64,000 nucleotides of DNA from an uncultured Pseudomonadales bacterium. GTDB lineage: Bacteria; Pseudomonadota; Gammaproteobacteria; Pseudomonadales; Azotimanducaceae. The notes beneath the pieces were generated by a model. It was not told where the DNA came from. It saw only the letters and a list, made by a program, of their open reading frames with translations, and did no database searches. Position numbers and translations under genes: made by a program. The DNA is taken from positions 12,856 to 76,855 of the forward strand of contig CAWUUH010000010.1 in the NCBI GenBank assembly GCA_963925735.1. Reading direction: 5' to 3'. How positions within the stretch are numbered: position 1 is the stretch's first letter; every line of letters starts with the position of its first letter. Shown here one piece after another: positions 1-64,000 of the stretch.

Positions 1-2
1 AT

Positions 3-1133
3 TTGAACGGCTATTTCGAGGCGGTCATGGGCAAGCAACCGGGAATCAACAATATGATGCTGGTGGGCCATAACACGGTGCGCGCCATCGTCATGGGCAT
101 GGCAAAGCGCGCGCCCACTCAGGCGGAATTACAGCATATGTATGGCCTGGTTGAGCAGGCCATGGAGCAAGGTGCCTGCGGCTTCTCCACCGGACTGATA
201 TACACCCCGGGAAAGTGGAGCCAGACCGAGGAAATCATTACCCTGGCACGGGCGGCGAAAACCACGGGTGCCCTGTATACCACCCATATGCGCAACGAAG
301 GTGACCGTCTGCTGGAAGCCATCGATGAGAGCCTGACCATCGGTCTTGAAAGTGATGTGCATGTCCACATTTCCCACCACAAATCAGCCGGCAAACAAAA
401 CTGGGGCAAGATCAAGGATTCCCTCGCCAAAATTGACGCTGCACTGGGTCGTGGTCAGCGAGTCACCCTTGATGTTTATCCCTATACCGCGGGTAGCGGC
501 CGGATGATCGAGTACTTCAACCTGGAAAATATTAATCGGGATTTCGCTGAGGTGATTCGAATCGCGAGCTGCCCGCCATTCAGAGACTATGAAGGCCGTA
601 TGCTGATCGACATCGCCTCAGAACAGGCCATCGACATCACCGATTTGGTACGCACGATTCTGACAGCACCGAAAGGCGAGCGGACTATTTGCATTCATTT
701 CATCATCGACGAAGAAGATATTGCGACCAATCTGCGCCACGCCGACATGATGGTGGGCTCTGACGGCATCCCGGATCTACGCGGCCGCCCCCATCCACGC
801 CTCTTCGGCACCTTCCCTAGAGTGTTAGGTAAGTACGTTAGAGAAGACGGCGTCTTGTCTTTGCCTGAGGCTGTACGTCGAATGACATCGCTGTCGGCAC
901 AGACCTTTGGTTTGGTGGAACGGGGCAAAATCAAGGAAGGCTACTGGGCCGACCTGGTACTGTTTGACCCCGACATTGTGATCGACAAAGCGACCTACGA
1001 CGATCCGAAGCAGGAACCCATCGGCATCAGCACCGTCATCGTTAACGGCCAGGTAGCGCTGAATAACGGCCAACACACGGGCGTTGGCAGCGGCAAAATG
1101 CTGCGCTACCGACGCACCGCTTACGGCGAATAA
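3..1133 (+). CDS. N-acyl-D-amino-acid deacylase (D-aminoacylase family amidohydrolase), C-terminal part; 5' end outside window
   Basis: ORF is open to the window edge. Motifs GFSTGLIYTPG, THMRNEG, HISHHK, MVGSDG and HPRLFGTFPRVLG are typical of D-aminoacylases. Confidence 0.8.
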   Translation: MNGYFEAVMGKQPGINNMMLVGHNTVRAIVMGMAKRAPTQAELQHMYGLVEQAMEQGACGFSTGLIYTPGKWSQTEEIITLARAAKTTGALYTTHMRNEGDRLLEAIDESLTIGLESDVHVHISHHKSAGKQNWGKIKDSLAKIDAALGRGQRVTLDVYPYTAGSGRMIEYFNLENINRDFAEVIRIASCPPFRDYEGRMLIDIASEQAIDITDLVRTILTAPKGERTICIHFIIDEEDIATNLRHADMMVGSDGIPDLRGRPHPRLFGTFPRVLGKYVREDGVLSLPEAVRRMTSLSAQTFGLVERGKIKEGYWADLVLFDPDIVIDKATYDDPKQEPIGISTVIVNGQVALNNGQHTGVGSGKMLRYRRTAYGE

Positions 1134-1191
1134 CTAGCTGTGAACTGAAAAAAACAACTGAATTAACATCAATGATAACTCAGCTGAGTTG

Positions 1192-3012
1192 CTATGCGGC
1201 CGTGTAAACTTGTCGGCCGCCCATCCAGGTTTCAAGGACTTTTATCTGGCTAATATGATCCTGATTAACCAACCGCGGGTCTTCATCGAGAATCACGAAA
1301 TCCGCAAATTTACCGACCTCGAGACTACCCACCTCATGGTCTGAGTGACATTGCCATGCCGCATCTCGAGTCATGGCGCGCAACGCCACGTCAACGGAAA
1401 TGCACTCATCCGCGGCCAATATAGTCAGCGGCTCCTTCCACATTTTCCTGGTCACGGCATTTTCAATACAACGCAACGGGCCCATTTCCGTGACAGGTTC
1501 ATCTGAGTGCAGCGTCCAACGGATACCCTTATCCTCACAGGCCTTGGTGCGATCGAGCAGCGTCGCCTTGATCTCGCCAAAGACCTTATCCCGCATCGCC
1601 TGTCCCCAGTAATACACATGGCCAATAAGAAAACTCGGCGACAGATTCATTTTCGCAATTCGATCAATTTGTTCATCATGTAAAATCGAGCAGTGTTCAA
1701 TTCGGCAGGGGGTATTGGTCATCAAACCCTTGTTCCAGGCTGACTCATAGGCGTCTAAGGTGTTGTCAATTGCCTGATCGCCATTAGCATGAATCACCAC
1801 GGCCCAGCCTCGACGCAGGCGTTCTTCCACCAGGTCCGTCAACGCTTGAGCCTCAACATAGGCCACACCTTTGTGCTCAGAGTGCAGGTAAGGCTCACGC
1901 TGCAAACCGCTGAACCCTTGATTGGAACCATCCGAGACGATCTTCCAACCCACGGCGCGAACCATCTCGTCGCCATCACCACATTGCAAGCCCGACTCAT
2001 CGAAACGCGCTTGCAGCATATAGCTCGGTGAATACCGTAGCCTGGCAGTCATTTTACCTGAGTCTGCCAGGGCCCGGTATAAATCGACCTCACTCACGCC
2101 ACGAGACATGCCCGTCGCCTGATCACAGAAGGTGGTGATGCCCAACGCGTTAGCCTTGGCGCAGACATCAAGGCAGGCGCTTGCCAGGTCATGATCACGT
2201 TGGGCCAGGTTATGGCGAATCACCGAATTCATGACTTTACCGCCTTGCAATACACCATTGAGTTCACCATTGGCATCGCGACCATAGGCCGATGTGGCAT
2301 CATCTGGCGAATTACGATGAATGCCAGCGACCTCGAAGGCCTTGCTGTTGCAGTAAGCAAAATGCAGAGAGGCGTTGTAGACATAAATCGGCTGAGTGGT
2401 GGACACACTATCCAACATATCCCGGGTCAAGGTGTCGGCGCCTTCCTGCAGCGACGGGTCAAATTGGCGCCCCATGATCCAGTCATCAGGGCCCGCGGCA
2501 TCGGCCAGTTGTCTGAGCCGGCCAAGAGCGCCCTCCACCGTCGGGTATCGAAACGGTCCCACATCTTCAAACTGACCCAGCGTCGCCACAGGTAAAAAAT
2601 GAAAGTGCGGTTCAATAAAGCCCGGCAGCAATAACTTGCCCTGACAATCGATCACCTGCGCCGTGTCATCCACTTGACTCACAATAGTCGCTTTCGAACC
2701 AACTGCGACAATTTTGCCGTCTTTAATAGCCATGGCATCGGCCTCATTGCCACCGTCGTCCATGGTAAGAATTTTGGCATTGATAAACACTTGGGTATGG
2801 GTTGCGACTTCGGGCAAGTCGCGGCCTCGGGATCGCCAGTGATCAGCATCTCGAAGCTGTAAATCCGTGACCGTCATCACCGATTGCATCGTTGCAAATA
2901 CCGGCGAGCAGCAGGCGCAAGCGGCCTGTTCATGCTCATGTTGATGGGGTTTCCCCGAGTGTTCGCAGGCCGCCTGGTTAGAGCCAAAGGATAATTGCGC
3001 GTCTTCAAACAT
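1192..3012 (-). CDS. Amidohydrolase-3 (YtcJ-like) metal-dependent hydrolase with Cys/His-rich N-terminal extension
   Basis: Long ORF with PGFIEPHFHF, IHANGD, IEHCS and HSDEP metal-ligand motifs. The track start at 3018 is TTG; the first ATG is at 3012. Confidence 0.8.
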   Translation of the reverse strand: MFEDAQLSFGSNQAACEHSGKPHQHEHEQAACACCSPVFATMQSVMTVTDLQLRDADHWRSRGRDLPEVATHTQVFINAKILTMDDGGNEADAMAIKDGKIVAVGSKATIVSQVDDTAQVIDCQGKLLLPGFIEPHFHFLPVATLGQFEDVGPFRYPTVEGALGRLRQLADAAGPDDWIMGRQFDPSLQEGADTLTRDMLDSVSTTQPIYVYNASLHFAYCNSKAFEVAGIHRNSPDDATSAYGRDANGELNGVLQGGKVMNSVIRHNLAQRDHDLASACLDVCAKANALGITTFCDQATGMSRGVSEVDLYRALADSGKMTARLRYSPSYMLQARFDESGLQCGDGDEMVRAVGWKIVSDGSNQGFSGLQREPYLHSEHKGVAYVEAQALTDLVEERLRRGWAVVIHANGDQAIDNTLDAYESAWNKGLMTNTPCRIEHCSILHDEQIDRIAKMNLSPSFLIGHVYYWGQAMRDKVFGEIKATLLDRTKACEDKGIRWTLHSDEPVTEMGPLRCIENAVTRKMWKEPLTILAADECISVDVALRAMTRDAAWQCHSDHEVGSLEVGKFADFVILDEDPRLVNQDHISQIKVLETWMGGRQVYTAA

Positions 3013-3133
3013 GGCCAATACCTGTATGGGTGATCGAACGGTTGATGTTCTTCGAGTCTACAAAGAGCCTAGACACACCTCAAGTCATTGTTGGCACTGC
3101 CGTCGGCAAGTGGGCCTGTGCTAATATTCGCTT

Positions 3134-4081
3134 ATGCATAAGCAACCCACCAAAACACCCAGACTAGGTATCGACCTCGGCGGTACCAAGATCGAAGCAA
3201 TCATCATGAATGGTGATGGTCAGATCACTGCTCGAACACGGGTGCCGACGCCAAAAGGCGATTATGCAGCCACCCTGGCCAGCATTGCTGGATTGGTAGA
3301 GGGGCTACAGCATGAATTTGGTCTCGCCGCCAACCTACCTGTAGGTATCGGTACACCCGGTGCAGTCTCATTCGAGACTGGGTTATTAAAAAACTGCAAC
3401 AGTACCTGCCTGAATGGCCAGCCACTGCGCGAAGATCTCGAAGCACTGATGCAACGCCCGGTCAGAATTGCCAATGATGCCGACTGCTTTGCGCTGTCTG
3501 AGGCCAGCGATGGCGCCGCTGCCGGCGCGCACTCGGTGCTGGGCGTGATTCTGGGAACTGGCGTTGGCGGCGGCCTGGTGTATGAAGGCCAGCTATTAAA
3601 GGGTATCAATGCCATCAGCGGCGAATGGGGCCACAACCCCTTATCGTTGCTGGCTTATCAGTCCATGCCCGAAAATGACCTACCCGTTCTTGGTCACCCG
3701 CGCGGTTGCTATTGTGGCCGCAATGACTGCGTAGAGACTTGGCTCGCAGGGCCCGCTTTCGAACAAAGCTATTTGGCTCTCGCCGGCCAACCGCTAAAAG
3801 CGATCGACATCGCCGCGCTCATTGACCGGGGAGATGCTCAAGCAACCGCCCTGTTCCACCAATACTGCAACCTTTTGGCCCTGGCATTATCGACGGTCAT
3901 TAATATCATCGACCCGGCGGTCATTGTCTTGGGCGGTGGTATGTCGAATATCCAGAGACTCTATGAGCTCGTGCCTCACTACCTGCCTCGGTACGTATTT
4001 TCAGATCACGTCAACACTCGCATCAAGCAGGCGGTGCACGGCGACTCCAGCGGTGTGCGCGGGGCTGCATGGCTCTGGTAA
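3134..4081 (+). CDS. ROK-family sugar kinase (NagK/Mak-like N-acetylglucosamine or fructo-kinase)
   Basis: Has the LGIDLGGTKIE ATP-binding start, ANDADCFALSE, GTGVGGG and the zinc motif GCYCGRNDCVE. By eye it is collinear with E. coli NagK. Confidence 0.85.
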   Translation: MHKQPTKTPRLGIDLGGTKIEAIIMNGDGQITARTRVPTPKGDYAATLASIAGLVEGLQHEFGLAANLPVGIGTPGAVSFETGLLKNCNSTCLNGQPLREDLEALMQRPVRIANDADCFALSEASDGAAAGAHSVLGVILGTGVGGGLVYEGQLLKGINAISGEWGHNPLSLLAYQSMPENDLPVLGHPRGCYCGRNDCVETWLAGPAFEQSYLALAGQPLKAIDIAALIDRGDAQATALFHQYCNLLALALSTVINIIDPAVIVLGGGMSNIQRLYELVPHYLPRYVFSDHVNTRIKQAVHGDSSGVRGAAWLW

Positions 4082-4400
4082 GTTCGGTAGCAAAATCGTT
4101 TTCAATCCCATACTCTCTTTCGCAGTTCACACTTCTGGAGTACATAACATCACAACAACGCGCGTAGTAGAAATCAACCGACAGCCCATTGAGCTATTCA
4201 AGATCCTCAAATTTGAAGGCCTGGTAGGCTCTGGCGGCGAGGCTAAGGTGGTCATCCAGGATGGTCAAGTTCGGCTCAATGGTAAGGTTGAAACGCAGAA
4301 GAGTAAAAAAATACTCTCCGGCGACGTCATCGAGTTTCGAGAGGATACGTTGAATATCCTCTTGAAGGCACCGCCACCGGAAACAGACATCAGCGAATAG
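4053..4400 (+). CDS. ybcJ: S4-domain RNA-binding protein (YbcJ-like); start codon uncertain
   Basis: The C-terminal ~75 aa (IELFKILKFEGLVGSGGEAKVVIQDGQVRLNGKVETQKSKKILSGDVIEF) match the YbcJ/S4 fold. The only canonical in-frame start is GTG 4053, which lies inside the ROK gene. GGAG at 4137-4140 precedes ATC at 4149. Confidence 0.6.
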   Translation: MCAGLHGSGKFGSKIVFNPILSFAVHTSGVHNITTTRVVEINRQPIELFKILKFEGLVGSGGEAKVVIQDGQVRLNGKVETQKSKKILSGDVIEFREDTLNILLKAPPPETDISE

Positions 4401-4449
4401 TTTTACCTGGCGCGTCACCCATAAAATCATTGAACGAGCAGATCTCTCT

Positions 4450-5532
4450 ATGAAAGCAGCCGTCTGTCATGCCTTTGGCCAGCCACTGATTATCGAAGAC
4501 ATCAACTTGGCAAATCCTGGCGCCAACGAAGTAGAAGTGGAGGTGAAAGCCTGCGCGATTTGCCATTCCGATATTACTTTTGCCGAGGGCCATTGGGGGG
4601 GTGAACTCCCGGCGGTGTTCGGACATGAAGCCGCAGGGATCGTCTCTCGGGTTGGCCAGGGCGTGACTCAGGTGAAACCAGGCGATCATGTCGTGGTTAC
4701 GCTCATTCGGTATTGTGGTGACTGTCACTATTGCCAACAGGGCAGTCAGGTCATGTGCGAGACTCGCTTTGCGCTGGACGAGCAAGGTCCCATCAGTTCG
4801 ATACGCGGAACACCCATCCAACAGTCCATGCGCACCGGCGCTTTTGCCGAACGGATTGTGGTGCATCATAGCCAGATGGTTAAAGTGCCAAAGTCGCTGC
4901 CCTTTGCCAGTGCTTCCTTACTGGCCTGCGGCGTGATCACGGGCTTTGGCGCAGTGGTTAACTCCGCCGGCGTCAGACCGGGGCAGTCTGTGGCCATAGT
5001 CGGCTGCGGTGGTGTAGGCTTAAACGCGATTCAGGGCGCAGTCCATGCAGGCGCAGCAACGATTATTGCCATTGATCTGACCGAGAGTAAACTCAGTGAC
5101 GCGCGCGCTTTCGGGGCATCACATGGCATCAACTCGACGACTGAGGATGCGGCAGTAAAGGTCAACGAACTCACCGCAGGACGGGGGGTTGACTTTGTTT
5201 TTGTGACTGTCGGCGCACGACCGGTGTTCAACCAGGCATTTAACTACATCTCAAAAAATGGCACCGTGGTTGTGGTAGGCATGCCTCCCACCGGCGTCAT
5301 GGCAGAGTATGACCCGGGTACTTTGGCGGCCTGGAACCAGCGAATCATTGGCTCAAAAATGGGTGAGGCGATCATCTCGCGTGACATTCCGAAATTCGCC
5401 GAAGCTTACCAACGGGGCGAGTTATTACTGGATGAGCTGATATCTAATACCTATCCATTGGCTGAGATCAACAAGGCTATTGCCGAGGTCAAGTCTGGTA
5501 CTGTGAAGCGTAACGTCATTGTCTTTGACTGA
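4450..5532 (+). CDS. Zinc-dependent alcohol dehydrogenase (class III-like MDR family)
   Basis: Has CHSD and GHEAAG catalytic-zinc motifs, the CGDCHYCQ structural-zinc motif and a GCGGVG Rossmann motif. Confidence 0.85.
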   Translation: MKAAVCHAFGQPLIIEDINLANPGANEVEVEVKACAICHSDITFAEGHWGGELPAVFGHEAAGIVSRVGQGVTQVKPGDHVVVTLIRYCGDCHYCQQGSQVMCETRFALDEQGPISSIRGTPIQQSMRTGAFAERIVVHHSQMVKVPKSLPFASASLLACGVITGFGAVVNSAGVRPGQSVAIVGCGGVGLNAIQGAVHAGAATIIAIDLTESKLSDARAFGASHGINSTTEDAAVKVNELTAGRGVDFVFVTVGARPVFNQAFNYISKNGTVVVVGMPPTGVMAEYDPGTLAAWNQRIIGSKMGEAIISRDIPKFAEAYQRGELLLDELISNTYPLAEINKAIAEVKSGTVKRNVIVFD

Positions 5533-5564
5533 ACCTCTCAATCAAGAAGGCATCGGAGATTGTT

Positions 5565-6782
5565 ATGATTATTCAAGATATTAAGACCTGGGTGGTGGGC
5601 AATCCACCGCCACAAACGGGGGGGCGTTATTTCATTTTCGTCAAACTGGTCACTGATGGCGGTGTCGTTGGCTACGGTGAAGCCTACAGCGCTACTTTCG
5701 ATCCGCACCTCACAGCCAAGCTTATAGAAGACGTTGCCGCTCGCTACTTGATTGGCCGTGATCCTCACGACATCGAAACGTTTTTCCGCAACTGCTACTC
5801 ATCCGGATTCTCTCAGCGACCTGACATCTCCATGATGGGCTGCGTATCGGCACTGGAAATTGCCTGCTGGGACATTATCGGCAAGGAAGCGGGTCAACCC
5901 GTCTATAAACTCCTCGGTGGCAGGGTGCATGAAACACTGCGCACTTATACTTATCTTTATCCCCAGTCAGGTAGCGTTTACCCCGATGAAGCAGACGCTA
6001 TTGCTAGTCGGAATGTTTATAACGATCCGGAGATGGCGGCAGCGGCGGCCGTCGCTTGTGTCGAGCAGGGTTTCGATGCAATCAAGTTTGATCCAGCAGG
6101 ACCCTATACTATTTTTGACGGCCACATGCCCCGTCTTGCCGACATTGAGCGCGTGACAGCCATCTGCAGTGCTGTTCGAGATGCAGTGGGCCATCGAGCA
6201 GATATCTTGTTTGGCACCCACGGACAATTTACTGCCGCAGGTGCGCGACGCATGGCACGCGCCATAGAGGCCTTTGACCCCTTATGGTTTGAAGAACCCG
6301 TGCCCCCCGACATGCCGGAGGTAATGGCCGAAGTTGCCCGTTTCACTTCGATTCCCATCGCTACCGGCGAGCGCCTGACGACCCGCTCAGAGTTTGCACG
6401 GGTTATCGCGCTTCGCGCCGCCGCTATTTTGCAACCCAACACAGGACGTTCTGGCGGCATACTGGAAACCAAAAAAATCGCCTCTCACGCCGAAACCTAT
6501 CAAATTCAAATCGCGCCCCATTGTTACTGCGGTCCAATTGTCGGCGCAGCCAACATACAGGTCGCAGCAACATTACCTAATTTTTTGATTCTGGAATCCA
6601 TCAAAACCTGGGATGGTTTTCATGCTGAACTGCTTACGCGCAAGATTGGTTGGCAAGACGGTCACGTCATCATCTCCACGGAACCGGGTTTAGGTGTCGA
6701 ACTGAATGAAGCCGTCTGCGACGCCAACCCCTGGCAAGGTAGCCAACTCCATTTGGAAGCGACAAATACAGTCCTGATATAG
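5565..6782 (+). CDS. Enolase-superfamily (mandelate racemase/muconate lactonizing, galactonate-dehydratase-like) enzyme
   Basis: N-terminal capping domain (GYGEAY), KFDP and FEEP metal-ligand segments, and ATGERL. It starts 33 nt after the ADH gene. Confidence 0.8.
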   Translation: MIIQDIKTWVVGNPPPQTGGRYFIFVKLVTDGGVVGYGEAYSATFDPHLTAKLIEDVAARYLIGRDPHDIETFFRNCYSSGFSQRPDISMMGCVSALEIACWDIIGKEAGQPVYKLLGGRVHETLRTYTYLYPQSGSVYPDEADAIASRNVYNDPEMAAAAAVACVEQGFDAIKFDPAGPYTIFDGHMPRLADIERVTAICSAVRDAVGHRADILFGTHGQFTAAGARRMARAIEAFDPLWFEEPVPPDMPEVMAEVARFTSIPIATGERLTTRSEFARVIALRAAAILQPNTGRSGGILETKKIASHAETYQIQIAPHCYCGPIVGAANIQVAATLPNFLILESIKTWDGFHAELLTRKIGWQDGHVIISTEPGLGVELNEAVCDANPWQGSQLHLEATNTVLI

Positions 6783-6971
6783 CCTTGCAGGGGCACTGCC
6801 TATGACCAGAACCGACCTAATGCGGCGAGTAATTGGCTAAAGTTCACTCATTCAAAAAAGCATCGCCACCGAGCCACATGGCAACTCGAAATGACGCGTA
6901 AACCATGGCTCTTAGATTGGCATTTATGTGTATTATGATGCCTGAGTAAAATCGAGTGAGATTTGTACCCG

Positions 6972-8390
6972 ATGACCGATAACCACGCTGACGATCCACA
7001 ACCTGTGACGACTACGACCAGCGTGGCGACTAAACCCCTGCCCGCACCGACACCAAGAGGTGGATTTACCCGTGGCCCCGTCGGCAAACATTTGGTGCGC
7101 CTAGGCTCATTTATGGCCATGGGCACCGTCACGATGAACATTGCCCAACTCGCCGAAGCCATCTACTTGGGCATGGTTGGCACTGAGGCGCTGGCCGCCA
7201 TGGGTTTCGCCTTTCCGATCACGATTACGCTGTTTGCCTTTGCCGGCGGCATTAGCTCAGGAGCCTCATCGGTGATCGCTCGAGCCATGGGCTCTGGCGA
7301 CAACGAGCGCGTCAAACTATTGGTCACTCACGCGCAGATTATGGCCCTAATCGTCGGTGGCATACTGGGCATGCTGGCGGCGATTTTTGCAGACTCTATT
7401 GTCAGCAGTCTCGGTGCGGAAGGTCTTGTGCTCGAAATGACAACAGCCTACTTGCGAGTTTATATGCTCGGCGTACCCTTCTTCGTGTTGTCGATGGTCG
7501 GTTCCACCCTGTTAAGGGCTACCGGCAGCGCCGCGAGTCCCGGCATTATCATGACCACCGGCTCAGTCATCCAGATACTCCTAGGCCCGGTACTGATCTT
7601 TGGCTGGTTTGGTATGCCGGAAATGGGTATCGCCGGCGCCGCTTGGGCCTATGTCATCTCGCGGTTCTGGAGCATCGCCTTGTACAGCCTCTTATTGTAC
7701 CGATCCCGCATGATGCAACTGTCGCTCACGGGCATATTCAAGTCGTGGGCGGCGATCCTCCATGTAGGCGGCCCAGCAGTCATGAGCGGCCTGGTAATGC
7801 CCGCGTCTATGTTGATTATCACCCGCTTGCTCGCCGGTCATGGACACGAAGTCGTGGCGGGTTACAACGTCGCAACCCGGGTGGAAACCATGGCCCATAT
7901 GATTCTCTGGTCGGCTTCATCCTCGGTAGAACCCTTTATCGGCCAGAACTGGGGGGCCGGTCACATTGACCGAGTGAAACGCGCCCTGTTCCTAACCAAT
8001 TGGTTCAGCCTCGGCTGGGGCCTATTCACCTTCGTGACGATGATGTTAATCGGCGATCTGGTCGTGACCCTCATAGACGACAACCAGGTTGTCCATGAGG
8101 TCGCCACGGCGTTTTTCCTAATTATTCCTTTGAGCATTGGTTTTATGGGTATCATGCAGATTGCCAGCTCAAGTTTTAATGCTCGAGGGCTGCCAATGCC
8201 CGCCCTGGTTATCTCAATCGTTAGAACCGTGATTGTTTACATCCCTCTGGCCATCATCGCCAATACTTATTGGGGCTATGTGGGCATCTTCATGGCAACC
8301 GCAATCACTAATGTCTTGGTGGGCACCGGCGCCTGGTACTGGAATCAGCAATCTGTATTGAAAGCCTCCAATGCAAACGCACCCGGCTAG
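6972..8390 (+). CDS. MATE family efflux transporter
   Basis: Polytopic hydrophobic protein of about 12 TM segments with the duplicated MatE signature. The track start at 6963 is TTG; the ATG is at 6972. Confidence 0.8.
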   Translation: MTDNHADDPQPVTTTTSVATKPLPAPTPRGGFTRGPVGKHLVRLGSFMAMGTVTMNIAQLAEAIYLGMVGTEALAAMGFAFPITITLFAFAGGISSGASSVIARAMGSGDNERVKLLVTHAQIMALIVGGILGMLAAIFADSIVSSLGAEGLVLEMTTAYLRVYMLGVPFFVLSMVGSTLLRATGSAASPGIIMTTGSVIQILLGPVLIFGWFGMPEMGIAGAAWAYVISRFWSIALYSLLLYRSRMMQLSLTGIFKSWAAILHVGGPAVMSGLVMPASMLIITRLLAGHGHEVVAGYNVATRVETMAHMILWSASSSVEPFIGQNWGAGHIDRVKRALFLTNWFSLGWGLFTFVTMMLIGDLVVTLIDDNQVVHEVATAFFLIIPLSIGFMGIMQIASSSFNARGLPMPALVISIVRTVIVYIPLAIIANTYWGYVGIFMATAITNVLVGTGAWYWNQQSVLKASNANAPG

Positions 8391-8551
8391 AAACCTAGAA
8401 CTGTGTCGTGGATGGCGTTAACGATTTTTTTATCCGCTTTCGGCTTAATGCCTAAGTAATTTATTTACACCAAAATTTAATGATGTCGTGCTTACATCCA
8501 AGCAATATCTATTAAGCTTATTCGCATGACGTTATTTACTGGAGTCTACCC

Positions 8552-9163
8552 ATGCCGCAACCGATACAGACGACCACCGAGAACCACTGTGTCGCATTTT
8601 TGGGCAACCGCAACATCGCTCACGGCGCGCTGCGCGACGTCGCACTGGCAGCCAAGCACGCATTTGACAGCAACCCTACAGAGCCGCTGCTGATACTCGA
8701 TTGTCAAACCAGTCGGTTCGTCGATTTGGACTTGATCGGCAGTGTCGCGGCAGTGGCTGAGCGCTATCCTGCGCCACTATCCCCGGAAGCCTCGAGCCGC
8801 AGGTCTGACAGACCAAGACTGGGAGTGGCGGGCAAGGAGGTGACCTTGTTACCGCGACATTGGGAATGGCTTGGAGCGCAACCGGGCGGCGCGTCAGTCG
8901 CCTTGCGCAAACTCGTCGAACAAGCCCGCAAGGTCAATGTAGAGACCGATCAGGCACGCCGCGCGCGAGACTCAACCCACCGCTTTATGACAACCATGGC
9001 TGGCGACCTAGCGGGCTTCGAGGAGGCTACTCGCGCCCTATTTTCTCATGATCAACGTCGATTCAAACTCGAAATAGCGTTGTGGCCGACAGACATTAGG
9101 CTGCATCTTGAGCAAATTTCAACGGCCGGGTTTGATTCAATCAACAGCGACCAAATCCTTTGA
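8552..9163 (+). CDS. Conserved hypothetical protein (DUF2239-like, recognised from memory only)
   Basis: 203-aa ORF preceded by GGAG. The pattern LPRHWEWL..QPGGASVALRKLV resembles the DUF2239 family as I recall it. Confidence 0.55.
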   Translation: MPQPIQTTTENHCVAFLGNRNIAHGALRDVALAAKHAFDSNPTEPLLILDCQTSRFVDLDLIGSVAAVAERYPAPLSPEASSRRSDRPRLGVAGKEVTLLPRHWEWLGAQPGGASVALRKLVEQARKVNVETDQARRARDSTHRFMTTMAGDLAGFEEATRALFSHDQRRFKLEIALWPTDIRLHLEQISTAGFDSINSDQIL

Positions 9164-9293
9164 GTCGCGCTAGTCGGAGCAGCAGATCCAGCTTGACCAG
9201 ACTATCGCGGCTTTAACCTTGACTGCACAACAGGGCATGCCTGCTGCAGCGCCATGTTTGATTTCTCTGAACAGAACAGCGCTAAGCCCGAGA

Positions 9294-9560
9294 TTATAAA
9301 CCCAGGTTGCGCTTAAGGACTTCAGCTGAAGTAATGATACGCGTCGTACGATATAGCTCAGGATGCTTTTCACTATCAGAATAGTCGGTGGGGTCGCCAC
9401 TGGTGGCGCTGACAACCCAAGACGCCTCAGGCCGATGCTCGCCGAGCAACTGACTCACTGACCGTGCGTTGATGCCCAATACCTTAGCCACTGCGCCATA
9501 GGTGCAACGGGTGGTTACCCTATTGAGGTAAACCAAAATTTTATCAACTTTCGCCTGCAT
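9294..9560 (-). CDS. Small winged-helix protein, possibly MGMT/ATL-like DNA-binding fold without catalytic Cys
   Basis: 88-aa ORF. TYGAVAKVLG..ARSVSQLL..WVV resembles the TYG.VA...G..RAV..AL..HRVV pattern of YbaZ/MGMT domains. Confidence 0.4.
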   Translation of the reverse strand: MQAKVDKILVYLNRVTTRCTYGAVAKVLGINARSVSQLLGEHRPEASWVVSATSGDPTDYSDSEKHPELYRTTRIITSAEVLKRNLGL

Positions 9561-9758
9561 GCTTATCTACTCACTAAATAATGTATGAATTGTAAATTCG
9601 GTTTTAAGTTCTACCTGAAGAAACCCTACCGGATCTCTCTAGTTGCTGACCCGATCGGCATCAACACGTTGCCTGGCCACACAGCAAGTGGACATCGCGT
9701 CTCTCATCGGAACTAACTGGAACACTCGGAACGATTCGATCCTGGGCATTAAAGCAAT

Positions 9759-9787
9759 GACGGGTCTGTGGATGAAATCGACCCGTC
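9759..9787 (-). terminator. Hairpin downstream of the RIO kinase gene (candidate terminator)
   Basis: GACGGGTC (9759-9766) pairs with GACCCGTC (9780-9787). The T-tract on the minus strand is only weak. Confidence 0.3.
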
Positions 9788-9800
9788 AATTAGATTGTCA

Positions 9801-10664
9801 CTAAGAATCAAAGTCAGACTCAGCCTCTTGCAGACGCTCCAACCGCTCCATCTCTTCCATTCTGACCGCGTCTATCTCGGCCATCACGGCATCAACATCT
9901 GCCAACTCGGTACTTTCCTCGAACACACCGGTTAGCGGGGTATCTGGCTCAAGCGCACCCTCTTCGTAAAGCGCCCACAACTCTTGAGCATAGCGGGTAT
10001 CGAGCAGTTCCGGCGCAAACAGCCCGTAATAACCCGTGATATTACCCACATCCCGAGCCAACATCGCCTCGGCGTGGTTATTTCCCGCAGCATCAACTAC
10101 CTGCGGCAGGTCTATAATCACGGGGCCATCGGGGTCGACCAGGACATTAAATTCGGAAAGGTCGCCATGAATCACACCCGCACAGAGCATAAGCTGAACG
10201 TAATGCATCATCACTGCATGATCTCGAAGGGCCTCTTCTCGAGTGAAGGTCACCTCACTTAATCGCGGCGCAACGCTGCCTTCGGCATCAAAGATCATCT
10301 CCATCAACAGCACACCATCAACGCAACTGTAAGGCACAGGCACTCGCACGCCGACACTCGCCAATAGCTTTAATGCATCCACTTCAGCAGTCTGCCAGGT
10401 TTCTTCCTGCTGCTGCCGACCAAACTTCGAGCCCTTCTCCATCGCGCGAGCCCGTCGCGTATTCCGCACTTTACGGCCTTCCTGATAAGTAACCGCTTGC
10501 TTAAAGCCACGTTTATTGGCTTCCTTATACACTTTTGCACAGCGCACCTCGGCGCCGCAGCGAACGATAAAGACATCCGCTTCCTTACCACTCATCAATC
10601 GACCCTGAACCTCATCGATCAAGCCGTCTTCCAGCAATGGCTGGAGTCGTTTCGGAATTTTCAT
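9801..10664 (-). CDS. RIO1-family atypical serine protein kinase
   Basis: SGKEADVF nucleotide loop, AKVYK lysine, IHGDLSEFNVL catalytic loop and IDLPQ metal loop. Apparently monocistronic. Confidence 0.85.
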   Translation of the reverse strand: MKIPKRLQPLLEDGLIDEVQGRLMSGKEADVFIVRCGAEVRCAKVYKEANKRGFKQAVTYQEGRKVRNTRRARAMEKGSKFGRQQQEETWQTAEVDALKLLASVGVRVPVPYSCVDGVLLMEMIFDAEGSVAPRLSEVTFTREEALRDHAVMMHYVQLMLCAGVIHGDLSEFNVLVDPDGPVIIDLPQVVDAAGNNHAEAMLARDVGNITGYYGLFAPELLDTRYAQELWALYEEGALEPDTPLTGVFEESTELADVDAVMAEIDAVRMEEMERLERLQEAESDFDS

Positions 10665-10950
10665 GCAACCTCTTAACTATAGTTTTATAACCGAAATCAC
10701 CGTTCACATTGACAACAGGCGCGCGCCCACAGCGCGGAGCGCGACAATGTTATGGGGATTATCACACAATGACGGCCATCATGCGTTACTCATGATGAAT
10801 TTGACTATTAGTCAATGAAACAGCGAATTAATTTCATTTTATGTTAAGACGCGGACAAGCCCCCGGCAGATGCACCATTGCGGAGCCGGTAATTACCGGC
10901 TCGCGGGGCTTTCAGCCCATCAAACAAGGCTAATCCGCGCCTGAATGCGG

Positions 10951-12087
10951 CTAAAAATCAAGCAGCTGCGCGTAACGGTTCCGATGAAATGCCTGATTGC
11001 CATAGGCGCTCTCTACCGCCCGTGCGCGCTTGAGGTAGAACCCCGCATCAAAATCATCGGTCATACCAATACCTCCATGAATCTGGATTAACTCGTTGGA
11101 CATATGATGCAGGAACGCGCCAGCCTTACATTTCGACAGAGAACACAATTGTGCCTGGCTCTGTGCCTCCCCATCAATACCCTGCAGTGCGGCCTCAACG
11201 CAGGAACGAGTTAACTCCATCTCTGAAAACAGGATGGCTGCCCGATGACCCAATGCCTGAAACGCGCCGATCACCTGACCGAACTGAACCCGGGTCTTCA
11301 GGTAATCCAGGTTCATTGCAAACGCCTGCGACGCCGTTCCCAGCATCTCCGCCGCCAGCCCTGCTCGACCCCGATCCAATATCTCTGTCAGCAAGTCAGC
11401 ACCCTGATCTCGCTCGCCGAGGATCGCGTCCTCGCCAACGAGAACATCCTCGAAATCAATATTGGCATAGCCACGACTATCCGCGGTTTTGAGTACCTGC
11501 CGAGTGATACCGGCAGTGGCCGCAGGCAGTAAAAACAAGGTGATACCTTTTGCATCGCCTGCAGAACCGCTGGTGCGAGTCGCAACGATTAGAGCCGTTG
11601 CAGCACCGCCCTCGAGCACCATCGTCTTGCGGCCAGTTAAGCTGAAGCCCTCAGCGGTTTTTGTTGCACCTAGCATCATCGCATTGGGAGCATGTCTGGG
11701 ACCTTCATCTACTGCCAGGGTCAAAATTTCAGAGCCGTCGACGATTTTAGGTAACCAAGCCTGTTTTTGAGCTTCAGTACCACCCAGCAATAGCGCCGAT
11801 GCGCCCACCAGCGCCGAAGCCAGCAATGGCGAGGCAGTCAGTTGCTTGCCAGTCTCTTCCAGCACAATGCCAAATGTCAGGTAGCCGAGATCCGAACCAC
11901 CATATTGCTCAGGCACTATTATTCCGGTCCAGCCCATGTCGACCATGGCCTGCCATGTTTCCGCCTGAAAACCTTGCTCGATACCGCTGTCGCGCATCGC
12001 TCGAAACTTGGCGACCGGTGCCTGCTCAGTGACCCAGGACTGCGCCTGGTCTTTGATCATAGTTTGTTCTTCTGTTAATGCTGCCAT
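10951..12087 (-). CDS. Acyl-CoA dehydrogenase family protein (putative non-FAD-binding partner subunit)
   Basis: ACAD fold with the C-terminal IHGGIGMT motif. It lacks the (S/T)EP.AGSD motif but keeps a Glu at the position I align to the canonical catalytic base (AVESAYG). Confidence 0.8.
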   Translation of the reverse strand: MAALTEEQTMIKDQAQSWVTEQAPVAKFRAMRDSGIEQGFQAETWQAMVDMGWTGIIVPEQYGGSDLGYLTFGIVLEETGKQLTASPLLASALVGASALLLGGTEAQKQAWLPKIVDGSEILTLAVDEGPRHAPNAMMLGATKTAEGFSLTGRKTMVLEGGAATALIVATRTSGSAGDAKGITLFLLPAATAGITRQVLKTADSRGYANIDFEDVLVGEDAILGERDQGADLLTEILDRGRAGLAAEMLGTASQAFAMNLDYLKTRVQFGQVIGAFQALGHRAAILFSEMELTRSCVEAALQGIDGEAQSQAQLCSLSKCKAGAFLHHMSNELIQIHGGIGMTDDFDAGFYLKRARAVESAYGNQAFHRNRYAQLLDF

Positions 12088-12114
12088 CCTGATGACTTCC
12101 TTAATTTGTAGGGA

Positions 12115-13335
12115 TCAGCCCTTTTGGGTATTTTCCGGGAGACCTAAAATATTTTTCGAGATGATATTGTTTTGCACCTCAAATGAACCCCCATAGATCG
12201 ACATGGCCTTGCCGGACAGCCAGTTGCGGACAGTGGTAAGCTCCGCATCATTGAAACCATCGCCTTCCCAGCCGAGTCCGCTATGCCCCATTAACTCAAG
12301 GGTCAATTCAGATTGAGTTTGGGCAACATGCGTGGCTGAGTTTTTCAGTATTGACGCCGACGCACTGACCTCGACATTTCCTCGGGCCTCTGCAGTAATA
12401 CGACTGATGGTTAAACCATGCGCCTGAGCATCCATTAAGTGGTTTGCCAATCGCAAACGCAGATCCGCATCATCCAGACGCCCCTCGGCATCTGTACCCA
12501 CATAGCGCTTCGCCATGTCCTGCAACGCCTCTGACTTGCCACCACCGGTATTCCGTGCCCCGGTTTGGCTCGCGCGTTCGTGTTGAAGCAAGCGTTTACC
12601 AACACTCCAGCCGTCATTCAGATTGCCCAGCATATCGGTCTTGTCGGCTCGAGCATCAGTGAAGAAGGTCTCACAAAAAGGTGATGCACCGGCGATCAGC
12701 TTGATCGGTCGTGTTTCGATACCAGGCTGATCCATTTTCAACATCAGAAAACTAATCCCGTTACGCTTCTTCGCCTTACTATCGGTACGCACAAGCGCCC
12801 CACACCATTGAGAAATATCGGCCCCCGAGGTCCAGACCTTTTGACCATTGACCACCCAGCAATCGCCCTGATCTTCAGCTTTGGTCGCCAGCGAGGCTAA
12901 GTCAGAGCCTGCATTCGGCTCCGAATAACCCAAGCACCAGCGTATTTCACCACGACACATGGGTGGCAGGTGGCGTTTCTTCTGGTCCTCGGTGCCGTAT
13001 TCAAGAATCGTCGGACCCACCATCGTCACGCCCATGCCCGCTAACACGATAATCGGGTTGAAAGCACCGAGCCGACTCATTTCTTCGTGTAATACTTTGG
13101 TCTGAATATGGTCAAGACCGCCGCCGCCATACTGGCTGGGCCAAGTGGGTGTACCCCAGCCTTTCGCTCCCAACCGCTGTTGCCAGAGCGAAGCATCGGC
13201 CTGCAGTGGCCCGGTATATTCTCCATAACCTAACAGCTCAACGCCTTTACCGCTTAGCCCTGGCGGGAAATTTTCCTCTAACCAGCCTCGTACTGAGAGG
13301 CGAAATGCCTCCTGCTCGTCATTAAGTTCAACCAT
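12115..13335 (-). CDS. Acyl-CoA dehydrogenase family protein (FAD-motif-bearing subunit)
   Basis: Has YSEPNAGSD and NGQKVWTSG motifs. The C-terminal IYGGSFEVQ carries Gly where the MCAD-type catalytic Glu sits. It lies 27 nt upstream of the second ACAD. Confidence 0.85.
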   Translation of the reverse strand: MVELNDEQEAFRLSVRGWLEENFPPGLSGKGVELLGYGEYTGPLQADASLWQQRLGAKGWGTPTWPSQYGGGGLDHIQTKVLHEEMSRLGAFNPIIVLAGMGVTMVGPTILEYGTEDQKKRHLPPMCRGEIRWCLGYSEPNAGSDLASLATKAEDQGDCWVVNGQKVWTSGADISQWCGALVRTDSKAKKRNGISFLMLKMDQPGIETRPIKLIAGASPFCETFFTDARADKTDMLGNLNDGWSVGKRLLQHERASQTGARNTGGGKSEALQDMAKRYVGTDAEGRLDDADLRLRLANHLMDAQAHGLTISRITAEARGNVEVSASASILKNSATHVAQTQSELTLELMGHSGLGWEGDGFNDAELTTVRNWLSGKAMSIYGGSFEVQNNIISKNILGLPENTQKG

Positions 13336-13747
13336 GTCTACACGCTCCAGTTTCTGTTATTTATATGTCGCACCAGCGGATTCATTCTTATACGTCTAAC
13401 AATATATTAAAGGATTAATTGGCGAAATCTATTTGCCGGAAAAGTCGCGTCATTCATCAATGACGTCCTCCGCTAGCCAGAAACGCACTGTACCCTAGAC
13501 GCGGCCAAAACATCAAATTTGGCCACATCACTAGGTCGTCACGGTACTATTTAGCCTGCCTGCTTCAAAACCATGCCCACCAGCAAAATGAGTTCAGCGT
13601 TGGCAGACGCTATCTTTATTTAGCAACAGGCGGCTTGAGTCAGACCGGATTCTGGGTAAGTATGATCACGACAAAGTAAAACACCGCAACTACCGGACAT
13701 CCCGTGCCGTATTGCAGTCACTCACCTTCGCAATAAAAGAGAGAACC

Positions 13748-14509
13748 ATGGAAATTAAAGATCACAACGCAATTATCGTCGGTGGCGCATCAGGCATGGC
13801 CCTTGCGACAGCTGAATTATGGGTGGAGAAAGGCGGAAAACTTGCCATACTGGATTTACCCACCTCCGATGGTGCGGCGGTCGCTGAGCGTTTGGGCGCC
13901 ACTTTCCATCCGTGCAACGTCATGGACTTTGAAGGCACAGAGGCGGCTATTAATGCCGCTGTAGAGCAACTCGGCGGGGTTCATTTTGTGTGTAACACCG
14001 CCGGCGGTGGCCTCGCTAAACGCACAGTTTCCAGGGATGGCGCTCACCCGTTAGCAGACTTTCAACGAGTCATTAACCTGAATTTGATTTCCGCATTCAA
14101 TATTTCCCGGCTGACAGCAGAAAAAATGGGCACCAATGAGCCCAACGAGGATGGTGAGCGGGGCGTGATCATCAATACGGCATCCATTGCTGCATTCGAG
14201 GGCCAAATTGGCCAGGTGGCTTACTCCGCGGCTAAAGGTGGCATCGCGGCAATGACACTGACCATGGCCCGAGATCTTGGCAGCATGGGCGTACGGGTAA
14301 TGACGATTGCCCCTAGCCTGTTTAGTACCGGCATCACCAAAGGCATTCCTGAGGCAGCCTCACAGAACCTGGTTAAAGACGCCGCCTTTCCGAAGCGAAT
14401 GGGCCGTCCGGTAGAGTATGCCAAGATGGCTGTCGCCATCTATGAAAACTGTATGATGAACGGCAGCACCATTCGAGTCGACGCTGGCGTGCGTTTCGCC
14501 CCCAAGTAA
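13748..14509 (+). CDS. SDR-family 3-hydroxyacyl-CoA dehydrogenase (HSD17B10-type)
   Basis: GGASGMA glycine motif and the YSAAK active site. AAGAGAG precedes ATG 13748; the track start at 13712 lies further upstream. Confidence 0.8.
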   Translation: MEIKDHNAIIVGGASGMALATAELWVEKGGKLAILDLPTSDGAAVAERLGATFHPCNVMDFEGTEAAINAAVEQLGGVHFVCNTAGGGLAKRTVSRDGAHPLADFQRVINLNLISAFNISRLTAEKMGTNEPNEDGERGVIINTASIAAFEGQIGQVAYSAAKGGIAAMTLTMARDLGSMGVRVMTIAPSLFSTGITKGIPEAASQNLVKDAAFPKRMGRPVEYAKMAVAIYENCMMNGSTIRVDAGVRFAPK

Positions 14510-14570
14510 GTCGAGTGACTCGCGGGCTCAGCCTATCAGGTGGGCCCGCATCAACTCGAACAACAAACGG

Positions 14571-15626
14571 TTACGCCTGGCGCCACCAGGCAACGCCATC
14601 AGCGTCCACTTCGACTTTCAGCATTCTGCGCTCGAGCGCGCAATGCAGATGCGCGATGGCCTCACCGGTTGCGGGAAAGTAAGTCCAATCTGTGATCTTG
14701 CTGCGAAACAATGCAGGAAACACATCAACGGCGCGTTTCGGCTCTGCACATAAATCATAGAGCTTTAAAAGTGCGACTTCGTGCCAGTCGATTAACGCGG
14801 TTAGTCGCTCATGAACACCGGTATAGATACTTTCATGGGCAGGCAAAACCATTAAATCTGGCGGCAAGTACTCCCTGAACCGAATACAGGAGTTAATCCA
14901 GTCTTTCAACGGATTAGCCTGCGGCTCCGAGGGCTGGACCCCAACATTAGGCGTGATCTTCGGTAGCAGTTGGTCACCACCGATAATGATCTTGAGCTCT
15001 GGACAATATAAACAGACATGCTCCGGCGCATGGCCATGGCCGATCAATGCTCGCCACTCACGACCGCCTATATCAATATACTGGCCATCTTTGATACGTC
15101 GATAACCTGCCGGTAGCGGCGTAATATTGGCACCGAACTGGCCGAATCGACTGCGATATCGATCTAGGCGAGCCTCATCAAAGCCCGCCTGCCGATAAAA
15201 TTTGATGGCGTCATCCGGCACGTCGGAAGGTCCATCGGCCGCCATCACCTTACACATATAGAAATCACTGCGACTCATCCATAGCTCACAACCCCATTGA
15301 CGACAGAGCCACCCGGCATTACCCGTATGATCTGCGTGCAAGTGCGTCGCGATCACTCGGATAACAGGCAGCCCGCCAAGATGTTGCTTAAAAATGGCCT
15401 GCCAGTCCTGCTGAACATCTGGTGAATTCAGACCCGTATCAACAATCGTCCAGCCATCATGATCTTTCAGCAACCAGACGTTGATGTGATTCAGGCGCCC
15501 ACCCATAGGTAAGCGCGCCCAATAACAACCCTCGGCGACCTTTGTCACTTCGCCACTACCCGGCGCCTGGTCTTCAAAATAATAGGTCAAGGGGTCAAAA
15601 CCCCGACGAGACATGTTATCCACCAC
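14571..15626 (-). CDS. MBL-fold metallo-hydrolase
   Basis: Has the HLHADHTG motif and a later HGH. An alternative ATG start is at 15614. Confidence 0.75.
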   Translation of the reverse strand: MVDNMSRRGFDPLTYYFEDQAPGSGEVTKVAEGCYWARLPMGGRLNHINVWLLKDHDGWTIVDTGLNSPDVQQDWQAIFKQHLGGLPVIRVIATHLHADHTGNAGWLCRQWGCELWMSRSDFYMCKVMAADGPSDVPDDAIKFYRQAGFDEARLDRYRSRFGQFGANITPLPAGYRRIKDGQYIDIGGREWRALIGHGHAPEHVCLYCPELKIIIGGDQLLPKITPNVGVQPSEPQANPLKDWINSCIRFREYLPPDLMVLPAHESIYTGVHERLTALIDWHEVALLKLYDLCAEPKRAVDVFPALFRSKITDWTYFPATGEAIAHLHCALERRMLKVEVDADGVAWWRQA

Positions 15627-15789
15627 GACGGCCTTCCTTACTTTGATAAAGATATTAATAAAGCGACAGAATTTGCACTAAGCCGCGATGATTCACAACT
15701 GAATTAGATCAGCGGCTAATTTCACTACCTGCATGGCTCGCACCATCGATGACACCGCCAAAATGGGTCCGCAAAAAACCGCGAAATCG

Positions 15790-16530
15790 TTATTCGACGG
15801 GGGCTTGAGGACGACTGCTCGCCAGAAACCGAAGTATCCAGGCAGCGATCAGTGGCTGGTCTGTTAGCACATTTAGCGAGGCGATCCCCGCGCTGAATTT
15901 TTCAGCACCGAGCATTTCCTGGCGCAACTCCATCAGGCCCTGTGAGTATTCCTTGATGAATTCCGGGTGCCCCTGCAGAGCCAGCATATGCTCGCCGACC
16001 GTGAACATAGCATTCGGGCAATTATCGCTGCTCGCCAGCAGGGTGGCGCCTGGCGGCAGCTTGCTCACCTGATCTTTGTGGGAGTACAGTAGTGCAAATT
16101 GATTCGCGACGGGTCTCATGAACTTGGCCTTGGTCAGCACTTCCGCGTCATGTACGCCAACCCGCCAGCCCACGTCGGCAGGTTCGGTCTTGCCCCCTAA
16201 GGCTTCTGCCATCATCTGGTGACCGAAGCAAATACCCACTGTCGGTGTTTTGGTTTTATCCAGCTCAACCACAAACTCGCGCAATCGATGAATCCAGGGC
16301 TCATCGTCATAAACACTTTTTTTGCTGCCAGTGATGATATAGCCATCGCAATCGCCGATGCCTTCGGGATATTGGCCGTGTTCAACATCGAAGGCAATAA
16401 ACTCAAGTGTATCGTCGCCTTCGAGCTGCGTGGCTGCGCTTAGAACTCGAGATACCATTTCCGGATACTCGCCGAAATCAATTTGAAACTGCTCGAGGAC
16501 AGAATCTGCTTTTAGAATGCCGATTTTCAA
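15790..16530 (-). CDS. Class I glutamine amidotransferase-like protein (GuaA-type GATase domain)
   Basis: GICFGHQ nucleophile elbow and a downstream HPE. It starts 26 nt downstream of the GS-like gene. Confidence 0.75.
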   Translation of the reverse strand: MKIGILKADSVLEQFQIDFGEYPEMVSRVLSAATQLEGDDTLEFIAFDVEHGQYPEGIGDCDGYIITGSKKSVYDDEPWIHRLREFVVELDKTKTPTVGICFGHQMMAEALGGKTEPADVGWRVGVHDAEVLTKAKFMRPVANQFALLYSHKDQVSKLPPGATLLASSDNCPNAMFTVGEHMLALQGHPEFIKEYSQGLMELRQEMLGAEKFSAGIASLNVLTDQPLIAAWILRFLASSRPQAPVE

Positions 16531-16556
16531 TACTTGCTCCGCCAGCTATGCCGCGC

Positions 16557-17930
16557 CTAAATAATTTCGAAATAGCGTTGTAGTTGCCAGTCAGTCACCT
16601 GCTTTTCGTACTGCCGGACTTCCCAGTCTCGACTAGCAACAAAGTGCTCAACAAAGGGCTCGCCAAATAGATTTTTTGCCGCTTCCGACTTTGCCAAGGC
16701 TCGATTTGCATCTCGCAAATTCGTTGGAAATTGCCAATCCGGCGGCAGCTGATCTTGGATGGCATAGGCATCACCCACGACAGGGGCCGTCAATTCAAGC
16801 CTTTCCTCAATGCCGAGCAATCCAGCCCCCAGAGTCGCTGCAGCCACGAGATAAGGGTTCGCATCAGCCGAGCCAACCCTAAATTCAACTCGCTGACTTT
16901 TTGCGGAACCAGGAATCACTCGCAATGCAGTGGTGCGATTTTCGACACCCCATGTCGCTGCCGTTGGTGCCCAAGCCCCTTTTACCAGCCGTGTGTAGCT
17001 GTTAATCGTCGGCGAAGTGATCGCCAACAATTGGCGCAAATATTTTTGCTGACCCGCAACATAAAATTGTTGTATTTCGCTCATAGAGTGTGGCGCATTT
17101 GCATCAAAAAACGCGCTCTCGCCATTATCTAAATGTTGTAGCGATTGATGACAGTGACCACTCTGGCCTGGGTAATCCAGGGACCATTTGGCCATAAACG
17201 TCGCAACTAGCCCTTTCCGTTGAAAGAAAGATTTCACAAACGTTTTGAACATTATCGCCTTATCCACAGCCGCCAACGCATCATCGACAGCGATAGCCCC
17301 CTCCCAGACACCGGGACCTGTTTCACAGTGCAGGCACTCCAAAGCAAAGTCATGAGCGCTGCAATAGTCCATTAACTCATTAAACAGATCAGCGTGAGTA
17401 TTCGTCCTAAGCACTGAATAACCGAAATTTCCAGGCGACAGAGGCACCAGGTTGCGATAATTTTTTTCGCGTATTGAATGGGGGGTTTCATCGAATACGA
17501 AAAACTCATATTCGAATGCCAATTTCGCACTGAAGCCCGCCAACTGCGCTCGACTCAAGACCGCCTTGAGCCGACTGCGGGGGCAAATAGAATGTAACTC
17601 TTGCTGATCCCGAGTGACAAAATCGCCTAGGAAAAACGGTATATTACCTTCATCCAAAAGCCTTCGCTCAGTCGTTAGATCCAACCGAACCAATGCGTCG
17701 GGATAGGCCGTATGCCAACCGGTGAAGGCCGCATTATCATAAAGCTGGTCGTCGACATCCCAACCGAGTACGCAGTCACAAAAACCCGAGGTGCCGTCAG
17801 CGATGGCGGCGAACTTCTCCAGACTGATATATTTACCGCGCAACACTCCATCTATGTCACAGACAGCAAACTTTACTCTTTTAATGCCCTCACTCTGGTA
17901 CTGGGCAATAAGATCAGACGCGTCTTTCAT
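16557..17930 (-). CDS. Glutamine synthetase family protein (gamma-glutamyl-amine synthetase, PuuA/GmaS-like)
   Basis: GS beta-grasp plus catalytic domain (FEYEFF, HCETGPGVWE, NSYTRL, ENR). It overlaps the symporter stop by 4 nt. Confidence 0.8.
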   Translation of the reverse strand: MKDASDLIAQYQSEGIKRVKFAVCDIDGVLRGKYISLEKFAAIADGTSGFCDCVLGWDVDDQLYDNAAFTGWHTAYPDALVRLDLTTERRLLDEGNIPFFLGDFVTRDQQELHSICPRSRLKAVLSRAQLAGFSAKLAFEYEFFVFDETPHSIREKNYRNLVPLSPGNFGYSVLRTNTHADLFNELMDYCSAHDFALECLHCETGPGVWEGAIAVDDALAAVDKAIMFKTFVKSFFQRKGLVATFMAKWSLDYPGQSGHCHQSLQHLDNGESAFFDANAPHSMSEIQQFYVAGQQKYLRQLLAITSPTINSYTRLVKGAWAPTAATWGVENRTTALRVIPGSAKSQRVEFRVGSADANPYLVAAATLGAGLLGIEERLELTAPVVGDAYAIQDQLPPDWQFPTNLRDANRALAKSEAAKNLFGEPFVEHFVASRDWEVRQYEKQVTDWQLQRYFEII

Positions 17931-19690
17931 GGACTACTATGCCTCGCTTGTGGGATCCGAATATGCTGCACCAGATCCTGGACTTCCTGGGGTGGTGGTG
18001 GCGTTATACGCATGACGACAAACGACACCATGAAATTCAGGATCATGCCCAGGCTGCCAATACCTTCTGGCGATATACCAAACCACCAGTGAGCCGTACT
18101 ATTGGTTTCCGGACTGATGAACTTGAAATAAACGATATAACTGAAGGTGAAGATCAAACCAGTGAGCATACCGCTAATCGCGGCCTCCTTATTCATCCGA
18201 GTCGAGAAAATACCCAGAAGAATAACTGGGAAAAAGCTAGCCGCCGCTAAACCAAAGGCGAAGGCAACCACCTCTGCGACGAAACCCGGCGGATAGATGC
18301 CAAACAGCCCAGCGATAGCGATCGCCACAGCAGCAGCCAGACGCGCGTAACGCAGTTCTTGGCGCTCCGTAATATTCGGCCGAAAGGTCTTTTTCAACAG
18401 GTCATGGGCAATCGCCGTAGAGATCACCAATAACAAACCCGCCGCCGTCGATAAAGCTGCAGCCAGACCACCAGCTGCCACGAGGGCCACGACCCAGTTC
18501 GGCAGCTGAGCGATTTCCGGATGAGCAAGGACAATAATGTCCCGGTCAATATAGAGCTCGTTGTCATTCGAGGTGACCTTATTAGTGAGTAATCGCTCAC
18601 CGCTCGCTCCGCGACCGAGGTCATACACTGGCTTCTGCTCCATGGCAGCACCCCCGCGGTATTGAATCTCACCATCATTATTTTTATCAATCCAGGCGAT
18701 CAGTCCGCTATTTTCCCATTTACCAAACCATTCCGGCGCATCGCTATAGTGCAATCCATCCATAGCATTAATGATGTTAACCCGAGCAAACGCCGCCACC
18801 GCAGGCGCGGTGGTGTACAACAAGGCAATCAACACAAGCGCATAGCCAGCCGAAATTCTGGCATCTCTGACCCGTGGAACGGTAAAGAATCGTACGATAA
18901 CATGAGGCAAGCCCGCGGTCCCCGCCATCAGAGCTGCGGTAATAAAGAACATATCGATGGTCGACTTATTGCCTGCGGTAAACGCCGTCATCCCCAGCTC
19001 TGTCGTCAAGCCATCGAGCTTATCCAGCAGGTACACCGGCTCTGCAGCAAGGGTGCTACCGAGGCCCAACATAGGCACGGGATTATTGGTCAAAGTCAGA
19101 GAGATAAAGATTGCAGGCACCAGGTAGGCAAATATCAGCACACAATATTGGGCAACCTGGGTATAGGTAATGCCCTTCATGCCCCCCAGCACCGCATAGA
19201 AACACACGATACCCATACCAATAACCACGCCGGTATTAATATCGACTTCCAGGAAGCGTGAAAATACCACACCCACGCCCCGCATCTGACCGGCCACATA
19301 GGTGAATGAAATAAAGATCACGCACACCACCGCGACCAAACGCGCAGCCTGAGAATAATAGCGATCACCGACAAAGTCGGGCACCGTGAATTTGTTGAAC
19401 TTACGCAGGTAAGGCGCCAGCAACAACGCCAGTAGAACGTAGCCACCGGTCCAGCCCATCAGATAACGGGCGCCGTCTGCACCCTCGAAAGCAATGATCC
19501 CGGCCATAGACAGGTAGGAAGCGGCAGACATCCAATCCGCAGCTGTGGCGGCACCATTTGCTAATGGATGTACATGGCCACCAGCAACATAAAATTCGCT
19601 GGTTGATGACGAACGACTCCAGATCGCGATACCGATATATAAGGCGAAGGATAGGCCGACGAACAGGTAGGTTAACACTTGGGCACTCAT
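17927..19690 (-). CDS. Sodium:solute symporter, large subunit (VC_2705/ActP-like SSS family)
   Basis: 587-aa polytopic protein with SSS-family features. It is preceded by its DUF4212 small subunit. Confidence 0.85.
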   Translation of the reverse strand: MSAQVLTYLFVGLSFALYIGIAIWSRSSSTSEFYVAGGHVHPLANGAATAADWMSAASYLSMAGIIAFEGADGARYLMGWTGGYVLLALLLAPYLRKFNKFTVPDFVGDRYYSQAARLVAVVCVIFISFTYVAGQMRGVGVVFSRFLEVDINTGVVIGMGIVCFYAVLGGMKGITYTQVAQYCVLIFAYLVPAIFISLTLTNNPVPMLGLGSTLAAEPVYLLDKLDGLTTELGMTAFTAGNKSTIDMFFITAALMAGTAGLPHVIVRFFTVPRVRDARISAGYALVLIALLYTTAPAVAAFARVNIINAMDGLHYSDAPEWFGKWENSGLIAWIDKNNDGEIQYRGGAAMEQKPVYDLGRGASGERLLTNKVTSNDNELYIDRDIIVLAHPEIAQLPNWVVALVAAGGLAAALSTAAGLLLVISTAIAHDLLKKTFRPNITERQELRYARLAAAVAIAIAGLFGIYPPGFVAEVVAFAFGLAAASFFPVILLGIFSTRMNKEAAISGMLTGLIFTFSYIVYFKFISPETNSTAHWWFGISPEGIGSLGMILNFMVSFVVMRITPPPPQEVQDLVQHIRIPQARHSSP

Positions 19691-19693
19691 CGC

Positions 19694-19978
19694 CTACTCC
19701 CGCTCGTCAACGCCGTAAATTTTATCCAGCTGGTTCATGCGCCAAGCGTAAACAAAGATCAGGCAAACAAAGACCACAACAGATCCCTGCTGAGAGAACC
19801 AAAAACCTAACTTGAAGCCAAAAAAATGAAATTGGTTAAGATAGTCAACCCACAGGATACCGCAGCCAAATGACACCAAGAACCAGATTAGTAGCAAACC
19901 CGACATGAGACGCAGGTTGGCGCGCCAATATTCGCGATTCCCATGCTCCGGTTGCTTATCAGCGTTGTTGTCGGTCAT
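19694..19978 (-). CDS. DUF4212 putative solute:sodium symporter small subunit
   Basis: 94 aa with two TM segments and YWRANLRL near the N-terminus. It ends 3 nt before the SSS gene. GGAGA SD. Confidence 0.75.
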   Translation of the reverse strand: MTDNNADKQPEHGNREYWRANLRLMSGLLLIWFLVSFGCGILWVDYLNQFHFFGFKLGFWFSQQGSVVVFVCLIFVYAWRMNQLDKIYGVDERE

Positions 19979-20451
19979 GTTTTTATCTCCGCATTATTTG
20001 GCTTGCCAGCGTACGTCCGGTAAGCGCTTTTCGAACGAGTATACAGAATAACCATTTTTGAAAACCTATTTCGCCCTCTTCGGCCGTTTTGCCGATCATT
20101 CCACCGCTAAAAATGTTGCGTTGCGCCAGAGATGTCCACATTTTCTGTGGATAAGTCTGGGGATAATTTTCTCGGTAGGACAAAAACCTCGAGGTTTTAG
20201 CTCAAACAGGCATTGGTTGTTTTTTGACCACACCTTAATTACTCATATATTTCAAGTAGTTAAGGAAAAAACTTAACTCTACTTTTAACACTTTATAGCT
20301 GCGACTTGTTTCGGTAGCTCTGGGTCAGGTTGTGAATAACTTAATGTCAAGGTGAGTAGCTACCAACGCGCAGGACCCTAAGCTACAGGTCTACACCGAT
20401 CTTAGATGTTACCTTGATAGATAAAACAGCGCAGATTAAGCCAACAACCAT

Positions 20452-21990
20452 CTAATGTTTATCGCTTTCTATTCGACCTAGTGGGCTTTTGCTCACCTGT
20501 CTCGTCTGCTCCTGGGAAGCCAACTCAACGAGGTTAGCAGGCAGGCTTTTAGTTACTCGCGCGCCTAGCTCACGCATGTTTTCAGCTCGGGTTACCAGGT
20601 TACCCTTGCCCGATATTAACTTATTATGCGCTTTAGCATAGACCCCTTGAACAGAATCGAGCTTGCTACCGATGTCCTCTAAGTCCGTGACAAAATTAAC
20701 AAATTTGTCATATAAGGCTCCGGCTTTGCCCGCGATCTCCTGCGCATTCCTATTTTGCTGCTCATAACGCCAGATGTTCTGGATTGTGCGCAGCGTTGCC
20801 AACAGCGTCGAGGGTGCGACCAAAACAATATTTTTATCAAAGGCATTCGAGAATATTTCATTGTCTTGCTGAACCGCTAGCGTGAACGCCGCCTCTACCG
20901 GCACAAACAACAAAACAAAATCCAACGTTCGAACATTTTCAAGATTTTGGTAATCCTTCTCGCTGAGCTGTTTGACATGTTGGCGCAAAGACAGAATATG
21001 CGCCTTCAAAGCCTCCTGCTGCAGCTGACCTGGCTCTGCGCTACAGTAACGTTCATAGCTCACCAGCGAAACCTTAGAGTCGATAATCACGTCCTTACCT
21101 TCCGGCAAGTGCACCACCACGTCGGGCTGAAAACGCTGACCCTGTTCATTTTTTAAATTGACCTGAACCTCATACTCTCGACCTTTTTCAAGCCCGGACT
21201 TTTCCAGTACCCGCTCAAGAATCACCTCACCCCAAGTACCCTGGGTTTTGTTTTCACCCTTGAGGGCATTCGTGAGGTTCACCGCATCCTGACTGATTCG
21301 AACATTCAAGGTCTGGAGATCACGGACTTCCTTGGCGAGCGAGAATCGCTCCTTGCTCTCCCGGTCATAAGTTTCTTCGACTCGTTTTTCGAAATCCTTG
21401 ATCTTTTCGCCCAGCGGTTTAAGCAAGCCGTCCATCTGCATCTGATTCTGTTCTTTAAAACTTTTCTGTTTGGCATCGAAGATCTCGTTAGCCAAGTTTT
21501 TGAATTCGGCGTTCAGACTTTCTCGGGCCTGATGCAGCAGAGCCAACTTCTCCTCATTTTGCTTTTGCTGTTCCAGCAGCGTGGTTTGCAAATGACTGAT
21601 TTTCTCTCGGTGACTGGCATTGTCAGCTCGCAATTGGTCGGTTTCCCGAGCCCCCATATCAAGCCGCCCTTCTAGCCCAAAGACTTGCTGTTGGAGTTGC
21701 CCTAGCTGGGACTTCAATCCGGCCTCGCTGATCAACGCGCGCTCTAGCATCACTGACCGATCATCAAGTTGTTGCTGCACCGTCTTCAGGCGCTGAGTCA
21801 AATCGCCACGTTCACGTTCATGGGACGCGCCACTGGCTTGCGTCAGGGCCTGTTGAAGCGTCGTATCAGAAGCCCACTGATCTCGCTCGCGCCTCATCCT
21901 GGTCCGATACCAAAGCACGACGACCAGCGCTGTAAGCAACAGGCTTAAACTAGCGGCAACGACCATCGCGACGATATTATCTATACCCAT
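20452..21990 (-). CDS. rmuC: DNA recombination protein RmuC
   Basis: N-terminal TM segment, a long coiled coil and a C-terminal RmuC nuclease-like domain (FVLLFVP.EAAF). The track start at 22068 is TTG; the ATG at 21990 gives a TM-first N-terminus. Confidence 0.85.
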   Translation of the reverse strand: MGIDNIVAMVVAASLSLLLTALVVVLWYRTRMRRERDQWASDTTLQQALTQASGASHERERGDLTQRLKTVQQQLDDRSVMLERALISEAGLKSQLGQLQQQVFGLEGRLDMGARETDQLRADNASHREKISHLQTTLLEQQKQNEEKLALLHQARESLNAEFKNLANEIFDAKQKSFKEQNQMQMDGLLKPLGEKIKDFEKRVEETYDRESKERFSLAKEVRDLQTLNVRISQDAVNLTNALKGENKTQGTWGEVILERVLEKSGLEKGREYEVQVNLKNEQGQRFQPDVVVHLPEGKDVIIDSKVSLVSYERYCSAEPGQLQQEALKAHILSLRQHVKQLSEKDYQNLENVRTLDFVLLFVPVEAAFTLAVQQDNEIFSNAFDKNIVLVAPSTLLATLRTIQNIWRYEQQNRNAQEIAGKAGALYDKFVNFVTDLEDIGSKLDSVQGVYAKAHNKLISGKGNLVTRAENMRELGARVTKSLPANLVELASQEQTRQVSKSPLGRIESDKH

Positions 21991-22132
21991 GTTGCAAGGC
22001 TCATGACTGATACAACCCCGTGAAAACCGCCTTGAGTCTACCGCCTGACTGTCGATATATACAGCCAAATAACGCAGGAAATCTGCGCCCTGCTTTGGTA
22101 GGCTACGCTTTTTAGCAGGGTCAATTGTGCAT

Positions 22133-22987
22133 ATGAATGCGTCGCCAAATATTATCGAAGTCTCTGTAAAAGATTTTCAACAGGATGTGGTCGAGAAATC
22201 CAGACAGATCCCTGTGGTGCTGGAATTCTATGCCCGAGGCGCAGAACCGTCAGAACAACTGGCGCCTATTCTGGCAAAGCTCGCTGGTGAGTTCGGTGGT
22301 AAGTTTCTCTTGGCAAGGGTCAATGTCCAGGAAAATCAGCAGATCGTTCAGCAACTAAATGTACGAACGTTACCGACGTTAAAAGTCATCGTGAATGCGC
22401 AAATGGCCCAGAATCTTGAGGGCCATCAGACAGAAGCTCAACTGCGAGAAATTCTTGAATCACTGACAATGAGCCCAATAGAACGCATTCGAGAACAGAT
22501 CAACCTATTATTGCTCGCCGGCAACCGCCAGGGCGCAATTCAGATGCTTGAGGAGGCCATCGGTCAGGAGCCGCAAAACCATGCCCTGCATGTTGAACTT
22601 GCTGACCTGTTGGTCATGGAGAGTCGAATAGACGAAGCTCGCGAGCTACTTGCCACACTGCCAGTCGATACTTTAGGCATCGGCAAGCCGAAAAATCGCA
22701 TTGAATTCAGCGAACTGTCAGCTAGCTTGCCCGCGCTAACGGCGTTGATTGATAGCGTAGCCCAACAGCCTGAAGACCTACCCCTAAAATATCAGTTAGC
22801 CGTTCGACTGGTTGCCAATGATCAGATTGAGGAGGCTTTAGAGATATTACTGGAGATGCTGAAGATCGATAAAGATTATGACGAGGCACTCGCTCGACGT
22901 ACGATGGTAAAGATATTCGAGTTATTAGGTAAAGGTGACCCCACAGCCACCGCCTACCGGCGCAAGATGTTCACCTTCCTACACTAG
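22133..22987 (+). CDS. cnoX: Thioredoxin-fold plus TPR co-chaperone (YbbN/CnoX-like)
   Basis: N-terminal thioredoxin-like domain without CxxC (VVLEFYARGAEPSEQL) and a C-terminal TPR-like helical domain. Start is GTG 22127 or ATG 22133. Confidence 0.8.
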   Translation: MNASPNIIEVSVKDFQQDVVEKSRQIPVVLEFYARGAEPSEQLAPILAKLAGEFGGKFLLARVNVQENQQIVQQLNVRTLPTLKVIVNAQMAQNLEGHQTEAQLREILESLTMSPIERIREQINLLLLAGNRQGAIQMLEEAIGQEPQNHALHVELADLLVMESRIDEARELLATLPVDTLGIGKPKNRIEFSELSASLPALTALIDSVAQQPEDLPLKYQLAVRLVANDQIEEALEILLEMLKIDKDYDEALARRTMVKIFELLGKGDPTATAYRRKMFTFLH

Positions 22988-23025
22988 CTGCACTAGCCCT
23001 GACCAGCCGACCGAACCCGCTCCGA

Positions 23026-23087
23026 AAGTGCTTCTCGGGTCTTGTAGAAGCCACCTCCGGAAGTCTTTCTCGGGTCTTGTAGAAGAC
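23026..23087. repeat. Direct repeat, two copies about 35 bp apart (perfect 19-bp core TTCTCGGGTCTTGTAGAAG)
   Basis: Cores at 23032-23050 and 23067-23085 are identical. Each core contains the inverted CTTCT...AGAAG. Confidence 0.9.
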
Positions 23088-23094
23088 ACATTGT

Positions 23095-23131
23095 TGACTC
23101 GTGACAGTGACTCGTGACGGCTGACTCGCGC
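23095..23131. repeat. 13-bp tandem repeat (TGACTCGTGAC-NN), about 2.8 copies
   Basis: TGACTCGTGAC occurs at 23095 and 23108; a degenerate TGACTCGCGC occurs at 23122. Confidence 0.85.
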
Positions 23132-23160
23132 AAGTGGACGTAGATTCGTCGAGAGGCCTG

Positions 23161-23255
23161 TCATTTAGAGCGCTTTCATTGAGAATTCAGTCATTGAGAA
23201 TTCAGTCATTGAGAAACCAGTCATTGAGAAGCCAGTCACTGAGAAGCCAGTCATG
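23161..23255. repeat. 15-bp tandem repeat (TCATTGAGAA-NNCAG), about 6 copies
   Basis: Units start at 23161 (degenerate), 23176, 23191, 23206, 23221 and 23236, with a partial unit at 23251. Variation is confined to positions 4 and 11-13. Confidence 0.95.
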
Positions 23256-23342
23256 CCCTATTTCGGTGATGCCGGTCAGCACGATGATGCCACAGTCCCT
23301 TCCAGCCCCAACCTAGCCAGGTCCTCTCCTCAAAAGCTAACT

Positions 23343-23495
23343 CTAGCCAAAGTAGCGGAATAATTTTCCTTCACTTCGAAGCACACTGGCGATGATGCCA
23401 GGAGACTTCCAGGGATTGAGCTTGCCCCGATAGAGCACCTTGTCACCCTTCGTCAGCAGCCAGAGATCCATGGACCGAATATGTTTGATTTTCAT
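23343..23495 (-). CDS. Unannotated 50-aa basic small protein, predicted SOS-regulated (hypothetical)
   Basis: Hand translation gives MKIKHIRSMDLWLLTKGDKVLYRGKLNPWKSPGIIASVLRSEGKLFRYFG. AGGGG lies 9 nt upstream of the ATG, and a LexA-box promoter lies about 50-85 nt upstream. The ORF is below the 60-aa cutoff of the track. Confidence 0.5.
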   Translation of the reverse strand: MKIKHIRSMDLWLLTKGDKVLYRGKLNPWKSPGIIASVLRSEGKLFRYFG

Positions 23496-23542
23496 GATGA
23501 TCTGCCCCTATCGGATGTTGAATGTCATGTGCGGCGCACGGT

Positions 23543-23562
23543 AACTGTATACAGGTACAGTA
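23543..23562 (-). promoter_or_regulatory. LexA (SOS) box 1, overlapping the candidate -10 (TACTGT, 23562-23557)
   Basis: AACTGTATACAGGTACAGTA has an exact CTGT-N8-ACAG core. By hand count 16/20 match TACTGTATATATATACAGTA. Confidence 0.75.
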
Positions 23563-23580
23563 CTGTACGTTCAGACAGTA
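23561..23580 (-). promoter_or_regulatory. LexA (SOS) box 2, filling the spacer between candidate -35 (TTGCAT, 23585-23580) and -10
   Basis: TACTGTACGTTCAGACAGTA has an exact CTGT-N8-ACAG core. By hand count 15/20 match the consensus. It shares its terminal TA with box 1. Confidence 0.75.
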
Positions 23581-23602
23581 TGCAACAGCTTTTTAGAAAT
23601 TC

Positions 23603-24382
23603 TTAAGCGGGGGAGATGTCGAGCCAGTCGAAGCCTGTATCTTGCTCTGCAATCTGCAAGCGCCCTTGCCAGCCACTCGCATCCGCCTGCAAGACTTCAT
23701 TGACAGCCCCAAGAGCAAGATGATTAGCATTATTTTTTTCGCTGATGTGGGAAATCACCAAATGCTGCAAGCGGGGCAAATCGATTTTCTGCAGCAGACC
23801 TGCCGCTTGCTGATTGTTCAAGTGACCTCGCATACCACCAACCCGTTGCCTCAGCGCATAAGGATAGGGGCCATCAGAGAGCATCTGGAGATCGTGGTTG
23901 CATTCCAATAGCAGGGCATCACAATGTTCGTAGTGACGTTCGACATGGGGTGTAATGTGGCCTAAGTCCGTCAGCACGCCGATCGTGACTCGGCCAGAGG
24001 AAATAACGTACTGACAAGGTTCCCGGGCGTCATGAGGAACAGCCACCGGCTCAATAGACAAACTACCGACTTCAAAGGGGCGGTGACAATTAATTCTGTT
24101 GAGGTTCGGCACATCGCCCATAAGCTTGGCGCTATAAGTGCCTGGCGTCAGGTAAACCGCGGTCTTATGCTTGCGAGAGAAGGCACCGACGCCCTTAATA
24201 TGATCTGAATGCTCGTGGGTTACCAATACACCGCTGATATCCTGCGGAGTCCTTCCAATTCGATGCAGACGCCGCTCGATCTCTTTCAGGGTAAAACCCA
24301 GGTCGACAAGAATACAAGAATTCTCGTCTTCGATGAGCGTGCTGTTGCCACGACTTCCACTACCCAGAGATGTTATACGCAC
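23603..24382 (-). CDS. MBL-fold metallo-hydrolase (YycJ/PhnP-like)
   Basis: N-terminal LGSGSRGNS and the HEHSDH motif. It lies downstream of dapA-bamC, as in pseudomonads. Confidence 0.8.
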   Translation of the reverse strand: MRITSLGSGSRGNSTLIEDENSCILVDLGFTLKEIERRLHRIGRTPQDISGVLVTHEHSDHIKGVGAFSRKHKTAVYLTPGTYSAKLMGDVPNLNRINCHRPFEVGSLSIEPVAVPHDAREPCQYVISSGRVTIGVLTDLGHITPHVERHYEHCDALLLECNHDLQMLSDGPYPYALRQRVGGMRGHLNNQQAAGLLQKIDLPRLQHLVISHISEKNNANHLALGAVNEVLQADASGWQGRLQIAEQDTGFDWLDISPA

Positions 24383-24398
24383 GATGCAGTGATACTTC

Positions 24399-25532
24399 CT
24401 AGCTAGAGTGCTCTTTAATGATTTTCAGCAACCGTTCTGCCACCAATGGATCAGCCAAGTTCGTCTGATCTTTATTGATGATGACATGCACGCCGTCTTC
24501 ATGACTCTCGAGGTGTACCTGATATTTATTTTCCTCGCCAAGCGTGGCCTCATCAGTAAAAAGCCGACTGAAAAATCCTGCCTTCTGATTGGCTGTAGCG
24601 TCATACAGAATATAATAATTTGCCGAGGTTCGATCTCGATCGTCGATATTAATCGACGCATCTCCTAGCGCTTTGCCTACAGTGGCCCAGGCCCGATCAA
24701 AGTCGAGTTGCAAGCGAAGCACTGGCTTGATTCGATCGGGCAGCAATTCGATCCGACTGCTACTGATATTCATGGCGCCCTGAGATATGGAAAAACCCTG
24801 AGGAATCGTTTCGCCGAGAAAATAAGCCAGTTCCGACAACACCTTAGCCTCAATTTCGCCATCGTCTGAAGTGCCATTCCAGTTCGCTGTATCCTGCCTG
24901 ACGGGCGCGCCGCGAGGAACCTGCTTGTGCTCTAGATGAACTTCGGAACTGCCTGAACGAATACCCGCCTCGATACTCAGTCGAAATTTATTTTGTACCG
25001 TCGCGTTCGAATCGGCCCAGGCAACGCCACTCTTCAAACTCTCAAAAACCTTATCCGGCTCGCCTGCCACTGATGCCAGCCAAACACTTTCCAGAACGCC
25101 TCGACGGGCATCGGCGGACTGCAACTCCATGTTATTCACTTCCCAGAAGAGCCTTATTTTCGGCCATACTGCGGCGGGCGGAGTATCGATAAAGACCCAA
25201 CGGTCTTCGCCGAGCTTTCGAATAACAATCTGCTCCACACCGGTCGCTGTACTCAGCGGATCAGGCAAGCCAACAGTCACCTTCACACCTGTCAGGCCTC
25301 GAGCATCATCCACCGCGGGCACAATGAGCGCGTCGGTAAATACTGGCGTATCGAGACCTTCGGGGATAGTCACTCGAGGAATCGAATCAGACGTCAGGTA
25401 ATCATCACTATTATTTTTGATACCAAGCCAACTACAGCTAGATATCAAAAGTGATAAAAGTATTATCATGCTGCTGCGACGTATCGCAGCGGCATCGATC
25501 ACGCCGTAAAAAAAGCTAACGCTTTGCATCAC
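24399..25532 (-). CDS. bamC: Outer membrane protein assembly factor BamC (NlpB) lipoprotein
   Basis: Lipobox LLISSC and a position immediately after dapA. Start is GTG 25532 or ATG 25529 (4-nt overlap with dapA), or ATG 25469. Confidence 0.8.
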   Translation of the reverse strand: MMQSVSFFYGVIDAAAIRRSSMIILLSLLISSCSWLGIKNNSDDYLTSDSIPRVTIPEGLDTPVFTDALIVPAVDDARGLTGVKVTVGLPDPLSTATGVEQIVIRKLGEDRWVFIDTPPAAVWPKIRLFWEVNNMELQSADARRGVLESVWLASVAGEPDKVFESLKSGVAWADSNATVQNKFRLSIEAGIRSGSSEVHLEHKQVPRGAPVRQDTANWNGTSDDGEIEAKVLSELAYFLGETIPQGFSISQGAMNISSSRIELLPDRIKPVLRLQLDFDRAWATVGKALGDASINIDDRDRTSANYYILYDATANQKAGFFSRLFTDEATLGEENKYQVHLESHEDGVHVIINKDQTNLADPLVAERLLKIIKEHSS

Positions 25533-26410
25533 GAGTTTACTACTCCAGCTTGTTGCAGCGCATCACGAAGAGCCTGATGGTATTGCGGTGATAGTTCGGT
25601 GAGGGGCAAACGAATGCCCCGATCGATTTTCCCCATTTCCATGAGCGCCCACTTAACCGGGATGGGATTAGACTCTAGGAAAAGATTTCGGTGCAATCCT
25701 AGCAGGCGCTGATCCAGTGCACGCGCCTCGTCAATCTTGCCTTCGCGCAGGAGCCTGCATATCTTGGCCATCTCAGCCGGCGCAACGTTCGCGGTCACAC
25801 TGATGGTGCCACTGGCGCCTGCCAACATCAGCTCAACGGCGGTTTCATCATCTCCGGAAAAAATCATAATCGGCGTCTTGCAGAGCGCCAGAATCTCCCG
25901 CGCTCGGTCGATATTGCCCGTGGCTTCCTTGATAGCGATAACCTGGTCAAGCTCGGCCAATCTGGCGACCGTAGCCGGCAACATATCGCACGCGGTTCTA
26001 CTCGGCACGTTATAGAGAATCTGAGGCAGGTCTACTGCGGCGGCAATGGCTCGGTAATGCTGGTATAGGCCTTCCTGGGTCGGCTTATTGTAGTAGGGCG
26101 TCACCAGCAGACAGGCATCAGCCCCAGCATTCTTGGCGGCTCGCGTTAACTCAATGGCTTCTTTGGTCGCGTTCGCGCCAGTCCCAGCGATCACCGGGAT
26201 ACGACCATTAACGACCTTCACCACACGTTTAACGATTTCGCAATGCTCGTTGATGTCCACCGTCGAGGACTCACCAGTGGTGCCCACCGGCACCAACCCA
26301 TCCGTACCACTGACCACATGCCACTCGACTAACTCATCGAGTCGCTGCCAATCAATGCCGCCATCCAAATGCATGGGCGTGACTAGCGCTACAATACTAC
26401 CTGAGATCAT
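25529..26410 (-). CDS. dapA: 4-hydroxy-tetrahydrodipicolinate synthase
   Basis: Has GSIVALVTPM, GTTGES, YNVPSRT and the active-site Lys context AIKEATG. Confidence 0.95.
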   Translation of the reverse strand: MISGSIVALVTPMHLDGGIDWQRLDELVEWHVVSGTDGLVPVGTTGESSTVDINEHCEIVKRVVKVVNGRIPVIAGTGANATKEAIELTRAAKNAGADACLLVTPYYNKPTQEGLYQHYRAIAAAVDLPQILYNVPSRTACDMLPATVARLAELDQVIAIKEATGNIDRAREILALCKTPIMIFSGDDETAVELMLAGASGTISVTANVAPAEMAKICRLLREGKIDEARALDQRLLGLHRNLFLESNPIPVKWALMEMGKIDRGIRLPLTELSPQYHQALRDALQQAGVVNS

Positions 26411-26497
26411 CTTCTAGCCTAATTAGTGCCGCTCGCAGACTAGGCGACGGCCGGGGTGGATTCGAAAAGCGACAATCTTAATGGTGTCTCTGCTGGA

Positions 26498-27568
26498 TCA
26501 CAAGGAGGATGAGGCCTCAGCCCCGTTCTGAGGCCACGAGGTCATAACTGCCTTGACCAGCGTGGCGAGAGGAATCGCAAAAAACACGCCCCACAACCCC
26601 CACCAGCTACCGAAAACCAGCACAGCAGTGATAATGGCGATGGGGTGCAAATTGACGGCCTCAGAGAACAACAATGGCACTATGACCAATCCATCAATAC
26701 CTTGGATGATGGTATAACCCAGCATGATATAGAAAAAATCCGGGCCCCAGCCAAATTGTAGATACGAAATAATAACCAACGGTACCGTCACGGCCACCAA
26801 TCCCACATAGGGCACTATCACTGACAAACCCACCAAAAAAGCCAGCAAGGCAGCATAATCGAGCGCGACCACTTTAAAGAAGATATAGCTCACCACACCC
26901 AGCACGATGATTTCCAGCACCTTGCCACGAATATAGTTCGCCATCTGCTGATCCATCTCAGCACCAATCCGGTTCAACAACGGTCGACGGCTGGGTAAAA
27001 GCGACGTACACCAACCCAAAATAGCTTTCTGATCCTTTAAGAGGAAAAACACCAAGATAGGCACTAACATGGTGTAAACCGTGACCGCGGCAATAACCGG
27101 CAACTGGGATAACGAGAAAGATACCAACCATTGGCCGATGCCACTGGCCTCAGTATTCAGCATCTCAATCCAGCTACCGACTTGCTGCTCACTCAGGAGT
27201 AATGGATATTCATCCGGCAACGTCAACAGCAGCGCACGAGTTTGCTCAATCATATTCGGCAAGTTATCAAACAACGACCGCATCTGACGCCAGACTCTGG
27301 GGATAATAAAGAACAACAGGGCAACGAAACCGCCCATAAACAGACTGAAGGTCAGCGCTACAGCCAAACCATTGGGAATACGAAACCGTTTTAACATCTT
27401 GATGCTGCCTTGCATGACATAAGCCAGCACAACACCGGTCAGCAACGGTGCCAGCACATTGCCCATGAACACGATAATCAGGGTAGAGGCCAAGAGTATG
27501 GCTGCCAGCAGAACGCCTTCTTCATCAGACAGAAAGCGATTTATCCAGCCTCGCATCACTTCAAACAT
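26498..27568 (-). CDS. AI-2E family transporter (PerM/YhhT-like permease)
   Basis: Polytopic protein whose N-terminus MFEVMRGWINRF..LAPLL..VLAY parallels E. coli PerM. Start taken as ATG 27568 with an AAGGAA SD. Confidence 0.8.
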   Translation of the reverse strand: MFEVMRGWINRFLSDEEGVLLAAILLASTLIIVFMGNVLAPLLTGVVLAYVMQGSIKMLKRFRIPNGLAVALTFSLFMGGFVALLFFIIPRVWRQMRSLFDNLPNMIEQTRALLLTLPDEYPLLLSEQQVGSWIEMLNTEASGIGQWLVSFSLSQLPVIAAVTVYTMLVPILVFFLLKDQKAILGWCTSLLPSRRPLLNRIGAEMDQQMANYIRGKVLEIIVLGVVSYIFFKVVALDYAALLAFLVGLSVIVPYVGLVAVTVPLVIISYLQFGWGPDFFYIMLGYTIIQGIDGLVIVPLLFSEAVNLHPIAIITAVLVFGSWWGLWGVFFAIPLATLVKAVMTSWPQNGAEASSSL

Positions 27569-27643
27569 AAAATATGTGTTCCTTGCTGTGTGATTTTCTG
27601 TGTGCCTGCGGCACATCAGTGGCTTGACGCATTAAGAGGTTGA

Positions 27644-27934
27644 TCAGCCTCGGGCATCCGACTTTTTCAGCCAGAAACCATATCGACCCTCAACAGCGGT
27701 CGATCCCAGGAGCTGGTGCCCACTTTGGTTGGCAAACACCTGAAAGTCTCGCACCGATCCTGGGTCAGTACAAACCACCGACAGTACCTGACCCGGACGC
27801 ATTTTATTCAACGCCTGCTTGGCCTTCAGCAATGGCAAGGGACAAGTCAGACCCACAGCATCCAGAGATTCATCAGCGATGATGGCCTCGGGGCTGTCAT
27901 TAGAAGTTTCACGGCTCATAGTGGCGCTCGTCAT
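27644..27934 (-). CDS. TusA-family sulfurtransferase (SirA-like)
   Basis: Has the GLTCPLPLLKAK (CPxP) motif. The upstream part of the 134-aa track ORF overlaps the bepA leader and is unlikely to be coding. Confidence 0.75.
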   Translation of the reverse strand: MTSATMSRETSNDSPEAIIADESLDAVGLTCPLPLLKAKQALNKMRPGQVLSVVCTDPGSVRDFQVFANQSGHQLLGSTAVEGRYGFWLKKSDARG

Positions 27935-28082
27935 CGCAAAGCCAAGATTATATCTGTTATTCAAGCCGGAAACGAACTTCGCCCACTCACGACCGTCCGC
28001 CCAGTCTAAACCCACTTGCCGGGAACGTATCGATACTGATAGGGTCAAATCTGACTCTCACCTTTTTGGCTTGCACCTCATC

Positions 28083-29588
28083 ATGATTGCCTTGTACCCC
28101 GCCAGGATATCTAAGCTGATTTTAGCTTGGCTGCGACTGTATTTTTCACCACCTGCCGCCCTCTGGCTGGCACTCGCTCTGGCTGGCATACCCATCGCCC
28201 AAGCGACGCAAAACCAAAATCTACCCCAGTTTGGCGATACCACATCAGCCATTATGTCGCTGACTGAAGAACACGAATTGGGCCAAGAATTTCTGCGCTC
28301 GTTACGCGCTCAGGCGCCACAGGTCAAAGATCCTCTGATGCAGAGTTATCTGGAGCACCTCATTTACAGACTCGCCTCTAACAGTCGGCTCGAGGACCGC
28401 CGACTGGAACTGATAATCATTGATGATACAGCCCTGAACGCCTTTGCCGCACCGGGCGGCATTATTGGCGTGAATCTTGGCTTGTTCCTGGTGGGCGAGA
28501 GCGAAAATGAAATTTCATCAATTCTCGCTCACGAATTAGCCCACCTAAGCCAACGCCATTTCGCCCGCGGCCTCGAGGCGGGTCGTAGCGCTAACATCAA
28601 AAATTTGGCAGGTCTGTTAGCTGGCGTGGTCCTGCTAACAACCACCGGCGGTAGCGCTGGGATGGCAGCCATCAGTGCAGGTCAAGGCCTCGCCGTGAAC
28701 GAGCGCCTGCGCTACAGCCGTTCACGAGAGGCCGAAGCAGACAGGGTAGGGATTGATACGCTGGTTGACGCAGAGATGGACCCGCGCGCCATGGCTTATA
28801 TGTTCGAGCGGCTAGAGCGAGCCAATCGATTCAATACTACTCGCGTACCTGAATTCCTTCTGACCCACCCTGTGACCAAGGACCGTATCGCCGACTCTTA
28901 CAACCAGACCCGAGGCTACCCAGCGAAAGTTTGGCCGCAGAATCTGGATTTTCAGTTAATGAAAGTACGCACCATGGCGAAGGGCGACAAAACCAACACT
29001 GAACTCATCAAACGTTTTGAAGCCAGCGCAAAGAGCCCAGACCCGGTCATCAAAGCGGCCTACCAATACGGCCTGGTTCTGGTGTATATCGATGCGGGCA
29101 GGTTCGATGACGCGCAACGCCTACTCGACCCTTTGATGGCACAATACGAAGGCAAAATCGCATTCACGCTCGCGGCGGCATCCTTGAACATCAAGGCTCA
29201 ACGCTACACCCAAGCCCAGAATATCTTGCAGCAGGCGCTTCGCATCAACATTGGTAATTATCCACTGTCAATGCGTTATGCCGAAGTCCTGATGCACACT
29301 CAGCAGGCTGACAAGGCCGTCGCTGAACTCAGCAAACTCACGAAGGAACGCCCTAATGATATTAATGTCTGGTACCTGTTAGCTGAAGCCTACGGACTAG
29401 CCAACGATGTTATTGGCGTTCATGAGGCCCGCGCCGAGTACTTCGTCATGGTCGGCAACCTTGACCAGGCCGTCAAACAGCTGAGTTACGCGATTCCACT
29501 AGCGCGAGACAACTTCAGCCTAACTGCCAGACTTCGCCAGCGCATCAAAACCATTCATGAACTTCGCCGCGAGCAACGCTCCTCCTGA
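28083..29588 (+). CDS. bepA: Beta-barrel assembly-enhancing protease BepA (M48 peptidase with TPR domain)
   Basis: Signal peptide ending IAQA, the HELAHLSQRH zinc motif and a C-terminal TPR region. Start taken as ATG 28083. Confidence 0.85.
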   Translation: MIALYPARISKLILAWLRLYFSPPAALWLALALAGIPIAQATQNQNLPQFGDTTSAIMSLTEEHELGQEFLRSLRAQAPQVKDPLMQSYLEHLIYRLASNSRLEDRRLELIIIDDTALNAFAAPGGIIGVNLGLFLVGESENEISSILAHELAHLSQRHFARGLEAGRSANIKNLAGLLAGVVLLTTTGGSAGMAAISAGQGLAVNERLRYSRSREAEADRVGIDTLVDAEMDPRAMAYMFERLERANRFNTTRVPEFLLTHPVTKDRIADSYNQTRGYPAKVWPQNLDFQLMKVRTMAKGDKTNTELIKRFEASAKSPDPVIKAAYQYGLVLVYIDAGRFDDAQRLLDPLMAQYEGKIAFTLAAASLNIKAQRYTQAQNILQQALRINIGNYPLSMRYAEVLMHTQQADKAVAELSKLTKERPNDINVWYLLAEAYGLANDVIGVHEARAEYFVMVGNLDQAVKQLSYAIPLARDNFSLTARLRQRIKTIHELRREQRSS

Positions 29589-29627
29589 TTTGGCACACTC
29601 ACTTATCGCCCCACATCGAAGCTAAGC

Positions 29628-30677
29628 TTAGCGCTTAGCTCGCATACGATAATCATCAGAGTTTGCAAAAGACACCATCCGCTCTAGCGGCACAAGCGCT
29701 TGACGGGCAATATCAGCCTCAACTGTCACCTCATTGGTGCCCTCGGCCAGGCTCGCGTAAAGATTTTGTAATTCATTCATTCCCATCCAGGGGCAATGAG
29801 CACAGCTACGACAGGTCGCACTGGTACCCGCGGTAGGCGCTTCGATAAACGTTTTACCTGGCGCCATCTGCCGCATTTTATGAAAAATCCCTCGATCGGT
29901 AGCAACGATAAAATGCGTGTTCGGCAGATCTCGGGCCGCATTGATAAGTTGAGTGGTCGAACCGACAACATCCGCCAGGGCGACAACCCCTGCTGGCGAC
30001 TCCGGATGGACGAGCACGGCGGCCTCAGGGTAGACGTTCATCAAGTCTCGCAAACCTTTAGCCTTGAACTCCTCGTGGACAATACAGGCGCCGTCCCACA
30101 TCACCATGTCCGCGCCGGTCTCGTTCTGGATATAGCTACCCAGATACTTATCTGGCGCCCAGAGAATTTTCTCTCCTCGGTCCATTAAATGCTCTGCGAC
30201 CTCCAAGGCAATACTAGAGGTCACGACCCAATCTGCTCGAGCCTTGACCGCGGCTGATGTATTGGCATAAACCACAACAGTACGATCTGGGTGCTGGTCA
30301 CAAAATGCAGAAAACTGATCTATCGGGCAACCCAGGTCTAATGAACAGGTCGCTTCCAATGTCGGCATCAATACCCGCTTCTGTGGGCTGAGAATTTTCG
30401 CCGTTTCACCCATGAAGCGTACACCCGCCACCACCAGCGTAGTGGCCTCAGACTGACTGCCGAAACGTGCCATCTCGAGCGAGTCTGCGACGCAACCACC
30501 AGTCTCTTCTGCCAACTCCTGTATGACATCAGCCGTATAGTAGTGCGCAACCAAAACCGCATTTTGAGCTTCAAGCAACTCCTTGATCTTGATTTTGAAA
30601 TCCTGAACTTCGGCCGCCGTCATGCTCTGGTTCTGGTGCAGCGGTACATCAAACGCAATATTGGCCATGTTATTCAT
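29628..30677 (-). CDS. nadA: Quinolinate synthase A
   Basis: [20 protein letters not shown] and conserved cluster-Cys contexts. By eye it is collinear with E. coli NadA. Confidence 0.95.
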
Positions 30678-30779
30678 ACCTCAGGGAGATTCGATGGCCA
30701 ATTATACCTAATTCGCCAAAAGATAGATCAATATAGGCAGACCATTCGGTCTGCGAGTAAACTGGGGCACCCTTAAGAG

Positions 30780-31790
30780 ATGCACAAACCCATGCCAAGC
30801 ATTGCTTTTCTCATCGCCAAAACTGACTTTGTGGTCGACGATAACTACCAACGCTTCGCCAATGAAATGCGTGAGCAGAACTACGCTGTCTATATTGGCT
30901 TTATCGACTCTCTGGCCATGCAAAACTCCCAAGTGGTTGCCGATATGTTCTTGCTGGAGACCCCACTGACTAGCGGCACGCCCTTCCCTTTCATGACGAC
31001 CCTGCCACTGGAGAAGCTCGATACTATCTGGCTTTTATCTCTGGGTTTACGCAACAATTTTCTCGACAAATTCCAGCTGCTATATACCTTGGAGGGGCAA
31101 TGTCGAATCATCAACTCCCTGACGGCCATCATGCACTTCAAGAGCAAGTACTTGCTCGCCAGCCACCCAGAAGTTTTCCAACATCCCGAATTATTTGCTG
31201 CAACTGATCCACAGGCACTCTACCGCCATATGCTTGAGCGAGAGCAAGTCGATCCCGGTCAACGCTGGATTGTCAAACCACCGGCCGGCAGCTTGGGCCG
31301 CAGTGTATTTCTACTCAGCGTTAAAGACCCCAATGCCCAGGTGATTCTCGAGACGCTGACAGGGGTTGACGCTGATCAATACTGCCTGATGCAACCCTAC
31401 GTCAAGGAGATCGAAACGGGTGAGAAGCGGGTGCTGATTGCTGGCGGCGAGCCGGTCGGCCAATATTTGCGCCTAGCGGCAAAAGACCATCGCACTAATC
31501 GCATGCAAGGCGCAGCGCTCAGCGCCTGTGAACTGACCAATACGGAACGGGCTTACTGTCGAAAAATCGGCACATTTCTTGTTGAGCAAGGCATTGAGTT
31601 TGCCGGGTTAGACCTGGCTTACCCTTGGGTCATAGAGTTTAATGTCATCAACCCAGGCGGGTTACTCACCATCGAGCAACTCACTGGCAGCAATCATTGC
31701 CAACGGATAATCGAGCAGATTTTCACTCCTCGCGCCCACCGACCCGCTGACAGCATCAATCCTCTAACAAATAACCCAACTGACGCTTGA
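30780..31790 (+). CDS. Glutathione-synthetase-like ATP-grasp ligase (divergent GshB paralogue)
   Basis: The C-terminal half is collinear with GshB (IVKP..GS.G..VF, YC.MQ.Y...I..GEKRVL..GGEPVG, GLD....EFNV.NPGG). The N-terminal substrate domain is divergent. Confidence 0.7.
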   Translation: MHKPMPSIAFLIAKTDFVVDDNYQRFANEMREQNYAVYIGFIDSLAMQNSQVVADMFLLETPLTSGTPFPFMTTLPLEKLDTIWLLSLGLRNNFLDKFQLLYTLEGQCRIINSLTAIMHFKSKYLLASHPEVFQHPELFAATDPQALYRHMLEREQVDPGQRWIVKPPAGSLGRSVFLLSVKDPNAQVILETLTGVDADQYCLMQPYVKEIETGEKRVLIAGGEPVGQYLRLAAKDHRTNRMQGAALSACELTNTERAYCRKIGTFLVEQGIEFAGLDLAYPWVIEFNVINPGGLLTIEQLTGSNHCQRIIEQIFTPRAHRPADSINPLTNNPTDA

Positions 31791-31829
31791 GTTTTAAACC
31801 CAAACCGTTATGATACCCGCTCTTCTTTT

Positions 31830-31905
31830 GGGCCGATAGCTCAGTTGGTAGAGCAGCTGGCTTTTAACTAGTAGGTCCCGCGTTCGAGTCGCGGTCGGCC
31901 CACCA
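31830..31905 (+). tRNA. tRNA-Lys (anticodon UUU), CCA encoded
   Basis: Hand-folded cloverleaf: acceptor GGGCCGA/TCGGCCC, D arm GCTC/GAGC, anticodon loop CTTTTAA and T arm CCGCG-TTCGAGT-CGCGG. It is close to E. coli tRNA-Lys. Confidence 0.95.
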
Positions 31906-32214
31906 TTTTCAAGATGTACAGGTGGTTACCCCTAAGAAGTTTCCCCCATAGATGAAGATTCCACCCCACCCAAATTATCGGGATATCGCGGGTGGAGTTA
32001 GACTCAAGCTGCCCATGAAGTTATACAATGGCTATCGCCATCAGGCACAAGTACGATCCGACCCGATTCCATAACAGCTTGGCGCTCACTCGATCAGTGC
32101 CGCCGATGCCTGAAAAAAAACCCTGCGACAACTTCCCTAGCAGCAAATCTCGCGGTGGCTATTCGTGAGCACAGATCTCCAAAAGACTAACGTTCATCTT
32201 TCACAGGCCGTCAA

Positions 32215-34245
32215 ATGAATCCTTTGCTAAGTCCTTGGACAAGTCTCCATGGATTACCCCCTTTTCAAGACATCAAGCTCGCACATTACCTACCCGCTTT
32301 CATTGAGGCTTTTCGGCAACAACAAACCGAAATTCATGCCATTGAGACCAATTCTGAACCCCCGAACTTTGCCAACACAATAGAAGCCCTGGACATTTCA
32401 GGGCACCTATTAAGGCGAGTGTCGAGTGTCTTTTTCATGCTCACTTCCGCTCATTCGAGCGAAGCAATGCGCGCAATTCAGTCCGAGATAACGCCGCTCA
32501 ATGCTGCCCACGAAAGCGAAATTTACACTCGAACAACGCTATTTAAGCGAGTCGATAGGGTCGCTAATCTGTCCCGCGTCAACCTTGACGAAGAGCAGCA
32601 ACAGCTTCTCACCGAGACCCACAAACGATTTATCCGCGCGGGCGCTAAACTCAACAAAGCAGACAAAGCAGAGATTCTAAATATCGATGCGCAACTTGCG
32701 ACACAGCAGACGCGCTTTGGTCAAAATGTACTCAACAGCAGTAATCAATTCGAACTGTTGCTTGAGAATGAAACAGAACTGCAGGGATTACCCCTATCAA
32801 TTCGCAGTAATGCTAAGCGCGAAGCCGATGCTCGCGGGCACAAAGACAAATACCTATTCACGTTATCAAGATCCTCTGTAACACCATTTTTACAATTTTC
32901 CGCTCGCCGCGAACTTCGTGAAGTTATGTGGCGTGCCTACACGAATTGCGCCAACAATGATGACGCGCTGGACAATAAAGCCGTCATTGCCAATATTGTT
33001 GGGCTTCGTGCGCAACGAGCGCAACTGCTAGGCTTCGCGAGTCATGCCGACTACATTCTCGACGCTAACATGGCGCAATCACCGACGAAGGTTCGAGCAC
33101 TCTTGGATCAAATTTGGCAACCGGCCAAAGAGCGAGCGAAACAGGAAGTCGCCGATTTACAGACGCGAATTCAACGTGACGGCAAGAACGATGACCTCGC
33201 CCCCTGGGACTGGTGGTATTTTACAGAAAAAATTCGAGCCGAACGCTTTGACCTGGACAGCGAAGCATTAAAGCCTTACTTCCAAATCGACAAGGTTCGC
33301 CAGGGGGCCTTCGAGGTCGCACGTCAACTTTTCGGCCTACAGTTTACAGCCCTCGATCCGCTCGAGAGGCCCGCACTTTATCACGAGGATGTTGAAGCCT
33401 TCGAGGTACGAGAGGCAGATGGTCGTTTCATCGGGCTATTCTTAACCGATTATTATATGCGTCCCTCAAAACGCGGCGGCGCCTGGATGAACTCACTGCA
33501 AAAGCAGTCCAGCTGCGACGGAGAGGTGTATCCGATTGTTTGCAATACCTGTAACTTCGCAAAAGGTGCCCCGTCTTTACTTGGGCTCGACGAAGTCAGA
33601 ACCCTGTTTCATGAGTTCGGCCATGCACTCCACGGCCTGCTATCCAAGGTCAAATACCAGAGCCTCAGTGGTACTGCTGTAAAGCGTGATTTTGTCGAAC
33701 TGCCCTCTCAGATCATGGAGCACTGGGCAACCGAAGCTAAGGTCTTAAAGCACTTTGCGCGCCACTATGAGACAGAAGAGATAATCCCTGACGAATTAAT
33801 TGCTAAAATTCAAGAGAGCAGCACCTTCAACCAGGGCTTCGCCACCACCGAGTACCTCGCCGCCTCGTACCTTGACCTTGCGTGGCACGGACCGACGCTC
33901 ACTCAAACGACTGCCGAAACAGTCACTGCCGCGGAGCAAGCGGCAATGGAGGATCTGGGGCTGATACCTGAAGTAGCCCCACGGTATCGCTCCACCTATT
34001 TCCAACATATCTTTTCCGGCGGCTACTCGGCAGGCTACTATGCCTATATCTGGGCCGAAGTCCTGGATGCCGATGCCTACGAAGCATTCAAGGTGAATGG
34101 CATATTTGACGCACGAACAGCCCAGGCGTTCCGAACACACATATTGGAAAAAGGCGGTAGCGTGGAGCCAATGGTGTTATATCAGCGCTTTAGAGGCAAA
34201 GAACCGACGGTCACTGCGTTGCTACAGGGTCGTGGCTTAACCTAG
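32215..34245 (+). CDS. dcp: Peptidyl-dipeptidase Dcp (M3 family zinc metallopeptidase)
   Basis: HEFGHALHG zinc motif. By eye it is collinear with E. coli Dcp over its length (PWDWW.., GGAWM, YFQHIFSGGYSAGYYAY). Confidence 0.9.
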   Translation: MNPLLSPWTSLHGLPPFQDIKLAHYLPAFIEAFRQQQTEIHAIETNSEPPNFANTIEALDISGHLLRRVSSVFFMLTSAHSSEAMRAIQSEITPLNAAHESEIYTRTTLFKRVDRVANLSRVNLDEEQQQLLTETHKRFIRAGAKLNKADKAEILNIDAQLATQQTRFGQNVLNSSNQFELLLENETELQGLPLSIRSNAKREADARGHKDKYLFTLSRSSVTPFLQFSARRELREVMWRAYTNCANNDDALDNKAVIANIVGLRAQRAQLLGFASHADYILDANMAQSPTKVRALLDQIWQPAKERAKQEVADLQTRIQRDGKNDDLAPWDWWYFTEKIRAERFDLDSEALKPYFQIDKVRQGAFEVARQLFGLQFTALDPLERPALYHEDVEAFEVREADGRFIGLFLTDYYMRPSKRGGAWMNSLQKQSSCDGEVYPIVCNTCNFAKGAPSLLGLDEVRTLFHEFGHALHGLLSKVKYQSLSGTAVKRDFVELPSQIMEHWATEAKVLKHFARHYETEEIIPDELIAKIQESSTFNQGFATTEYLAASYLDLAWHGPTLTQTTAETVTAAEQAAMEDLGLIPEVAPRYRSTYFQHIFSGGYSAGYYAYIWAEVLDADAYEAFKVNGIFDARTAQAFRTHILEKGGSVEPMVLYQRFRGKEPTVTALLQGRGLT

Positions 34246-34261
34246 TCGGCCGAACAGCAAT

Positions 34262-34969
34262 CTAGCCTCGGGGAATATAACGGGTAGGATCAGGCACACC
34301 AGCCGCGTCAAAGCCAGCTCGGCGAATTCGACAGCTATCGCACTCGCCACAGGCTCCACCGAATTCATCCAGCTGATAGCAGGAGACGGTTTGACTATAA
34401 TCAACGCCAAGAGCCAGGCCGGTCGTGATAATCGCCTCCTTACTTAAGGCAATCAACGGCGTGTGAATGTGCAAACGGCCTCCTTCAACGCCGATACGGG
34501 TCGCCAGGTTTGCCATGGTTTCAAAGGCTTGAATAAATTCAGGTCGGCAGTCAGGATATCCGGAATAATCAACGGCATTGACGCCGATGAAAATATCCAG
34601 AGCTTCCAGTACCTCAGCATAAGCTAGGGCATACGCCAGAAATACCGTATTACGGGCCGGCACATAGGTCACTGGAATGTCTGTCGAATTAGCCGTTTCG
34701 GCAACGATGGGTACCGCTATATTAGGGTCTGTCAGCGCAGAACCGCCAAATCCAGCGATATCCACCGACACGACCTTGTGATGCGCCGCACATCGTGCGG
34801 CAATCTGGCTGGCAAATTGAATCTCAGTCAAATGACGCTGACCGTAGTCAAAGCTCAGACAATAACATTCAAAGCCGTCAGCCTGAGCCATTGCCAAGGT
34901 TGTCGCCGAGTCCAACCCCCCAGACAGCAATACGACCGCTTTTGGCCGAGTGACAGACGCATCAGACAC
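34262..34969 (-). CDS. queC: 7-cyano-7-deazaguanine synthase
   Basis: SGGLDS PP-loop and the C-terminal zinc motif CGECDSC. GTG 34969 overlaps the queE stop by 8 nt; the rest of the track ORF is an upstream extension. Confidence 0.9.
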
Positions 34970-35600
34970 CGGGCTTATCTCCCCAGAGTATCTTGTGTAA
35001 TTGCATCTGAAATCTGACTGGCAGTTGTTCAGCAAGAATCCATTCTGCCAGCTCGGTAGCATCCTGCTGACCGACGCTTGGCGAAAACAACACATCACCT
35101 ACACGCTCCAACAAACCATACTCGCGGACTTTAAAACTGGCCCAGCTGAAGTCCTGACGATCGCAGATCACAAACTTCACCTGATCTTTGTTTGCTAGCA
35201 AGGCTAAATTGGCGTACAAATTGCGACTCACCTCGGCAGAGCCAGGGGTCTTCAAATCCAGCACTATTGAAACCCTCGGATCGACACCAGCAATATCAAG
35301 TGCGCCACTGGTTTCCAGAGACACCTGATAACCTGCATCGCACAGGCTCACCAACAACGGTAAACAGGCTGGCTGAGCCAACGGCTCACCCCCGGTCACG
35401 GTCACGTAACGAGCGCCGTAGCCCGCCACCTGCTCAAGCACCTGTTCCATCGACGTCATGGTTCCGCCGCTGAACGCATAGGCTGTGTCGCAGTACTGGC
35501 AGCGTAACGGACAACCCGTCAAACGTACGAATACTGTCGGCAGGCCGCTGGTTCTTGCTTCACCCTGGAGCGAGTAGAATATCTCTGTAATTCTTAGCAT
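34962..35600 (-). CDS. queE: 7-carboxy-7-deazaguanine synthase (radical SAM)
   Basis: [10 protein letters not shown] start, the [10 protein letters not shown] cluster motif and TGGEP. Confidence 0.9.
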
Positions 35601-35672
35601 AGCGTGTTGAGTTTAGGTCTATCTATTGGGATCTAGCAGCAGCGCAAAAGCCCGCCGAGAGGGTGAGAGGAA

Positions 35673-36515
35673 TTACGATTGGCAGTTAATCATTCCATCG
35701 CGTAAATAACCGGCTGCCAGCTTGGCAACAGACTTGCCTTGATATTGCTCGACAACCTTGTTCAGCAGCTCTTTCGCTTTGTCACAATCACCTATGAGGT
35801 GATGTACTTTACCCAACTTAAACGCTGCGTCAGGTACTTTACGGTGATCCGGAAAAAAAGTGATGACATGAACAAACGCCTGACGTGCATTCTCATACTT
35901 GGGGATGGGCATCGCGGCATAAACTTCACCCAACCAATAGTAGGCGTTGGGCGCGTAATCGCCATTCGGGAAACCCTCGATCACCGCCTGAAGTTGCGTG
36001 ACGGCCAGATCGTACTGTCGATTTCGAATCAGCTCCAGCGCAGTGTCATACAAAGATTTTTCACCCTGAACCACATTCACAGGCAGCGCCACAACAGCTT
36101 CTTCGTCGGACTTGATAACTGCCTCCGCGCTTCCAGGGGCAACAGAACCCGAAGCCAATCCCGCACGCAAACTCTGGAACCGGCTATCCAGCTCCAGGTA
36201 ACGATCATCCTGAATTTTCTTCATTCTTTTGAGCTGATACTGCAGGTCTTCAACCAAGCCGCGCAAGGCCTGCACTTCTTGTTCCACCAGCTGCGACTGA
36301 TATTCTGCGTCTATACCTGCTCCGATAACCGCCGCGGGGCTAACATCTTCAATCGGCGCTTGGAACGGTAACTGTTGAATGACTGGCCCGTTTCGGCTTT
36401 CAACCATAATGGCATCATTAGTAGCCGCAAACAAAAATGGCGTACTGGTCAGCATCAGCAGACCAAGCACACCATTTTTTAACTGGCAGACAATACGCAT
36501 AGGAATAGCCCGCAA
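35673..36515 (-). CDS. cpoB: Tol-Pal system protein CpoB (YbgF)
   Basis: Signal peptide, coiled-coil N-domain and C-terminal TPR repeats. It lies directly after pal. Confidence 0.85.
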   Translation of the reverse strand: MRAIPMRIVCQLKNGVLGLLMLTSTPFLFAATNDAIMVESRNGPVIQQLPFQAPIEDVSPAAVIGAGIDAEYQSQLVEQEVQALRGLVEDLQYQLKRMKKIQDDRYLELDSRFQSLRAGLASGSVAPGSAEAVIKSDEEAVVALPVNVVQGEKSLYDTALELIRNRQYDLAVTQLQAVIEGFPNGDYAPNAYYWLGEVYAAMPIPKYENARQAFVHVITFFPDHRKVPDAAFKLGKVHHLIGDCDKAKELLNKVVEQYQGKSVAKLAAGYLRDGMINCQS

Positions 36516-36522
36516 TTTTATC

Positions 36523-37083
36523 TTATCGGTAAACGACTTCGACTCGACGATTCATCGCCCATGCCGCTTCATTATGGCCGCCATCTACTGGTTTCTCTTC
36601 ACCGTAGCTAATCACTTCGATCTGCGAGCGAGGCGCACCTTCAGCAACTAAGTATGCGCGCACGGCATTCGCTCGACGCTCACCCAGAGCAAGATTGTAC
36701 TCACGGGTACCTCGCTCATCGCCATGACCTTCAAGACGCATTCGCAATGCAGCATCTTCTTTCAATGCCATCGCATGCTTGCTTAGTTCCATGTGACCGG
36801 CGCGTTTAACAATAGTCTGGTCAAAATCAAAGTAGAACAGGCCCTGCAACTCTTCCATGCCATCCATTCCACCCATGCCATCAGCAGCGGGCAGGGAAAT
36901 TTTGCCATTATTAACGACCGGTCGCTTAACCTCTACGACCACTGGCGCTTCAACAACGGGCGCAACCACGACCGGTGCAGCCTCTACCATTGACTCTTCG
37001 ACTTCTGTTTTCGACGCGCAGCCAGCCAAAACAAAAGCCGCAAAACTGATCGCCATGACACCACGTGTTGTTATTCTAAGCAT
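36523..37083 (-). CDS. pal: Peptidoglycan-associated lipoprotein Pal
   Basis: Lipobox LAGC and an OmpA-like C-domain (EGHGDERGTREYNLALGERRA). Confidence 0.95.
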   Translation of the reverse strand: MLRITTRGVMAISFAAFVLAGCASKTEVEESMVEAAPVVVAPVVEAPVVVEVKRPVVNNGKISLPAADGMGGMDGMEELQGLFYFDFDQTIVKRAGHMELSKHAMALKEDAALRMRLEGHGDERGTREYNLALGERRANAVRAYLVAEGAPRSQIEVISYGEEKPVDGGHNEAAWAMNRRVEVVYR

Positions 37084-37181
37084 AATTAGCTCCTGAAAAT
37101 CGCTGATAGCAGATTAAAGCACAATTTGGAATCGAAAGGTGCACGACCACGTCACACTTCGAATCTTATATTCTAACAGGT

Positions 37182-38501
37182 CTACTCCAAAATTGGTTTA
37201 AACATTCGCCGTTTTTGCGGCGACCAGGCGGGCTCTCGCACATCACCTTCACTGGATGGCAGGTTGAATTTCACCCCACCATCAACAGAGACAGCGGCCA
37301 AAATCCCCTCCCCTTCAAATTGGGTCGCGTAAATCAGCATACTACCGTTAGGTGCAATGCTTGGCGACTCATCCAGCTTGGTCTCAGTTAACACCGTCAC
37401 TCGGCCGCGAACCAGATCCAGCATCGCAATGTGGAACACCCCATCCCGACGATGCACCATGATAATACCACTTCCATCAGGCAAAACACTGGCCTTGGCG
37501 TTGTAATCACCCTCAAAGGTCAGTCGCTCAATCGACAGATCGTCCAGCTGGATCTGATAGATCTGCGGTTGACCGCCTCGATTAGAGGTGAAGATGACGG
37601 CCTTACCATCAGGACTCCAAGATGGTTCGGTATCTATACCATAGTGCCTGGTGACCCGGCGCAGCCGACGGTCTGCAATATTCAGGACGTAGATATCGGG
37701 ATTGCCATCTTTAGACAAAACCACCGCTAGCTGCTTGCCATCAGGCGAAAATGCCGGCGCACCATTCAGCCCAGGGAAATTCGTTAATTGCTGTCGAGTG
37801 CCATTGACCACATCTCGCAAAAATATTGCCGGTCGACTGTCCACTTCGAAGGATACATAGGCGATATAACGGCCATCTCGCGACCAGCTCGCCGACAGAA
37901 TCGGCTCTTTGGATTCCAGCATCGTCTCGACCCGATGGCCATCGGCATCGGCAATGTTTAGCCGATAAAGGCGGTCAGTGAGCGGACCCAAGGCCGTCAC
38001 ATACATGATTTGGGTCGAAAATGCTCCATCGATACCGGTGAGAATCTTAAACACGCTGTCGCTGGCATAGTGTGCCATATCGCGCATTTCATTGGCGTCG
38101 CCTTCGATGGTCTGACGAAGTTCCACCGATTGCTTGAAGACATTATATAAGGTGTAGGTCAGACGGTAACGATCACCCACTGGCGACACATGCCCGATCA
38201 CCAAATACTCAACGTTCAGCAATCGCCAATCGCGATTGAAAATTTCGGCAGGTTCATGGGGTAAACTCAGCATCTGATTGGCAGGTAAACTTTCAAACCG
38301 GCCGCTGAGCACTAAGTCAGCATCGATAATGTCGCTGATATTTTCCGGCAGCCCACCAATGCCCCGCCAATCAAACGGGACGACAGCCAGCCTCACCGCA
38401 TTATCAACACCTTGAGTCACTTCAATCCGCAAATCTGCGAACACAGACTTGACAGGGATACAAACCACTAGCAGGGCGATCAGGTAAGCTCTCAGTTTCA
38501 T
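37182..38501 (-). CDS. tolB: Tol-Pal system beta-propeller protein TolB
   Basis: Signal peptide, a TolB N-domain and repeated P.FSPDG/P.WSPDG propeller blades. Confidence 0.95.
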   Translation of the reverse strand: MKLRAYLIALLVVCIPVKSVFADLRIEVTQGVDNAVRLAVVPFDWRGIGGLPENISDIIDADLVLSGRFESLPANQMLSLPHEPAEIFNRDWRLLNVEYLVIGHVSPVGDRYRLTYTLYNVFKQSVELRQTIEGDANEMRDMAHYASDSVFKILTGIDGAFSTQIMYVTALGPLTDRLYRLNIADADGHRVETMLESKEPILSASWSRDGRYIAYVSFEVDSRPAIFLRDVVNGTRQQLTNFPGLNGAPAFSPDGKQLAVVLSKDGNPDIYVLNIADRRLRRVTRHYGIDTEPSWSPDGKAVIFTSNRGGQPQIYQIQLDDLSIERLTFEGDYNAKASVLPDGSGIIMVHRRDGVFHIAMLDLVRGRVTVLTETKLDESPSIAPNGSMLIYATQFEGEGILAAVSVDGGVKFNLPSSEGDVREPAWSPQKRRMFKPILE

Positions 38502-38511
38502 TGAATTCCTA

Positions 38512-39294
38512 TTACAGTCTTAGATCTTCAGGCCTGAACACGACCTCAAATTCGCGAAAATTACGTTCAAATTGTGCCGAATCCGCGGGCACGATAAAGC
38601 GTTCGGCTTTACGAACCGCCAGCATCGCTGAACGATCAAAAGCATCGTTTCCACTCGATGTTTTCAGCGTCACGTCAACCACTTCGCCCGTAGGCACTAA
38701 AAACACTTTTAACAAGGCTTGCATGCCATTTCGCGCACTGGGCGGCCGCGACCAGTGCTGAATAATTTCACGCTGGATCTGCGATACGTAGGCCATGGCC
38801 TTTTCATCATCAGTGACCGCTAATCGATCGTCCTGCTCCTCACCGATCGCCCGAGCCAGATCTCGCTCCGTCGCCACTTTAGCCTGCTTGGCCTCCAACG
38901 CCTGTTTGGTCTCCAACGCCTGCTGCTCTTCAGCCTGCTGCGCAGCAGCGCGCAAGGCCTCCAAACGCGAATACTCTGCGGCCTGACTCGCCTTAGTTGC
39001 AAGATCAGCCTTCGCCTTGGCATCACGATCTAATTGCGCTCGACGAGCCGAGTCGCGTTGTTTGCTCAATTGGGCCTTTGCTTGACGGCGTTGCAGCGCA
39101 GCAGCAGCCAGCTTTTGTTGTTTGATCTTATGTGGGTTTTCAGCGACCAACGCCGCTTTAATATAATAGTGCTCAACTGCCACAGACGGTATTGGCGCTG
39201 CCTGATCCCAGTTGACTAACAACAGGGTGAGCACACCTGCGTGTACTGCCAAGGCTAATAACGCCGGGAAGATATAGACTCTGATCAGACTCAT
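38512..39294 (-). CDS. tolA: Cell envelope integrity protein TolA
   Basis: N-terminal TM segment, an Ala/Lys/Glu/Gln-rich helical linker and a C-terminal TolA domain. It sits between tolR and tolB. Confidence 0.9.
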   Translation of the reverse strand: MSLIRVYIFPALLALAVHAGVLTLLLVNWDQAAPIPSVAVEHYYIKAALVAENPHKIKQQKLAAAALQRRQAKAQLSKQRDSARRAQLDRDAKAKADLATKASQAAEYSRLEALRAAAQQAEEQQALETKQALEAKQAKVATERDLARAIGEEQDDRLAVTDDEKAMAYVSQIQREIIQHWSRPPSARNGMQALLKVFLVPTGEVVDVTLKTSSGNDAFDRSAMLAVRKAERFIVPADSAQFERNFREFEVVFRPEDLRL

Positions 39295-39298
39295 GATG

Positions 39299-39718
39299 CT
39301 ATCCCGGCGGTTCCGTGATCAAACCCACGCTCCTGGCCCCCGCCTGTTGCAAAACATTCATCAACCCCACGACAACACCATAACTGAGGGCCTGATCACC
39401 CTCCACCAGCACCTTGATATCGGGGTTCGCCTGAATGATCTTCGCCGCGCGCTCGCCGATCAACGCCAACGCCACGCTTTCCTCTTCATCACCTACGTTA
39501 ATGTAATATGTTGAATCCGCTTTAACTGAGACCACTAGGGTGAGTTCATTTTCGCGCACGGACAGCGGCCCTGAAGCAGCATCCGGCAAATCCACATTGA
39601 TGCCCTGGGTCATCATAGGCGCTGTCACCATAAAAATAACCAACAGCACCAGTGTCACGTCGATGTAAGGAACGACGTTGATCTCTGCCATGGGCTTTCT
39701 TCTTGCTGCTTTAGCCAT
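39299..39718 (-). CDS. tolR: Tol-Pal system protein TolR (ExbD family)
   Basis: The EINVVPYIDV motif with the conserved Asp in a single TM segment. Confidence 0.9.
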   Translation of the reverse strand: MAKAARRKPMAEINVVPYIDVTLVLLVIFMVTAPMMTQGINVDLPDAASGPLSVRENELTLVVSVKADSTYYINVGDEEESVALALIGERAAKIIQANPDIKVLVEGDQALSYGVVVGLMNVLQQAGARSVGLITEPPG

Positions 39719-39720
39719 TA

Positions 39721-40401
39721 TTAATCCTGCGCGCGAATGCCACGATACAAAATACCGCTGAACTCGTCAGTGAATGCATCGAGACGATTCACGATAATTT
39801 CAACTTGGGCCGCAAATCGATTATAAGCGATCACCGCAGGAATGGCCGCAAACAGTCCAATCGCGGTAGCCACCAGCGCCTCGGAAATACCAGGCGCAAC
39901 CACCGACAAACTCGCCTGATTAACTGTCGCCAGACCCCGAAAGGAATTCATAATCCCCCAGACAGTGCCAAACAACCCTATATAGGGGCTGGTCGAGCCA
40001 ACTGTCGCCAGAAAGGGCAAACTTGTCTCCATACGCTCCTCTTCTCGAGACAAGGCAACCCGCATGGCCCGCTGCACGCTCTGCATAATGCGATCGGAAT
40101 CCGTCTCCTTTTGCTGGCGCAAACGGGTAAACTCCTTGAAACCCGCGACAAAAATAAGCTCCATGCCCACGGGTTCACGCTCACTGGCTTCAATTTCCAG
40201 ATAAATTTTGCGCAAGTCCTTACCAGACCAAAATTCATTTTCGAAGGCGATCGACTCTCGCTTGATCGATGACAAACTGAAGCCACGTTGGAAGATCATG
40301 ACCCACGAGACCATGGACGCCAGAACCAATATGGTCATCACGCACTGCACTACAATACTGGCATTTAATACCAGGTCAATAATCGAAAGTGGCTCATTCA
40401 A
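39721..40401 (-). CDS. tolQ: Tol-Pal system protein TolQ (MotA/ExbB family)
   Basis: Three TM segments and the PYIGLFGTVWGIM motif. Confidence 0.95.
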   Translation of the reverse strand: MNEPLSIIDLVLNASIVVQCVMTILVLASMVSWVMIFQRGFSLSSIKRESIAFENEFWSGKDLRKIYLEIEASEREPVGMELIFVAGFKEFTRLRQQKETDSDRIMQSVQRAMRVALSREEERMETSLPFLATVGSTSPYIGLFGTVWGIMNSFRGLATVNQASLSVVAPGISEALVATAIGLFAAIPAVIAYNRFAAQVEIIVNRLDAFTDEFSGILYRGIRAQD

Positions 40402-40419
40402 GGCAATTACTCTTTAGTC

Positions 40420-41463
40420 TCACTCAGTTGGGGTATCGTCAATGTGAAGCAACGGGCTGGTAGCCGGCATCGGCAGACCAAAATGCAGATAAGCATGTCG
40501 TGTGGCAACCCTACCTCTTGGCGTTCGCATTATAAAGCCCTGCTGAATCAAAAACGGCTCATAGACATCCTCAATGGTGTCACGCTCCTCGCCGATGGCC
40601 GCCGCCAAACTATCAACTCCCACAGGACCACCATCAAATTTTTCAATTAAGGCCATAAGCAGGCGCCTATCCATATGATCAAAGCCATTGGCGTCGACTT
40701 TCAACATATTCAGGGCATCGTCAGCCACAGCCTTGTCGATATGACCATTCGCTTTAACCTCGGCAAAATCACGCACACGCCGTAGCAGGCGATTGGCAAT
40801 TCGTGGCGTCCCTCGAGACCGCAACGCAATCTCCTGAGCGCCGGCTTGGTCAGTCCGCACACCCAGCAAATTAGACGAGCGCAGCACGATTTGAGCAAGA
40901 TCATCAACCTGATAGAATTCCAGACGTTGAATAATACCAAACCGATCGCGCAACGGAGACGTCAACAATCCCGTTCGAGTCGTTGCGCCAACGAGTGTGA
41001 ACGGCGGCAAATCAAGCTTCAGGGTTCTGGCGGCAGGACCTTCACCAATGGTGATGTCCACCTGGAAATCTTCCATCGCGGGATACAGCACTTCCTCAAT
41101 GGCAGGCGACAGTCTGTGGATTTCATCAATGAACAATACATCCCCGGCCTCAAGATTGGTTAGCGCCGCAACCAGATCACCTTTTTTATCGATCACAGGA
41201 CCTGAGGTTGCTTTGATTTGCACGCCCATTTCATTCGCAATAATATTGGCCAGCGTCGTCTTGCCAAGACCGGGAGGTCCAAATATCAGCGTATGGTCAA
41301 GGTGTTCACCTCGACGTTTGGCAGCGTCGATAAAGATGGTCATTTGCTCGCTGACCTGCGGCTGCCCGCGATACTCAGCAAAGGTTTTGGGGCGAATCGC
41401 CCAATCTTGAGTTGAATCTCCCTGGGTAGATTCAGGCGCTACCAGTCGATCAGATTCAATCAT
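40420..41463 (-). CDS. ruvB: Holliday junction branch migration DNA helicase RuvB
   Basis: GPPGLGKTT Walker A and DEIHRL Walker B. Near-collinear with E. coli RuvB from MIESDRL (ATG 41463; the track start at 41484 is GTG). Confidence 0.95.
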
Positions 41464-41542
41464 TGTCTGCCCGTCCCCGTTCACCGAGTATAAAACCCGC
41501 AGTTTGCCACATTAATACTTGCTCGACAGGAGATACTGCACT

Positions 41543-42124
41543 TTAGGAGAGGGACTTCAAAGCTTGGCGAATGAGACTCTCTACGCTAACGTCCTGATCT
41601 TCGATCTGCCCAAGCGCCCTCGCCGCCTCTTGAGGCTTATAACCCAGACCAATCAGTGCCGCCTCAGCATCCGCGACCAGATCGGGAGCTCGCTGAGCGG
41701 CAGGCAAAAGCCCCTCAGTCAAGGCGGGCAATCGGTCACGCATCTCAATGATTAATCGTTCAGCAGTTTTTTTGCCCACCCCAGGCAGCGCCGTCAATGC
41801 TTTGATATCGTTATTCTGGATGCAGCGACTGAATGCCCTGGCATCGACGCCGGACAGGATCGCCACGGCAAGCTTCGGTCCGACACCATTCACTTTAATG
41901 AGGGCGCGAAACAACTCGCGCTCTGAAGCCGTCGAAAACCCAAACAGCAGGTGCGCATCATCGCGAACCACCAAATGGGTATACAACATGATTTCAGTAC
42001 CGCTATCACCGAGTTGGAAATAGGTGGTCAAGGGAATATCCACCTCATAACCGAGGCCTTGTACATCGACGACCACCTGATGAGTGGATTTCTCTAAAAT
42101 TTTACCCCGAACTCTACCAATCAA
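41543..42124 (-). CDS. ruvA: Holliday junction DNA-binding protein RuvA
   Basis: [12 protein letters not shown] start and HhH motifs ([17 protein letters not shown]). Confidence 0.95.
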
Positions 42125-42684
42125 TTGTCTGTATTCCTTTCACTGCCTGAATGTTGCCCAAGGTTCACCATCCGACCTCGCCGAAAGCTGTTCGCGCCCG
42201 CGATACGACTGAGATTTTGCTGAGTATTAATGTGGCACAATGCGATCGCCAAAGCATCGGCAGCATCTTGTTGGGGTTGGGCGGGGAGTTTTAATAACGT
42301 CTGCACCATATGTTGAACCTGGCTTTTTTCCGCAGCACCCGTACCCACCACAGCCTGTTTGATTTTTCGCGCTTCATACTCAAACACAGCCAACCCCAGG
42401 TTCGCGCCCGCAACGAGAGCAACACCCCGAGCTTGACCTAGTGTCAAAGCAGAAGACGCGCTTTTGGCCATGAAGACTTTCTCAATTGCCATCTCTTGGG
42501 GATTGTACTGCTGGATGATTTCTGTGACTCCAGCAAATATCTCTACTAATTTGCCTGCCAAGTCAGCTTTCGCGTCCGTTCTAATACAGCCACTCGCCAC
42601 ATAGACCTGACGCGAGCCTTGCGAGTCGATCAGACCAAATCCGGTCACCCGTGAGCCTGGGTCTATACCTAGGATTATTGCCAT
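42121..42684 (-). CDS. ruvC: Crossover junction endodeoxyribonuclease RuvC
   Basis: [14 protein letters not shown] start with catalytic acidic residues. It overlaps the ruvA start by 4 nt. Confidence 0.95.
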
Positions 42685-42772
42685 CGGTGCTGCGTCATGA
42701 AAGTTCTTCTGTTCCTGGGGTGCCCAGGCAGCTTACCACAAGCAACGAGTGTTACAGCTCGCTGCTACCAAC

Positions 42773-43510
42773 CTACTCCTCTAGGTTTTCAGGGAAGCTG
42801 GCATTGGTATAGACGTTTTGAACATCATCCAGGTCTTCCAGGTTATCCATCAGCCGAATGACCTTTTCTGCCATATCTGCATTAAGCTCACTATAGTTTT
42901 GCGGTAGCATGGCAATTTCCGCATTAACGGGCTCGAAATCAGCTTCAATCAAAGCGTCCTTGACGGCCAGAAAGTCTTCAGGTGTCGTGAGTACCTCGAC
43001 GGACCCATCTTCCGCAATGTCCACGTCATCGGCACCGGCATCTATCGCCAGCTCCATAACTTTCTCCTCATCGAGCCCCGGCGCGAAATTGAGCATACCT
43101 TTCCGATCAAACAGATAGGCGACAGACCCATCGGTGCCAAGATTTCCGCCCGCTTTGGTGAAGGCATGCCGGACCTCCGCTACCGTTCGGTTGCGGTTGT
43201 CGGTCATGGTTTCCACCAAGAAAGCCACACCGCCTGGGCCATAGCCCTCATAGGTCAGAGACACCAACTCACTACCTTCGAGGCCACCGGCGCCCCTGGC
43301 GATCGCTCGCTCCATGGTGTCTTTAGGCATTTGTGACGCTTTAGCCTTATCCACCACGGTACGCAGACCAGGATTATCCTCCAATACCCCACCGCCATCT
43401 CTGGCAGCAACAGTCAGTTCACGAATGATTTTTGTGAATACCTTTGCCCGCTTCGCATCTTGACCCGCCTTCCGGTGCTTGATGTTGCTCCACTTGCTAT
43501 GACCCGCCAT
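42773..43510 (-). CDS. yebC: YebC/PmpR family DNA-binding transcriptional regulator
   Basis: MAGHSKWSNIKHRK signature. It sits between aspS and ruvC. Confidence 0.95.
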   Translation of the reverse strand: MAGHSKWSNIKHRKAGQDAKRAKVFTKIIRELTVAARDGGGVLEDNPGLRTVVDKAKASQMPKDTMERAIARGAGGLEGSELVSLTYEGYGPGGVAFLVETMTDNRNRTVAEVRHAFTKAGGNLGTDGSVAYLFDRKGMLNFAPGLDEEKVMELAIDAGADDVDIAEDGSVEVLTTPEDFLAVKDALIEADFEPVNAEIAMLPQNYSELNADMAEKVIRLMDNLEDLDDVQNVYTNASFPENLEE

Positions 43511-43561
43511 TCACTCTCTCCATCAGTAGTATCTTTTATATCCACCGCTTTACAGACCTTG

Positions 43562-45325
43562 TCAGACTGGCTTGCGGACCGCCACATGCAAATCTTTGAG
43601 CTGTTGCGGGTCCACTTCGCTGGGCGCTGACGTCAACAAGCAAGCGGCTGTCTGGGTTTTCGGAAACGCGATAACATCTCGAATCGCATGAGATCCACAG
43701 AGCAACATAATCAGCCGATCAAGACCTATGGCTAACCCCCCGTGAGGTGGGGCGCCATAGCGCAGCGCCTCAAGGAGAAAACCAAACTTAAGGTTGGCTT
43801 CTTCATCTGACAATTTCAGGACCTTGAATATTTTCTGCTGCATAGAAGTCTGATGCACACGAATCGAACCGCCACCCACTTCATGGCCATTGATCACCAC
43901 ATCATAAGCCCGGGACAGCGTTGCTCCGGGATTCGCTAGCATCTCATCCATATCACCCACTGGTTGAGTAAACGGATGGTGAGTCGCAGACCAATTACCC
44001 GTTTTGTCTGCCTCAAACATCGGGAAATCAGTGATCCAGCAGGGCGCCCAAGGCCGAGTGTAGAGATTCAGATCCTCGCCCAACTTGTTGCGCAACGCAC
44101 CGAGCGCATCATTAACGACATTCGCCTTGTCGGCACCAAAAAAGATAATGTCTTTATCCTTAGCACCGACCCGAGCAAGAATATTCAACACCACTTCATC
44201 TGGCAGGAATTTCAAAATCGGTGATTGAAGCCCGGCTACACCCGCATCAATATCATTGACCCTAATGTAGGCCAGCCCCCTGGCACCATAAATACCGACG
44301 AATTTTGTATAATCGTCGATCATCTTTCGAGTTAGTCGATCTCCCTGCTCCAGCCGCAGCGCCACGACCCGAGAATCGGCGTCAGATGCCGGACCGCTGA
44401 AGACCTTAAAATCAACCTCTTGCATGAGATCGGCGACGTCAACAAACTCCAAACCAAAGCGCAAGTCAGGTCGATCACTACCATACTTGCGTTTACCTTC
44501 GGCATAGGTCAGCACTGGAAACGCCTCGAGCTCGACGTCGATGATCTCCTTGAACAAGGCTCGGAATAGGTCTTCCGTCAGCGTCATGATCTGCTGTTCG
44601 TCCATAAAGGTAGTTTCGATATCGACCTGCGTGAACTCTGGCTGACGATCCGCACGCAAGTCTTCATCTCGAAAACATCTGGCGATCTGGTAGTAACGAT
44701 CAAAGCCGGACATCATCAACAATTGCTTGAAAATTTGTGGCGACTGGGGCAACGCAAAGAATTGTCCCGGGTGAGTTCGACTCGGCACCAGATAATCACG
44801 AGCGCCCTCCGGGGTCGCTTTGGTCAATATAGGTGTTTCGATATCGACAAAAGACCGCTCTTCAAGGTAACGGCGAACGAAATGTGCGGTTTTTGACCGC
44901 AGGCGAATCCGCTCCTGCATTTCCGGGCGACGTAAATCAATATACCGATACCGCAGTCGAACATCCTCACCCGCATCAGAATGCTGATCCAATTGGAAAG
45001 GCGGTGTATCGGCGGTATTGAGAATAATAAGTTCCTTTCCGAGCACCTCAATCATCCCGGTGTTCATCTTAGGATTCATTGCCGACTGATCACGCTGTCT
45101 GACGCGACCCTTAATATTAAGGACATATTCATTGCGAACCTGATCCGCAAGCTCAAAACTAGCAGCGGTATCGGGGTCAAACACCACCTGCACAATGCCT
45201 TCGTGATCTCGAATATCCAAAAAAATAACACCGCCATGATCTCGGCGCCGATGAACCCAGCCGCACAGGGAAACCTCTGCATCGATATGTGTGTCCCTTA
45301 ACTGACCACAGTAGTGGCTACGCAT
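43562..45325 (-). CDS. aspS: Aspartate--tRNA ligase
   Basis: MRSHYCGQL start and class II motifs ([25 protein letters not shown]). Confidence 0.95.
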
Positions 45326-45389
45326 TATCCTTACCTCAATTATCTAATGACTTCTTGCGCCAGGCTGGCGCTTTAGCTCGAACAGCCAA

Positions 45390-45791
45390 TTAACTGGATG
45401 ATGGCTTACTACTCGATGAACTGGGGCTAGTCCCAGACGAACTATCGGAGCCACTCGATTTACTCCCCGACGAACTCTTTTCACTAGTCCCTGAGCCACT
45501 TGAGCCAGAGCCACTTGAGCCAGAGCCACTTGAACCAGAGCTCCCACTGCCGGAATTGCCAGACGAAGAATCGCTACTAGCGCCGCCATGCAACACATTT
45601 TTCTTCGATCCGGTCTTGAAGTCCGTCTCATACCAACCAGACCCTTTTAGCCTGAACGCCGCAGCCGAGACCATCTTTTTCAATGCAGGCTTGCTACATT
45701 TAGGACAAATCACTGGCGCCTCGTCAGAGAGCTTCATGAGCTTCTCAATTCTATTCTGGCACTCTTCACACTGGTACTCGTAGATTGGCAC
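45390..45791 (-). CDS. FmdB-family zinc-ribbon protein with Ser/Gly-rich C-terminal tail
   Basis: PIYEYQCEEC...CPKC zinc ribbon. Start taken as GTG 45791, preceded by GAGGAAAG. Confidence 0.8.
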   Translation of the reverse strand: MPIYEYQCEECQNRIEKLMKLSDEAPVICPKCSKPALKKMVSAAAFRLKGSGWYETDFKTGSKKNVLHGGASSDSSSGNSGSGSSGSSGSGSSGSGSSGSGTSEKSSSGSKSSGSDSSSGTSPSSSSSKPSSS

Positions 45792-46112
45792 GACAAACTT
45801 TCCTCTATAATCTAACAATAGGGCAATTTTACGTAGAACTGCGGCCGCGCATTATACCCTAATATCTTACCATGGCGAGCGTCTACGACGTTCCTCGACA
45901 GGGCAATAATACGCCGATTGCCGCTTTTGCAAAAATACTCGCAGGAAACACAAAAAACACAGCCTAAACCTTGCGGCGTAAAAGCCAATCATATATAAAG
46001 ACCATCATTGCCGCGACGTGCAAAAAGCGCTCGAATTCAAGTACTAAACTTGAATTTAAGGCAACATTAAACACACCTTCTTCTCAACATCGACATTTAA
46101 AAGGATCTACAA

Positions 46113-46526
46113 ATGGCAGCTAAAAAGGCGATCGCAAAAAAAACAGTGACTAAAGCCAAGGCTCAACCCAAAGCAGTAGCCAAACCCGTAGCTGCTCCGA
46201 AAAAACTGCCTGCGATCAAAGAAAAATATACTAAAAGCGCAATTATAACCGAAATTTCTACCAATACGGATCTCAGCAAGAAACAGGTTGCAGCGGTATT
46301 CCAAGAATTGAATGACTTGATTGCGCGACATGTTAAAAAAGGCGCTGTCGGCGAATTCACGTTGCCTGGCCTGATTAAAATCAAGACGGTCAAGAAAGCC
46401 GCCAGCAAAGCACGTAAAGGCGTACCTAACCCTTTCCGTCCAGGCGAAGTCATGAACGTTGCAGCCAAGCCTGCCAGCACGAAAATTAAAGTGCTGCCAC
46501 TGAAAGGCTTAAAAGAACTCGCTTAA
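46113..46526 (+). CDS. HU/IHF-fold DNA-binding protein with Lys/Ala/Pro-rich (histone H1-like) N-terminal extension
   Basis: The C-terminal ~95 aa are collinear with HU (K.QVAAVF..L...I....K.G....LPG....K...K.AR.G.NP), and residues 1-35 form an AKKA/KPVA low-complexity tract. Confidence 0.8.
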   Translation: MAAKKAIAKKTVTKAKAQPKAVAKPVAAPKKLPAIKEKYTKSAIITEISTNTDLSKKQVAAVFQELNDLIARHVKKGAVGEFTLPGLIKIKTVKKAASKARKGVPNPFRPGEVMNVAAKPASTKIKVLPLKGLKELA

Positions 46527-46552
46527 GCCGCGCACTCAGCGAAGCAAAAAAG

Positions 46553-46576
46553 GGTCGCAGTTGCGGCCTTTTTTTT
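46553..46576 (+). terminator. Rho-independent terminator after the HU-like gene
   Basis: GGTCGC-AGTT-GCGGCC hairpin (one G-U pair) followed by T8. Confidence 0.8.
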
Positions 46577-46843
46577 GCCTCGCTTTTTAACAAGCTGGGG
46601 TAGCAACCCTGCGGCTGTCGCTTCCCGATGCGCGACAACCAAGGCCCATACCGACAACTGCAGTGTTAACCACATCAACTCCTTGCTAGAATCATCGCCT
46701 TGATCAAGCGGCCAAAGCCGCCGCTAAACAACCGAAGGCTAACAGACCCAAACCCGAGCATCGCCAACCGGTCAGGGGCGTCACTGGTCGACATGCCTTT
46801 TTACAAACCCCCACATCATTAAAGGTCAGCACAGACAGCCATT

Positions 46844-48568
46844 ATGAAAGCATCCAGCTACTCAATTTCAACCCTCAAGGAAACCCCAGCCGATGCTGAG
46901 GTCATTAGTCACCAACTGCTGATACGCGGTGGATTGATACGTAAACTGGCATCTGGCATTTACAACTGGTTGCCGATGGGCTTGCGGGTATTACATAAGG
47001 TCGAGGGCATTATCCGTGACGAAATGGATAACGCCGGCGCTCTGGAGGTCATGATGCCCGTGGTTCAACCAGCGGAGTTGTGGGTTGAATCTGGTCGCTG
47101 GCAAGAGTATGACGATGGTCTGCTTCTGAAGTTTGTAGACCGACACAAGCGCGATTTCTGCATGGGACCGACTCATGAAGAAGTGATCACCGATCTCGCC
47201 CGTACCGAACTCAAAAGCCATAAGCAATTACCTATTAATTATTATCAGATTCAGACGAAATTCAGAGACGAGACCCGACCTCGATTTGGCCTATTACGAG
47301 CCCGCGAATTTCTGATGAAAGATGCTTATTCCTTTCATATGACCATGGAGAGTCTGGAAGAAACTTATCAACTGATGCATCAGACTTACAGTCGAATTCT
47401 CAAAAAAATGCACCTCGACTTCCGTCCGGTACTCGCGGATACCGGCAGCATCGGTGGCAGCGCCTCTGTTGAATTTCATGTCCTCGCAGACTCAGGCGAA
47501 GACACCATCGCCTTCAGCTCTGGAAGCAACTACGCAGCCAATATTGAAATGGCAGAAGCGCTGGCTCCAGCGGCCGACAATGCCATCGCCGAAGCGCTGG
47601 CCGAGGTCTCGACACCTGACTGCAAGACCATTGAAGAAGTGACTAACTTTCTGCAAATCGACCCAGCCAGAACGATAAAAACGCTTATATTCAAGGGCAG
47701 CGAGACCCCCTTGGTCGCACTGGTCTTACGTGGCGATCATCAAATGAACGCTATTAAGGCAGCAAAAATCGCTATGCTGGCCACGCCACTGACCCTCGCC
47801 AGCCCTGAAGAGATCCTAGCCGCGGTGGGTTGCACGGTAGGTTCGATTGGTCCCGTAGGTCTGGCCATGCCCATACTCGCCGACCGTAGCGCAGCAGCAC
47901 TGCTCAACTTCACCTGTGGGGCCAACAAGGACGACCACCACCTGCAAAATGCTAATTGGGGTCGTGATACCACTGCGACAGCGATATACGACTTGCGCAA
48001 TGTGGTTGAAGGCGACCCAAGCCCTGACGGCCTTGGTCAATTACAGCTCAAAAAAGGCATTGAAGTGGGCCACATCTTCCAACTCGGCGAGAAGTACTCC
48101 AAGTCGATGAATGCAACGGTTCTCGATGAAAATGGCAAAGCTGCTGTAATGCAAATGGGTTGCTACGGGATGGGTGTCACGCGACTGGTCGCGGCTATTA
48201 TCGAACAATACCATGACGACCGCGGTATGATCTGGCCCACTTGCATCGCACCCTTCCACGTCATCATCATTCCCATCAACAGCCATAAGTCTGCGGAAGT
48301 GGCCGCCACAGCAGAGGCTGTTTACCAGGCTATGCGGCAGCTTGGCATCGAAGTTCTGCTCGATGACAGGGAAGGGCCAAGACCAGGCGCGAAATTTGCT
48401 GATGCTGAGCTGATCGGCATTCCTCATCGTCTCGTTATCGGCGAACGTGGTCTGGCAACCCAGGTTGTGGAATACGTGAACAGACAGACCGGCGTCAGCA
48501 GCGAACTACCTGTAGAGGGTATCGCTAGCCACTTTAAAACGTTACTCGATCAAGAGCTCAGCGACTGA
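46844..48568 (+). CDS. proS: Proline--tRNA ligase (bacterial type with INS editing domain)
   Basis: [17 protein letters not shown] start, class II motifs ([21 protein letters not shown]) and a central editing domain. Confidence 0.95.
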
Positions 48569-48666
48569 ACCCTGACCCAGCAAAGATAACCCATAGGGCA
48601 ACACACAAAGGAAAACACACAGAGAAAAGCAATAAAAGGTAAGCCTGCGCGCTCTGCCCCGAGCAG

Positions 48667-49107
48667 CTACTCCAGCGCTAGCGCTGCCAGTAATGATGCT
48701 CGGGTCTGAGGCCCAACAAGGGTGGCAAGCAATGTTCCCTGCGGGTCAAACACCAAGGTCGTCGGTAGCACCTCAGGCATCGCCACCCCCAAGCGTTCGC
48801 TTGGGTTCGCGGCAAACACCGGAAAAGTGATCTGCATTTTCTGCACTTGCCTGAGTTGCTCCGCACCTTGAGGCGCGTCGTAGTTAACACCCCACACGGC
48901 AACTCGACCGTGGAACTCATCGGCGAACTCATTTAATTCAGGGATCTCTCGGATACAAGGCGCACACCACGTCGCCCAATAGTTCACAATCAGGTACCGA
49001 CCCGTAAAATCATCAAACTGATGCCCTGCACCTTGCACATCATAAAACTCCGGCTGCTGGCAGCCCGTGAGCCCAAGCAAAAAAATTATAATCGAAATAT
49101 TTTTCAT
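48667..49107 (-). CDS. TlpA-family thiol:disulfide oxidoreductase lipoprotein
   Basis: Lipobox LGLTGC and the thioredoxin motif WATWCAPC. Confidence 0.8.
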   Translation of the reverse strand: MKNISIIIFLLGLTGCQQPEFYDVQGAGHQFDDFTGRYLIVNYWATWCAPCIREIPELNEFADEFHGRVAVWGVNYDAPQGAEQLRQVQKMQITFPVFAANPSERLGVAMPEVLPTTLVFDPQGTLLATLVGPQTRASLLAALALE

Positions 49108-50333
49108 TCTTTCACACCTAGACGAAACAAGGACTCGAGATCAACCTTAAGCAAATCCTGATTGTGTCGATTGATACGCTGAACATCCGCTGCAAGTACA
49201 ACTTCCCAGGCGCTTTCACCCTTTACGACCTCGGGCATGGGCCAGCCTAAACCCTGGTACAACTCCCATACTGAGATTTCACTCAGATCTCTCGACAACA
49301 CTAGCCCCCCTTTATCGACACTACGAATTAAGTTGAGCTTTATCAGACGCTGCCGATAGTCATTCCAATGCTCCAGGTCAATACGAGCACCGCAGCGTCG
49401 AATATCTTCTTCTCGAACCACAACCCCCTTCTGGTGCGCATGAAAAAACAGCTCGAGAATAACCACGATTTGAAACAATGGTGCCTCTAACTGCTCGCCG
49501 CCATCGTGACGAAAAACGCCCAAGGCTTTGACCAACTCCGCGCCCATCAGAACGATACTCCATGAAACGTAAATCCACAGCAGGAACAGCGGGACCGCAG
49601 CAAACGCCCCATAAATAACCTCAAAACTTGAACGCGACATCACAAAACCAAACAAATATTTCGCCATTTCAAAAGCTATCGCGACGAGCAATCCACCCAC
49701 CACCGCATCTTTGAACGACACAGCGCAATTCGGCACCGCCACGTAAACTAGCGTCAGCATCGCCGCGCTCAACAAAATGGGCAAATATCCAAGCGCCCCG
49801 GTGTACTGATCAACATCCGACAAGAGTGGCAAAGCCATCAGGTAGGTCGTTATCAAAAACCCCATACCCACCAGGATCGGCCCCAGCGAAAGCACCGCCC
49901 AGTACATCAAAAACCGCTGGTATCCCTGCCTGGGCTCACGAACCCGCCAAATTTCATTGAACGTGCGCTCAATGGTGAACAACATCAGAAATGCGGTGAT
50001 ACCCAGAAAGGCGAGGCTTGGCACACTCAGGCTTTGCGCCTGGGTAGAAAAGTCATGCAGGTAATCCTGGAGATTAACGACATTTTCCGGGACCACATTG
50101 TCAAACAGAAAGCCCTCAACCTCCGCCGACAGATCTTTGAAAGCCTCGACCGCATTGAGCACTGCGTACATCACGGTCAACAACGGTACAACCGCAAACA
50201 GGGTTTGGTAGGTCAATCCCGCAGCCGTTGCCTGACAGCCATCGTCCACATAGCGTTTCAGCACGTGAACTGAAAGGCCCAAACAATATTTTGGCAGCCG
50301 GGTTGCAGCGCTCAGCGTGGTTATTTTCATCAA
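49104..50333 (-). CDS. yihY: YihY/BrkB (virulence factor BrkB) family membrane protein
   Basis: AAGLTYQTLFAVVPLL signature with six TM segments. Its stop overlaps the TlpA-like start by 4 nt. Confidence 0.8.
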   Translation of the reverse strand: MMKITTLSAATRLPKYCLGLSVHVLKRYVDDGCQATAAGLTYQTLFAVVPLLTVMYAVLNAVEAFKDLSAEVEGFLFDNVVPENVVNLQDYLHDFSTQAQSLSVPSLAFLGITAFLMLFTIERTFNEIWRVREPRQGYQRFLMYWAVLSLGPILVGMGFLITTYLMALPLLSDVDQYTGALGYLPILLSAAMLTLVYVAVPNCAVSFKDAVVGGLLVAIAFEMAKYLFGFVMSRSSFEVIYGAFAAVPLFLLWIYVSWSIVLMGAELVKALGVFRHDGGEQLEAPLFQIVVILELFFHAHQKGVVVREEDIRRCGARIDLEHWNDYRQRLIKLNLIRSVDKGGLVLSRDLSEISVWELYQGLGWPMPEVVKGESAWEVVLAADVQRINRHNQDLLKVDLESLFRLGVKE

Positions 50334-50433
50334 AAAGTTCCAAGATGTCCGCGATTCTGCCGATCTTGCGCTTGTTGATCTCGCGCAGGCCCTCTACAAT
50401 TTCCAGCCTCATCCAATTGAACGCTAAAACCAG

Positions 50434-50787
50434 ATGGATACCGTCACTATTTATCACAATCCGGCCTGTTCCAAATCTCGCCGGACGCTTGAATTACTCT
50501 ATTCTCACGGCATCTCGCCGAACATCGCCCTGTATTTGACAAGCCCTTTCACAGCAGACCAGTTAATCGACTTGCTTGCCAAGCTCTTGATGCGTCCGCG
50601 CCAGTTACTTCGAACCTCTGAAGCTCAATACAAGGCCCTGCAGCTTGACGATCTGAATCAGACTGACAGCGCATTGATCGACGCGATGATCAAACACCCA
50701 CAACTGATAGAGCGGCCGATTGTCGTGATCGGTGACCGCGCGGTTATCGGTCGGCCGCCAGAGAACATTTTAGCGCTGCTCGCATAG
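50434..50787 (+). CDS. arsC: Arsenate reductase (glutaredoxin-coupled ArsC family)
   Basis: IYHNPACSKSRRTLELL with the catalytic Cys. Collinear with R773 ArsC (HP.LIERPIVV). Confidence 0.8.
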   Translation: MDTVTIYHNPACSKSRRTLELLYSHGISPNIALYLTSPFTADQLIDLLAKLLMRPRQLLRTSEAQYKALQLDDLNQTDSALIDAMIKHPQLIERPIVVIGDRAVIGRPPENILALLA

Positions 50788-50841
50788 ACCCAGACTCAAG
50801 CAGTCCGGCAACACAAATCACTGACGCGTCATACCACAGCA

Positions 50842-51228
50842 TCAATGAATAATTTTCTGCCTCGAATGGCGACCTTCCGACTGATCACTTCGGTCAACAG
50901 GGACACTTCGATCTTCATTTGACCCGCTGGAAATATCATTGGGATTTCGAACTTCATAACGCCGGGTGGCAACCTCACCGTCTAGCACATCAGGCAAGAC
51001 TTTCAGAAACTCTTCCATGTGCGCCGTATCAAAGTGGTCTTGCAAGGCATCAACCGAATCCCATTCTTGAAACAACAGGAGCGTGTTCGGGTCCGACAAA
51101 CCCACATAAAATTCGTAACTGATACAGCCAAACTCTTCACGACTGGCGACAGACATACGCTGCATAAGCTTTAGCGCTTCTTCTCGAAACGCCTGTTTTA
51201 TTGGGAATTTACCGTGGACTATGATCAT
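50842..51228 (-). CDS. Antibiotic-biosynthesis-monooxygenase (ABM/ferredoxin-like) domain protein
   Basis: The N-terminal ~95 aa show the ABM pattern (C.SY.F......PN....FQEW.S..AL..H). Confidence 0.65.
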   Translation of the reverse strand: MIIVHGKFPIKQAFREEALKLMQRMSVASREEFGCISYEFYVGLSDPNTLLLFQEWDSVDALQDHFDTAHMEEFLKVLPDVLDGEVATRRYEVRNPNDISSGSNEDRSVPVDRSDQSEGRHSRQKIIH

Positions 51229-51311
51229 ATTACCGCTGTCATCTTCGCCTGGAGAGCTTAATTATAACGTGATTGCGTGGACCAGACACCTCCAAATCAA
51301 CCACGCTCACA

Positions 51312-52064
51312 TCAGTCCCGATGAACGGCGAATGGACCCCAAGCTTGAGCCGTGGGCATCACCTCCAGCTGATTGACATTGATATGCGGCGGTAAAGCCG
51401 TCACCCAATAAACAATTTCAGCGATATCGGCAGCGGTTAACGGCTGCATGCCCGAATAGACCTGCTTAGCCCGCTCCTCATCGCCATTAAAGCGTACCAC
51501 TGAAAACTCTGTTTCACACATCCCTGGCTCAATATTCGACACTCGAATCGATTTACCCAGCAGATCAGCACGTAAATTTCGTGAAAACTGTTGCACAAAC
51601 GCTTTCGTGCCGCCGTAAACATTCCCTCCGGGATAGGGCCAACTCGCAGCGACGGAGCCAATATTGACGACATGCCCACCACCGCGAGCGACCATCCCTG
51701 GAAGCATCGCCTGAGTCAAATACATCACACCTTTTATATTGGTATCGACCATGGCTTCCCAGTCGTCGACACTCGCGACGTCAGCACCACCCAAACCCAA
51801 AGCCAGACCAGCATTGTTAACGAGTATGCCAACGTCCGCAAAGGCCGCGGGCAGTGCTGCCGGCAGCGCAAACACAGCTTCTCGATCGCGAACGTCAAGC
51901 ACCACCGAATGCACTTCGGTAATCTGACTGAGCTCATCCGCAAGCGCTGATAATCTATCCGCACGGCGGGCACAGAGCACCAACCGCTGGCCATGCGCTG
52001 CAAACTTGCGAGCGCAGGCTTCACCGAATCCTGAGGATGCCCCAGTAATCAATACGCTATTCAT
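51312..52064 (-). CDS. NADP-dependent SDR (YdfG-like 3-hydroxy acid / malonic semialdehyde reductase)
   Basis: ITGASSGFG glycine motif, NNAG and YGGTK active site. It overlaps the prpE-like stop by 4 nt. Confidence 0.75.
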   Translation of the reverse strand: MNSVLITGASSGFGEACARKFAAHGQRLVLCARRADRLSALADELSQITEVHSVVLDVRDREAVFALPAALPAAFADVGILVNNAGLALGLGGADVASVDDWEAMVDTNIKGVMYLTQAMLPGMVARGGGHVVNIGSVAASWPYPGGNVYGGTKAFVQQFSRNLRADLLGKSIRVSNIEPGMCETEFSVVRFNGDEERAKQVYSGMQPLTAADIAEIVYWVTALPPHINVNQLEVMPTAQAWGPFAVHRD

Positions 52065-53965
52065 CCTTGTGTCTCCGCTATCTGGCCAACTTTTGCTGTC
52101 TTTAGGGCATCACGAATCTCGCCCAAGACGGACGGATCATCAATAGTAGCCGGTGGCTCGAAGGGCTTGTTGTCAGCAATCTTCCTGACGATCTGACGTA
52201 GGATTTTGCCGGATCGCGTCTTGGGCAACCGACTGACCACCACCGCTCGCTTGAAATTCGCGAAGGCACCAATGGCCTGCCTAACCATCGCCACCAGCTC
52301 CGCTTCGAGTTGGGCTGCGGGCAGCTGCACGCCGTCCTTGAGGATCAACAAACCGATGGGCAGTTGACCCTTATCTCGGTCTTCAATACCAACAACCGCA
52401 CACTCCGCTATGGCAGGGTGGGCTGCAACGATCTCTTCCATTTCTCCGGTAGAAAGCCTATGACCCGCTACATTGATGACATCATCAGTTCGTCCCATGA
52501 TATACAGGTAACCATCAGCATCGAAATAACCACCGTCACCGGTATGGTAATAGCCCGGATGCAGCGTCATATAAGCCTCTGTGTAACGTTGATGGTCACT
52601 CCAGACTGTCGACATGCAACCGGGAGGCAGGGGCAATCGAATCACGACATCGCCCTCTTCGCCGGCTGGCAGAACTTCATGGTTAGCTCCCAGCACCTGA
52701 ACGTCAAAGCCTGGGACTGCAAAGCTCGCCGAACCCGCCAGCGTCGGCCTGGGCTCAATTCCCCGCAGATTAGCCGCAACGGGCCAACCGGTTTCGGTCT
52801 GCCACCAATGGTCGATCACAGGAATGTTCAATATATTGCAAAGCCAGTGGTACGTGGGCGGGTCCGTTCGCTCACCGGCAACGAACAAAGCTTGCAGGCA
52901 GGAGATGTCATAGTCTCGAAGCAGCAAACTCTCAGGATCCTCTTTGCGCATGGCGCGAAAACCAGTGGGCGCGGTAAAAAATACCTTAACCTGATGTTGC
53001 TCAATGACCCGCCAGAACGTCCCCGCATCTGGCGTTCGCACGGGCTTGCCTTCAAACAAGATTGTTGTACAACCAGTAATCAGTGGCGCATAAACGATAT
53101 AGGAGTGGCCCACTACCCAGCCAACATCCGAGGCCGCCCAAAAGACATCGCCAGGTCCGACATCGTAGATCGCCTGCATGCTATATCGCAAAGCGACGGC
53201 ATGGCCCCCGTTATCCCTGACAACACCCTTGGGCTTGCCCGTGGTGCCCGATGTATAAAGCACATAGAGTGGGTCAGTGGCCTTCAACGACACGCAAGCA
53301 GCCGGCACAGCGGCGGCGACAGCAACGTCCCAGTCTATGTCTGTAGCTTGGAGCTCAGCCCGAGCTTGAGGACGTTGCAGGATGACACAGGCGTCAACCT
53401 GATGTTGAGCGAGGGCCAAGGCCTGATCCAATAGCGGCTTGTAAGGAATAACCGATGCGAATTCAATGCCGCAGGAGGCCGCGATAATCAATTTTGGCGT
53501 AGCATCATCGATACGACTGGCAAGCTCCCTGGCTGCAAATCCACCGAACACGACTGAGTGAACTGCCCCTATACGTGCACAAGCCAGCATCGCGATTACT
53601 GCCTCAGGAATCATCGGCATATAGATAATGACCCGCTCGCCCTTAGTGACACCCCGTGACAGCAGCACTCCGGCAAATAGCGCCACTTGTTCACGCAGCT
53701 GCGAATAACTGAAGTGTTGCACCGTCGCGGTCACCGGCGAGTCATAGATCAACGCTGTCTGTTCACCGCGACCCTGCTCTATGTGGTAATCCAGCGCCAG
53801 ATAGCAGGTATTTAACTCACCATCGGCATACCAGGCGTCATTACCATTAGCATCTTTACTGAGGATCTTCTCTGGCGCTCGATCCCATTGAATCAGGTCT
53901 GCCTGTTCACGCCAGAACCCAACCGGGTCGGCCAAAGATTTCGCATATTCGACTGCGTAACTCAC
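52061..53965 (-). CDS. prpE: Propionate--CoA ligase-like acyl-CoA synthetase (PrpE/Acs family)
   Basis: YTSGTTGKPKG AMP motif and the PrpE-like segment VVFGGFAARELASRIDDATPKLIIAASCGIE. Start taken as GTG 53965, preceded by AGGAG. Confidence 0.8.
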   Translation of the reverse strand: MSYAVEYAKSLADPVGFWREQADLIQWDRAPEKILSKDANGNDAWYADGELNTCYLALDYHIEQGRGEQTALIYDSPVTATVQHFSYSQLREQVALFAGVLLSRGVTKGERVIIYMPMIPEAVIAMLACARIGAVHSVVFGGFAARELASRIDDATPKLIIAASCGIEFASVIPYKPLLDQALALAQHQVDACVILQRPQARAELQATDIDWDVAVAAAVPAACVSLKATDPLYVLYTSGTTGKPKGVVRDNGGHAVALRYSMQAIYDVGPGDVFWAASDVGWVVGHSYIVYAPLITGCTTILFEGKPVRTPDAGTFWRVIEQHQVKVFFTAPTGFRAMRKEDPESLLLRDYDISCLQALFVAGERTDPPTYHWLCNILNIPVIDHWWQTETGWPVAANLRGIEPRPTLAGSASFAVPGFDVQVLGANHEVLPAGEEGDVVIRLPLPPGCMSTVWSDHQRYTEAYMTLHPGYYHTGDGGYFDADGYLYIMGRTDDVINVAGHRLSTGEMEEIVAAHPAIAECAVVGIEDRDKGQLPIGLLILKDGVQLPAAQLEAELVAMVRQAIGAFANFKRAVVVSRLPKTRSGKILRQIVRKIADNKPFEPPATIDDPSVLGEIRDALKTAKVGQIAETQG

Positions 53966-54022
53966 CTTTGATACTCCTGTGAAAACGAGCAAAAACATTA
54001 ACACTTACAGAAAAAAAAGGAC

Positions 54023-54050
54023 AAAAAAAAGGGATCACCAGGATCCCTTT
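54023..54050 (-). terminator. Rho-independent terminator of the 171-aa orphan gene
   Basis: On the minus strand GGGATCC-TGG-TGATCCC (one G-T wobble) is followed by T8. Confidence 0.85.
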
Positions 54051-54067
54051 TCGCCGCTGAGCACGCT

Positions 54068-54583
54068 CTAGGCTTTTTTCGGTCGCTTCCGTTTCATCGC
54101 ATCCAACTGTGCTTTAGTCGGCTGTGCGCTAAGCAATTCCTGATAGACCTTAGCCCGCTTAGAAATCTTCTTATGGTCGATATAAAAATCCACGGCTTTC
54201 TGCCACGCTGACTCTAGCCCGTGCAAATTAATTGACACCGTCGTGTTGACGATTTTGCCGACCTTAGCAGACATAATACCGATCTGAAAAACCGGCGTAC
54301 GTGTACCGCTCTTTTCTGTTTTCATTCGAAACAGAATACCTCGAACCTTACCATCTTTATCAAACAAGGCATTTTTTGCCGCTTCAGCCTTAGCTTTAAC
54401 CTGTAATTTTTGCAGAACCGCGTCACGATCCTCAGCGACCTGTTTGACTGCGGCACGAACTGCACCGCGCATACGCTTGCCATCCGCCTTCAGGGAAAAA
54501 TATTCCTGGTAAGTTTTTCCGGCTATCTGACGTCTGACCCTGAACCCATGGAACCGAGTGGTATCAAGTAATTCTACGCTCAT
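54068..54583 (-). CDS. Hypothetical basic protein (possible tandem AP2-like DNA-binding repeats, Lys/Arg-rich tail)
   Basis: 171-aa ORF flanked by an AT-rich upstream region and its own strong terminator. I do not recognise the family. Confidence 0.6.
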   Translation of the reverse strand: MSVELLDTTRFHGFRVRRQIAGKTYQEYFSLKADGKRMRGAVRAAVKQVAEDRDAVLQKLQVKAKAEAAKNALFDKDGKVRGILFRMKTEKSGTRTPVFQIGIMSAKVGKIVNTTVSINLHGLESAWQKAVDFYIDHKKISKRAKVYQELLSAQPTKAQLDAMKRKRPKKA

Positions 54584-54860
54584 TTGTTAGCACCTACTTT
54601 ATCTGGTTAATGGGAGGGTGATCATCTAAGCACTTACCGCGTTGACCGCGGCTTTTGACAATTTCGCCACACACAAGCCGATGAAGGGGTGATTCTACTG
54701 CATTAATGGCAATAAATAATGACTAAACACACAATTTTTTGACAAATAAACAGGTTTATCTCAAACAATATGCACCTAACTGCTTTTTTCTGTTTCTTTT
54801 CCGCGATAATCAGCTGCACCCGCAAGAACTCCGGCCACAGCTAACCATTAGCATCCACCC

Positions 54861-56051
54861 CTAGCCAGCGGACAAATTCACAGCTCCGACACTCACAAGC
54901 GCATCTATCTCTGCTGGTGAATAGCCCGCCGACGCCAGCACTTCTCGACTGTCCTCGCCCGCCATGCGAGAGCTGACGGTCAACTCAGGGGCTGTTCGAC
55001 TAAATCTAGGCGCAGGCGCCGGCTGAATCACCCCATCCATCTCAACAAAAGACTGACGAGCCTTGTTATGGGGATGATCGGCCACCTCGCTCAATGCCAG
55101 CACGGGCGCAAAACAGACATCAGTGCCTTGCATAATCTCGGTCCACTCATCCCGGGTCTTTTGCCTGATCGCATCTGTTAGTCGAGCTTTGTATTCGGGC
55201 CATCGCGATTGATCCATTTGCGGCGTAAAGTCTTCAACCTTAAGTCCTGCCTTCTCAAGCAACAGGGCGTAAAATTGCGGCTCTATCGACCCCAACGATA
55301 TATATCCGCCGTCCTTGGTTTCATAGGTGTCATAAAAGTGAGCTCCGCCATCTAACATATTGGACGCCCTCTCCTCCTTCCAGAGGCCCGCTGCACGCAT
55401 AGTAAAGAACATCGACATCAGCACAGACGCGCCTTCTACCATGGAGGTATCGACCACCTGACCCATACCTGACTTTTGTGCCTCGAGCAGCGCGCATACC
55501 ATGCCAAAGGCCAGGAACATCCCACCACCACCAAAATCACCTACCAAATTAAGTGGCGGCACCGGCTTACCATCTTTACCGCCGATAGAATGTAAAGCGC
55601 CTGACAGCGCAATATAGTTGATGTCATGCCCGGCAGCATGGGCCATGGGGCCGTCCTGCCCCCAACCTGTCATGCGTCCGTAGACCAGCTTTGGATTCCG
55701 CGCCATACATTCTTCTGGACCTAACCCCAGGCGCTCCGTAACACCCGGTCGAAAACCCTCAAAGATGCCATCTGCCGATTCACAAAGCTTGAGGATTACC
55801 TCTTTGCCTTCAGGGCTCTTAAGATCGACAGCGATAGACTTTCGACCGCGAGTCAATACATCGACCCCACGCCGCCCGCCTTTACTCGCGCGATCAACTC
55901 GAATCACCTCGGCGCCCATATCTGCCAACATCATGCCGCAAAACGGCCCAGGGCCAATGCCCGCCAACTCGATAATCTTAATACCCGATAATGGTCCCAC
56001 TGTTGATACCTCTGCCTGATTGATTTGCTGACATTTAGTCACATTCGGCAT
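54861..56051 (-). CDS. Family III CoA-transferase (CaiB/BaiF; alpha-methylacyl-CoA racemase-like)
   Basis: [27 protein letters not shown] signature and a conserved Asp region (VGDFGGG). An alternative GTG start at 56000 has an AGAGG SD. Confidence 0.85.
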
Positions 56052-56368
56052 CCAGGGGCAACAATCAAGCGAACGCTAGCAGCGCTGCACCGGCTCACAA
56101 CCATGTCCGCCGAGCATTTGACTTGAGTAACGCGGCTTATTCCTGGCGATTTCAACTCAGACCCGGCCGCAGCAGAACGTAAGAGGAAGTCAATCAACGT
56201 CATTTGCCTTAAGGAATCCATATTTTTCTGCCAAAATTCGGTATCATCGCCTTTTCAACACGCCTGCGCAGGCCCACCAGCGAGCCCATCGACACTCATG
56301 GAAACCTACCAGCCAATTTCGGGCCAATTCCCTGTTAACTCCCGGCCCACGCCCTCTCAACTAGGAAC

Positions 56369-57034
56369 ATGAACATGCGCGACCTACTGGAACATATCGA
56401 AATTGAGCCAGCAACGCCGGCTATCGCCACTGTTATTTGGCTGCATGGTCTCGGTGCCGACGGCCACGACTTCGAACCCATTGTCCCTGAGTTGAATTTG
56501 CCGAAGGATTCCGGTATTCGCTTTATTTTCCCTCACGCCCCGATTCGGCCGGTCTCAATCAACAATGGCGACGAGATGCGTGCCTGGTATGATTTCGTGC
56601 CTCATGCAGAATCTGGAGCTGTTGATGATATCAACGAATCCGCTAGCCAAATCAGCGACTTTATTGCCCGCGAGCTCGCACGCGGCATTCCCAGCGAGAA
56701 CATCCTACTGGCAGGCTTCTCTCAAGGCGGGGTGATCGCGCTGCATACCGCTTTGCGTTACGACATGCGACTGGCGGGTGTGATCGCACTTTCAACCTAC
56801 CTGCACGACTATAAACGGACGGAACAAGAGCGCACAGATGCCAATCTTGGCATTCCGATTCTGATGATCCACGGCACCCAGGACCCCATGATCCCCATCA
56901 TGCAAGCGGCCACCTCGAGAGAAAACCTCAAACGCCTGGGCTATGAGGTGCGTTGGTCTGATTATCCCATGGGCCACCAGGTTTGCATGGAAGAGGTCGA
57001 AGAGATCTCGCACTTCCTTCAGGAAGTCTTGTGA
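56369..57034 (+). CDS. Phospholipase/carboxylesterase family alpha/beta hydrolase
   Basis: WLHGLGADG, the GFSQGG nucleophile elbow, and late Asp/His (HGTQDP, GHQV). Confidence 0.85.
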   Translation: MNMRDLLEHIEIEPATPAIATVIWLHGLGADGHDFEPIVPELNLPKDSGIRFIFPHAPIRPVSINNGDEMRAWYDFVPHAESGAVDDINESASQISDFIARELARGIPSENILLAGFSQGGVIALHTALRYDMRLAGVIALSTYLHDYKRTEQERTDANLGIPILMIHGTQDPMIPIMQAATSRENLKRLGYEVRWSDYPMGHQVCMEEVEEISHFLQEVL

Positions 57035-57645
57035 ACCAACCCCTCTCCGAAGGCGTCATAGCCATTCTTGCCGTCAGCGGGCTCAAGCTCTCGACGCCAG
57101 CAGAATGGACTCAGGGGGTACTCCATGAGTTTGATCGATTCCTTCAAGATCATGCCGCCAACGAACGTAAGGCGTCCTCCATGGCAATGTCGATGGTCGC
57201 CCACTATCCTGATCGCGCTGAACTGGTGGAGGCGATGATCGATCTTGCCTTAGAAGAGCTGAACCATTTTCGCCAGGTGGTACGTCTCATGACCCAGCGC
57301 AACGTCAGACTCGGTGATGACGAAAAAGATCCTTATGTGAACGAAATATTACGCCAGGTTCGTAAGGGCACGACCCCCTACTTCATCGATCGACTGTTGT
57401 CCGCTGCGGTGATCGAAGCCCGTGGGGCCGAACGATTTGCCTTGCTCGCGAAGGCTGACCTGCCAGCGGACGTGCAGACATTTTACCGCACCTTGGCACG
57501 GTCCGAGGCTAATCATCATCAGTTGTTTATTCGCCTGGCGGCCCTCTACTTTCCGCTGCAAACCGTCAAAGACCGTCTCGATGAATGGCTCGACATTGAA
57601 GCCAGCGCCATGAACGCCCTGGAAATTCGCCCACGATTACACTAA
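57031..57645 (+). CDS. miaE: tRNA-(ms2io6A37)-hydroxylase MiaE (diiron ferritin-like)
   Basis: DHAANERKAS, EELNHF, EARGAERF and SEANHH diiron motifs. The GTG start overlaps the esterase stop (GTGA). Confidence 0.8.
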   Translation: MNQPLSEGVIAILAVSGLKLSTPAEWTQGVLHEFDRFLQDHAANERKASSMAMSMVAHYPDRAELVEAMIDLALEELNHFRQVVRLMTQRNVRLGDDEKDPYVNEILRQVRKGTTPYFIDRLLSAAVIEARGAERFALLAKADLPADVQTFYRTLARSEANHHQLFIRLAALYFPLQTVKDRLDEWLDIEASAMNALEIRPRLH

Positions 57646-57674
57646 CGAAGCGCGCCTGTCGCCAATGAAGATTT

Positions 57675-58922
57675 ATGTCGCCTGAAAAAGCTCAGCTTCA
57701 GTACCTGGAGAGATATGCAGAGCCGGAAATCCACGCCCTTGAAGGGCTTGATATCCGCCGCTACGCGCACTGCCTGGTGATACCCGCGCACCGCGAACCG
57801 CCCGAGTCATTAATCCAGGTCTGGCCACACGCAGACCCCGGCTTACTCATGATCGTGGTCGTCAATAGCTGGGATAGCACCGACCGCATCAGCCAACTCA
57901 TGTTGCAGAATTTGACTCGTGAACCCGCCCAGCAGTCCGGTCATCTGCACTACATTCATGGATCTGCCAGGCCTGACCTCATCATCGTCGATCGATGCCT
58001 ACCGGGGCGACTGATACCCCGCAGACAGGGAGTGGGGCTCGCGCGCAAAATCGGCGCCGATGTGGCCCTGGCATTAATCTGCAGCGGCGCCATCGAATCA
58101 CCTTTGATCAATAGCACCGATGCCGATGTAGTCTTACCGAACAATTATTTCGACACACCAGCACCGGCATTATCTACCGCAGCTATCCTGCAACCGTTTC
58201 ACCACTATTTTGCCGCCGAACTGGAGTTAGCTTCAAAACTGTATGACATTTCGATGTATTACTATGTTCGCGGCTTGCGCTACGCCGGCAGTGGTTACGC
58301 GTTTCATACCATCGGTAGCACCCTGCGCATCAATGCCAAGCACTATGCCCAGGTTCGCGGTTTTCCAAAGCGCAACGCCGCCGAAGACTTCTACATTCTG
58401 AATAAGCTGGCCAAAACCGGCCAGATCGAGATCAACCCGGGCGCCGCTATCCGCATCCAGGCCAGACTGTCGGACCGAGCGCCATTCGGCACCGGGCCGG
58501 CATTGCAGACCATCAGTTCACTGGCAGCGCCGATCACCGATTATGCATTCTATGATCCACGGGTGTTCCACATGCTGCGAATTTTTCTCGCCACCGCAGA
58601 ACAACTCCACAACCAGGACCCAGAGATCTGCTTTCGACAGACCCCGGAAATTCTCAACTGGCTCAATCATGCTGGTCTGCGTCAACTGCTGGGTCAGCAA
58701 CGACGGTCGTTGAAACCGGTTTTTGAGCGCTTCCTGCGTGATTGGTTCGATGGATTTCAAACGCTGAAATTCATTCACTTCATGCGCGACCAATACTTTC
58801 CGTCAATGTCTCTCGACAGCATATGTGATGGCACGGTGTTGCCTGAGGCTCACATCCAGAACCTTGAAGCTGTACGATGGCTGCATCGAGCGCTCACTGA
58901 GGAACCGGACCCAGGCTTATGA
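57675..58922 (+). CDS. Hypothetical protein, GT-A-fold glycosyltransferase-like
   Basis: VIPAHRE near the N-terminus, NSTDADVV (DxD-like) and AEDFYILNKL segments suggest a GT2-like fold. This is weak, by-eye evidence. Confidence 0.5.
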   Translation: MSPEKAQLQYLERYAEPEIHALEGLDIRRYAHCLVIPAHREPPESLIQVWPHADPGLLMIVVVNSWDSTDRISQLMLQNLTREPAQQSGHLHYIHGSARPDLIIVDRCLPGRLIPRRQGVGLARKIGADVALALICSGAIESPLINSTDADVVLPNNYFDTPAPALSTAAILQPFHHYFAAELELASKLYDISMYYYVRGLRYAGSGYAFHTIGSTLRINAKHYAQVRGFPKRNAAEDFYILNKLAKTGQIEINPGAAIRIQARLSDRAPFGTGPALQTISSLAAPITDYAFYDPRVFHMLRIFLATAEQLHNQDPEICFRQTPEILNWLNHAGLRQLLGQQRRSLKPVFERFLRDWFDGFQTLKFIHFMRDQYFPSMSLDSICDGTVLPEAHIQNLEAVRWLHRALTEEPDPGL

Positions 58923-60070
58923 AAATCTCACCATTCAAGATCGACATTGACGCTGCCGTCATCACTGATTTGCACCAGCGTCTGCGCAACACTCGCTGGC
59001 CCGATGAGATTGGCCAGGATTGGCAGTACGGTACAGACCGCCAATGGTTACAGTCTTTGTGCCAATATTGGCTGGAACAGTATGACTGGCGGCAACAAGA
59101 GGCGAAGCTGAATCAATTCGAGCACTTCACGGCGGAAATTGATGACCAATCACTCCACTTCATTCATGCCCGCTCACCCCACGCCGAAGCCTTGCCCTTA
59201 ATCATGACTCACGGTTGGCCAGGTTCGATCGTTGAATTCAGTCGTATCTTGCCAATGTTGACTCACCCCGAACAATTTGGTGGCACCGCTGCTGACGCGT
59301 TTCATGTTGTCTGCCCATCCATTCCTGGGTACGGCTTTTCCAGCGCACCCTCCAGTCCAGGGTTTGACCAAAAATGTGTCGCCGCAGGACACGTGCGACT
59401 GATGGCCGAACTCGGCTATGACCGTTACGGCGCTCAAGGCGGTGACTGGGGGTCAGCGATCAGCAGCTGGACTGCAGTATTGGCTCCCGAACAGGTTTGT
59501 GGCATTCACTTGACCCTGGTTTTTGCAGGCTATCCAAAACATTTGCCGAAGCCCTTTGCCGGCGTCACAGACCAAGAACGGCGCGTGCTCAGCGAGCGTC
59601 AGACGTTGATGACAGACGGTACCGGTTACCAGGCAATCCAGGGTTCCAGGCCTCAGACCCTGGGCTACGGTTTGCACGACTCACCCAGTGGACTGGCCGC
59701 CTGGATCAGCGAAAAATTCCATTTTTGGACCGATTGCCATGGCCAGCTGGAGAATAGCGTTAGCCGTGACGAGCTACTGACAAACATCATGCTCTACTGG
59801 GTCACTGGCACCATTACGTCTTCCACTCGGCTGTATTACGAGTCAAATCATGTAGGCAACAATCTCTTCGAACATGGTAGAATCGAGACGCCCACAGGCT
59901 GCACCATGTTCCCAGCAGAGCTATACCAACCACCCAGAAGTTGGGCTGAGGAACTCTACAATATTCAGCACTGGACCCTGCAGCCCGCGGGCGGCCATTT
60001 CGCCGCCCTCGAACAGCCAGAGTTATTGGCGGCGGACATGCGGACATTTTTTCAAAAATTCAGACTATAG
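58919..60070 (+). CDS. Epoxide hydrolase (microsomal EH N-terminal domain plus alpha/beta hydrolase)
   Basis: F.I.I....I.DL..RL..TRWPDE N-domain, HGWPGS oxyanion motif and GGDWG nucleophile. The ATGA overlap joins it to the upstream gene. Confidence 0.85.
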   Translation: MKISPFKIDIDAAVITDLHQRLRNTRWPDEIGQDWQYGTDRQWLQSLCQYWLEQYDWRQQEAKLNQFEHFTAEIDDQSLHFIHARSPHAEALPLIMTHGWPGSIVEFSRILPMLTHPEQFGGTAADAFHVVCPSIPGYGFSSAPSSPGFDQKCVAAGHVRLMAELGYDRYGAQGGDWGSAISSWTAVLAPEQVCGIHLTLVFAGYPKHLPKPFAGVTDQERRVLSERQTLMTDGTGYQAIQGSRPQTLGYGLHDSPSGLAAWISEKFHFWTDCHGQLENSVSRDELLTNIMLYWVTGTITSSTRLYYESNHVGNNLFEHGRIETPTGCTMFPAELYQPPRSWAEELYNIQHWTLQPAGGHFAALEQPELLAADMRTFFQKFRL

Positions 60071-60086
60071 AGAATAAAGCACGCTC

Positions 60087-61040
60087 ATGAGTACAGTATT
60101 TATCGATGGTCAAGTGGGCACTACGGGCCTGCAAATTCACGAAAGATTGAGTCAGCGTACCGATATTGAACTGCTGCAGATTTCCGCTGAGGATCGAAAG
60201 AACCCGCTGATCAAGCAACAGCTGATCAACAGCGCCGACGTGGTTATCCTATGCTTGCCGGATGATGCTGCGAGAGAGACTGTCGCCCTCGTCGATAATC
60301 CCAATACCCGCATTTTGGACGCCAGCACAGCCCATCGGGTCGCACCAGATTGGGTCTATGGTCTGGCGGAACTCGCGCCACAGCAAAGAGACAAAATTCG
60401 CCAGGCGCGCTACATCTCCAACCCCGGCTGTTGGGCCACAGGGTTCCTGCTGGCCGTGACGCCACTGATCCGCAGCGGTCTGCTGCGCGCCGACATCCCG
60501 TTAATTTGCCACGGCGTATCCGGCTACAGCGGCGGTGGTAAAAACATGATTGAACAATACGTCGAGCGCGCTCAACAGCAGCCCGAACATCTTTGGTACA
60601 CACGGCCTTATGGCCTCGGCCTTACCCACAAACATCTGAACGAGATGAAGCACTATGCGGGCCTAGCACTGCCGCCCATGTTTATGCCATCCGTTGCCCA
60701 TTTTCCACAGGGCATGTTAGTTAATATCCCTTTACCTAAAAGCTGGTTCACCACCGCTGTGAACCTACAAACCGTGCGCAGTCTGCTGGCCGAGGCTTAC
60801 GCCGACGAAGCCTGCGTGCGGGTGCACGAAATCAACGATAGTGGCGCATTGGACGATGGTTTTCTTGAGCCACAACGCAACAACGGCACCAATCGCAATG
60901 ACTTGTTTGTATTCGGCAATGACGAACAGCTCCTCTTAACTTCTTGCCTAGACAATCTGGGCAAAGGCGCAGCAGGAGCCGCCGTACAAAACCTCAACCT
61001 GATGTTAGACAAAGATGAACTAACGGGTCTCACTGTCTAG
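60087..61040 (+). CDS. argC: N-acetyl-gamma-glutamyl-phosphate reductase (short, type 2 ArgC)
   Basis: [13 protein letters not shown] start, NPGCWATG catalytic Cys motif and C-terminal DNLGKGAAG. Confidence 0.85.
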
Positions 61041-61065
61041 CGATCCAGTCCAATTGGAGTACTTA

Positions 61066-62337
61066 ATGGAATTCTCACAACTATCCCGCGAGCAATTGCG
61101 GAGCCTACAGACATCTCTCGGCGCGCAATATGAGACGTTCAGACAGGCTAACCTGAACCTCGACTTGACCCGTGGCAAGCCAGCCCCGGCCCAACTGGAT
61201 TTATCTAACGAACTCGATGGTATCCTCGAGGGTTTCTACCTGTTGCAAGATGGTACGGACGTCAGAAATTACGGCGGCATTCTGGGCATACCAGAAGCCA
61301 GGCAGTTGGCCGCCACCTTTCTCGAAGTCGACACCGATGAGGTCTTGGTCGGTGGTAACAGCAGCCTGTCGCTGATGTACGCTTACATCGATCATATGCT
61401 CCCTGTCTGGCGTCAAGCCTTAGTAGCCAACCCAGATGCCAAAATTAAGTTTATCTGCCCCGTACCCGGCTACGATCGACACTTCACGATTTGCGAACAC
61501 TTTGACATCGAGATGCTCAACGTAGCCTTAGTTGATGGCGGTCCCGATATGGACCAGGTCGAGGCGCTGATCAAACAGGACCCGTTGATCAAGGGTATTT
61601 GGTGCGTCCCTAAATACTCCAATCCTACCGGGCATACTTACAGTGACGTCGTCGTAGACCGTATTGCTCGACTGGCGGAAATCGCAGGCGAGCATTTCAC
61701 CATACTCTGGGATAACGCTTACGCGGTGCACCATCTCAGCGATAATCCTGACGTATTGAAGAACCTGATGGCCGAGGCCAAGCATCAGGGCAACGAACGT
61801 AGTGTCGTGCTGTTTGGCTCAACCTCCAAAATCACCTTCGCCGGTGCTGGCATCGCATTTTTAGCGACTGAGTCCAGCAATCTCAAGGCTTTCGAGAAAT
61901 ACCTGTCAGCTTCAGTGATCGGCTTCGACAAGGTCAACCAGCTACGACATGTTCGCTTTCTCAAAGACGCTGAACATATCGCCGCACATATGGTCAAACA
62001 TCGAAATATTATTCAACCCAAGTTTGATCTGACGCTCAAGATCCTGTCTGAGCACCTTGAAGGCAAAGGCATAGCGACCTGGAGCCGCCCGCAAGGCGGC
62101 TACTTTATTTCCCTAGACACCCTGCCAGGGCTCGCTTCCGAGGTGATTCAACACGCTGCGGCAATTGGTGTTAAGCTGACCCCAGCGGGAGCGACATTTC
62201 CCTATGGGCTAGATCCACAAAACAGCAATATTCGAATCGCCCCCACATTTCCGGCTATGGATTCTCTGCAACGCGCACTTGAGGTGTTCGTAGTTTGTCT
62301 ACAACTTGCGACCGTCAACCAATTTTTGAGCGACTAA
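61066..62337 (+). CDS. Class I/II PLP-dependent aminotransferase
   Basis: NLDLTRGKP, NPTG, and STSKITFAGAGIAF with the PLP lysine. GGAG lies 6 nt before ATG 61066; the track start at 61054 is TTG. Confidence 0.75.
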   Translation: MEFSQLSREQLRSLQTSLGAQYETFRQANLNLDLTRGKPAPAQLDLSNELDGILEGFYLLQDGTDVRNYGGILGIPEARQLAATFLEVDTDEVLVGGNSSLSLMYAYIDHMLPVWRQALVANPDAKIKFICPVPGYDRHFTICEHFDIEMLNVALVDGGPDMDQVEALIKQDPLIKGIWCVPKYSNPTGHTYSDVVVDRIARLAEIAGEHFTILWDNAYAVHHLSDNPDVLKNLMAEAKHQGNERSVVLFGSTSKITFAGAGIAFLATESSNLKAFEKYLSASVIGFDKVNQLRHVRFLKDAEHIAAHMVKHRNIIQPKFDLTLKILSEHLEGKGIATWSRPQGGYFISLDTLPGLASEVIQHAAAIGVKLTPAGATFPYGLDPQNSNIRIAPTFPAMDSLQRALEVFVVCLQLATVNQFLSD

Positions 62338-62344
62338 CCACACG

Positions 62345-63715
62345 ATGAAGCTTCTCAATGAGTCACCTGCAAACGATCAGCTGTCAGCAGCAGCCGCTAC
62401 TGTGGCATCAGCCACTGACCTTGTCGATCAACCAGACCCTGGCTTGACTAAAGCGGTGGCAGTCGAGCCCCAGGTAAACGACTTTCTTGAGCTTGACCTT
62501 CCGAATGAGCTTTACCTTGCGATTGATAAATTGGGATTCACTACCTCCACTGCCATTCAAAAAGAGGTACTGCCCTACTCTCTGGATGGGCGAGATATTA
62601 TCGCCCAGGCCCAAACCGGCACCGGCAAGACCGCCGCATTTTTGATTTCCGTGATCACTTATCATCTCGAACATCCAGAATACGATCCTCGGCCCGCGGG
62701 CACACCTTTTGCACTTGTCATCGCCCCGACTCGCGAACTGGTCATGCAGATAGCAGAGGATGCGATGAGCCTTTCGTTGTTCACTGATCTCTCTGTTTTA
62801 TCCGTTGTTGGCGGCATGGATTATGAAAAACAGAAGAACCAGCTCAAGGGCCCCATCGATATTATTATCGCAACACCTGGTCGCCTGCTGGACTTTTGTC
62901 GCACCGGTGTCATTAATTTATCCAGGGTTGAAACACTGGTCATTGATGAAGCCGATAGAATGTTGAGTATGGGATTTATTCCCGACGTGAAATCGATTAT
63001 TAGCAAGACACCCGCTAAGCAAAAGCGTCAGACTCAGTTGTTCAGCGCAACCTTCAGCGACGATATCAAACGTCTGGCCGCAAGCTGGACGTTGGATCCT
63101 GTGCGTATAGAAGTGGCACCTGATCAGGTCGCAGTCGACTCCGTCGAGCAGTTAGTCTACCTGGCCAGTGCAGACCAAAAATTCGCGGTCCTGTATAACC
63201 TGCTGCAACTAGACACCGTTGATCGGGTCATTATTTTCGCTAATCGGCGGGACGAGACTCGCTCACTGGAAAGCCGACTGTATCGCCACGGAATCGACTC
63301 AGGACTGCTCAGTGGTGAAGTCGTACAAACCAAGCGCATTCGCACCCTCGAACAATTCAAATCCGGTGAAATTAAAGTCTTAGTGGCCACCGACGTCGCA
63401 GGTCGCGGTATCCACGTCGACGGTGTGTCCCACGTGATCAATTACAACCTACCCGAAGACCCGGAAGACTACGTTCACCGTATTGGTCGAACTGGTCGAG
63501 CCGGCGCAATGGGCACCTCGGTCAGTCTCGCCTGCGAAGATGAATCATTTATGCTGCCCGCCATTGAGACTCTGCTTGGCCAAGCATTCCGCTGCGAGCA
63601 ACCGCCTGAGGCCCTATTGAAAGCGCTTCCTGCGCCTGTACGCAAGGGACGCGAAAAACCGCCAATGGTACCCGCCAGACCTAATAACAAAGGAAACCGT
63701 GGGCGTGGGCACTAA
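62345..63715 (+). CDS. DEAD-box ATP-dependent RNA helicase (RhlB-like)
   Basis: Q motif, AQTGTGKT, PTRELV, DEAD, SAT and HRIGRTGRAG motifs, with a basic C-terminal tail. Confidence 0.9.
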   Translation: MKLLNESPANDQLSAAAATVASATDLVDQPDPGLTKAVAVEPQVNDFLELDLPNELYLAIDKLGFTTSTAIQKEVLPYSLDGRDIIAQAQTGTGKTAAFLISVITYHLEHPEYDPRPAGTPFALVIAPTRELVMQIAEDAMSLSLFTDLSVLSVVGGMDYEKQKNQLKGPIDIIIATPGRLLDFCRTGVINLSRVETLVIDEADRMLSMGFIPDVKSIISKTPAKQKRQTQLFSATFSDDIKRLAASWTLDPVRIEVAPDQVAVDSVEQLVYLASADQKFAVLYNLLQLDTVDRVIIFANRRDETRSLESRLYRHGIDSGLLSGEVVQTKRIRTLEQFKSGEIKVLVATDVAGRGIHVDGVSHVINYNLPEDPEDYVHRIGRTGRAGAMGTSVSLACEDESFMLPAIETLLGQAFRCEQPPEALLKALPAPVRKGREKPPMVPARPNNKGNRGRGH

Positions 63716-64000
63716 ACCGCCGCACCCGCTGTTATCCGCACAGGACATTAGCGGCCTCGACGAGACCGTCAATACCCATCAATTTAACCCTAACGCCGTG
63801 CGTCATACGCGCTCACTTGGCGACCTGGTGGGCATGAGCCATATCGGCGTGCACCTGGTCAGGCTTGAGCCGGGGCATGATTCTACCCAGTTTCACACTC
63901 ACCATTGCGACGAAGAGTTTCTTTATATCCTCTCCGGGCGGGGTATTGCCGAAATCGGCGAAAGCCGCCATGAGGTAGGCCCTGGAGATTTCATGGGCTT
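63705..64000 (+). CDS. Cupin-domain protein, N-terminal part; 3' end outside window
   Basis: Hand translation ...GVHLVRLEPGHDSTQFHTHHCDEEFLYILSGRG..GPGDFMG shows cupin motifs. The frame is open to the window end, so it is absent from the track. Start is GTG 63699 or 63705, after AAGGA. Confidence 0.6.
   Translation, partial: MGTKPPHPLLSAQDISGLDETVNTHQFNPNAVRHTRSLGDLVGMSHIGVHLVRLEPGHDSTQFHTHHCDEEFLYILSGRGIAEIGESRHEVGPGDFMG

What the first reader, a model, noticed from the sequence alone, without database searches (positions are those of the whole stretch)
23343..23600. Unannotated 50-codon gene behind a double, abutting LexA operator: candidate novel SOS-induced small protein
Two 20-nt sites lie between the MBL-fold gene stop (23603) and an ORF too short for the supplied track: AACTGTATACAGGTACAGTA (23543-23562) and TACTGTACGTTCAGACAGTA (23561-23580). 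Both have the exact CTGT-N8-ACAG core of the gammaproteobacterial LexA box and share their flanking TA. This abutting arrangement is known from colicin and other very tightly repressed SOS promoters. Read on the minus strand, the sites cover a plausible sigma70 promoter: TTGCAT (23585-23580), a 17-nt spacer that is box 2, and TACTGT (23562-23557) inside box 1. Further downstream, AGGGG-N9-ATG (23495) opens MKIKHIRSMDLWLLTKGDKVLYRGKLNPWKSPGIIASVLRSEGKLFRYFG, which stops at 23343. I found no comparable box elsewhere in the places I checked, including upstream of ruvC/ruvA. I do not recognise the peptide as sulA, dinI, yebG, tisB, dinQ or symE. A double operator on a tiny basic protein suggests a product that is harmful when expressed, such as a toxin, a division or replication inhibitor, or a lysis or bacteriocin-associated factor. 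The gene is followed by an odd repeat-rich tail.
Basis: partly seen in the sequence, partly recalled or inferred. Interest (0 to 1): 0.75.

Follow-up and report, generated by a model that had tools for sequence, protein, structure and literature searches.

The report
New SOS-controlled small protein gene
A real, conserved 50-codon gene in uncultured marine gammaproteobacteria lies behind two back-to-back binding sites for the DNA-damage repressor LexA, so it is very probably a new DNA-damage-induced gene, but what its small basic protein does is unknown.

Summary
Two CTGT-N8-ACAG boxes sit at 23543-23562 and 23561-23580, and a 50-codon ORF lies at 23495-23343 on the minus strand.

- **The ORF is a real gene.** It keeps its place in about ten lineages of K189A / Ca. 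Azotimanducaceae-type marine MAGs. dN/dS is 0.01-0.17. It has a conserved Shine-Dalgarno sequence and N-terminus.
- **The operator is conserved.** The paired boxes and a TTG -35 element persist in every lineage, while the box spacers and flanking DNA vary freely.
- **The layout is a general LexA design.** An exact scan of metagenomes for this 18-bp-offset double box hit its limit at 120 loci. This family follows the box in 11 loci and lexA itself in 5.
- **The protein has no known relatives.** It is soluble and very basic (net +8, pI 10.5), with a predicted beta-beta-beta-alpha fold (pLDDT 87). Pfam, NCBIfam, PHROGs, PADLOC, PDB and Foldseek gave no significant match.
- **The toxin, lysis and bacteriocin idea is not supported.** There is no hydrophobic segment and no partner gene, and no phage or plasmid copy was found. 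Relatives in GC-rich bacteria carry no LexA box.
The operator geometry differs from ColE1 (15 bp) and E. coli lexA (21 bp). A further box lies upstream of rmuC at 22047-22066.

Function remains inferred.

The parts
23580..23585 (-). -35-like hexamer TTGCAT, directly abutting the distal LexA box
   Evidence: Read from the sequence. TTG is kept at this position in 16 of 17 related promoters (TTGAAT/TTGTAT/TTGATT/TTGCCT). In L014 a TTGTCA sits 3 nt further upstream. It is only 3/6 to consensus, and the strict scan was negative.
23561..23580 (-). Distal LexA box TACTGTCTGAACGTACAGTA (core CTGT-N8-ACAG); it fills the 17-nt promoter spacer
   Evidence: It is conserved in relatives, sometimes weakened to CTGA, CTAT or ACAT.
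23543..23562 (-). Proximal LexA box TACTGTACCTGTATACAGTT. Its first six bases, TACTGT (23562-23557), are the -10-like hexamer, and the inferred transcription start (about 23550) lies inside it
   Evidence: The exact CTGT-N8-ACAG core is present in every related locus that holds upstream DNA.
23505..23509 (-). Shine-Dalgarno AGGGG, 9 nt before the ATG
   Evidence: A purine-rich GGAG/GAGG-like element precedes the start at a similar distance in most relatives.
23343..23495 (-). 50-codon gene: MKIKHIRSMDLWLLTKGDKVLYRGKLNPWKSPGIIASVLRSEGKLFRYFG. The protein is soluble, net +8, pI 10.5, with a predicted beta-beta-beta-alpha fold
   Evidence: ORF. Homologues at 78-98% identity in syntenic loci. dN/dS 0.01-0.17. 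Wider family of about 80 clusters. AF2 pLDDT 87. Charge and hydropathy.
22988..23342 (.). Non-conserved spacer between the convergent small gene and ybbN. It holds three local tandem arrays: 15-mer x5.3 at 23176-23254, 13-mer x2.5 at 23095-23128, 35-mer x2 at 23020-23089. Probably not a functional part
   Evidence: Relatives carry different repeat units at the same place. Copy number differs in a near-identical strain.
22047..22066 (-). Context: single LexA-like box GGCTGTATATATCGACAGTC (minus strand), 57 nt upstream of the conserved rmuC start (ATG 21990)
   Evidence: It is conserved in L002 and degenerate in L001. It is absent where ybbN and rmuC follow the small gene co-directionally.
23603..24382 (-). 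Context: MBL-fold hydrolase gene, always immediately upstream and co-oriented. Its stop lies 22 nt before the distal 20-nt box here (about 21-61 nt in most relatives)

Best explanation
This is a chromosomal member of the LexA (SOS) regulon that encodes a previously uncharacterised small protein.

**Regulation.** A weak sigma-70-type promoter is built into a double operator: -35 TTGCAT, a 17-nt spacer, and -10 TACTGT. The distal LexA box is the spacer. The proximal box supplies the -10 hexamer and covers the start site. Two LexA dimers bound 18 bp apart (centre to centre, sharing a TA) would exclude RNA polymerase. After DNA damage, RecA-stimulated LexA self-cleavage frees the promoter. This gives an mRNA with a leader of about 55 nt and translation from AGGGG-N9-ATG.

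**Product.** The protein has 50 residues, is soluble and strongly basic (net +8), and is predicted to form a three-stranded sheet packed on a C-terminal helix. Its most likely mode of action is binding a cytoplasmic macromolecule during the damage response (nucleic acid, or a replication, recombination or division protein), not membrane damage. Outside the K189A clade most orthologues end in -AA, -VA or -LAA. This resembles ssrA/ClpX-type C-terminal degrons and would suit a short-lived effector.

**Shown:** the sequence features, their conservation, the coding constraint and the fold prediction.

**Inferred:** LexA binding, damage induction, the promoter and start site, turnover, and the biochemical activity.
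For: **Boxes**
- The boxes are exact and enriched in the window: 4 observed against 0.6 expected, with 0 of 100 shuffles reaching 4.
- In 17 related promoters from about ten lineages the CTGT/ACAG arms, the ACAGTACTGT junction and the upstream TTG are near-invariant. The box spacers, the leader (27-314 nt) and the flanks vary.

**The same layout elsewhere**
- A scan of metagenome contigs for CTGT-N8-ACAGTACTGT-N8-ACAG reached its 120-locus limit.
- An HMM of the family found a member immediately downstream in 11 of the 120 loci.
- Five other loci have lexA itself downstream. This geometry is therefore used for LexA autoregulation.

**Coding**
- Substitution counts by codon position are, for example, 2/4/21. 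dN/dS is 0.01-0.17 wherever dS is unsaturated.
- Profile searches find 25 representatives and 80 clusters sharing W12, Y22, G24, P28 and W29.

**Protein properties**
- The AF2 model from a 43-sequence alignment has pLDDT 87.4, with strands at 2-6, 11-16 and 19-24 and a helix at 32-49.
- pI is 10-12 across the family, with no membrane-spanning segment.
- C-termini of the non-K189A orthologues are RSAA, QSAA, RCAA, RFAA, KLAA, RQVA, RLVA, SAVA and RLIA.

**Context**
- rmuC, 1.3 kb away, carries its own LexA-like box.
- Paired SOS boxes are reported to give very tight repression (PMC2994835).
Against: - No experiment exists, and the organisms are uncultured.
- lexA is not in the window. I could not read a whole genome of the clade to show that its recA, lexA or recN carry the same motif.
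- The promoter hexamers are weak and fail a strict consensus scan. No terminator was found.
- The distal box is degenerate in some lineages. In the P0014 lineage it is ACAT with a 17-bp offset.
- In two sublineages about 200 bp is inserted between operator and ORF.
- The larger 'RD' subfamily in GC-rich bacteria has no gamma-type LexA box. SOS control is therefore lineage-specific and not intrinsic to the family.
- Nucleic-acid binding rests only on charge and fold topology. Foldseek found nothing significant. hhalign against AP2, YegP and Sso7d sequences was negative.
- K189A-clade proteins, including the window's, end in FRYFG and not in an -AA degron.
Confidence: 0.7

Rival explanations
1. 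SOS-induced toxin, lysis factor or bacteriocin-associated peptide. The double operator would exist because the product is lethal.
For: Double SOS boxes are typical of lethal colicin operons (PMC2994835). The product is tiny, basic and tightly repressed. The degron-like C-termini in many orthologues would fit a product that must be removed quickly.
Against: - There is no hydrophobic or amphipathic membrane segment, unlike TisB, DinQ, Hok or holins.
- No conserved partner gene (immunity, antitoxin or lysis) is present. The downstream neighbour changes between lineages.
- The gene sits in a fixed core-genome position, and tblastn of the window protein against phages and of an RD-subfamily relative against plasmids found nothing credible.
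- PADLOC and PHROGs were negative.
- Strong purifying selection acts across deep lineages.
- Relatives without LexA control exist.
Confidence: 0.12
2. The double operator is mainly the SOS promoter of a longer unit (small gene, ybbN, rmuC). The small ORF would be an upstream or leader gene whose product matters little by itself.
For: In most non-K189A lineages the order is MBL, boxes, small gene, ybbN, rmuC, all co-directional, with no separate box before rmuC. In the K189A clade ybbN is inverted and rmuC carries its own box. That rmuC (yigN) is LexA-regulated in E. coli is my own knowledge of the published SOS regulon.
Against: - In this window ybbN is convergent, so the operator can only drive the small gene.
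- The peptide sequence itself is under strong purifying selection. Its N-terminal 45 residues are conserved far beyond this synteny, which a mere leader would not need.
- Gaps of 100-750 nt separate the small gene from ybbN.
Confidence: 0.15
3. The boxes control a non-coding RNA, or are chance palindromes or sites for another regulator, and the ORF is incidental.
For: No promoter or terminator passes a strict scan. The leader and tail are repeat-rich and variable.
Against: - dN/dS of 0.01-0.17 and the third-position bias show translation-level selection.
- No Rfam match was found, even at E <= 1.
- The non-coding flanks are not conserved, whereas the ORF and boxes are.
- The motif equals the gammaproteobacterial LexA consensus, and the same paired layout precedes lexA genes.
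Confidence: 0.03

Closest known systems
Multi-operator SOS promoters of E. coli (lexA with two boxes, recN, ydjM) and the colicin operons with two overlapping boxes
   Same: Two LexA boxes with the CTGT-N8-ACAG core overlap a promoter. The paired arrangement is associated with tight repression and little basal expression (PMC2994835).
   Different: The geometry differs. The offset here is 18 bp, with the 20-mers sharing TA. The E. coli lexA operator has a 21-bp offset and ColE1 a 15-bp offset. Both of those sequences were verified in public records, though that the ColE1 site is the cea operator rests on my own knowledge. The gene controlled here is neither a repressor, a repair enzyme nor a bacteriocin.
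Small SOS-induced proteins: DinI, YebG, SulA, and the peptides TisB, DinQ, HokE and SymE
   Same: A short product whose gene is directly repressed by LexA.
   Different: None of their Pfam or NCBIfam models matches. It is not hydrophobic like TisB, DinQ or Hok. It is basic, whereas DinI is acidic (own knowledge). It is much shorter than SulA.
Small SOS cell-division inhibitors of SulA-less bacteria (SidA and DidA of Caulobacter, YneA of Bacillus, SosA of Staphylococcus)
   Same: Lineage-restricted, very small, LexA-controlled effectors discovered through their operators. Some are controlled by proteolysis.
   Different: Those are membrane-anchored proteins (own knowledge). This one has no transmembrane segment. 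No link to division was tested.
Small three-strand-plus-helix nucleic-acid-binding folds (AP2/integrase-N type, chromo/Sso7d-like, YegP)
   Same: The predicted topology is beta-beta-beta-alpha in about 45 residues with high positive charge. Weak Foldseek hits include AP2- and HNH-associated phage proteins and an AP2 domain.
   Different: No hit is significant: every Foldseek E-value exceeds 0.1. hhalign probabilities are 1% or lower. The Pfam SH3_TNRC18 hit is below threshold. The resemblance is in topology only.

Membership tests
LexA (SOS) regulon gene, gammaproteobacterial type | Promoter-proximal match to the LexA-binding motif CTGT-N8-ACAG / TACTGT(AT)4ACAGTA | tested here: met
   Two exact cores, matching the 20-mer consensus at 15/20 and 16/20. 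The window holds 4 sites against 0.6 expected.
LexA (SOS) regulon gene, gammaproteobacterial type | The site is conserved upstream of orthologues while surrounding non-coding DNA diverges (phylogenetic footprint) | tested here: met
   17 promoters from about ten lineages. Arms and junction are at least 90% conserved and the spacers are free to vary.
LexA (SOS) regulon gene, gammaproteobacterial type | The operator overlaps the functional promoter | tested here: inconclusive
   A conserved TTG-N3, 17-nt spacer and TACTGT fit the operator exactly. The hexamers are weak and the strict scan finds nothing. There are no transcript data.
LexA (SOS) regulon gene, gammaproteobacterial type | The organism encodes LexA, and the same motif is used at core SOS genes (lexA, recA, recN) | tested here: inconclusive
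   lexA is not in the window. rmuC nearby has a box. The identical double box precedes lexA in five metagenome loci of unknown taxa. No full genome of the clade could be read.
LexA (SOS) regulon gene, gammaproteobacterial type | LexA binds in vitro, and expression rises after DNA damage in a lexA- and recA-dependent way | not testable with these tools
   Needs EMSA or footprinting and a reporter or RNA measurement.
Colicin-type operator and bacteriocin module | Two overlapping SOS boxes with the ColE1-like offset | tested here: not met
   ColE1 cores overlap by 1 nt, giving a 15-bp offset. Here the cores are 2 nt apart, giving an 18-bp offset.
Colicin-type operator and bacteriocin module | Toxin, immunity and lysis genes downstream, usually on a plasmid | tested here: not met
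   Only a 50-aa ORF follows, then a convergent ybbN. tblastn of the window protein against phages and of an RD-subfamily relative against plasmids found no credible match.
Type I toxins of the SOS regulon (TisB, DinQ, Hok) | Hydrophobic membrane-inserting helix | tested here: not met
   The maximum 15-residue Kyte-Doolittle mean is 0.63 and GRAVY is -0.24.
Type I toxins of the SOS regulon (TisB, DinQ, Hok) | Cis- or divergently encoded antisense RNA antitoxin | not tested
   No Rfam hit in 22000-24500. No dedicated search for a conserved antisense promoter was made.
DinI / YebG / SulA / SymE families | Match to the family profile | tested here: not met
   Pfam at E <= 1 (window protein) and E <= 10 (24 family members), and NCBIfam at E <= 1, list none of them.
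   SH3_TNRC18 scores 16.2 bits against a cut-off of 27, with 5 of 24 members at E >= 0.001. The model has three strands plus a helix. There is no significant Foldseek hit.

The most novel reading that the evidence does not exclude
The protein is a new type of SOS effector for abundant uncultured marine gammaproteobacteria. It would be a soluble, basic, rapidly turned-over 50-residue protein that transiently blocks or remodels a DNA transaction (replication restart, recombination with RmuC, or cell division) by direct binding. It would fill the role that SulA, DinI or the membrane-bound SidA/YneA-type inhibitors fill elsewhere. Its 18-bp-offset double operator would be a distinct cooperative LexA binding mode that delays its induction to severe damage.
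Probability: 0.25. Interest if true: 0.7.

Novelty: new member of a known kind. Interest (0 to 1): 0.5.

Why it matters
SOS regulons outside model organisms repeatedly turn out to hold small, lineage-specific effectors such as checkpoint inhibitors and RecA or LexA modulators. These are invisible to homology annotation and are found only through their operators.

This gene is such a candidate. It occurs in widespread, uncultured ocean-surface gammaproteobacteria, where UV damage is a daily stress. One orthologue is seen on several hundred metagenome contigs, including Tara samples.

Several properties make it directly testable in a surrogate host:
- It is short enough to synthesise.
- It has a confident fold model.
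- Its operator is clean and portable.
- A natural control group exists: homologues without LexA boxes.

The metagenome scan also shows that the 18-bp-offset paired box is a recurrent LexA operator design. It is used for lexA itself and for several other uncharacterised small genes. That is useful for regulon prediction.

Tried and rejected
**Family and structure searches, all negative**
- Rfam on 22000-24500 at E <= 1 found nothing.
- Pfam, NCBIfam, PHROGs and PADLOC on the protein and on family members gave only a sub-threshold SH3_TNRC18 hit.
- A PDB profile search gave only a chance LptC hit at E 0.015.
- The first AF2 run, with 4 sequences, was poor (pLDDT 64). The 43-sequence run was good.
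- Foldseek against PDB and BFVD gave no hit below E 0.1.
I dropped these as memberships and keep only a resemblance in topology.

**Searches that failed or added nothing**
- The search for related loci with the broad alignments failed because no stretch was conserved enough. The narrow alignment worked.
- I looked for a link between the 'RD' subfamily and DinF. The adjacent MATE transporter is generic.
- I could not determine the taxon of the RD lineages.
- Two literature searches for a described family found nothing relevant.
- The tail repeats are not a dispersed element, because the units occur nowhere else in the window.
- tblastn for lexA in the window found nothing. One search was lost to a machine error.
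Full report
**1. What is in the sequence**

Read on the minus strand, the MBL-fold gene stops at 23603. The following elements come next:
- TTGCAT at 23585-23580.
- TACTGTCTGAACGTACAGTA at 23580-23561.
- TACTGTACCTGTATACAGTT at 23562-23543.
- A 33-nt stretch, then AGGGG at 23509-23505.
- Nine nucleotides, then a 50-codon ORF from ATG 23495 to the stop at 23345-23343.

Exact CTGT-N8-ACAG occurs four times in the window, against 0.6 expected. None of 100 dinucleotide-preserving shuffles reached four.

One lies at 22047-22066, 57 nt upstream of the conserved rmuC start. The other lies inside bamC at 24593; it is not found in relatives and is probably chance.

A strict sigma-70 and terminator scan of 22900-23700 is empty. 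Each proposed hexamer matches the consensus at only 3 of 6 positions.

**2. The ORF is a real gene**

A word-indexed search of 5.8 billion proteins found four close homologues at 78-98% identity. Their contigs show the same order: dapA, bamC, MBL, small ORF, ybbN, rmuC. A scan of species-representative genomes placed the close relatives in uncultured marine MAGs. These are labelled K189A clade, Candidatus Azotimanducaceae, Pseudomonadales or Gammaproteobacteria.

An alignment of the intergenic region shows the ORF and the boxes conserved while everything else has diverged. Substitutions fall mainly on third codon positions, for example 2/4/21 for window against L001. Nei-Gojobori dN/dS is 0.01-0.17 wherever dS is not saturated.

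The identical protein already exists in public records as 'hypothetical protein' (MEJ6593314.1, NQV66496.1, UniRef100_A0A973AB83). Orthologues are seen on tens to hundreds of metagenome contigs, including Tara samples. The gene is therefore missing only from the supplied track.

**3. The operator is conserved with the gene**

Every close relative with upstream DNA keeps two abutting boxes at an 18-bp offset, 27-251 nt before the start codon.

I then scanned metagenome contigs for the exact pattern CTGT-N8-ACAGTACTGT-N8-ACAG. An HMM of the family found a member directly downstream of the boxes in 11 of them. Several were much more divergent orthologues, such as MRVRHIRSLDIWLMSKGNRVLYRGKENPWRSTRIMQSALRREGVQSAA. 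Two further divergent lineages, fetched through their proteins, also carry the boxes.

Across 17 promoters the consensus is cTTGaata-CTGTtttaatATACAGTACTGTAc....atACAGTa. The TTG, both sets of arms and the junction are 90% or more conserved, and the internal spacers are free to vary. TTG-N3 followed by a 17-nt spacer and TACTGT is a promoter fully embedded in the operator. The distal box is the spacer. The proximal box is the -10 element and the start site. This reading is an inference; no transcript data exist.

There are exceptions. The distal box is weakened in some lineages (CTGA, CTAT). In the P0014 lineage it reads ACAT with a 17-bp offset. Two sublineages have about 200 bp inserted between operator and ORF.

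**4. The paired layout is a general LexA design**

I clustered the ORFs next to the 120 double boxes. The recurrent neighbours are:
- A family of small proteins with a C-terminal hydrophobic segment (17 loci).
- A 93-aa family (13 loci).
- Phage-like divergent gene pairs (12 and 8 loci).
- The present family (11 loci).
- Unmistakable LexA proteins (5 loci).

Finding the same layout in front of lexA is the best evidence available here that LexA binds this arrangement.

The layout differs from the textbook cases. I checked the E. coli lexA operator, which has a 21-bp offset and is present in 5416 of 5426 genomes directly upstream of lexA. I also checked the ColE1 site, which has a 15-bp offset and is present in ColE1 NC_001371.1. 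Its assignment to cea rests on my own knowledge. The literature links paired boxes to very tight repression and no basal expression (PMC2994835).

**5. The protein**

Profile searching without a word index found 25 representatives. A second indexed search with the family alignment found 80 clusters. All are 'hypothetical' and none has a Pfam domain.

The common core is M-K-I-x-[HR]-x5-W-x-L-[ST]-x-G-x2-V-L-Y-x-G-x2-[SN]-P-W-x-[SD]-P-x-I-[IL]. W12, Y22, G24, P28 and W29 are invariant or nearly so.

With a 43-sequence alignment, AlphaFold2 gives pLDDT 87.4. The model has three strands (2-6, 11-16, 19-24), a conserved loop and a helix at 32-49. All members are hydrophilic and basic, with pI 10-12. 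The window protein has a net charge of +8 and no membrane segment.

No significant relative turned up in any of these searches:
- Pfam, NCBIfam, PHROGs and PADLOC.
- PDB sequences.
- Foldseek against PDB and BFVD.
- hhalign against AP2, YegP and Sso7d.

The fold resembles small three-strand-plus-helix nucleic-acid binders in topology only.

One sequence feature may bear on function. Nine of about thirteen non-K189A orthologues end in -AA, -VA, -IA or -LAA, for example ...GAKLAA. This resembles the C-terminal ClpX recognition class (own knowledge). It would suit an effector that must disappear once repair is complete. The K189A proteins, including the window's, end in FRYFG instead.

**6. What argues against a toxin or bacteriocin**

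- There is no hydrophobic helix.
- There is no conserved partner gene, and the downstream neighbour changes between lineages. It is a convergent ybbN here and in L081, a co-directional ybbN in most others, and an oxidoreductase in L092/L125.
- The gene holds a fixed core-genome position.
- tblastn of the window protein against phages, and of an RD-subfamily relative against plasmids, found nothing credible.
- The largest branch of the family ('RD' type, MKIxRDxQSKFWVLSSxxRVLYKGRRSPWDDPTIIRQALDRER) lives in GC-rich bacteria. There it lies divergent from a SAM methyltransferase and often upstream of a generic MATE transporter, with no gamma-type LexA box.

SOS control is therefore a property of the marine 'H' branch and not of the family as a whole.

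**7. Context**

In most H-type lineages the order is MBL, boxes, small gene, ybbN, rmuC, all co-directional, with no separate box before rmuC. In the K189A clade ybbN alone is inverted and rmuC has its own box. That box is conserved in L002 and degenerate in L001.

The operator may therefore once have served a longer SOS unit ending in rmuC. In this window it can only drive the small gene.

**8. The 'odd repeat-rich tail'**

The region 22988-23342 holds three local tandem arrays. Relatives have arrays with unrelated units at the same place, or in the 5' leader.

Copy number differs between near-identical strains. An 18-mer is present once in the window and three times in L085, and L143 differs from L144. 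The units occur nowhere else in the window. Similar arrays occur in other intergenic spacers of these genomes.

I read the tail as unconstrained, slippage-prone spacer DNA and not as part of the system. I cannot explain why it gathers around this gene.

**9. Verdict**

| Claim | My estimate |
|---|---|
| The ORF is a protein-coding gene | about 0.97 |
| It is LexA-controlled | about 0.85 |
| It acts as a cytoplasmic binder of nucleic acid or protein | about 0.4 |
| It is a toxin, lysis or bacteriocin factor | about 0.1 |

It is a new member of a known kind: an SOS regulon gene behind a multi-box operator. The protein family itself is uncharacterised. Interest is moderate at 0.5. The evidence is clean and conserved, the gene sits in ecologically abundant organisms and it is easy to test, but the regulatory logic is classical and the function is still unknown.

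Noticed in passing
window 22047-22066: A single LexA-like box (GGCTGTATATATCGACAGTC on the minus strand) lies 57 nt upstream of the conserved rmuC start (ATG 21990). The listed TTG start at 22068 is probably too far upstream. The box is conserved in L002 (6285-6304) and degenerate in L001. It is absent in lineages where ybbN and rmuC follow the small gene co-directionally.
   Followed up: partly
window 24591-24610: A fourth exact CTGT-N8-ACAG (GGCTGTAGCGTCATACAGAA) lies inside the bamC coding region. No exact match is present in bamC of the related loci, so it is probably chance.
   Followed up: partly
window 22988-23342; also L001 5208-5478, L006 5259-5343, L013, L012, L143/L144 leader and tail: Lineage-specific tandem arrays with units of 10-38 nt flank the small gene, in the 3' tail or the 5' leader, in most lineages. 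The unit sequences are unrelated between lineages. Copy number differs between near-identical strains (window against L085; L143 against L144). The cause is unexplained. It may simply be slippage in unconstrained spacer DNA.
   Followed up: partly
L002 4750-4990, L013, L032 (between operator and ORF): An insertion of about 200 bp separates the double LexA box from the small ORF in one sublineage, giving leaders of 211-251 nt. I did not determine what the insert is (MITE, second small ORF or RNA element).
   Followed up: no
window 22127-22987 (+) against L143 3402-4271, L113, L145: ybbN (thioredoxin-TPR, CnoX-like) is inverted in the K189A clade relative to most other H-type lineages. In those, small gene, ybbN and rmuC are co-directional.
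   Followed up: partly
metagenome loci L053, L055, L060, L074, L097, L124 and others (17 of 120): A different family of small ORFs (about 52-115 aa) starts 2-102 nt (mostly 2-48 nt) after the same 18-bp-offset double LexA box. It has a C-terminal hydrophobic segment (...DILLLSFWVAMIPAVLLIGNAAGF). It may be another uncharacterised SOS membrane peptide.
   Followed up: no
metagenome loci L051, L116, L128, L140, L059, L100, L126 (13 of 120): A 93-102 aa family (MNQLIRILNDGDRETLAWLRKHVGD... / MEHLVRVYNEKDR...) starts 8-17 nt after the double box. In five loci a conserved 134-148 aa gene follows it. Neither was identified.
   Followed up: no
L084 1077-1218; L094 8227-8309: L084 carries three consecutive double boxes (six LexA boxes) spaced 54 bp apart. 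L094 carries two double boxes 49 bp apart. These are unusually dense operator arrays.
   Followed up: no
L015-L018, L020 (about 60-110 nt upstream of the RD-type homologues): GC-rich relatives without LexA boxes share the upstream elements TTACAAG/CATACAAG and TTTGCGCCACCAT. They also share a divergent SAM-methyltransferase gene and usually a MATE transporter directly downstream. This suggests a different, unidentified regulation.
   Followed up: partly
window 45493-45541: Another intergenic tandem array (15-mer GAGCCACTTGAGCCA x3.3) lies elsewhere in the window. It shows that such arrays are not unique to the small-gene tail.
   Followed up: no
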